Assembly (NCBI GenBank): GCA_051876995.1
Contig: JBJEIL010000084.1
Location: 1-40,192, forward strand
Source of the DNA: Methanobrevibacter sp.
GTDB taxonomy: Archaea > Methanobacteriota > Methanobacteria > Methanobacteriales > Methanobacteriaceae
Direction: 5' to 3'
DNA: 40,192 bases
Below the pieces are notes generated by a model. That model saw only the letters and a list, made by a program, of their open reading frames with translations. It ran no database searches and was not told the DNA's origin. This document shows, piece by piece, positions 1 to 40,192 of this stretch (position 1 is its first letter; every line of letters starts with the position of its first letter). The position numbers and the translations under genes were made by a program.

Positions 1-2
1 AA

Positions 3-2612
3 AAATCTAAAAAGATTCATAAAATTGCAAATAAATTAGGTTTGGATAAATGGGAGTTCTTATTAGAATATGCAAAACCTAAAACCGATGATTCCGATGA
101 TGAGGAATCTGAAGGTGATGGGGAGGAGGTAAGTTCAATCCCTGGAGAGGTAGATCAAAAGCCAATATTTGCTAAATATATTCAGGATATTATTGGTGGA
201 AGACCAGTTTTAAGTTATCCCTCAGAAAAAGGTGGTTTCAGATTAAGATATGGTCGTTCACGTAATACAGGTCTTGCAACTATGGGTGTTCATCCTGCAG
301 TTATGGAAATAATCGAATTTATTGCTGTTGGAACTCAGATGAAAATTGAAAGACCTGGTAAAGGTAATTGTGTAGTTCCTGTAGATTCAATTGAAGGACC
401 AATTGTAAAACTTAAAAATGGAAATGTTCTTCAGATTGACTCAATTAAAGAAGCCCGTAAGGTTAAAAAGGATATTGCAGAAATTCTTTTTTTAGGAGAT
501 ATGTTAATTGCTTTTGGTGAGTTTTTAAGAAATAACCAACCAATGTTACAAGCAGGTTGGTGTCAAGAATGGTGGATAGAACATATTAGAAATTCATCAA
601 AGTATCAATCTGAAGGAGATAATCATGAGTTAGATTTAAAAACTTTAGAATTTGAGAAAATATCTGCTCCTGAAGCATTTAGAATATCTAAAGAATATAA
701 AATACCTTTACATCCAGATTATACTTATTGTTATCATGATATAAGTAAAGAAGAGCTTAATGATTTAATTAATTGGATTTTACCACAAATTAAGGATTAT
801 AAAGATGGTGATGAGATTGTACTTGATAAATCTTATCAAAAACGTATCCTTGAGGTCATAGGAGTTCTTCATACTGTTGATGATGGTAAGATTATATTAG
901 ATTCTGATACCTCTTATGCAATTGTCCATACATTAAAAAGACCTTTCAGTGATGAAGAATTATCCAATCATGATTTGAAAGTAATGGATGTATTAAACAA
1001 TATATCTGAGGTTCCTATAGAATATAAAGCACCAGTTTATATTGGAACTCGTGTAGGTAGGCCTGAAAAATCTAAAGAAAGATTAATGAGACCAGCACCA
1101 CATGTTTTATTCCCTATTGGTACTTATGGTGGTAGCAGAAGGTTAGTTGCTGAAGCTGCTAAAAGAGGTAATATTAGAATAGATATTGCAAGGAGGCAAT
1201 GTACTAATCCTACTTGTGGATTAAGTTCAAATCAAGCTTTATGTCCTTACTGTGGATCTCCTACTGAATTTGGTAAAACAGGAGTAAAAAATATTAATCT
1301 TGGTAGAATGCTTAAAAAAGCATCAGATAATGTGGGGGTAAGAAAAGTCGATGAGATTAAAGGTGTTGTAGGTATGATTTCAGAGAATAAAATTCCTGAA
1401 CCCTTAGAAAAAGGAATTTTAAGAGCTAAGAATGAGGTCTTCACCTTTAAAGATGCAACCATTCGTCATGACTCTACTGATTTGCCTTTAACCCACTTTA
1501 TTCCTAGGGAAGTTGGAGTAAGTGTTGAAAAACTTCTTGAAATGGGTTATACTGAAGATTGTTATGGTCAACCTATTGAAAACGAGGAACAAATCATTGA
1601 GCTTAAAGTTCAAGATGTTGTAATATCTGAGAAATGTGCAGATTATCTTGTAAACGTTTCTCATTATGTTGATGATGAACTTACTAGATTCTATCACATG
1701 GATGCATTTTATAATGTAAAAAAACGCGAGGATTTGATTGGCCATTTAATTGCAGGTCTTGCACCTCATACGTCTGCTGGTGTTTTAGGTCGTATTGTAG
1801 GATTTACGAAGGCTTTAGGTTGTTATGCTCATCCTTATTTCCATTCTTCTAAAAGAAGAAACTGTGATAGTGATGAGGATTCAGTCATGTTATTACTTGA
1901 TCCTTTAATCAATTTCTCAAAATCTTATCTTCCAAGTACTCGTGGAGGAAGTATGGATGCACCTTTAGTTTTATCTACAAGAATAGATCCTGAGGAAATC
2001 GATGATGAATCTCACAACCTGGATATCTTTGAAAGATTCCCTCTGGAATTCTTTGAAAGAACTAAGGAACCTTTGAAACCTGCTGAATTCTTGGATTTAA
2101 TTGACAATGTAAGTATGCACTTAGGAACTCCTGAACAATATAGCGGTTTAATGTTTTCACATCATACCTCAAGTATTCATGCAGGTCCGACATTATGTAT
2201 GTATAAACAATTGCCTTCTATGAAGGAGAAAGTCGAAGGACAAATTGGTCTTGCAGAGATTATACGTGCTGTAGATCAAAGAGGTGTTGTAGAGGGAGTT
2301 TTATCAAGTCATTTCTTACCTGATATTATGGGAAATGTCCGTGCATTTTCTAAACAGAAGGTAAGATGTACTAAATGTAATTCCAAATATAGGCGTATGC
2401 CTTTAACTGGTAAATGTAAATGTGGTGGTAATTTAATTCTAAGTGTATCTAAGGGTTCTGTTACCAAATATTTGGATATTTCACAGCAACTTGTTAACAG
2501 GTATCCGGTATCACACTATCTTGAACAGAGGTTGGAGATTCAGGAGTTTGGTATTCATTCGTTATTTGAAAGTGATAAATCCAAACAGAGTTCTTTGGAT
2601 ATTTTCTTATAA
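3..2612 (+). CDS. polC: DNA polymerase D large subunit DP2 (5'-truncated by window edge)
   Basis: Frame is open from position 3 (KSKKIHKIANKLGLDKW...), so the TTG at 42 is not the real start. Motifs: GGFRLRYGRSR, GTQMKIERPGK, IGTRVGRPEK, FKDATIRHD, catalytic RRNCDSDED, C-terminal Zn cysteines and a PIP-like QSSLDIFL. No intein. Confidence 0.97.
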   Translation, partial: KSKKIHKIANKLGLDKWEFLLEYAKPKTDDSDDEESEGDGEEVSSIPGEVDQKPIFAKYIQDIIGGRPVLSYPSEKGGFRLRYGRSRNTGLATMGVHPAVMEIIEFIAVGTQMKIERPGKGNCVVPVDSIEGPIVKLKNGNVLQIDSIKEARKVKKDIAEILFLGDMLIAFGEFLRNNQPMLQAGWCQEWWIEHIRNSSKYQSEGDNHELDLKTLEFEKISAPEAFRISKEYKIPLHPDYTYCYHDISKEELNDLINWILPQIKDYKDGDEIVLDKSYQKRILEVIGVLHTVDDGKIILDSDTSYAIVHTLKRPFSDEELSNHDLKVMDVLNNISEVPIEYKAPVYIGTRVGRPEKSKERLMRPAPHVLFPIGTYGGSRRLVAEAAKRGNIRIDIARRQCTNPTCGLSSNQALCPYCGSPTEFGKTGVKNINLGRMLKKASDNVGVRKVDEIKGVVGMISENKIPEPLEKGILRAKNEVFTFKDATIRHDSTDLPLTHFIPREVGVSVEKLLEMGYTEDCYGQPIENEEQIIELKVQDVVISEKCADYLVNVSHYVDDELTRFYHMDAFYNVKKREDLIGHLIAGLAPHTSAGVLGRIVGFTKALGCYAHPYFHSSKRRNCDSDEDSVMLLLDPLINFSKSYLPSTRGGSMDAPLVLSTRIDPEEIDDESHNLDIFERFPLEFFERTKEPLKPAEFLDLIDNVSMHLGTPEQYSGLMFSHHTSSIHAGPTLCMYKQLPSMKEKVEGQIGLAEIIRAVDQRGVVEGVLSSHFLPDIMGNVRAFSKQKVRCTKCNSKYRRMPLTGKCKCGGNLILSVSKGSVTKYLDISQQLVNRYPVSHYLEQRLEIQEFGIHSLFESDKSKQSSLDIFL

Positions 2613-2807
2613 TTTTAAGAAATTGATTTATATTGTCATATTGTAAATGTTAGAATTTTCATTGTTTAAATGATTCTATTTCAATTTACATTTTCTTTCA
2701 TGTTTATATTCTTGTAAGACTCTTAAATTAATTTATAATCACTTAGATTATTTTAATTTAGTTTTTGCAGATTATACTACATAATGCATTATTTAAAGAT
2801 ATAAGTT

Positions 2808-2888
2808 TGTTTGTATTAATACGAACATTTTTATACTACTTTGACTAAACTATTAATGCTAAAGTATTATGAAAATTTTATAATACTT
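2808..2888. promoter_or_regulatory. Two palindromes upstream of nrdD (candidate operators)
   Basis: TGTTTGTATT|AATACGAACA (2808-2827, one mismatch) and AAGTATTAT-G-AAAA|TTTT-ATAATACTT (2862-2888, one unpaired G). Both contain GTATTA/TAATAC half-sites. Confidence 0.35.
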
Positions 2889-3012
2889 GGAAATTTTTAT
2901 TAAATATTATAGGTTCAATACGGGATTAAATTTAATAAATCTGTTTTATATTAAGTTATAGGGTTTTTAGGACTTAATAATATTTTATTTTTATTTAAGT
3001 GGAGATATTAAA

Positions 3013-5331
3013 ATGGAAACTAGATCAAATATTGCAGAAAACTTAAAAGATGATGTAAAAGTTTCTGTTAAAAAGAATAATGGGGTAATGGAAAGATTCA
3101 GTTATGAAAAACTATTAAAATCTTTAGTAATGGTAGAAGCTCCATTTTTTGAATCAGATAAGATTATTGCAAATGTTGTCTCATCATTATATGATGGAAT
3201 AACTACAAAAGAGATTAAAAAAATTGTTTATGAATCATTATCTGAAATCGATGAGGAATCAGCTAATAAATACTTAGCTAACACTACTTTAAAAGTAAGA
3301 AGTACAAGAGATAAAATCGAATCATTTGATTTATCTAAAATTGCCAATACCTTAGTTGAGGAAACTGGTGCTTCACAGGAAACTGCATTTGAAATTGCTT
3401 CTGATGTATGGAAAGAACTTAAAAAGTTAAATGTGGAATACTTAACTGCACCTATGATTAGGGAAATTGTTAACACTAAACTTGTAGAATATGGTCTTGA
3501 AGACTTAAGGAAAAATTATACCCGTTTAGGAATCCCTGTATATAATATTACTTCATTAATTGAAAACGGAAACAAAAGTAATGCAAATATGATGCACAAT
3601 CCTGAGACTATCCATAAATATGTTGCAGATGAGGCATTAAAACAATATGCATTATTGCATATGTTGCCATCACACCTAGCTGATGCCCATATGTCTGGGG
3701 ACATTCACATACATGATTTAGAATACTTTGCAGCAAGACCATTAAACTGTTTACAACATGATATTAGACAATTCATCAGATATGGACTTAAAGTAGATGG
3801 AACTGGAGATCACACCTCTGTTGCAGGAGCTCCTGCCCACATGGAAACCTTAATGAATCATACAGGAGAAATCATGTTAGCAGCTCAACAAAACATGTCT
3901 GGAGGACAAGCTATGTCTTTCTGGAATGTATTCGTTGCACCATTTGCAAGAGGCAGATCTTACGATGATATTAAACAATGTGTACAAATGTTAATCTACA
4001 ACTTAAACATGGCTTATGCTGCTAGAGGTTCACAGGTACCATTTACAAGTATGCAATTAGAATTTGGAGTTCCTAAATTCTTAGAAGATGTAACTGCATA
4101 TGGTCCTAGAGGTGAAGTTGTAGGAACCTATGGTGACTTTGAAGAAGAAACTAGATTGATCCAAAGGGCTTTCACTGAAACTTTATATGGTGGAGACAAA
4201 GACGGAAAACCACATCTTTTCCCAAATACAATCTACACATTACGTAAAGAAACATTAAAAGGGGACTATGATGAAGATTTATACAATGTTCATAAACTCT
4301 CAGCTAAATACGGTTCCCCTTACTTTGTAAATATGTTACCTAAATACAGAGGAAACATGGCAAATTATATGGGATGTAGAACCTGTCTTCAAGATACCTG
4401 GACTGGTGACTGGGATAAGGATTGTTTAAGAACCGGTAACCTTGCATATGTTACAATGAACCTACCAAGAATCGGATATCAATCTAAAGATGAATCACAA
4501 GTATTCGAATACTTAGACAATTATATGGATCTTGCAGTTGAAACCTTACTCATTAGAAGGGAACAAGGTCTTCACTGTTTAAATGATTATGATATTCTCC
4601 CATTCTTAACTCAGAAATTTGCAAAAGAAAACTATTACAGAGTTGAAAACTCAACATTGTCCTTTGGTTTTGTAGGATTAAATGAAATGTTAATGGCTTT
4701 ATTTGGTGAAGGAATTGATAATCCTGATGCAAACAAGTTTGGTGTAAAATGTATTAAATACATTTATGATAGGGCTAATGAATTACAAAAAGAAACAGGA
4801 TTAAGATGGTCTGTAATTCAAACCCCTGCAGAATCTACTGCCTACAGATTTGCAACTCTTGATAAAGAACAATTTGGAGATAAGGCAATATTACAAGGAG
4901 ATAATGGAGCTAACTATTACACTAACTCCTCACATGTACCAGTAAACTCCAATATTTCTCTCATTGATAAGATAAAAATCGAGGAACAATACCATCCACT
5001 TACTCCTGGTGGACATATCTTCCATGCATTTATGGGTGAATCTTACTCAGATCCTGAATCATTAATGAGTTTAACTAATAAGATTGCAAGAAAATCAGAT
5101 ATTGGTTTCTGGGCTTACAGTTCTGCTTTAAGTTTCTGTTTAAAATGTAAAACTTTAATGAAAGGATTAAGCAATAAATGTCCTACCTGTGGTGAAACTG
5201 AAGAAGTTGAATGGTATGATAGGATTACTGGATATGTTCAACAAGTAGGTCATGCAAAATCTGCTAATGGTGGATGGAATGCAGGTAAACGTCAAGAACT
5301 TATTGACAGACGCAGATTCCAAAAAAACTAA
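3013..5331 (+). CDS. nrdD: Anaerobic (class III) ribonucleoside-triphosphate reductase with two N-terminal ATP-cone domains
   Basis: Tandem ATP-cones (VKKNNG..E.F...K; VRSTRD..E.FD..KI), H.SGDIHIHDL, MGCR finger loop, TPAEST, YYTNS, CxxC...CxxC Zn site and glycyl-radical RITGY. RBS GGAG upstream. Confidence 0.97.
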   Translation: METRSNIAENLKDDVKVSVKKNNGVMERFSYEKLLKSLVMVEAPFFESDKIIANVVSSLYDGITTKEIKKIVYESLSEIDEESANKYLANTTLKVRSTRDKIESFDLSKIANTLVEETGASQETAFEIASDVWKELKKLNVEYLTAPMIREIVNTKLVEYGLEDLRKNYTRLGIPVYNITSLIENGNKSNANMMHNPETIHKYVADEALKQYALLHMLPSHLADAHMSGDIHIHDLEYFAARPLNCLQHDIRQFIRYGLKVDGTGDHTSVAGAPAHMETLMNHTGEIMLAAQQNMSGGQAMSFWNVFVAPFARGRSYDDIKQCVQMLIYNLNMAYAARGSQVPFTSMQLEFGVPKFLEDVTAYGPRGEVVGTYGDFEEETRLIQRAFTETLYGGDKDGKPHLFPNTIYTLRKETLKGDYDEDLYNVHKLSAKYGSPYFVNMLPKYRGNMANYMGCRTCLQDTWTGDWDKDCLRTGNLAYVTMNLPRIGYQSKDESQVFEYLDNYMDLAVETLLIRREQGLHCLNDYDILPFLTQKFAKENYYRVENSTLSFGFVGLNEMLMALFGEGIDNPDANKFGVKCIKYIYDRANELQKETGLRWSVIQTPAESTAYRFATLDKEQFGDKAILQGDNGANYYTNSSHVPVNSNISLIDKIKIEEQYHPLTPGGHIFHAFMGESYSDPESLMSLTNKIARKSDIGFWAYSSALSFCLKCKTLMKGLSNKCPTCGETEEVEWYDRITGYVQQVGHAKSANGGWNAGKRQELIDRRRFQKN

Positions 5332-5344
5332 ATCTTTAATCTCC

Positions 5345-5405
5345 ACTTTTTATCCTTTTTAACAGATTTTGTTTTTTATCCATCTTTTTTTACTTTTTTT
5401 TATTT
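5345..5405 (+). terminator. Oligo-T terminator region after nrdD
   Basis: Several T5-T9 runs just after the stop codon, typical of archaeal intrinsic termination. Confidence 0.5.
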
Positions 5406-5680
5406 AGATTATGCTTTTCTATATTTCTTAAATTAAATTGGAACACTTATGTTTAATTCCTTTAAATATGGTAATTATTTTTATTTTGTGGTTTTTTATT
5501 TTGTTTAATATTTTTTTTAAAAAAATTCTATTTTATGAATTTTTATTCTATTTTTCTAATCTTTTTATATTATTTAAAATATATTCCTATATAAATAAAT
5601 TTAAATATGGCTAAACTATAAATTATCTTAATTATCATTCAATTTTCATAAATTTTATTACAATTTTTAAATGTGATGTT

Positions 5681-6406
5681 ATGGTTGACGAGGAAAAATA
5701 TAATCAAGAAGTAAATAAGGTCAAGAATCAGGCTAATGAATTAAATCATTTAACTAATGAAGTTATTCCAGTTCTTAAAAAGGAAAACAAAGAGTTAAAA
5801 AAACTTAAAAATGAATTAACTGAGGCATTGGATAATAGTACTAAGAAATATTATGATCAATTAGATATTAATGCAGAGTTAAGTGAAACATTTACTAAAA
5901 ATGGTGCTGAATTGGCTTTAATTAAGGTTAAATATCAGAATCTTGAAAAGGAAAATAAAAAATTAAATGATAAATTATCTGATTATCTTAAAAAGGAATC
6001 TGAAGAAGAAGATGATAAAGCTAAAGTTGATTTTGAAAGATTAAAAGAAGAAAACAAGAAAATATCCAAAGAATTAAAATCAGCTGAAAATAAATTAAAT
6101 GAGCTTTCTGAAAAGGAATTGCCTTCCCTTAAAGATGAAAATCAATCTCTTAAAAACAAACTATCAGAAATTGGAACATATAAAGATGATTTAAAAAACG
6201 AATACTCTGAGAAAATTGTAAGACTTCAAGCTAAGGTGGATGATTTAACTGAAAGGATAGATAAGAAACAAAGGGAAAATGATAAACTTCATACCGAGTT
6301 AAATAATAAGGATAAAGATATTAAAAACCTTAAGAAACTTAATAAAGATTTATCTGAAAGTTTACAAGATGAAAAGGATAAAGGATTTTTCTCAAGACTT
6401 ATTTAA
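5681..6406 (+). CDS. Uncharacterised coiled-coil protein with C-terminal KGFFSRLI amphipathic motif
   Basis: 241 aa, K/E/L/N-rich heptads, repeated LxxEN(K) units, upstream GTGATG RBS-like sequence. Confidence 0.8.
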   Translation: MVDEEKYNQEVNKVKNQANELNHLTNEVIPVLKKENKELKKLKNELTEALDNSTKKYYDQLDINAELSETFTKNGAELALIKVKYQNLEKENKKLNDKLSDYLKKESEEEDDKAKVDFERLKEENKKISKELKSAENKLNELSEKELPSLKDENQSLKNKLSEIGTYKDDLKNEYSEKIVRLQAKVDDLTERIDKKQRENDKLHTELNNKDKDIKNLKKLNKDLSESLQDEKDKGFFSRLI

Positions 6407-6428
6407 TTATTTATTAGATGTGAATTTT

Positions 6429-6902
6429 ATGGATAAGGATTCTTATTTCATGTTTGAAGCTATTAAAGAGGCTGAAAAATCCCTTGATGAAGGCGGAATA
6501 CCTATCGGTGCAGTTTTGGTTTCAAATGATAAAATTGTATCTAAAGGCCATAATCGTATGGTTCAGGAAGATTCACCAATATTGCATGCTGAAATGGATG
6601 CAATTAATAATGCTGGTAGATTAAGCTCTAAAGAATATGAATCATTAACCTTGTATACTACTCTTTCACCATGTCCTATGTGTTCTGGTGCAGTAGTTCT
6701 ATATAATATTCCTCGTGTTGTTATAGGTGATAATATTACTTTAATGGGTGCGGAATCTTTTTTAATAGATAATAATATTGATGTTAAGGTATTAAATTTA
6801 AAAGAAGCTTCAGATGTATTTAACAAATTGTTGGATAAAGATCCAAATCTTTGGAAGAGGGAACTTGATAGGGTTGAAAACTCAACCGATGTAAAAAAAT
6901 AG
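6429..6902 (+). CDS. Zn-dependent cytosine/nucleoside deaminase (Fcy1-like, CDA fold)
   Basis: EGGIPIGAVL, GHN, HAE and YTTLSPCPMC motifs. Start placed at ATG 6429 (MDKDSYFM), which avoids overlap with the upstream gene. Confidence 0.88.
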   Translation: MDKDSYFMFEAIKEAEKSLDEGGIPIGAVLVSNDKIVSKGHNRMVQEDSPILHAEMDAINNAGRLSSKEYESLTLYTTLSPCPMCSGAVVLYNIPRVVIGDNITLMGAESFLIDNNIDVKVLNLKEASDVFNKLLDKDPNLWKRELDRVENSTDVKK

Positions 6903-7117
6903 ATTGGATTATTTTTATTTTTATTAAATGGAATTTTAAGATTTTAATATAAATTAAATTATGATTTTATAAATTAAGTTTTAATATTATATTAATTTAG
7001 ATTTTGAATAATTGTTAAAGTTAAGATTTAGTTTACTGATTAAAATATTCTTAAAATTATTTAAATTAATATAATAATTTTGTCATTGGCTAAATTATTT
7101 TTAATACTTAAACATAT

Positions 7118-8284
7118 TTATTGTTCTTTCCAAGTTTTTAATAGCGTATGCATTGTTTTTTCAACACTTGATGTGTTTATCACATCTTTCTGTGCCTGTT
7201 TATTGATTTTAAATATTTCCTCATTATTTAAATTGGAGATATATCTGATTTTATCTGCTAATGCTTCGGGATTATTTGGGGGAACTATAAAGCCATTCTT
7301 TCCATCATCTATAACTTCTGGAATTGCAGATACATTGGTTGTTAATACAGTAACTCCATAAGCCATGGATTCAAATATTACTGTAGGTATGCCATCTCTA
7401 TCTCCATTTTCAGATATTCTACATGGGGAAACTAAGACATCGGATTTATTGAAAACTTTTTCAACCTCTTTAGGTCCGTCTAGACGTCCTTTGATTTTTA
7501 TGTTCTTAAGATTTAATTCATCAATCTGATTTTGAAGATCTTTTTCTAAAGCCCCTGAACCATATATTTCGAATTCAAAATCTTCCTCTTCTAAAATCTT
7601 TGCAGCATCAATAAATATATCAATTCCTTTCTTTTCTACAAAACGTGATATGGAGATGATTTTTCTTATTTTACCTGTCCTTGGATTTAATTCATTTATC
7701 TTATAGTCAGTAGCTTGTTTGGTTATAACTATTTTATCTTCCGGCACGCCTCTTTTGAGGAGGTAATTTTTATGATATTGGCTTAAAGTGAATATTGCTA
7801 TACAATATTTGGAATTACCAATTTCTTTGACTCTATTGATTTTATCCACATCCCTTTTAAAAATATCTACTGCATGAGCAAAAACAGTAAAAGGAATTTC
7901 TAATTTTTCTGCAACATCTAGAGTGTATTCGGTACATGGGGGATAAACGAAATGGGTATGAATTAAGTCTATTTTGTATTCTTTTAGTAAATTTTCAAGA
8001 TTTTCCATAGGATTATCTTTTTTATCGAATCTTACAACCTCTAAATCAAAATCTAATTCAATAGGTTCCATAGGATCAATATAACAAAAAACAGTTATAT
8101 TATAATTATTTTTAACTAACCATTTAAGTTCATTTAAAACAAATGTTTGAGATAGTGTTGGAAATCCTTTAAGAATATATGCAATGTTTATTTTATGTAG
8201 GTCATCAAAGGATTTGTTCTTTTTAAATGATTTTTTAATTTTTTTAATGATTTTATTTATGGAATTCCCGTTAAGGTTTGTCAT
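7118..8284 (-). CDS. Glycosyltransferase family 4 (GT-B, WcaL-like)
   Basis: FPTLSQTFV.NE, H.HF, F.HA.D, SRFVEKKG and DRDGIPTVIFESMAYG motifs. Confidence 0.9.
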   Translation of the reverse strand: MTNLNGNSINKIIKKIKKSFKKNKSFDDLHKINIAYILKGFPTLSQTFVLNELKWLVKNNYNITVFCYIDPMEPIELDFDLEVVRFDKKDNPMENLENLLKEYKIDLIHTHFVYPPCTEYTLDVAEKLEIPFTVFAHAVDIFKRDVDKINRVKEIGNSKYCIAIFTLSQYHKNYLLKRGVPEDKIVITKQATDYKINELNPRTGKIRKIISISRFVEKKGIDIFIDAAKILEEEDFEFEIYGSGALEKDLQNQIDELNLKNIKIKGRLDGPKEVEKVFNKSDVLVSPCRISENGDRDGIPTVIFESMAYGVTVLTTNVSAIPEVIDDGKNGFIVPPNNPEALADKIRYISNLNNEEIFKINKQAQKDVINTSSVEKTMHTLLKTWKEQ

Positions 8285-8581
8285 TATATCTTCCTAATAT
8301 TAATAATCGATTCTTGACGATATTTTTAAGTTAAATTTAAATTAAATCTATTTTTAAACTTTATAATTTATAAATTTTTTATCATGATTTTGTAATGGGA
8401 TATTCACTTTAAATAATGTTGGAATTTGTTTAATTTTTAAAAGAACAGATGTTTTATTTATTTTTTTATTAAAAAATAATTAAATTTAATTTTAGTATAA
8501 AAAGAGTATTAAATTAAATTATAAGCTATAAATCAGATGTTTTTATAAAATTATTAAAAAAAAAGAAAAGTAAGATTAAGA

Positions 8582-10168
8582 TTATGCTTCTTTTCTTAAT
8601 CTCTTAATAACAAAGTCTTTATCTAAAGATAATAAAAATGAAGCTGCTCTAGGACCTTGTTTTTTACCAAGTACCATTTTATAAATTGCCTGGAATGCTT
8701 TTTGTGGTTTAAGACCATGTGCCTCTAATATTTTATACATCTCGTCATGTAAATCTTCTGATTTTGTAAAGTCATTAGCTTCCATTAAATCAGCAAGATC
8801 TCTTAGGAATGCATCTTGTTCTTCTTGAAGTGGTAAGTTTGGTATTGATTTGTATTGCACATTAAATTTAACGAATCCTGGTGCATAATTGTCCAACCAA
8901 TATTTTACATTATTTACCCTTTCCTCATATTGGGCAAGTTCCCTTTCAGTTAAATCTTCAAATTCTTTGTCCTCGAAACTTTTTGTAAGCTGTGAATTTC
9001 TTTTAAGAATTCCGAAGATTTTCTCTAAATCACATCCGCCTGCAATCTGGATTGCATTTACAAGGAATCTGTAAGGTGGTCTAAATGGTAACGGACTTCC
9101 CTCATGAATTTGAGCAACTCTATATATCTCTTTAAATTTATGTTCCTCTTTATTGGATGGTGCCTCTTCCTCATCATAGAATACCTTTTCAACAGTATCG
9201 AATTGGTCCATCAAATCTAAAAATTTCATTTTTGGTGAGAAATCTTTAGGTTTCATTGGTTTGCTTCTAAATAGATAATAGTTTAAACTTTCGGCAGGTC
9301 CAATCTTTAACCATTCATCTGGTGCAAAGAATACTCCATGGGATTTACTCATAGCCTCGCCATCAAGGGTAATCCATTCATATGGAATTGGATAAGGTGC
9401 ATCATAACCAAAGATCTCTTTTGAGATAACCTTACTCACATCATAGGATCCACCACTTGCTGCATGATCCTTTCCAAATGGTTCGCAGGTAGTATTGAAG
9501 ATTTTCCATCTTGCAGCCCATTCAACTCTCCATGTAAGCTTTCCGTCACCTTTGGTAATATCACTTACACCTTCATGACCACATTCACATCTATAATATA
9601 CTTTATCACCATCATATCCATATGCAGTTGTAGTATTTACCCTACCACATTCCTCACAGATAGGATTATATGGTAACCAATCTTCAGCTAAAGGTACCCT
9701 TCTATATTGGTCGAAGATTTCCCTAATTTCATTGTGTTTTTCAAGGGCCTTTCTTATATAGTCATTATAGACTCCTGATTTATACATTTCATATCCTGAT
9801 TTTATTGTAACATCTATTCCATAATCATCTAAGACATTAAATAATGGTTTTTCGAAATGTTCTACAAAGTTTTTACAACATCCATCAGGGCATGGGATAG
9901 TTGAGTAAGGCATACCTAGGTATTTACTATAGGACTCTGGAAGTGGATATGGTACTTTTCTAAGTGGGTCATGATCATCTGCAATCCATATTACCTCTAC
10001 ATCCTGGTCTAATTTTCTTAATGCTTTACCTACGGCATTTGCAATAAATATATCACATGAATTTCCAATATGTATGGTACCAGATATAGATGTACCACTT
10101 GCAATAGTGTGTTTTTCTACATCCATTTTACTTAAATCATCAGCTATTCTTTCTATCCAATGTTCCAT
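8582..10168 (-). CDS. lysS: Lysine--tRNA ligase, class I
   Basis: SGTIHIGN (HIGH), [25 protein letters not shown] (KMSKS) and QGPR. Start moved to MEHWIERIA at 10168, which has a GGTGATG RBS just upstream. Confidence 0.97.
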
Positions 10169-10541
10169 TTCATCACCATTGTAATTATAATTCGTATTTT
10201 TCATTAAATGAATTCTTGACTTTATTGTAAAATCTATATATGATTTTTAAAAAAAAATTATCAAAACATTTTATATAATTTTAATTAAGCTATAAATAAT
10301 TAATATAGAAGTTTTAAAAATAATTCTTAATTAAAAACGGATAAATAAAATTTTTTTTATAAAAAAAGTTTTATAATAATATTATTATTTAAATTATTAT
10401 ATATATTATTTTTGAAAAATAGGAAATTAAAATAATCTTTTTCGTTTACATTTAAATAATATGAAAACAATATATTATAATGATTGATTAATATTATTTG
10501 ATAATTCAATTTATTTTAATTTTATAAGTTATGGTGATAAA

Positions 10542-10703
10542 ATGCCTAAAAAGGAAAAAAAATACGACATGCCACAGACTGGTGCAGGATTAGTTAGATA
10601 TTTCGATGAGGAAAGTGTTGGACCTAAACTTTCTCCTGAACAAGTTGTTATAATGACTATTATCTTAGCAATATTCTGTTTTGTTTTAAGATTCTCTGCT
10701 TAG
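10542..10703 (+). CDS. secG: Preprotein translocase subunit Sec61beta/SecG (not in ORF track)
   Basis: Manual translation gives MPKKEKKYDMPQTGAGLVRYFDEESVGPKLSPEQVVIMTIILAIFCFVLRFSA* (53 aa), with the archaeal Sec61beta GAGLVRYFDEE motif and a C-terminal TM helix. GGTGAT RBS. Confidence 0.95.
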   Translation: MPKKEKKYDMPQTGAGLVRYFDEESVGPKLSPEQVVIMTIILAIFCFVLRFSA

Positions 10704-10861
10704 ATTTTAGATTATTCTTAAGTAAGAGATTTTTATAGTTTTTTTTAAATCCATTAATTAGGGTTTAATTTTTAAAACCATTGACTATTATTCTTAAATC
10801 ATGTTTAAACTTTTTATGATATTAAGAACAATAATTTAAAACTTATTTATTTATATCTTAT

Positions 10862-10936
10862 GCTCCGTTAGTGTAGTCCGGCCAATCATTGCGGTCTCTC
10901 GAACCGCGGACTCGGGTTCGAATCCCGAACGGAGCA
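10862..10936 (+). tRNA. tRNA-Glu (anticodon CTC)
   Basis: Acceptor stem GCTCCGT/ACGGAGC plus discriminator A, anticodon arm GCGGT-CTCTCGA-ACCGC, T-arm TCGGG-TTCGAAT-CCCGA. CCA not encoded. Confidence 0.96.
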
Positions 10937-11046
10937 CTATTAAAATACTATTCTGATTTTATTTAAATGGATTTTTATTTTTGAATCTTATTTTATCTGT
11001 TTAATATTTATAATGTTTATTTAAGAAAAATAGATGCTTATTTTAG

Positions 11047-11223
11047 TTTAATATTTGAAAGTAGTTTAATATTTATTTAAAAAAAGTAAAATCTTATTTT
11101 TCTTAACGTTTTTAATAATTGAATTCTATTTTATTTAAATAGAATCTATTTTATTTTAATATTTTAAAGGTAGTTTAAGTTTTATTTAATAAGATGGAAT
11201 CTTATTTTTTCTAATGTTTTTAA
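11047..11223. repeat. Degenerate ~69-bp direct repeat, 2 copies about 108 bp apart
   Basis: 11047-11115 TTTAATATTTGAAAGTAGTTTAATATTTATTTAA...AATCTTATTTTTCTTAACGTTTTTAA versus 11155-11223 TTTAATATTTTAAAGGTAGTTTAAGTTTTATTTAA...AATCTTATTTTTTCTAATGTTTTTAA. Confidence 0.65.
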
Positions 11224-11315
11224 AAGAATAATGGTTAATATTAATTCTATAAGAAGTGATTGTTTATATCTTGATTATTAAAAAAGGTATTTTAGAAGAT
11301 TAATATTAAATCCTC

Positions 11316-11975
11316 TTATTCTATTTTATCTTTTAGTTTTGTAAATCCGTTAATAATTCCATTAATAGATCTTAAAACTATTTTCCATTTTATAAATGAT
11401 AATACTTTTCTTGGTTTTGACTTTTCAAATAAGAACCTTGTAAATTTAAGATTACTTACTTTTAATCCATTCCAATCATAGTATTCTCCTACAGTTTGAA
11501 TACCTTCGGTTGTATGTATTGCCATTTTGTTTATTCCATCATCAAACCATTTCACGATTTCCTTTGTTAGTGGAATGTCTACATGATTTATGACGTCCTT
11601 CCAGAATATGTATGCATCACTATATGGTGAATTATTTTCGGGTTCAAATGATTTTAATTCTCCATTATGGTAGAATAACTGTTTAGATTCTCCACTTAAT
11701 CTATTTTCCTCACCAATAGGGAATGGATGGCACATTTCAGCATTATTTGGTCCAGAAGTTCCATATCTAAAGTGAATGATAGCCTCGATTGGGTATAGTT
11801 CTTTGATGATTTCTTCAATCTCATCCCAGTCAGTTAAACCTTTTCTCCAAACAAGCATATCTTCCTTTGGATCATAGTAACTAATACCTACTCCATGAGG
11901 ATTCTGTTTATACATCGCCTCAATATCCTCTCTAGAAACACCAGTATTTGGTGGTTTAATAACAATTACACACAT
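11316..11975 (-). CDS. Stand-alone class II glutamine amidotransferase / Ntn-hydrolase domain protein
   Basis: Begins Met-Cys (N-terminal nucleophile). NPHGVG, HFRYGT, CHPF, HNG and SD motifs. No synthase domain attached. Confidence 0.85.
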   Translation of the reverse strand: MCVIVIKPPNTGVSREDIEAMYKQNPHGVGISYYDPKEDMLVWRKGLTDWDEIEEIIKELYPIEAIIHFRYGTSGPNNAEMCHPFPIGEENRLSGESKQLFYHNGELKSFEPENNSPYSDAYIFWKDVINHVDIPLTKEIVKWFDDGINKMAIHTTEGIQTVGEYYDWNGLKVSNLKFTRFLFEKSKPRKVLSFIKWKIVLRSINGIINGFTKLKDKIE

Positions 11976-12312
11976 TTTATAAAACTTCCTTAAATTACTT
12001 AGATATAATCTTATAGTTTATAATTAATTACTTTATCTTAGTATATTAATATTCTTTAAATTACTGTTTCTTTTTATAAACCTTTAAAATAGCTAATTAT
12101 ATTTATTCTAAAAAATAGACATATAATTATATATTATTTTGTAAATCTTTTTTTACAAAAATATGTGTTTAAAAGCTTAAAATTAGATTTGATTTTTTAA
12201 TCTAATAAAATATCTAATTTTTTTAAGTATTTTTTAAATTTAATTGTTTAATACATTTTAAATTTTAAATATTTAAAATTATTTTAATTAATTTATTGAG
12301 TGAAGTGTTATA

Positions 12313-13662
12313 ATGGCTATACATCCTATTGAATTTAGATATGGAACTCCTGAAATGAAAAGAATTTGGGATTATGAGAATAAATTACAAAGAATGTTAG
12401 ATGTTGAATCTGCATTGGCTCAAGCTGAGGCTAGTATTGGAATTATTTCCAAGGAAACTGCAGATGAAATCTCATCTAAAGCTAGTACTAAATATGTTAA
12501 ACTTGAAAGGGTAAATGAAATTGAAGCTGCCAAGAAACATGATATTGCATCTATGGTTCAAGGACTTGCAGAACAATGTGAAGGAGATGCAGGAGAATAT
12601 GTGCATTTCGGAGCAACTTCAAATGATATTGTAGATACCTCAAACTCTTTAATGATTAGAGATTCAATTGATGTCCTTGAAGATAAAATAATTAAGTTAA
12701 CTAATATCTTACTTGACTTAGCAAAAGAAAATAAAAATAAGGTTTGTATTGGACGTACTCATGGTCAACATGCAATTCCAACTACATATGGTATGAAATT
12801 TGCTAATTGGGCTGCAGAACTTAAAAGACAATATGATAGATTGGAACATGCAAGAGGTAATGTATGTGTAAGTATGTTGGATGGTGCAGTTGGAACCACT
12901 GCAGCATTAGGTCCTCAAGGTTGGGAAATCCATAAGAAAGTTGCGGAAGAATTGAATTTACCTCCTGCTACAATTACAAATCAGGTTGTACAAAGGGATA
13001 ATCATGCTGAATTTATTATGGCAATTGCTAATTTAGCATCTACCTTAACAAAGATTGCACTTGAAATTAGAAACCTTCAAAGAACTGAAATCATGGAGGT
13101 TGGAGAGTATTTCGATCCTAAAAAACAGGTAGGTAGTAGTACAATGCCTCATAAAATGAACCCTATTACTGCTGAAAGAATCTGCGGAATCTCAAGAATT
13201 GTAAAATCCTATGTTGCACCTGCTTTGGAAAACAATCCATTATGGCATGAAAGGGATTTAACTAACTCCTCATGTGAAAGAATCATGTTTCCTGAAGCAT
13301 GTATCCTAAGTGACTATACTTTGGAACTTACAATTAAACTTATGAGTAACCTTGTCTTTTATGACGATAATATTGAGAAAAACCTCAATTTAACTCATGG
13401 TTTAGTCATGGCTGAAAGATTAATGGCTGAACTTACAAGGGCAGGAATGGGTAAACAAACTGCATATGCACTTGTAAGGGAAAATGCTATTAAGGCTAAT
13501 CAAGAACATCTTTTACTTGGAGATTTAATCTTAGAAGATGAAGAAGCAAGTAAATATTTATCTAAAGAGGAAGTTCAAAAGATTATGGATCCTCATACCT
13601 ATACAGGTTCAGCAGGAATTATTGTGGATGAGATTTTAGAATCCTCTAAAGACTGGTTCTAA
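12313..13662 (+). CDS. purB: Adenylosuccinate lyase
   Basis: HFGATSNDI, GRTHGQHA, the signature GSSTMPHKMNP and HERDL. Confidence 0.97.
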   Translation: MAIHPIEFRYGTPEMKRIWDYENKLQRMLDVESALAQAEASIGIISKETADEISSKASTKYVKLERVNEIEAAKKHDIASMVQGLAEQCEGDAGEYVHFGATSNDIVDTSNSLMIRDSIDVLEDKIIKLTNILLDLAKENKNKVCIGRTHGQHAIPTTYGMKFANWAAELKRQYDRLEHARGNVCVSMLDGAVGTTAALGPQGWEIHKKVAEELNLPPATITNQVVQRDNHAEFIMAIANLASTLTKIALEIRNLQRTEIMEVGEYFDPKKQVGSSTMPHKMNPITAERICGISRIVKSYVAPALENNPLWHERDLTNSSCERIMFPEACILSDYTLELTIKLMSNLVFYDDNIEKNLNLTHGLVMAERLMAELTRAGMGKQTAYALVRENAIKANQEHLLLGDLILEDEEASKYLSKEEVQKIMDPHTYTGSAGIIVDEILESSKDWF

Positions 13663-13686
13663 ATCCCATTATCTTGTAGTAAATTG

Positions 13687-13766
13687 GATTTCAAAATATT
13701 TTATAATATTGCTCTTATTTTTATAAAATTTAGGAAAATGAGTAATATCTTAAAATATTTTAAATC
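13687..13766. repeat. Long imperfect inverted repeat (~80-nt hairpin) after purB
   Basis: GATTTCAAAATATTTTATAATATTGCTC pairs with GAGTAATATCTTAAAATATTTTAAATC (one bulge, one 2x2 mismatch, one G-U). Followed by TTTT. Confidence 0.55.
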
Positions 13767-13939
13767 TTTTCGGATTATTTATCAAAAGATTAATATTGTA
13801 TGAAAAATACTAATTATAATATTTATTTAAATATTCTTATTTTAATGAAATCTTTAATTTATTAGATAGATTGTCTAAGATTTTCAGCGTATTTAAATAA
13901 ATTCAATAAAATTTTCTTTATAATTAAAAGGTGAAAAAA

Positions 13940-14788
13940 ATGGTAAACACAAAAGAACTTAGTTCTATTGAATTGTCTTCCTTAACAACCATTGGAATGG
14001 GAATTTATGTTTTAATCAGTGTTATCCTTGCAGTTATTGCTTTTATAGCTCTTATGATTATAGGTGGCTCATCAGCTATTACTACTGGTTTAATGCTTAT
14101 TCCAATGATTATCTTTGGGGCAATTTTATATAGTATTGTTCACTTCTTTGGAAGAGGTTATCTTTATAATATTCTTGTAACTAGGTTAAATGCTATTGAT
14201 TTTGATATTGAAGAAGGTGAGATAACTAGGATAAACCCTATATCTACCTCACTTGTTATTGGGGTTATTAGTTTAATCTGTTTTATTATCGTTTATACAT
14301 TGGCATACTTAGTTGTACCTGGATTTGCAAGTTCTGTTCTACAAACATTGATGGCATCTGGACAGATGAATTTAGCATTAATTGTATATAACTTTTTAGT
14401 GTTAATGTTAAGTCCACAATTCTTTATTGCTTGTATACTATTATCTTTTGTCCTAACTTTCATATTCGTATGTTTACAAATCTATGTTTATAATTATATT
14501 TCTCCAAAAGTTGGTGGAATTATGGTGGACTTTAAAGATGAAGGTAAGTATACATCACTTAAATATGTTGATCCTAAAAGTGCTGCAATTATAGTTTCAA
14601 TTTGTTCTTTAGTTGTAGATGTAATTGTTTCTATTGCAATGTTGGCAATAAATCATGCTGCAGTATTATATTCATTATATAATATTATTTCCGGATTTGT
14701 TATAACATTTGTTTTAGTTTTCCTAATGGCTTATTTCTACAATTACTTAGCTCCAAAAATGGGTCAACTTAAACTTGAATTAGAATAA
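13940..14788 (+). CDS. Uncharacterised multi-pass membrane protein with three internal repeats (DUF3566-like)
   Basis: Hydrophobic. Three units ending YLYNILVTRLNAIDFD, YVYNYISPKVGGIMVD and YFYNYLAPKMGQLKLE. Start at ATG 13940 after an AGGTGA RBS. Confidence 0.8.
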   Translation: MVNTKELSSIELSSLTTIGMGIYVLISVILAVIAFIALMIIGGSSAITTGLMLIPMIIFGAILYSIVHFFGRGYLYNILVTRLNAIDFDIEEGEITRINPISTSLVIGVISLICFIIVYTLAYLVVPGFASSVLQTLMASGQMNLALIVYNFLVLMLSPQFFIACILLSFVLTFIFVCLQIYVYNYISPKVGGIMVDFKDEGKYTSLKYVDPKSAAIIVSICSLVVDVIVSIAMLAINHAAVLYSLYNIISGFVITFVLVFLMAYFYNYLAPKMGQLKLELE

Positions 14789-15253
14789 ATATGACTTTAT
14801 TCTATTTTTTTATTTTTTTATATCTGCTTCTTAGCTATTCTTAAATCAATATGTTCTATTTCTATAAAACTTTAATACTATACTATTTTAAGTTTTATTT
14901 ATCTATACATCTTATGGTCAATTTCTTATTAAATTTTAACTTGTATTGATTAGATTGAAATTGATTATTTTTTATTTAATGAAATCTGAAAAATAGTATT
15001 TTTTATAGATTGTGCTTTTGTTATAGTCAATTGAAATTTTCTAGCTATTTTTAAAATTTTTAAGATAAATTTCTCGAATTGATATTTTAAAATATTGTTA
15101 AACTATCGGATTATTAGACTATTAAATAACTGGTTTAATAATTGATGTAAGTTAAAAATTAGATAATTGGAAGTTTATAATAAAAATAGGTTATTAATAA
15201 TTTAATTTAAATTGATTGATTAGAAAAATAAGTTAAACAATGGATTAAATAGT

Positions 15254-16948
15254 TTAAAATTTATCCATTTCATTAAGGGGCATTGATGTTTCCATTGCTT
15301 TTATCTCAATATCTATGCCTTTTTCTCTAATGGCCGCTATGGTATTTAATCCACTACCTGCAACAACACCAAATTTGTAATTGTTTACCTGTGCATTATA
15401 GACCATTTCTCTAGGTTTACCTATTTTTAGAACTGATAAGTCTTTTTTAGATAGTTCCTTTAATATTTCATTACTTTGGTATTGTGCAATGTTCGGAATT
15501 TCCTTAATTGATGCAAGAAGTCTTCTAGAACCTGTCTCATCTTTATTGATAGCAGTTAAATCTTTAAGTATGAATATCTTATGGGGATCTATTGAAGAAC
15601 CGTTATATGATATTAATTCAATAAATGATGATTTATCATTAACCTCCAGTAATCCGCCATATTTAGGTTTACACATAATGCCGTTTTTGATTAATATCCC
15701 GTCAATAGATAAACTGCATACAGTTGCAATTCCTATTCTATCATGGTTTTTGTTATCTTCAACAATTTTATAATATGGTGTAATATATTCAGGACAATCT
15801 TTGTAGGTATTTTTAATGACCTTTAGAGAATCATCTAGATCTTCTTTATTTACATAGGATATGTCTGCAATAATATTTCCATCGCCGGTTTCCATATCAT
15901 AATCTACCTCCTCAATAAGGTTCCATGATTTTGATAGGAAGAACGGTATTTTGTTATATTGTTTATGGGGGTTTACACTTCTTAATATTGAATTAGTTTT
16001 TTTAGTAACAGGTTTTAAATTAGTATAATCCTCTAATTCCTCACCTAATTTAATGTTTACATCGTAATCCAATTCCTTTGCAACACAGAATGGTGTTATT
16101 CCTCCTGCTATAGCTATTCCTATAAAGTCTTCAGGAACTGGTACACCAAGAATATTTTCTCCTTTCTTACCTATTGCAATAATTCCATTAATATTTGCCT
16201 GATTAAGTTTTTCAATAAGTTTTTTTGCTCTATTTCCTACTTTACCGGGAATTATTCTAAAGTTTGCAGGTATTGTTCCATTACCATTATCGATAACATT
16301 TAATACAGATGTCATGTTCTTTGCTATAAACGCATCAAGGGGGGTAATAGATGTTTTTTTATAGGAAATTAATTCCTTAAATCTTCGAGGTTCGTAATTT
16401 TTAACCTCAATGATTCCACCATATTGGGGTTGGGTAGCTATTCCGTTTTTAAGAAATACTCCATCTATTGTTGTTCCACAAATACTTTCAACGGTATATC
16501 CTTCCACACCATCAATCTTTTCTTTGTTAATCTGGATTCTAGGACTAACTGCAATTCCAGTTTCAAATGCTTTTTTAATAATATCAAGTGCTTCTTTATC
16601 TAAAACATTTGATTTATTAACAATAACATTTCCAGTTTTTGTATATGGATTAAAAGTAGTTTGATAAATATAATTCTCGAATTTTGAATAGGTAAAATCT
16701 ATTTCATCATAGACAAGTCCTTTCTCAATACGTGACCTGCCTAGGTCTGTAATTTCTCTACCAGAATAACCAATCTTCTTCGTATAACCCTTCTCATCAA
16801 GAATTTTCATGTGGTAACGTACGGCACGTTCACCTAAATTAAATCCTCTGTTATTCAATTCATTAGCGATGACTTTTGAACCTGTTGGTTTTTCTTGTTG
16901 GTCTAGGATTCTTAGGATTTCTATCATCCTATTTTCTGATTCAGACAT
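15254..16948 (-). CDS. nrpR: Global nitrogen repressor NrpR (wHTH plus two DUF128/NRD domains)
   Basis: EILRIL...GSK.IA.EL..RG..LGERAVRYH N-terminus, two repeats containing (S/T)(I/V)C..(T/S)IDG...KNG...YGG, and matching operators elsewhere in the window. Confidence 0.95.
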   Translation of the reverse strand: MSESENRMIEILRILDQQEKPTGSKVIANELNNRGFNLGERAVRYHMKILDEKGYTKKIGYSGREITDLGRSRIEKGLVYDEIDFTYSKFENYIYQTTFNPYTKTGNVIVNKSNVLDKEALDIIKKAFETGIAVSPRIQINKEKIDGVEGYTVESICGTTIDGVFLKNGIATQPQYGGIIEVKNYEPRRFKELISYKKTSITPLDAFIAKNMTSVLNVIDNGNGTIPANFRIIPGKVGNRAKKLIEKLNQANINGIIAIGKKGENILGVPVPEDFIGIAIAGGITPFCVAKELDYDVNIKLGEELEDYTNLKPVTKKTNSILRSVNPHKQYNKIPFFLSKSWNLIEEVDYDMETGDGNIIADISYVNKEDLDDSLKVIKNTYKDCPEYITPYYKIVEDNKNHDRIGIATVCSLSIDGILIKNGIMCKPKYGGLLEVNDKSSFIELISYNGSSIDPHKIFILKDLTAINKDETGSRRLLASIKEIPNIAQYQSNEILKELSKKDLSVLKIGKPREMVYNAQVNNYKFGVVAGSGLNTIAAIREKGIDIEIKAMETSMPLNEMDKF

Positions 16949-17097
16949 ATGACTCCCTTATCTAAAATATTATTTTATATTCTCATCAAGTTTACTTCCT
17001 TATAATTAGAAATTAGATTAAAAAAAGCCCAAAAATAAAATAAAAAAATTATAGGTACTGGTTTAAAAAAATTAAAAAAATATGAATTTTAAGAAAC

Positions 17098-18438
17098 TTA
17101 TACGTCTAAGTATCTATTATGTTCATATCCAAAGACTTGTACTCTGTAATCATCCCATTCAGCGTATTTGCTTTCAAGGAATTTTTGAGATATGTGATCA
17201 CCTAAAGAATTCATAATAATAGGATCCTCTTCAAGTGAATGGTAAGCTTCCCATAAACTTGCAGGTAATACTTTAATACCTCTTTCTTCACGTTCTTCTG
17301 GAGTTAGTTTGTAAATGTTAACTTCAGTAGGGTCACCTGGGTCAATTTTATTGTTAATACCATCCATACCTGCTGCTAACATTGCAGAGAATGCTAAGTA
17401 TGGGTTACATGCTGGATCAGGTGCTCTGTATTCGATACGTGTAGCTTTTCCACGTGCTGCAGGAACTCTAACAAGTGCAGATCTGTTTTTAAGACCATAT
17501 GCTCTGTATACAGGTGCTTCATAACCTGGTACTAAACGTTTGTAAGAGTTTACAATTGGGTTAGTTACAGCAGTAAGTGCTGGTGCGTGTTCTAATAAAC
17601 CACCAATGAAGTAAAGTGCATCTTGTGATAAACCTGTTTCAGTGCTATCATCAGAGAATAAGTTTTCGCCGTTTTTGAATAAACTTTGGTGACAGTGCAT
17701 TCCACTACCGTTTTCGCCGAAGAATGGTTTAGGCATAAATGTTACCCTGTAATCCATTTCATCAAATGCTGCCATATTAGCAACAATAGCTTTAATTGCG
17801 GTTTTGAAAGTAACTACTGCATCTGCAGTTTTAAGTGCATCATCAAATTTGAATGCAATTTCGTTTTGACCTGGACCTACTTCGTGGTGACTTGCTTCTA
17901 CTTCAAATCCTAATTTTTGTAAGTTAAAGGTAATTTCTCTTCTGAAATCAGGACCTTTGTCTGTAGGTTCCATATCGAAGTAAGTTGCATTATCATAAGG
18001 TAATGGATTACCGTTTTCGTCCATTTTAACAATAAAGAATTCTGGTTCTGGTCCAATATTATATTTTAATCCTTTTTTACCAATTTCACCTAATTGTTTT
18101 TTAAGTTGGCTTCTTGGATCTCCAGCAAATGGTTTTCCATCGGTGTTGTAAATATCACAAATAAATCTGCATACTGCTGAATCATCTGGTCTCCATGGTA
18201 ATCTGGAATAGGTACTTATATCGGGTTTTAAGATAAGATCACTTTCATTGATTTCAACGAATCCGTCAATAGATGATCCGTCAAATAATGTACCATTTGT
18301 AAATAAGTCTTCCATATCTGTACTTGGAGGTAATGAAACGTTTTGTGGTTTACCATTGATATCTACAAATTGTAATCTAACGAAAACAATTTCATCTTTC
18401 TCCATTTGTTCCATTATTGCGTCTACTTCTTTTGTCAT
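17098..18438 (-). CDS. glnA: Glutamine synthetase, type I
   Basis: [56 protein letters not shown] and RIEYRAPD. Confidence 0.98.
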
Positions 18439-18579
18439 TTTTATTCATCCTTTTAATGATAAAATAATAAAAATAAACTGTATTCATTAAAAATTTTAAA
18501 ATAAATCATACTCAATTTATATGAAATATTGGTGGTTTATTTTTAAAATTTTATAAACATTTTTTGATTATTATTCGCC

Positions 18580-18593
18580 GGAAAGTAACTTCC
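18580..18593. promoter_or_regulatory. NrpR operator of glnA (GGAA-N6-TTCC)
   Basis: GGAA-AGTAAC-TTCC is an exact match to the euryarchaeal NrpR operator and lies just downstream of the glnA TATA box. Confidence 0.9.
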
Positions 18594-18619
18594 TACTTAG
18601 ATAAGTTTAAATTTTTTAA

Positions 18620-18635
18620 TATATAAACTTTCTTA
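18620..18635 (-). promoter_or_regulatory. BRE/TATA promoter of glnA
   Basis: Minus strand reads AAGAAAG-TTTATATA, 26 nt upstream of the NrpR operator. Confidence 0.7.
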
Positions 18636-18973
18636 TTTTTCCAAAAATGAGTATGTTTATTTTTTTTAAAATATTTTAAGTGTTTGTCTTATTTTTTAAA
18701 TATTGTTTTAAATGTTTTTACTTTATTTTTGATTTTTACTTATTTTTTGAATTTTTTTTATTTTTCTGTAAATTTTCTGGAATATCTTTTTCCATAATAG
18801 GCAGGTTATTTTAGAAATAATTTGTAGATTGTTGAATAGTATAATAATTAATTAAATTTAAAAAATGGGTTATTGTCGTAAAAAAAATAAATTTTTAAAA
18901 AAAATAGGGATTAAATAATGTAATTTAAAGTTAATATTGATTTTATATGTTTGATCTATCTATTCATGATTAT

Positions 18974-19729
18974 CTAAAGCCCTATTAATTCAAAAGAGCT
19001 TAAGTCTAATAAATCAAAGGTTAATATTTCCGGAGCATATGTCACCTTTCCAACACCTGTAATTATTTTAAATGCTTCAAAGGCTTCTAAACTTCCTACT
19101 ATATTTGGTGTAGGTCCAATTACTGGTGGAACACCATGTGTTAGTTTATCTATTTCTTTAACCACATCATCATCCAATTCTTTTCCTTCGGAAGGTAAGT
19201 TAAATAGTTCCTCATATGTCTTTGGACTATCTGGTTTAAATACACTTACCTGACCTAATGTTCCATGGATTGCACCATGTATAAATGTCTTACCACTTTT
19301 TTTAGCATATCTGCTAATAATTATCCGTGTTTTAAGATTGTCTAGTGCATCTATGATAATATCTGCATCTTCCAATATGCTTCCCACATTGTCTTCGGTA
19401 ATCTCACAAACAACTGGCTCTACCTCAATATATGGGTTGATTAACCTTATTTTTTCTTCCGCAACCTTCGCTTTATCCTGTCTTAAAACATCAAGGCTAC
19501 TTAATAATTGTCTGTTTAAATTGGACATGTCAAAATAATCCTTATCTATAGCAATGATTTTTCCAACACCCATTCTAGCAAGCATTTGGATAACAGATCC
19601 TCCAATTCCACCACATCCAATTACCCCTATTGTTGCTTCTTTAAATCTTGTCTGTTGACTTCTTGATACAATGCTCATTTGTCTTGTAACAATGTCCCAG
19701 TATCCCATTCCTTTGTATCTTGTTGGCAT
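18974..19729 (-). CDS. ThiF/MoeB/HesA family E1-like adenylyltransferase
   Basis: RQ, IGCGGIG, D.D....SNLNRQ, K and DALDN..TR motifs. Zn-binding CxxC pairs are absent. Confidence 0.9.
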   Translation of the reverse strand: MPTRYKGMGYWDIVTRQMSIVSRSQQTRFKEATIGVIGCGGIGGSVIQMLARMGVGKIIAIDKDYFDMSNLNRQLLSSLDVLRQDKAKVAEEKIRLINPYIEVEPVVCEITEDNVGSILEDADIIIDALDNLKTRIIISRYAKKSGKTFIHGAIHGTLGQVSVFKPDSPKTYEELFNLPSEGKELDDDVVKEIDKLTHGVPPVIGPTPNIVGSLEAFEAFKIITGVGKVTYAPEILTFDLLDLSSFELIGL

Positions 19730-19911
19730 CTTATATCACATTTTCCATTATCTTTTATTGCTTTATAAACTTTATAATATTACAATTGTTATATTTTATC
19801 TATATTTATTTATATATTTAATATTTATATAATTTTACAAATCCTTTTTTAATTTTAAAAATATTCTAAGATATTTTTTATTTTTTTTCGGATGCTTTTA
19901 TGAAATATTAT

Positions 19912-21087
19912 CTAGAAGTGATGGAAGGAATCTCCAAAGAATCTTTCAACCTTCTTCATTTCTTTTGCAATATTTATTCCCTGAGGGCATAAGGTATTGC
20001 AATCTCCACATTGGGTACAGTTATGTGCAAGGGCACTATCTTCAAAATATGTAAAATACTGCATGGCAGATGCTTTAGGATTGTTTAGGATTTTTCCAAT
20101 ATTGTATTCTCTAAAACAATGGGGAATATTCACACCATTTGGACAAGGTAGGCAGTATCCACAGGAATTACAGTCATTACCCTTTTGAGTTTTATATAGG
20201 CTTGCAACATCCTTAATTAATTTCTTATCATTTTCAGAAATCATATTGGGTTTGGAACGTGATGCGATTTCAATATTTGTTTTAAGATGTTCTAATGAGT
20301 TCATACCACTCAATACACAATCAACATTTTCCATGTCCCAAAGATATTGGAATGCCCATTCAACAGGTGTTCTCTTCTCCTCGGCACTGTTCCATAATTT
20401 CATGATGTTTTCTGGAATGTTTTCAACTAGACGTCCTCCACGTAATGGTTCCATGATTTCGGTTCCAATATCCATCATTGATAAAAAGTCAAGTCCTTCA
20501 ATACCTGTTTGGTATGTTTCATCGAGATAATTCATTTGGGTTAAACCAATTTCCCACTTATCATAGTCGGTAGTTAAAATAAGTAGTGTTTCAAAGGTTC
20601 CATGTGTTGAAAAACCAACATGCTTTACTCTTCCGTCATTTAATACATCATCTAAAAACTCAATGACATTTGCATTCTTGTAGTTTTCCCAGTTTTCGTT
20701 ATTTACAGAATGTAATAGGTAATTGTCAATATGATCTGTTTTTAATCTTTTGAGCTGTTCATCTAAAATGTTATCCAAGTCCTCTCTAGAATGGATAAGC
20801 CATGAGGGACATTTGGTTTGAAGATAAACCTTATCCCTGTAACCGTTTTCAAGAAATTCTCCAACAAATGGTTCACTTGTACCTGGACCGCCATGAACCT
20901 CTTTTGAGTGAAAAGAGTATCCGGTATCAATAAGATTTATTCCATTATCTATACCATAACCTAAGAGTTCACTCGCTTTTTCCTTATCTATTTTACTATT
21001 GGAGTTATCTATGGTTGGAAGTCTCATAGTTCCTAATCCTAGAATTGATACTTTTTCATTAGTTTTTCCCAATTTCCTATATTCCAT
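19912..21087 (-). CDS. Aldo/keto reductase with C-terminal Fe-S domain
   Basis: YRKLGKT, LGLGTMRLP, IDTG, D.YLLH, GFSTH, MEPLRGG, then CxxCxxCxPCP and CxxCxxCxxxCP. Confidence 0.92.
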   Translation of the reverse strand: MEYRKLGKTNEKVSILGLGTMRLPTIDNSNSKIDKEKASELLGYGIDNGINLIDTGYSFHSKEVHGGPGTSEPFVGEFLENGYRDKVYLQTKCPSWLIHSREDLDNILDEQLKRLKTDHIDNYLLHSVNNENWENYKNANVIEFLDDVLNDGRVKHVGFSTHGTFETLLILTTDYDKWEIGLTQMNYLDETYQTGIEGLDFLSMMDIGTEIMEPLRGGRLVENIPENIMKLWNSAEEKRTPVEWAFQYLWDMENVDCVLSGMNSLEHLKTNIEIASRSKPNMISENDKKLIKDVASLYKTQKGNDCNSCGYCLPCPNGVNIPHCFREYNIGKILNNPKASAMQYFTYFEDSALAHNCTQCGDCNTLCPQGINIAKEMKKVERFFGDSFHHF

Positions 21088-21299
21088 TAAAGCACCTGAA
21101 GTTTAAAAAAATTCTTTTAAAAATAATATATGTATATATTAATTATTATTACTTTTCTTTAAAAAAATCTTTCCAAATTATTATTATTGGTCTAATGAAA
21201 TTTTTAATTTAGAATATATGTCTAAGTAAAATAGCTAATTTATAAAATCAATAAAATCTGTAAAAAATAGTTTAATGGTTTTTCCTGGGATAATTTATA

Positions 21300-21410
21300 T
21301 GCCGGGGGCGGGATTCGAACCCGCGGCCTCACGGTATCCCAGGAATTCAGTCAGAGCATAGCTAAAAAACCCTATGAGCCGTGCGCTCTAACCAGCTGAG
21401 CCACCCCGGC
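21300..21410 (-). tRNA. Elongator tRNA-Met (CAT) with a 37-nt intron (21336-21372) at position 37/38
   Basis: Minus strand: GCCGGGGTGGCTCAGCTGGTTAGAGCGCACGGCTCATA[GGGTTTTTTAGCTATGCTCTGACTGAATTCCTGGGAT]ACCGTGAGGCCGCGGGTTCGAATCCCGCCCCCGGCA. Canonical bulge-helix-bulge: CUCA/UGGG helix with UA|G and AU|A bulges. Lacks initiator features. Confidence 0.94.
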
Positions 21411-21858
21411 ATTATACCATGTATAATACTATTTAATTTAAGTTCTTAATAATATATATACTTTGTGGTATATGATATATTTTTTTTATAAAATTTTTCG
21501 ATTTATTATTTTTTAAATTCATTTGATCAGGTAATTCTAATATATTTCTATTTGGGCAAACCTTTTTTAAAACATTTTGTTTTTTTATCTAAATTGTTTA
21601 AATCCGAAACTTTTGGTTTTAATTGGAATCTAACCGTTGTTTAGGGTTTATAGGATAATCATTCTTTATTTGATTAATATGATCCTTATCATTATATGGT
21701 TTCTATACAATAATATTTAATATTATTAAAAGTTAAAAATAGTATTGTATAGATTTTCATTTGAAAATTATTTTTTTATTAGTTATATTGAAATAAAATA
21801 CTTTAATATACTGATCTTTAAATGATTTCTTTTTTAAAAACGATTATTTGTGATATAT

Positions 21859-23115
21859 ATGAGTAATGTAAAGGATATGTCTCTTGCAGATGGCGGAATA
21901 ATGAAAATTGAATGGGTTCAAAAACATATGCCTGTTCTTGAACATATTAAAAAGGTATTTGAAGAAGAAAAACCTTTTGAGGGAATTACTATCGGTTCAT
22001 GTTTACATTTGGAACCTAAAACAGTTAATTTAGGTTTAACATTACAAGCAGGTGGAGCTGAAGTAGCTATGACTGGTTGTAATCCTCTATCTACTCATGA
22101 TGATGCTGCAGCTGGTGCGGCGGCATTAGGTTTAAACATCTATGGTTGGAGAGGTCAAAGTGATGAGGAATATTATGAAGCTATTAATAATGTTCTAGAT
22201 CATAAACCTGATATTATAATTGATGATGGTGCAGATATGATTATGTACCTACATAGTAATAGACAAGAACTTTTGTCCCATATTAAAGGTGCTTGTGAAG
22301 AAACCACTACTGGTGTACATAGATTAAAAGCGATGGCTGATGATAATGCATTAAAATTCCCTGTTGTAGCGGTAAATGATGCTTATACCAAATATTTATT
22401 TGATAATAGGTATGGTACAGGACAATCTTCATTAGATGCGATTATGGGTACAACTAATATGTTAATTGCCGGTAAGAATTTCACAGTCTGTGGATATGGA
22501 TGGTGTGGCCGTGGTGTTGCAAGTAGAGCAAGAGGTTTAGGTGCAAATGTTATTGTAACTGAAGTAGATCCAATTAGAGCTTTAGAGGCTAGAATGGATG
22601 GTTACAGAGTAATGCCTATTAGGGAAGCTGTTAAAATCTCTGATATTATTATTACTGTTACTGGTAATATTAACATTATATCTGGTGATGATTTTAAATA
22701 TATGAAAGATGGATGTATGCTTTGTAATTCCGGTCACTTTAATGTTGAAATTAATAGGGATGATTTGGAAGCTCAAGCTGAATCTGTAAAAACTGTAAGG
22801 GAAAGTATTGAAATGTTTACAATGAAGGATGGAAGAAAAATCTATCTTTTAGCTGATGGAAGACTTGTAAATCTTGCAGCTGCAAGAGGCCAAGGACACC
22901 CTGCAGAGATTATGGATATGAGTTTTGCAGTTCAAGCTTTATCTGCCAAATATATTTTAGATCATGAGGGTAAAATGGATATTGGTGTTATGAAAGCACC
23001 GGATTCAATTGATGAGACTGTCGCAAGATTAAAACTAAAAGCTATGGGAATTGAAATTGATTCTTTCACAGACCGTCAAATTGAATATTTGTCCGACTGG
23101 CATGAAGGAACATAA
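21859..23115 (+). CDS. ahcY: S-adenosyl/S-inosyl-homocysteine hydrolase
   Basis: HLEPKT, CNPLST, DDGAD, EETTTG, K.LFDNRYGT, GYGWCGRG, GHF and GRLVNL...GHP. Start at ATG 21859. Confidence 0.97.
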   Translation: MSNVKDMSLADGGIMKIEWVQKHMPVLEHIKKVFEEEKPFEGITIGSCLHLEPKTVNLGLTLQAGGAEVAMTGCNPLSTHDDAAAGAAALGLNIYGWRGQSDEEYYEAINNVLDHKPDIIIDDGADMIMYLHSNRQELLSHIKGACEETTTGVHRLKAMADDNALKFPVVAVNDAYTKYLFDNRYGTGQSSLDAIMGTTNMLIAGKNFTVCGYGWCGRGVASRARGLGANVIVTEVDPIRALEARMDGYRVMPIREAVKISDIIITVTGNINIISGDDFKYMKDGCMLCNSGHFNVEINRDDLEAQAESVKTVRESIEMFTMKDGRKIYLLADGRLVNLAAARGQGHPAEIMDMSFAVQALSAKYILDHEGKMDIGVMKAPDSIDETVARLKLKAMGIEIDSFTDRQIEYLSDWHEGT

Positions 23116-23274
23116 TACTGTTTTTTAATCTTTTATTATTTTTTTTATTTTTTATTTATTCTATCGAATTTAATCTCTCTAAAATTAGTACTTTAATTTG
23201 AAAAGGTATTAAAGTTGGATTGATATTCTGGAGAACTTTACTATTTTATTTTAACAATTATTTCTTTGATTATT

Positions 23275-23931
23275 ATGGGGTATTTTAAACATATTGATAA
23301 TGGTGATGGACCTACTAAGCTATTTCTTGGGGGAGTTCATGGTAATGAAGGTAAAACTGCTATTAAGATGATTAATCGTCTTAAACGTGAAGATTTTGCC
23401 AGTGGTCAGATTTATATCTATAACTTTGATTCCTCACCCTATATTTCAACAGTAGATAAAAAATATTATGAATCTGAAATGGGTCAAAAGGTTATAGGCT
23501 TGATTAACCAGTATAAACCAGATTTTTATACGGAGCTTCACTGTTATAATATAGAGCATTTTAAAAATCTTACAAGTATGTCAAGATTTGAATCTCAAGG
23601 TGTTCCGCCATTAATTGATTGTGGAGAATATGTTCTAGTTAGTTCTGTTTCCCCATTAATTAGAATTAAATATTTTACTAAAGAAACTATATGCAAAACA
23701 TTAGAGATTCCTTGCCTACATGATAAGAAAAAATTGGACAATGCAATTGAAAACTATGGATTCAATCCAGATAAATCTATTGGCAGATATATGGATTTAT
23801 TGTATCTTATTACACAATCTGTATCACGTAAGGATTTTACAGAAAGAATATCAAAATATTATCCTACTCAGGTTGATCTTGCAAGGGAATATGTTAAAAA
23901 GATTTTTGGAGAATTCTTCCCTCCATTTTAA
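23275..23931 (+). CDS. Methanogen-type conserved protein (DUF2119-like; M14 metallopeptidase-like fold)
   Basis: GGVHGNEG (HxxE) and ELHCY putative Zn ligands. Family name is from recall. Start at ATG 23275. Confidence 0.7.
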   Translation: MGYFKHIDNGDGPTKLFLGGVHGNEGKTAIKMINRLKREDFASGQIYIYNFDSSPYISTVDKKYYESEMGQKVIGLINQYKPDFYTELHCYNIEHFKNLTSMSRFESQGVPPLIDCGEYVLVSSVSPLIRIKYFTKETICKTLEIPCLHDKKKLDNAIENYGFNPDKSIGRYMDLLYLITQSVSRKDFTERISKYYPTQVDLAREYVKKIFGEFFPPF

Positions 23932-24192
23932 ATATTTTATAAACTTTTTTTTATTTTATAATTGATTAAAATTTTTAAAAATTTCTAAAAAAAGATATTT
24001 GTTTCTGATTTTATATTTTAAGTATTTTCAATTCTGAAAACTCATTTTTTGATTAAAATATCAATCATTTTAAGGGATTTTTTAAAGATTCCTGTGTCTA
24101 ATTCTTTTATAGATTTAAAAGTTTATCATGTTTAAATCAATACTGTTTTAATAAACTGTAATCTATATATATTATAAATACAAAAATTATAC

Positions 24193-24208
24193 CGGAAGTT
24201 ATATTCCG
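24193..24208. promoter_or_regulatory. NrpR operator upstream of the PII pair
   Basis: C-GGAA-GTTATA-TTCC-G, about 22 nt downstream of TATATATA (24164-24171) and about 60 nt upstream of the start codon. Confidence 0.9.
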
Positions 24209-24269
24209 ACTATTCATTAAAATAGAAATTATATTTATTTGTTATTAAAAAGCAGATTAAGTGATGTAA

Positions 24270-24587
24270 ATGCAGATGATAAGAGCAATTATTAGACCTG
24301 AGAAGGTTGATGATGTAATTATTGCATTGGATGATGAACAATTCCATTCAGTTACAGTAATGGATGCAGAAGGTCGTGGAATTCAGAAAGGATTAAATAA
24401 AGGTGATGAACACTTTGATCAGTTGCCTAAAAAACTTTTAATATTGGTGGTTGAAGATGAGGATGTGGACTTTGTAGTTGATTTAATCTCTGAGGAAGCT
24501 TTTACCGGTAATCCTGGTGATGGTAAAATATTTGTTAGTCCTGTTTTAGAGGCTTATACAATTAGAACAAGAAGTCAAGGATTATAA
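24270..24587 (+). CDS. nifI1: PII family nitrogen regulatory protein, NifI1-type
   Basis: M.MIRAIIRPEK, short T-loop GRG.QKG......FD.LPK, TG..GDGKIFVSPV.EAYTIRTRS.GL C-terminus and a 105-aa length, all characteristic of NifI1. Confidence 0.8.
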   Translation: MQMIRAIIRPEKVDDVIIALDDEQFHSVTVMDAEGRGIQKGLNKGDEHFDQLPKKLLILVVEDEDVDFVVDLISEEAFTGNPGDGKIFVSPVLEAYTIRTRSQGL

Positions 24588-24601
24588 AAGAGGTTTTTAT
24601 A

Positions 24602-24931
24602 ATGAAAGAAATCATGGCTTTTATTAGAGATAAAAAATATGAAAGAACTAAAGAGGTCTTAACTCTTTTAGGTTTTCCGGGAATGACTGTCGTTCCGGTT
24701 TTAGGAAGAGGTAGAAAAATTCAAAACAATAAATTAAAAACCGATGATTTTGCGGTTATTCCTAAAAAATTGATTTCAGTTGTTGTTCCTGATGAGGATG
24801 TAAATCTAATAGTTGAGGTAATTATGAAAATCAATTCTACCGGACGTTATGGTGACGGTAAAATATTCATATGTCCTATAACACAATCTATCAGATTAAG
24901 AACAGATGAAACAGGAGATGCTGTTTTATAA
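24602..24931 (+). CDS. nifI2: PII family nitrogen regulatory protein, NifI2-type (short T-loop)
   Basis: MKEIMA.IR, TK.VL..LGFP.MT...VLGRG, IPK...VVPDEDV.LIVE.IMK.N.TG.YGDGKIFICPI and R.RT.E.G..V. Lies directly after nifI1 with a GAGGT RBS. Confidence 0.8.
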   Translation: MKEIMAFIRDKKYERTKEVLTLLGFPGMTVVPVLGRGRKIQNNKLKTDDFAVIPKKLISVVVPDEDVNLIVEVIMKINSTGRYGDGKIFICPITQSIRLRTDETGDAVL

Positions 24932-25002
24932 TCTTTTTTCATTTATTTTTAGATTTATAAAAAAATTAGTTTTTAAGCTTTATAAGAAAAATAATTTTAA
25001 AT

Positions 25003-25986
25003 TTAGAAAAAATCTTCTAAACTTTTTTGTGAACTGTTAAGGTTCTTGATTTTACTTGCGCTATTTAAAACTCTGTCCTTTGAAAAACCATGTTCCTCAC
25101 ATAAGAACTCTACAATACCTTCACGGTCCGGTTCTTTAAACTTAATGGTATAATCCTCATTTACTCTAGGGTTTAGGAAAATATTTCTTAAAATATCTAT
25201 GTCTATCTTAGGCTCTGTATCTAAGTCTTCTAGAACATTTTCCAGATTATTACCATTTAATAGTTTCATACCTCTTTTAACACCAATACCATGAACTCCA
25301 TCATTAAAATCGGTACCTACAAGAAGTGCAAGATCAATTAGTTGTTCCCTTGAAAAATCAAGATTTGATAGAACCTTGTTTAATTCCATATATTCAAGAT
25401 TTGAAAGTCCTCCACTTAAGGTAAGATTTCTTATAATTCTTGGGGAACCAAATAATAAACAATCATAATCCTGTGATGCGACGGCCCATGCATCTTTTTT
25501 CTGAACCATATAGGATGCCTGTGCTTCACCTTCACCAAGTGCCTGAACATAAGGTATTCCCATTAAATCAAGTAAATATTTGGAACTTTCAACTACATAT
25601 GGTGTAATGTGTGTTGTACGCATTGCATATTTACGTGCTAATTCCTCATTACCTTCTTTAATGGCTTTCTCCCATTCCTCTTTTGATTTTATTTTAGCTT
25701 CTTTACGTTTAGCTATTGTGTCGGATTTATATTCTGAAGGTTTTCCATCAAAAACATAAATAGGTTTTATTCCACGTTCAACAATAGATGATGTTCTATA
25801 TAAAAGACCACTTAAATGGGAAGTTACATTACCATTAGCATCTTTAAGAGGCGTTCCATCTCTTTGACGAATTCCTGATAAAAATTGATAAATTGTATTA
25901 AAAGCATCAATAGCTATTGTTCTTCCTTCTAAATCTTTTAAATTAATTTTTTCTGGAGAAGCAATATCTTTAAACTTCACTCCCAT
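25003..25986 (-). CDS. fen: Flap endonuclease 1
   Basis: MGV, IDA.N..YQFL..IRQ.DG.PL, VFDG, EGEAQ, SQDYD, GTDFN and C-terminal PIP box QKSLEDFF. Confidence 0.98.
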   Translation of the reverse strand: MGVKFKDIASPEKINLKDLEGRTIAIDAFNTIYQFLSGIRQRDGTPLKDANGNVTSHLSGLLYRTSSIVERGIKPIYVFDGKPSEYKSDTIAKRKEAKIKSKEEWEKAIKEGNEELARKYAMRTTHITPYVVESSKYLLDLMGIPYVQALGEGEAQASYMVQKKDAWAVASQDYDCLLFGSPRIIRNLTLSGGLSNLEYMELNKVLSNLDFSREQLIDLALLVGTDFNDGVHGIGVKRGMKLLNGNNLENVLEDLDTEPKIDIDILRNIFLNPRVNEDYTIKFKEPDREGIVEFLCEEHGFSKDRVLNSASKIKNLNSSQKSLEDFF

Positions 25987-26232
25987 TGTTTCACCTTCAT
26001 TGTTTTTTTTTTTCTATAAATTAACGGGGTTTTTTTTATTAATCTGATTTTTTAATTAATCTGGACTCTTTAAATTAATTAGATTTATGATGTTCCAGTT
26101 AATCTAAATGATTTTAATCTTATCTTTATTATTTAAATCAACTGTTTTTTTAAATTTATCTGTTGATTTGAATTAATTGTTTTTTCATATTCTTTTATTT
26201 TTTTTTAAATTTATTTTATGTATTGTTTTTGT

Positions 26233-26802
26233 TTAATCTAGATACTCTCTAAAATAACTTGCTGGAAACATTTCCTGAATCCACATGATTTTCTCATTAT
26301 TGTGTATAATGTCATAGTTTCTTGATAGGAAATCTTTATCTGTCTTATATATTTCTTCAAGTTCTGGCTCTGATTTTATTACTTCAATGTCTCCAATTTC
26401 TCTTCTTGTCTCAAGTTTATAATTTTTTAGGATTCTTCCAATTGGAATGTCTTCTGTCATTAATGAATCTTTAATTTCTTTGTTTATTCTAGATAAAGGA
26501 ATATAACTTTTTGCAAATATTAGCGGTTTATCGTCTTTATGCATTATTATGGTTCTGTTATTTACCTCTTCACTTTCATTAATATTGAAGTGATTTGAAA
26601 CTTCCCTATTTGCCTTTTCAACATGCTGGTTAATGGTTTTTAGAGTAATTTTATTATATAATACATCTAAAATTGCAGTAATTGATCCGTCAGTTGTAAG
26701 AAGTATCTTCTGTGTGTTGGATAACTTTATGTTATTTTTATTTTCCAGGTAGTTTATTCTATCAATTAAACATTTATTGATGTTATTCTCTTCTTTAATC
26801 AT
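26233..26802 (-). CDS. Chorismate pyruvate-lyase-like (UbiC/DUF98) protein
   Basis: LL.TDGS.T..L, A.S.IP, D.PIG.IL....LETRRE, R.Y.I and I.E.FP motifs. Confidence 0.82.
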   Translation of the reverse strand: MIKEENNINKCLIDRINYLENKNNIKLSNTQKILLTTDGSITAILDVLYNKITLKTINQHVEKANREVSNHFNINESEEVNNRTIIMHKDDKPLIFAKSYIPLSRINKEIKDSLMTEDIPIGRILKNYKLETRREIGDIEVIKSEPELEEIYKTDKDFLSRNYDIIHNNEKIMWIQEMFPASYFREYLD

Positions 26803-26857
26803 AATGTCCCTTTAAAAATAGTTTCTTTAAAAAAATATAAAAAATAAGTAAAAAAAG

Positions 26858-28105
26858 TTAATTTTCTGGTTTTGCAATAAATCCTTTTATTGCGGAAGCT
26901 GCAACTACTTTGGAATTTGCAAGATAAACTGAAGATTTGGGATCCCCCATTCTACCTTTGAAGTTTCTGTTTGTAGTTGATATGGCTGTTTCACCTTCGG
27001 ATAAAACACCCATATGTGCTCCTAGACATGGTCCGCATCCAGGATTACATACTATTGCACCAGATTCCATGAATGTTTTTATATATCCCTTATCTAGGGC
27101 TTGAAGATATATTTCACGTGATGCTGGAAGAACTATTAATCTAACGTCCTCATGGATCTTTTCCCCGTCAAGAACTTCTGCAGCATTTTTTAAATCAATT
27201 AATCTTCCATTGGTACAAGAACCAATTACTCCCTGGTCGATAGATGTTCCCTCAACCTTGCTAATTGGTTTTACATTATCCACATCATTTGGACATGCAA
27301 TTTGTTCTTCCATATTGTTTATATCGAAATAATATTCTTTACTATAAACTGAGTCCTTATCAGATTTTTTGATATTTAACTGATTTCTGCTTTTTCCGGT
27401 TCTTTTACATACATAATCTATGGTAGCATCATTAGGTTCCATTATACCATTCTTAGCACCCATCTCAATAGCCATGTTTGTCATAGTCATTCTACTTGCT
27501 ACATCGAGATTATCAATGGTCTTACCACAGAACTCCGCACTTTGATAGGTGGCTCCTGCAATTCCAATCTTTCCAATTATATTTAGAATGATATCCTTGG
27601 AGGTTAAGTTACCTAACTTACCTTCGACTTGGATTTTTATAGCTTCCGGAACCTTGAACCATGTTTTACCAGTCGCATAAACCATGGCAATATCTGTTGC
27701 ACCCATTCCTGTGGAAAATGCTCCAAATGCACCATAAGTACATGTATGTGAATCCGCACCAACTATAACTTTTCCAGGTTCTACTAAACCCTTTTCCGGA
27801 AGTACTTGGTGGCAAATACCTTCACCATTAATGTAATGGTGGATAATGCCCTGTTTTTTAATAAAGTTTCTTGCAACTTTCTGAAATTCTGCAGATCCAA
27901 TTGTATTTGCAGGTACATTATGATCAAACACTATAGCTATCTTCTCAGAATCCCATACCTTATCTGCTATTTTTTCAAATGTTTTAATGGCAGGTGGTGA
28001 TGTACCGTCATGTGACATCACAAGGTCAACATTTGCCTCAATAATTTCACCAGGACTAACGTCATAACCTACTTTTTCTGATAAAATCTTTTCTGTAATA
28101 TTCAT
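26858..28105 (-). CDS. hacA: Homoaconitase / isopropylmalate dehydratase family, large subunit
   Basis: FDH, GICHQ, GADSHTCT.GA, GSCTNGR, CGPCLG and TTNRNF.GRMG. HacA/AksD is preferred over LeuC because it is adjacent to aksA. Confidence 0.85.
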   Translation of the reverse strand: MNITEKILSEKVGYDVSPGEIIEANVDLVMSHDGTSPPAIKTFEKIADKVWDSEKIAIVFDHNVPANTIGSAEFQKVARNFIKKQGIIHHYINGEGICHQVLPEKGLVEPGKVIVGADSHTCTYGAFGAFSTGMGATDIAMVYATGKTWFKVPEAIKIQVEGKLGNLTSKDIILNIIGKIGIAGATYQSAEFCGKTIDNLDVASRMTMTNMAIEMGAKNGIMEPNDATIDYVCKRTGKSRNQLNIKKSDKDSVYSKEYYFDINNMEEQIACPNDVDNVKPISKVEGTSIDQGVIGSCTNGRLIDLKNAAEVLDGEKIHEDVRLIVLPASREIYLQALDKGYIKTFMESGAIVCNPGCGPCLGAHMGVLSEGETAISTTNRNFKGRMGDPKSSVYLANSKVVAASAIKGFIAKPEN

Positions 28106-28542
28106 TTTTACACTTTAAAATTGTATTTTAATCTATTATATAATATTTTTATAAAATATTAAAATAGTTTTTTATTTTAATTGTATCTTTATTAGAAAAT
28201 TTTTTCTAGATAAAATTCCGTTTAATTTAAAAACTCTTTTAATATTTAATTTAAATTTAAAATCAGATTTTTTTAGGAGTATTGTAGAATAGGATTAATC
28301 GTTTTAGATATTAAAGATCATACTGTTTTATTTTTTCTTTTAAACTTATAATCTCTTTAAATCTATTATAAAAAAAGGTTAAATCATTTTAGATATTAAA
28401 TTAACGATTAAATATTATATGATTCTATTTTTAAAGTTGAATTTAAAATTTTTTTTAATTCTATAAGAATGATTTCTAAAAACTATATGAAAATTAGCTG
28501 TTTATTAAAGGATTAAAAATAATAAAAAAATTAAGGGTGGAT

Positions 28543-29715
28543 TTATAAATCAGCAAGGTTTACATTTTTGACAATTTCCTTAAAGACGTCATCATTGATG
28601 TATGTACCTTTCTCTCTTGTTTGTTTAACTTGTTTTACAATTTCACAAAGTTGGTCATTGGTTACTTTATAACCACATGCATCAAGTTTTGCTTTAACTG
28701 CTCTACAACCTGAATGTTTACCTAAAACTAATTGTCTTTTTTGACCTACAAGTTCTGGCACATAAGGTTCATAGGTTAATGGTTCCTCAATAACTGCATC
28801 TACATGAATACCTGATTCATGTCTAAATATGTTTTTACCTACTATCGGTTTATTATAAGGAACTGGTAAGCCTGTAGCTTTGGATACAAGTTCTGAAATT
28901 TCTTTAATTTTTTTAGTTTTAAATCCTAAGTCCTTTCCATATAATAATTTAAGGGCCATTACTAATTCTTCAAGTGAAGCATTTCCTGCTCTTTCACCAA
29001 TACCATTGATGGTTACTGAAACTGCACTGGCACCTGCTTGAAGTCCTGCAATTGAATTTGCAACAGCAAGTCCAAAATCATTATGGCAGTGCATAGCAAT
29101 ATCTGTGTTAATCTCTTTTTTAAGTTCTGATACAAGGTAAGTAATTCCTTGAGGATTTGCAGCGCCAACGGTATCTGCTACATGTACCCTATCAACACCG
29201 TATCCCTCAGCTTTTTTATACATTCTTTTTAGGAAATCTAAATCTGCCCTTGTCGCATCTTCTGCAGAGAAAGCAACAAATAATCCATGATCTTTAGCAT
29301 ACTCAATAGATTTCATGCAGATGTTCAATGCCTGTTCTCTTGTAAAGTGTAATTTATGTTCAAGGTGTAAATCAGAAGCTCCCATAAAAGTAATTACTCC
29401 GTCAACATCAGCATCTAATGCCGCATCAATATCTTCCAATTTTGTTCTAGCTAAACATATGACCTGTGCATCTAATCCTTCATTAGCTATTGTTTTAACA
29501 GTATCCTGTTCTGTTGAAGATACCCTTGGGAATCCTGCTTCTATCTGTGGTACTTTAAGTTCATCTAATTTTTTAGCAATTTCTATTTTTTCATCTTTAG
29601 AGAAAGCTACACCGGGAGTTTGTTCTCCGTCTCTTAAAGTAGTGTCATATACAGTTATATCTTTAGGAAATGTGTATTTAACCTCTTTATTGTAAGGACT
29701 AACATAGTATTGCAA
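28543..29715 (-). CDS. aksA: Homocitrate synthase AksA (coenzyme B 2-oxoacid elongation)
   Basis: YDTTLRDGEQ, HCHNDFG, NGIGERAGNA, HESGIH and GKHSG. Lacks the LeuA regulatory domain. Probable TTG start at 29715 after a GGAGTGA RBS. Confidence 0.85.
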   Translation of the reverse strand: MQYYVSPYNKEVKYTFPKDITVYDTTLRDGEQTPGVAFSKDEKIEIAKKLDELKVPQIEAGFPRVSSTEQDTVKTIANEGLDAQVICLARTKLEDIDAALDADVDGVITFMGASDLHLEHKLHFTREQALNICMKSIEYAKDHGLFVAFSAEDATRADLDFLKRMYKKAEGYGVDRVHVADTVGAANPQGITYLVSELKKEINTDIAMHCHNDFGLAVANSIAGLQAGASAVSVTINGIGERAGNASLEELVMALKLLYGKDLGFKTKKIKEISELVSKATGLPVPYNKPIVGKNIFRHESGIHVDAVIEEPLTYEPYVPELVGQKRQLVLGKHSGCRAVKAKLDACGYKVTNDQLCEIVKQVKQTREKGTYINDDVFKEIVKNVNLADL

Positions 29716-29925
29716 AAATATCACTCCTATTATATTATGATTGTTATTAATTAAATTTGATATGTATTTTTTTATTAAATCAATAATTATTTTATTATTT
29801 TGTAAAATTAGTAATAATTACAAATTTAAATTAAATTAAAAATTTATGTTATTTAATTTGTAAGTCTGTATATTTAAATATTAATCAATTTAAATTTTTA
29901 AATATGTTTTTTTAAAAAAGAGCTT

Positions 29926-29964
29926 GGAAGGTTCTAAAATAATTATATGAAATATAAACCTTCC
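29926..29964. repeat. Inverted repeat GGAAGGTT-N23-AACCTTCC
   Basis: Perfect 8-bp arms at 29926-29933 and 29957-29964 in a very AT-rich spacer upstream of aksA. Confidence 0.5.
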
Positions 29965-30267
29965 TTTTCAATAAAAAAAGATGTCTAATTGTTTTTATCT
30001 TTTATCATGTTTTCCATATGATTTTTAATTTCTAATATTAATATGGGTATTTAATATTGAATATTTAATATCTGATATTTTATAATTTATTTATTGGATC
30101 GTCTTTTTTTTAAAATTTTAATATTATAGAAAATTAAAAAAAATAATTTTCTAGTTTTCATTAGTATTTTTCTAGTAGAATAGAATATAATTTTGTAGAA
30201 ATTTAAATGGAAATTTTCTAGTTTTTCATCCATGCTTCTATGGAAGATGATTAAAGTAAAAAATTTA

Positions 30268-30816
30268 TTAATTTTCATCAATATTTTCTAATAGGCCAAG
30301 ATATGAGGTCCTTTCAAAGCCATCGCTAATACCCAATTTTTCAAACACTTTAAACAAACCTTCCTGAGCTTTGCTATAATCGGCACCATCTTCAACAAGT
30401 GCCTCTATTTCCATATATGGGTCTAGACCTTTTACATCATCAAGACTTATCTCATAATTTTTATATCTGTAAATTTCCCTATCTTTTATAACTTCACGAA
30501 CAGCAGTAAAACCTAGATGTTCGAATATTTTTCTACATTTATTTTCATCCTCAATACACATTTCAATTTCTTCTCTAGTTTTACTTTTTTTATCTATTTT
30601 AGGTCCTTTATAGGTTATAAATAAATTACTTTCTTTATCGGTTTTAGTTTTTCTTATTCTTAATGCTTCATCAGTTTTAGCAAAATCACAGATAGGACTG
30701 TTAAAATATATGTCCTCTTGATGTTCAGTTTTTATCTTTTCTGCTTTTAATTCGAGTATTTTTGTTCGAATTTCATTAAAACTGTTGATTTTAGCTTTTG
30801 CTTCAACTTCTATCAT
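30268..30816 (-). CDS. cyaB: CYTH domain protein (class IV adenylate cyclase CyaB-like)
   Basis: N-terminal EVEAK (ExExK), D.YF, LRIR, TYKGP, R.E.E, K.R, LD.V.GL...EIE and SY. Confidence 0.9.
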   Translation of the reverse strand: MIEVEAKAKINSFNEIRTKILELKAEKIKTEHQEDIYFNSPICDFAKTDEALRIRKTKTDKESNLFITYKGPKIDKKSKTREEIEMCIEDENKCRKIFEHLGFTAVREVIKDREIYRYKNYEISLDDVKGLDPYMEIEALVEDGADYSKAQEGLFKVFEKLGISDGFERTSYLGLLENIDEN

Positions 30817-31054
30817 TTATAACAACTATCCTTTATTTTATTATTTTTTATAAAATTTTTAATCATTTCTTATTATTTTCTATTTTGTCTATTTTCACAT
30901 AAAAAATTTATTTTTAAATAAGGTTTATATACTATTTAAATATAAATTTATATACAGTAAAAATTTTAGTTTAAATATTTGATGTGCTTATTTTTCAAAT
31001 TATATATAAAATGTTTACTTACTTTTTTTCAAAAATATGATTTGGAGGTATATA

Positions 31055-31600
31055 ATGACCGATGTTGATATAAAAATAGAAAACATTGTGTCTTCTGCTA
31101 GTATTGGTAAAGATATAGTACTTACTGATGTTGCTAAAAATTTACCTGGTGTCGACTTTAACCGTGAGCAATTCCCTGGTCTTGTTTTTAAATTAAAAGA
31201 TCCAAAAACTGCTGCTTTGATTTTTAGCTCAGGTAAATTAGTATGTACTGGTGCTAAATCTATAGATGACTCAAAGTTAGCTATTAGAAAAACCGTGGAT
31301 CTTATGAGAGAAATCGATACTGAAATCCCTCATGAATTCGAAATTAAAATTCAAAATATTGTAGCTTCTGCTAATTTAGAACTTCCGTTAAATTTAGAAG
31401 CTGTTGCTTTAGAATTAGAAAATACAGAATATGAACCGGAACAATTTCCTGGTTTAGTATATCGTCTAACTGATCCTAAAGTAGTTTTATTATTATTTGG
31501 TTCTGGTAAGGTTGTTTGTACTGGAGCAAAAACTCGTAGTGATGCTAAGCTTGGTGTAGAAAGAGCTTACGACAGACTAAAAGAGTTAGACTTAATATAA
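31055..31600 (+). CDS. tbp: TATA-box binding protein
   Basis: Two repeats of NIV.S...EQFPGLV......LIF.SGK.VCTGAK. Start at ATG 31055 after GGAGG. Confidence 0.98.
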   Translation: MTDVDIKIENIVSSASIGKDIVLTDVAKNLPGVDFNREQFPGLVFKLKDPKTAALIFSSGKLVCTGAKSIDDSKLAIRKTVDLMREIDTEIPHEFEIKIQNIVASANLELPLNLEAVALELENTEYEPEQFPGLVYRLTDPKVVLLLFGSGKVVCTGAKTRSDAKLGVERAYDRLKELDLI

Positions 31601-31613
31601 TTTGGTGATATGT

Positions 31614-33101
31614 TTGATTAAACTTATAGTATTTGACTTAGATAATGTTATAATGAATGGAGAGGCAATAGACGAGATAGGAAAAATTGCAAATGTTAAA
31701 GATGAAATTGCTGAAATTACAGATAAAGCAATGAAAGGCGAACTCGACTTTGAAACCTCTATTAAAGAAAGAGCTAAACTTCTTGAAGGAGTTTCAGTCG
31801 ATGATATTGTTGAATTAAGAAATAATATTCCTCTTACCGATGGTGCTGAAGAGACTGTTAAAACTTTAAAAGATGCTGGCTATGATGTAATTGTTATTAG
31901 TGGTAGTTTTGATATTATTGCAGACCCATTAAAAGACAAATTAGGTATTGATGAAATTTTTGTTAATTCATTAACTGAAGAAGATGGAAAATTAACTGGT
32001 GAGGTAACTGGAGACTTAGTTTCTGGTACTAAACTTCAAGTATTAAATAAATATATTGAAGATAAAGATATTGAATTAGCTGATTGTGTAGCTATTGGTG
32101 ACGGAGCTAATGATATCTCTATTATTGAATCTGCTGGTTTAGGTATTGCATTTAATGGTAAACCTGCTGTTAAAGAAATCGCTGATGTTATTGTTGATGA
32201 TGATAATTTAACCGCTGTTTTAGATCCAATTAAAAAAGCTGCTGATGCTGATAAAAAAGAAGAATTTGTTCTTGCAGACACTCTTGAAGGAGTCAAACAG
32301 CAAAAAATTGAAAAAGAAGAAGAAATTTCCAAAATTGCTGATGAAAGAGAACATTACAATAGAGTTGCTAAAGAACAACGTAAAATCCGTGATGAATTAA
32401 ATGCTTCTTTAAAAGAAAACTTAAACAAAGCTATTGAATATAGGGACGAACGTAATAAAATCAACAAAGAAGTTGAAGCAGAGAAAAAATTACGTAACGC
32501 TGCTAATAAAGAGCTTAGAAACTTAGAATGGTCTTCAGGTAAAAAAGACAAAGTTAAAATCGAAAATGAAATCAAGAAAATTGATAGTATCATTGAAACT
32601 AGGGTTTTAGATATTAAAAAAGAAAATCAACTTGTTAAAAATGCTAATGATCTTCGTAAACAATTAATGGATATTCATGAAGATGATAAGGTAAAAGCAC
32701 AAGCTGAAGAACTTAAAAAACAATCTGAAGAACATCATGCTAATGTTGTTGAACTTTCCGAGAAAGCTCAAGAAGCACATGAACAAATGTTAAACTATTT
32801 CAGAAAAACTGATGAAATTAGAGCTGCTGCTGATGAAGCACATAAAAACTTCATTGAAGCAAGAAAATCTGCTTCTGCAAAACATGAAGAATTTAAATCA
32901 GTTTTAAGTGAAATTCACGTCATTAATAAAAGATTAGGTACATCTAGACCTAAAAGACGAAAATCAAACAAAAATCAACCTGCTCCTAAGAGAAACTTAG
33001 AAGAGAAAGAGAAAGCTGAAAATATTTTTGATAAATTTAAACATGGTAAAAAGTTATCTACCGAAGAACTTTTACTTTTACAAAAATATGATATAAACTA
33101 A
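31614..33101 (+). CDS. serB: Phosphoserine phosphatase (HAD) fused to a C-terminal archaeal coiled-coil domain
   Basis: FDLDN, E.IDE, AM.GELDF..S..ER, ISGSF, K and GDGAND motifs in the first ~210 aa, then ~280 aa of coiled coil. Probable TTG start at 31614 after GGTGA. Confidence 0.88.
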   Translation: MIKLIVFDLDNVIMNGEAIDEIGKIANVKDEIAEITDKAMKGELDFETSIKERAKLLEGVSVDDIVELRNNIPLTDGAEETVKTLKDAGYDVIVISGSFDIIADPLKDKLGIDEIFVNSLTEEDGKLTGEVTGDLVSGTKLQVLNKYIEDKDIELADCVAIGDGANDISIIESAGLGIAFNGKPAVKEIADVIVDDDNLTAVLDPIKKAADADKKEEFVLADTLEGVKQQKIEKEEEISKIADEREHYNRVAKEQRKIRDELNASLKENLNKAIEYRDERNKINKEVEAEKKLRNAANKELRNLEWSSGKKDKVKIENEIKKIDSIIETRVLDIKKENQLVKNANDLRKQLMDIHEDDKVKAQAEELKKQSEEHHANVVELSEKAQEAHEQMLNYFRKTDEIRAAADEAHKNFIEARKSASAKHEEFKSVLSEIHVINKRLGTSRPKRRKSNKNQPAPKRNLEEKEKAENIFDKFKHGKKLSTEELLLLQKYDIN

Positions 33102-33135
33102 ATTTAGTTTATTTCTTTCTTTTTCATTGATTTTT
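33093..33135 (+). terminator. Perfect 20-bp palindrome over the serB stop codon, followed by T-tracts
   Basis: ATAAACTAAA|TTTAGTTTAT (33093-33112), then TTCTTTCTTTTT. Confidence 0.45.
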
Positions 33136-33585
33136 TATTGATTCATTTTTTATATCTTTTTATTATCTATTTTTATTTAATTTATAAATCTAAGGATTAT
33201 TCCATCTATTTTTCTTATTTGAAGTTTTATTAATCTTTTAATCTTATTATACTAATTCTTTTATTTTTAATCATTTAAAATAAATATTTCTCAGCTGATT
33301 TTCAACTGTTTTGGAAGTTTAACTAAATTCTTTATAATTTAAAAAATTAGTAAATATAATATATTATAATATATAGAAGATTATTTTTCTAAAAACTGAT
33401 TTTTTTTTAAAATGAAAAAATTTATATAATGTAATTGAATTTACTATGAATAATAATATTTTAAAATTTCAATTTTTTATTTCATGTTAGAAACTGAAAA
33501 ATTTTAGTAACTAATATTATCAGATTTTATTTTTAATTTTTATTTATATCTATTGAGGGAGAAAATTTTTAGATAATGTGATAAA

Positions 33586-35796
33586 ATGAATGAATTAATT
33601 ATTTGTGAGAAGCCAAAAGCTGCGGAAAAAGTAGCTCAGGCTTTATCTTCCAAGGCAAAGAAACATAAATATAATAAAAAGGTTAGTTATTGGGAAATGG
33701 ATAGGGAAGATAAACATATTGTTATAGTATCTGCTGTAGGTCATTTGTACTCATTGACTCCTAAAAACAATCGAAACAAGTATTATTTTGACTTAGACTG
33801 GGCTCCTGCATATGAAGTTAATAAATCTAGTAGATTTACAAGGGATTATGTAAACGCCATTAAGAAATTTGCAAAGGATGCAGATAGTTTTATCCATGCA
33901 TGTGATTATGATATTGAAGGTACTTTAATCGGATATAACGCATTAAAATATGCATGTGGTGTTAATGATTTGGCTAAAGTTTCCCGTATGAAATTCTCAA
34001 CCCTAACTAAAAAGGATGTTGTTGAGGCATATGAAAATAGGATAGAACTGGATATGCCTCAGGTAGAAAGTGGTATAGCAAGGCATGTTTTAGATTATTA
34101 TTTTGGTGTTAATATCTCTAAAGCATTAATGACCTCAGTTAGAAAATCTAAATATAAATATTTAAAACTTTCAGCAGGTCGTGTTCAAACTCCAACACTT
34201 TCAATTCTTGTCAAAAGGGAAAAGGAGATTCAGAAATTTGTGCCTAAACCTTATTGGTTAATCAAGGCAGTTCTTGAAAATGATATTGTTGCAGATCATG
34301 TGGAGGGTAAAATTTTTGATCAAAAGAGAGCTGAGAATATCTATAAAAATTGTAAAGGTTCCGATGCCGATATTTCAAAGGTAAAGATTAACAAAAAAAT
34401 TAGAAAACCGCCTGTTCCATTTAATCTAGGTGATTTACAATCAGAGTCCTATGCAGCATTTGGTTTTTCTCCTAAGAAAACTCAGGTCATTGCTCAAAAT
34501 TTATATACTGGAGGATATACTTCTTATCCACGTACTTCATCTCAGAAATTACCTGAATCATTAAATTATAAGAATATTCTAATCCAATTATCACAGAGCT
34601 CTGAATATAAAAAACATATTGCAGATCTTCCTAAGAATCTAAAACCTCATGAAGGTAAAAAAACAGATGCAGCTCACCCTGCAATTCACCCAACAGGTGT
34701 TTTACCTGAAAAATTGGATAAAGATGAACAAAAAATTTATAATTTAATTGTATATAGGTTTATCAGTGTGTTTTCAACAGATTCTGAATTGGAAACAATG
34801 AAAGTTAATCTTAATGTGGGAAAAGAGGAATTTTCATTTAAAAGGAAACGGGTCTCAGTTCTTGGATGGTTGGCCCATTATCCATTTAAAAAAATTGAGG
34901 ACGATACCTTTCCAGATCTTAAGAAAGGGGATAAGATTAAGGTTAAAGATATTAAATCAGAGGAGAAAAAAACTAAACCCCCTGCAAGATACAATGAATC
35001 CTCCCTTATTAAGGAACTTGAGAAAAGAGAGCTTGGTACTAAGGCTACAAGAGCAGATATTATTGCTAAACTTTATGATAGAAAGTATATATCCGGTAAA
35101 AAAATTGAGGTTAATCAATTAGGTGAGAATATAATCGATACTTTGGAGGAGTATTGTAAAGACATCACCTCCGAGGAGTTAACCCGTAATTTTGAAAGGG
35201 ATTTAGATAAAATTAGGGAAAATAAATTATCTAAAGACGCTCTTATAAAAGATGCGCAGGAAGAGGTTTTAACTATTCTTTCAGATATTGAGAAAAATGA
35301 GAAGGATATTGGAAATAAACTTTACAGTGCATATATGAAGAGTCAGATTGTCGGTAAATGTGCCTGTGGTGGGGATTTAATTAAAAGATATTCTCCTAAA
35401 ACTAAAGCTAGTTTTGTGGGATGTTCTAACTATCCTGATTGCAGAACTATCTACTCTCTTCCAAAAGGAGCTAATATTCTTAAGAGTAAATGTCCTAAAT
35501 GTGGATTACCTATGATTTCCTTTGGTAAACCTCGTCAACATGCCTGTCTTGATCCTAACTGTGGTAAGGAAAATGTTAAAAAACCTAAAACCCTTGAGAT
35601 TGTTGGTACCTGCCCAGAATGTGGAAATAATTTGGTTAAAAGAAATGGTAGATATGGGGAATTTGTAGGTTGTAGAGGATTTCCGAAATGTAGGTTCACA
35701 TGTTCTGTAGATGAACTAGACTCTATACTGGAAAATGCGAACTCCTCAAACAATGGTTCTACAAAGAATCAGAAAATAGAATCTGATGCAAAATAG
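33586..35796 (+). CDS. topA: DNA topoisomerase I (type IA) with C-terminal Zn ribbons
   Basis: [14 protein letters not shown] (Toprim), [10 protein letters not shown], catalytic [19 protein letters not shown] and C4 Zn ribbons. Confidence 0.97.
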
Positions 35797-36287
35797 ATTT
35801 CTAATTTTAATCCTTTCCCTTTTTAATTTTATTTTTTGAATCCTTCATTAATTTCCTATTTTCTATTCTAATTGGATATTATCTTATTTTATATGCTTTA
35901 TTCATTTTAAATTAAATTTTATTAAGTTAAATTTTATCATTGTGTTTATTATTTCATATCGTGTTTTTTTATCATTTTTTATTGTTTAATCTAGGATAAT
36001 ATTTTATTTTTTTATTTTTTCCATTATCCTTTTTTTAATCCTATTTCTACTTTAAAATAAATAAATTTAAAAATATTAAAATAAATATTATAAATGTATA
36101 ATATTTTAAAATATTATAATTAGGATTATTAAATTTGTTTAATTCCTTTTCTTTTAGGTAAATTTAATGTCCTTTATTTAAATGGTGATTTGATTTTTCA
36201 TTGAATCTCTATTTAAATTAATTAATGTATACATAATTAAAAATTTAAAGAGATTTTTTACAATTTAAAAATTTGACAGAGGATTTT

Positions 36288-39008
36288 ATGAATAATAAGA
36301 CAAAGACTATACTTAAGTCTGTAGTAATCATTCTTATACTCTTGGCTATAGTGTTTGCTATTAGGGTTCCTGCCGGTGATATTAACGGGGTTCCTTCAGA
36401 TGTTAAAGCCGAGTATGTTGATTCTTCTGGTCTTCCTTATTTCAGTGAAATGGATTCATATTATAACCTAAGGATGACTCAGGATTTAATAGATCATGGT
36501 TACTATGGAGATACTATGGTGAATAACACTCAGGTAGATAATCATAGGTATTCTCCAAATGGTATGAATACTACGTATACTCCAGGAATCGGAATTGTTA
36601 CGTCATTTATGTATAACCTGGCCAATATATTTGGACATTTTGATGTTAAAACAGTTGCTTTCTGGACTGGTGCTATTATCTCTTGTTTGGCTATCATTCC
36701 TTCTTATATTATTGTGAGAAGGGTTACAAATGATTATGGTGCTATTGCAGCATCTTTAATTATAACATTGTCTCCAAACTACTTTGCACACACATTCCCT
36801 GGGTTCTTTGATACAGATATGTTTGTATTTGTATTTCCATTGTTTATTGTTCTGTTCTTTATTGAATGTATCCGGTCCAATAACAGGATTCATAAGTTGA
36901 TTTATGCAATTCTTGCAGTACTATCGATTATGGCCTTTGCTAAATGTTGGGATGGTTATGTATTTTACTTAGGTATGTTGGCAATATTTGTTGTAATTTA
37001 CCTAATTGCTAATTTATACTTTAGTCTAACAGATCCCGAAAATAAGGCATCAAATGGTACTAAGATAAAAGATTTCTTCCATCAGAAAGAGGTTTTATCT
37101 GTAATTGGTCTTGTAGTATTACTTGTCATTGGTTTGTTAATAGTTGACGGTGCAGGTGTTCTTGGAATTGTTAATAATGTACTTAGTGGATTTGCATTAC
37201 AAGCCTCCTCTACCAGTACAGGATTCCCTAACGTAATGGTATCTGTTGCAGAGCTTCAAGTTCCTGCTTTATCTACAGGGGGAGTACTTGGTTTATTCTT
37301 AGCAAGTACTGGCTCCGTTGTAAGTGGTGTTGGTGGAATTATCTGTTTCATTGCAGCTTTAGTTGTATTATACACTTATATTACTAGATTTGCAAAACTT
37401 AGAAGAACTTCTAATAAAACAACTGCTACTGGTAAACTACCTAAAAACTTAAGACAATCCGCATCTGTAAGATCTGAGAAAAGAAGATTTGAATTCTCTC
37501 TTAAAGAAATTGGAGATTTCGGTTCCCGTGATGAACTTATTCAATCAAGAAAGGAAACATTGCTATACTTAACTTTATTCCTTGTTTGGGCCATTTCTGC
37601 ATGTGCTGCTGTAACTCAAGGTTCAAGGTTTATTACCTTATTAATCTTACCATTCGGTTTACTTACAGGTATCTTTGTAGGTTATGCTGCTGACTATATC
37701 AAGTCCAAAAGGATTGATGACAAAAAACTTGCAGCAACAATTGTAATTGCAATCTTGCTTGCTAGTTATCCGGTTATGGCTCAAGTTGATAGGACATTTG
37801 GTATAGCTTTATTAATTATACTTTTAATATTGACTGTAATCTTATTCGATGTTAAAAAACCATTGGTTTATAAGGATATACCTTACAAGAAATATTTAGC
37901 AATTTTCTGTATATTCCTAGCTATTGTTGCTCCAACTGTAACCTGTGCTTATGCAACATCTAACAGTGTTGTACCAGGTACAAATGATGAGATGTGGGAT
38001 TCAATGAATTGGATTCAACAAAATGAACCTAATAACACTGTAATTGCATCTTGGTGGGATTTCGGTTATTTATTTGAAATTGCTGCCAACAGACAAACCA
38101 TGTTTGATGGAGGTATGCAAGGTACAGATGGTAGAGCATACTGGATGGGTGAAGCTATGACTACGGATAATCTAGAACTATCTGCAGGTATTTTCAGAAT
38201 GCTCGGTACATCTGGTTATGAACCGGTATACAATGTGTTAGAAAAGTATACCCATTCAGATAATGGAACTACAGTAGAGATTGTAAATAAGATTTTGCCA
38301 CAGAAAAAATCTGATGCTAAGAATACCTTAACAAATCAATATCATGTATCTAGTAGTGATGCAGATAAGGTATTAAGTTACACTCACCCAGATAATCCTA
38401 GACCAGTAATATTTGTTGCAAGTTCAGATATGCTTCAAAAAGCAGGTTGGTGGACCTATTTCGGTAGTTGGAAATTCGAAGGTAGTGAAACAGAACAATA
38501 TCAATATTATCCAGCTAAGAATCAAACTACTATCCTACCAGGTCACTCCGGTAAGATTGATATGCTTGATGAAAATGGAATTAATGTAAGTGTAGTTGTA
38601 AACAGAGGTAATCAAAATAATACTACCACTGCTTATGTGGAAACTAGATTTGCAAACAATAATTCTGTTGCTGAGATAAATGGTACAGATTACAATCCGT
38701 TAAAAGCAAGTAATATTTTAGTTGTTGAAGATAATTATCTTGTTAAAAACCAGACTATTAGTAATGCAAGTGATGGTAACTACACATTATACTTACTTGG
38801 ATCTAATAATACATATATGGCCGTATTGATGAGTAATGAGCTGGTAGATTCAATGTTTACTAGACTGTATCTCTTAGGTGGTAATGGACAGGATATCTTT
38901 ACACAGGTACATATGGCAAATGGTGTGTCCTTGTGGAGGGTTAACTTTAATAACACTGTTGCAGGTGGAGGTTCAGGTTCTTCATCCAGTAATAATACAA
39001 CAGGATAA
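36288..39008 (+). CDS. aglB: Oligosaccharyltransferase AglB (STT3)
   Basis: EMDSYY, DTD, SVAE and WWDFG motifs, with many TM helices and a soluble C-terminal domain. Start at ATG 36288 after AGAGG. Confidence 0.95.
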   Translation: MNNKTKTILKSVVIILILLAIVFAIRVPAGDINGVPSDVKAEYVDSSGLPYFSEMDSYYNLRMTQDLIDHGYYGDTMVNNTQVDNHRYSPNGMNTTYTPGIGIVTSFMYNLANIFGHFDVKTVAFWTGAIISCLAIIPSYIIVRRVTNDYGAIAASLIITLSPNYFAHTFPGFFDTDMFVFVFPLFIVLFFIECIRSNNRIHKLIYAILAVLSIMAFAKCWDGYVFYLGMLAIFVVIYLIANLYFSLTDPENKASNGTKIKDFFHQKEVLSVIGLVVLLVIGLLIVDGAGVLGIVNNVLSGFALQASSTSTGFPNVMVSVAELQVPALSTGGVLGLFLASTGSVVSGVGGIICFIAALVVLYTYITRFAKLRRTSNKTTATGKLPKNLRQSASVRSEKRRFEFSLKEIGDFGSRDELIQSRKETLLYLTLFLVWAISACAAVTQGSRFITLLILPFGLLTGIFVGYAADYIKSKRIDDKKLAATIVIAILLASYPVMAQVDRTFGIALLIILLILTVILFDVKKPLVYKDIPYKKYLAIFCIFLAIVAPTVTCAYATSNSVVPGTNDEMWDSMNWIQQNEPNNTVIASWWDFGYLFEIAANRQTMFDGGMQGTDGRAYWMGEAMTTDNLELSAGIFRMLGTSGYEPVYNVLEKYTHSDNGTTVEIVNKILPQKKSDAKNTLTNQYHVSSSDADKVLSYTHPDNPRPVIFVASSDMLQKAGWWTYFGSWKFEGSETEQYQYYPAKNQTTILPGHSGKIDMLDENGINVSVVVNRGNQNNTTTAYVETRFANNNSVAEINGTDYNPLKASNILVVEDNYLVKNQTISNASDGNYTLYLLGSNNTYMAVLMSNELVDSMFTRLYLLGGNGQDIFTQVHMANGVSLWRVNFNNTVAGGGSGSSSSNNTTG

Positions 39009-39028
39009 AGTTTAAACTTGTTTAAATC

Positions 39029-39070
39029 AGTTAAGATTTAATCTTAACTTTTTCTTTTTTTATTATTTTT
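39029..39070 (+). terminator. Perfect 21-bp palindrome plus T-tract after aglB
   Basis: AGTTAAGATT-T-AATCTTAACT (39029-39049), then TTTTCTTTTTTT. Confidence 0.5.
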
Positions 39071-39120
39071 TTAAACTGATAAGCTATTTTTCATGTAACT
39101 ACTTATTTTAAAACTAATAT

Positions 39121-39232
39121 TTTTTAAATTTAAAAAAATTCAAGCTATTTATTTGGTTATCTATTAGTTATAGGTGTTTTTTTTAAATCTAAAAAGTTTT
39201 AACTGTTTGTTTGATTATCTATTATTTATAAG
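39121..39232. repeat. Degenerate ~54-bp direct repeat, 2 copies about 59 bp apart
   Basis: TTTTTAAATTTAAAAAAATTCAAGCTATTTATTTGGTTATCTATTAGTTATAGG versus TTTTTAAATCTAAAAAGTTTTAACTGTTTGTTTGATTATCTATTATTTATAAG. Confidence 0.55.
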
Positions 39233-39540
39233 AATCTATTTTTTAAAATCTCGGATATTTCTCATTTAATTTTTTTATTAAAAAAATAAAATATTTATCC
39301 AATATTAATAAAAAACATATTCTATTTATTTAAAAACCGTATTCTAATTAGTTTTATCAATCTTATAATCTCTAAATTATTTTTAAAATATTATTTTTTC
39401 TAATTGATTTATTAAATAATCTTAAGTTTTATATATTTCTTAAAAGAAAAATTATTATTATTATTTTTATAAAACATTAAAAAATTAAGATTATTTATTT
39501 TAAAAATTTTTACTATAATTATTTTTATTCTGGTGAATTT

Positions 39541-40192
39541 ATGAGTGATGATATAGAGCAGAAAATTAAGGATATTGAGGATGAAATCCATAAAACTCAG
39601 TATAATAAAGCTACTTCTCACCATATTGGTAAATTAAAAGCTAAAATAGCAAGACTTAAAGAAGAACAAGAAAAAAGGAGTAGTTCTGGAAGTAAAGGTC
39701 AGGGGTTTTATGTTAAAAAATCTGGTGATGCTACTGCTGTACTTGTAGGTTTTCCATCTGTAGGTAAATCAACATTACTTAATGAATTAACTAATGCTGA
39801 AAGTAAGGTTGGAGCTTATCAATTTACAACATTGGATATTATTCCGGGAATCATGGAATATAATAATGCACAAATCCAAATTTTCGATGTTCCGGGAATT
39901 ATTACTGGTGCATCTGGTGGAAAAGGTAGAGGTAAAGAAATTTTAGCTGTGGCTAGAGATGCGGATTTAATCATCGTTGTATTGGATGTTTTGAATCCTC
40001 AACATTATCAAGTTATTTTAAAAGAACTTCATGATATTGGTGTAAGGCCTAATCAGACAAAACCTGATGTAAGGGTTAAGAAAACTGGAAGAGGTGGAGT
40101 TAAAGTATCTTCAACTATTCCGTTATCAAAATTAGATGAGGTTACTATCAGATCTGTATTAAATGAGTATGGTATCCATAATGCCAGTGTTT
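39541..40192 (+). CDS. DRG/Rbg family (OBG-type) GTP-binding protein, 3'-truncated (not in ORF track)
   Basis: Manual translation [35 protein letters not shown]...GFPSVGKST...YQFTT...DVPGII.GA..GKGRG. GGTGA RBS. Frame is open to the window end. Confidence 0.95.

Follow-up and report, generated by a model that had tools for sequence, protein, structure and literature searches.

We analysed a window of 40,192 bases, which is one whole contig of a 1.76-Mb assembly (G000; 28.6% GC, 177 contigs, 85% complete). The gene content is that of a methanogen, and the named sources of the nearest homologues suggest Methanobacteriaceae. On its forward strand lie two genes in tandem, ORF1 (24270..24587, 105 aa) and ORF2 (24602..24931, 109 aa). 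Both score above the Pfam cut-off for PF00543 (P-II), and Pfam, trees and alignment identify their products as a NifI1-derived and a NifI2-derived PII protein, in that order. The insertion site is flanked on the left by a DUF2119 gene (23266..23931, forward strand) and on the right by fen, a flap endonuclease gene convergent to the pair (25003..25986, reverse strand). No nifH, nifD, nifK or amtB adjoins the pair in the gene content of the window. A preliminary description, made from the letters alone, had proposed a stand-alone pair with NifI1 and NifI2 signatures at this junction, away from nif genes and amtB, and the Pfam matches, trees and gene map confirm it. The structure model of ORF2 has a PII fold, whose features are the T-, B- and C-loops (mean pLDDT 78.5), with low confidence in the loop at 41-47. 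GC and GC3 of the pair are close to those of the neighbouring genes.

The window also contains glnA (glutamine synthetase, GS; 17098..18438, reverse strand), whose product is a candidate target of the pair, and, following it, nrpR (15254..16948, reverse strand), which encodes an HTH and two NRD domains and is the predicted repressor of the pair. The arrangement thiF-glnA-nrpR lies 5-9 kb from the pair; the same three genes adjoin the nif operon in G062 and G321 (L178, L184).

The pair carries an NrpR-type operator

Upstream of ORF1, a TATA-box-like run (24164..24178, forward strand), the predicted archaeal promoter, is followed by a perfect CGGAA-N6-TTCCG (24193..24208, forward strand), as the preliminary description had read. 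The first G of this NrpR-type operator is 76 bases from the start codon. The stretch from the TATA run through the operator is identical in G005, a genome of the same genus (99% complete) with the pair at the same site, whereas the spacer upstream of the TATA run has many changes. The operator is likewise unchanged in L191 and L192.

The whole assembly contains three copies of the perfect 16-mer, where 0.25 would be expected; with spacers of 2-5 or 7-12 bases (ten other lengths) the same half-sites occur only 0-1 times each. Its other two copies both lie upstream of amtB-glnK. The short form to which the preliminary description had pointed, GGAA-N6-TTCC, is not enriched in G000 (25 seen, 37 expected), so that evidential weight attaches only to the extended form and to its position. 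A position-weight scan, whose matrix was built from 32 sites of relatives, found 20 matches in G000; those that are intergenic and have an intact core lie at amtB (two), at glnA, whose near-perfect operator is at 18580-18593, and at the NifI pair, whose operator scored 13.0 and ranked 8 of 20. An exact-pattern search of G005 returned the same three promoters (amtB-glnK, glnA and the pair) and three places not tied to nitrogen genes. By sequence, the pair has the marks of the NrpR regulon, with GGAA-N6-TTCC just past a TATA box in a genome that encodes NrpR.

In relatives, nifH has an operator in 29 of 37 loci, mostly 35-105 bases upstream. The distance of 76 bases falls within this range. We infer that the promoter and the pair are a remnant of an ancestral nif operon.

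Operator-like sites were also seen upstream of glutamate synthase in G004 (with a matching site in G002) and of glutamate dehydrogenase in G002 (L241, L240, L244). None was found upstream of the glutamate synthase or glutamate dehydrogenase of G000 (C41, C151).

No nitrogenase genes were found in the genome

Profile searches found no nifH, nifD or nifK in G000. Its only strong NifH-family protein is CfbC (CfbC score 430 against a cut-off of 402; nifH score 374 against a cut-off of 394), and its sole PF00148 protein is CfbD. The same genes were not found in G005, less 1548 withheld bases, where CfbC and CfbD alone were detected, and none of the eight genomes of the genus has nifD. The search for true nifHDK, with CfbC and CfbD set aside, yields no relocated nif cluster in either genome, in keeping with what had been supposed from the locus.

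We then surveyed 314 genomes of the family with a NifI1 profile (E 1e-30) and nifD (E 1e-60). The NifI1 profile matched 98 genomes, although it includes ORF1, whose own score is hence partly built in; nifD matched 99. Among the 98 NifI1-positive genomes, 95 have nifD and in one (G062) the cluster is truncated where its contig stops, so that G000 and G005 are the only NifI1 carriers without a nif cluster. G062 was rejected as a further orphan, its nifH-nifI1-nifI2-nifD being present up to the contig end, and so was G058 as a NifI1 carrier, with a GlnK-like score and length that make it drop out under the NifI1 profile. NifI1 is missing from every genome of the three nif-negative genera with the most genomes (103, 26 and 24), and within the present genus the pair is missing from six of the eight members.

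That the pair still regulates a nitrogenase hidden in unassembled sequence is hardly credible: the incompleteness and fragmentation of G000 and its NifB-like gene would allow it, but nitrogenase is equally missing from the 99% complete G005, nifD from all eight genomes of the genus, the loop of NifI2 is deleted (see below), and a NifB-like gene is found in G001 and G004 too, where both the pair and nifD are missing.

Three pair-less genomes of the genus, G001, G002 and G007 (L040-L046), contain a frame of ~1024-1080 aa with two PF00148 domains beside a second NifH-like gene; this is a fused nitrogenase-like system and not NifD.

The pair descends from the NifI of methanobacterial nif operons

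The best PDB matches of both proteins are the NifI chains of Methanosarcina acetivorans (9p1x_H for ORF1, 9p1x_G for ORF2). In a PII tree of 179 rows ORF1 is placed among the NifI1 proteins (clade support 99) and ORF2 among the NifI2 proteins (98). Each group forms one side of a branch with an SH-aLRT of 99. Both proteins therefore group with NifI1 and NifI2 and not with GlnK, the opposite outcome having been named in the preliminary description as fatal to its reading; in the AU test, placement with GlnK was rejected for ORF2 (p 0.04) and not rejected for ORF1 (p 0.073).

A quick tree of all PII proteins put ORF2 beside NifI2 of Chlorobi and Bacillota with weak support (82), and in a further quick tree the placement was likewise less firm, but a position within methanobacterial NifI could not be rejected (p-AU 0.62) and was recovered by a more careful tree. 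That tree was built from 42 concatenated pairs, hand-picked from a larger set, and excluded the NifI2 loop. Here the orphan pair lies inside methanobacterial NifI (98/95, 97/92), as sister to a Methanobrevibacter-like group (91/81). Its stem is long: it has 0.84 changes per column, while the median end branch has 0.18. Horizontal transfer from the NifI-like pairs that are linked to urea genes in bacteria was rejected by the trees, and phage records gave GlnK-level matches only, with less than 40% identity among the matches listed (10 of 12).

The DUF2119-fen junction has no PII gene in all six other genomes of the genus. Across 30 loci at DUF2119, the pair is present in two, fen lies beside or near it without the pair in 15, and another neighbour is found in 13. 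We suggest that this junction is an insertion-tolerant site, into which the pair, together with its nifH-type promoter, would have been moved after being cut from an ancestral nif operon. Within the genus the pair may have been a late gain, or it may have been lost from the six other members.

In three other genera (L203, L205, L208) the same junction holds a small hydrophobic ORF, a small Cys-rich ORF and gene fragments. In G005, nifI2 and fen are further apart by ~315 AT-rich bases that include a direct repeat (L011:1830-2217) and are absent from the window.

Both genes are under purifying selection

Between G000 and G005, ORF1 and ORF2 together differ by 15 silent changes and one replacement in 214 codons (P 1e-9 against neutrality), giving dN/dS of 0 and 0.02, within the range of the neighbouring genes (0-0.08). 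As these genomes are ~95% alike in DNA, they amount to little more than one lineage. Protein databases contain a second one, with P0092 83% identical to ORF1 and P0002, P0084 and P0085 80-83% identical to ORF2, in which both lengths, the short NifI2 loop and Lys39 are kept. P0092 and P0085 are probably products of neighbouring genes; searches for the DNA of this lineage returned either no locus or two loci near-identical to G005. When the two orphan lineages are compared, 3 of 20 positions are different in the T-loop region of NifI1 and 7 of 21 in that of NifI2. Judged by selection, the pair is functional.

It is very improbable that the pair is a relic in decay, left over from a lost nif operon and without a function today. 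The long stem branch, the deletion in the loop, the loss of conserved residues and the absence from most of the genus would fit such a relic, but these features are countered by dN/dS values as low as those of housekeeping neighbours, by open frames of the same length in a lineage diverged by 17-20% and by an unchanged operator, which largely refute it. The decay that the preliminary description had allowed for is thus not seen.

Identical or near-identical proteins are recorded for more than 100 contigs. Contigs from RNA libraries of one bovine-gut sample (X1, X2) span 24174-24951 and 24219-24951, DNA carry-over being possible; they bridge both genes, do not cover DUF2119 or fen, and cannot rank genes. 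Runs X3-X5 gave small shares only and were left out for habitat.

The nitrogenase-binding loop is shortened and the NifI1 surface altered

The T-loop of ORF2, counted between GRG and xPK, has 15 residues, against 27-28 in all 35 methanobacterial NifI2 (31 from nif loci and four database proteins) and at least 26 in the 26 that could be parsed of 31 other NifI2. The shortened loop noted in the preliminary description of this 109-aa protein is therefore real. Published structures, as far as the available parts of these reports go, give this loop the main role in binding nitrogenase: in M. infernus it makes most of the contact with NifDK and the NifI1 loops little (10.64898/2025.12.07.692841), and in M. 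acetivorans it grips the alpha-loop of NifD (10.1101/2025.09.09.675011). Most of the nitrogenase-gripping loop having been lost, the pair is likely to control another step of nitrogen uptake.

Residue 39 is Lys in ORF2 and Gln in 35 of 35 methanobacterial NifI2. Gln39 is a Mg ligand according to the accessible portion of PMC8395244, but it is present in only 11 of the 26 parsed nif-linked NifI2 from outside the methanobacteria, so that Lys39 is suggestive of a dead site and not proof of one. Judged by the ligands given in that same portion of PMC8395244, ORF2 otherwise keeps R9, T29, the K58-equivalent, the B-loop and both C-loop arginines, and ORF1, like other NifI1, keeps R9, T29, Q39, G41, the K58-equivalent, the B-loop and a NifI1-type C-loop.

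ORF1 is changed at G24, A27, K30, V33, K38, Y49 and E51, each of which is found in 31 of 31 methanobacterial NifI1, and six of these seven positions are also changed in P0092. At position 30 the ORF1 lineages have Val or Leu and ORF2 has Val (Ala in 35 of 35 methanobacterial NifI2); the local GlnK matches in both cases. The net charge of ORF1 is -10, against -5 to 0 for the proteins compared. Retargeting would be expected to leave such a pattern, in which a phase of rapid change, most of it at the former binding surface, gives way to conservation.

A possible role in ammonium assimilation

We lean, with moderate confidence, towards a NifI-derived pair that is kept under selection in a lineage in which nitrogenase genes were not found and that is likely to be an NrpR-controlled sensor of ATP and 2-oxoglutarate tuning ammonium assimilation, with glutamine synthetase as the likeliest candidate target. 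Under nitrogen starvation, when 2-oxoglutarate is high, NrpR would free the promoter along with those of glnA and amtB-glnK. ORF1 and ORF2 would then form the usual trimer of two NifI1 and one NifI2, as we assume from two published structures; the available text of 10.1101/2025.09.09.675011 describes the M. acetivorans NifI as such a 2:1 trimer and terms it the only known heteromeric PII. Mg-ATP/ADP and 2-oxoglutarate may still be sensed at the two sites based on NifI1 loops. The NifI2 site has probably become less responsive, and for this reason output would have moved to the T-loops of NifI1, which may act on a co-induced protein.

The preliminary description had held that the module was kept after the loss or separation of nif and was retargeted, for example to the nearby GlnA, an Amt or NrpR itself. 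The first part agrees with the missing nifHDK, the NifI clades and purifying selection; retargeting is an interpretation to which the altered loops lend themselves, and the three proteins are candidates only. The nearness of glnA is weak evidence, since relatives lacking the pair also have glnA-nrpR at this position.

GlnA is a possible target, though a doubtful one. It is our first choice because it is the sole co-regulated product without its own PII protein and because there is a precedent in M. mazei, where GlnK1 binds GS through its T-loops in an inter-subunit crevice (PMC10651883, in the part available). However, the GlnK1 contacts described there are basic, whereas ORF1 is very acidic and so is the N-terminal helix of GlnA. 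Further, GlnA of G000 keeps its five ligands of 2-oxoglutarate (the site as given in the available part of PMC10799026), as do 27 of 27 GlnA from outside the genus, and with its own site intact GlnA does not need a PII protein. Only three positions are specific to G000 and G005 among ten aligned GlnA, with no clear co-change. A complex prediction for two GlnA copies with ORF1 (score 0.00, mark 0.32, no control complexes) speaks neither for nor against GlnA.

In the six pair-less members of the genus (L224-L229; G001-G004, G006, G007) the 2-oxoglutarate site of GlnA is altered, by R167G in three and S183L in three, and the glnA match of G003 contains one stop. A correlation of this site with the pair, complete ligands being found only in G000 and G005 among the eight, was considered and rejected: the full motif in all 27 GlnA of other genera makes it ancestral.

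A target outside the NrpR regulon is about as likely as GlnA. It could be an enzyme that supplies carbon skeletons, such as pyruvate carboxylase, glutamate dehydrogenase or glutamate synthase, but also N-acetylglutamate kinase, NrpR or the nitrogenase-like CfbC/CfbD of F430 synthesis. PII targets are often unlinked to the PII gene and under separate regulation, which favours such a protein, and G000 encodes CfbC and CfbD as well as glutamate dehydrogenase, glutamate synthase and a biotin carboxylase. As the operator-like sites at glutamate synthase and glutamate dehydrogenase occur in pair-less relatives and not in G000, control could have shifted there from transcription to protein. On the other hand, direct evidence is at hand for none of these candidates, and CfbD is far from NifD (no tblastn match from NifD at E 1e-5), while the loop that grips nitrogenase is gone.

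AmtB or GlnK is a somewhat less likely target. The pair would here tune ammonium import by binding AmtB, or else by joining GlnK in mixed trimers unable to plug AmtB, and so shift the 2-oxoglutarate level at which uptake responds. Both orphan loops, however, are shorter than that of GlnK and lack its Tyr-Arg-Gly tip. AmtB moreover is served by a GlnK of its own whose loop is intact, and both proteins are ordinary next to those of relatives without the pair. Import is nevertheless favoured by amtB-glnK being the other operator-bearing locus, by the match of ORF1 and ORF2 to the local GlnK at position 30, and by an affinity for 2-oxoglutarate that is much lower in NifI than in GlnK (10.64898/2025.12.07.692841, in its available part).

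Comparison with other PII systems

Like the NifI1/NifI2 systems that switch off nitrogenase in M. acetivorans (9P1X) and M. infernus, the pair has the gene order, a first subunit of 105 aa, PDB matches and clades of NifI, an NrpR-type operator upstream and most of the ligand residues. It differs in lying outside a nif operon, in a genome where no nifHDK was found, in the NifI2 T-loop (15 against 27-28 residues) and the change of Gln39 to Lys, and in the altered G24, A27, K30, V33, K38 and Y49 of NifI1. As the pair lacks two defining features of the switch-off system, location in the nif operon and a long NifI2 loop, we call it NifI-derived. With GlnK of amtB-glnK and M. mazei GlnK1 (PDB 8TGE) it shares the PII fold, an NrpR-type operator and a possible part in ammonium uptake or assimilation, but it consists of two unlike subunits with shorter loops, falls in separate clades and is not beside amtB, the genome having its own amtB-glnK elsewhere.

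Among the 80 loci listed, all of them from distant relatives, at least 13 NifI-like pairs have no nifH or nifD in the DNA of the locus, 12 of them bacterial and one archaeal. The bacterial ones come from Bacillota and Treponema (L097, L104, L108, L113, L115, L117, L124, L127, L131, L140, L153 and L105), at around 5600-6350 of most loci, and mostly have an ABC importer as neighbour together with either urea carboxylase and allophanate hydrolase or urease; profiles name urea carboxylase and allophanate hydrolase in L097 and urease in L105. They too combine a NifI1-like with a NifI2-like protein and have no adjoining nif genes, and their NifI2 loop has 17-22 residues in 9 of the 12 parsed. In contrast to the present pair, they form a separate clade (100/100) and sit in a catabolic operon that hints at the target, and the absence of nif is known for the locus only; the present pair is archaeal, stands alone and can be traced to the nif operon of its own family.

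The consulted part of PMC8395244 states that nifI1 and nifI2 are always inside the nitrogenase operon, and that of PMC13474568 gives them in nif operons only. In the full-text literature searched, outside which most subscription papers lie, no nif-free NifI pair was reported for a methanogen and no paper was found on the bacterial pairs linked to urea or ABC genes. We tentatively propose that the NifI heterotrimer could be a re-usable switch and not an accessory of nitrogenase, which sheds the NifI2 loop, places its output on the NifI1 loops and regulates GS or ammonium import, and which may have escaped from nif operons several times, each time shortening the same loop. With the enzyme lost, the binding loop deleted and both subunits and the operator conserved, the lineage offers a natural experiment on the way in which a signalling protein acquires a new target. 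The pair points to a level of nitrogen control that has not been described before, in a methanogen with sequences in cattle-gut libraries.

The one archaeal pair among these 13, with no adjoining nif genes, lies on a short contig (L099:2-1320), where it is directly followed by a gene for a 235-aa protein with a nitrite/sulfite-reductase domain.
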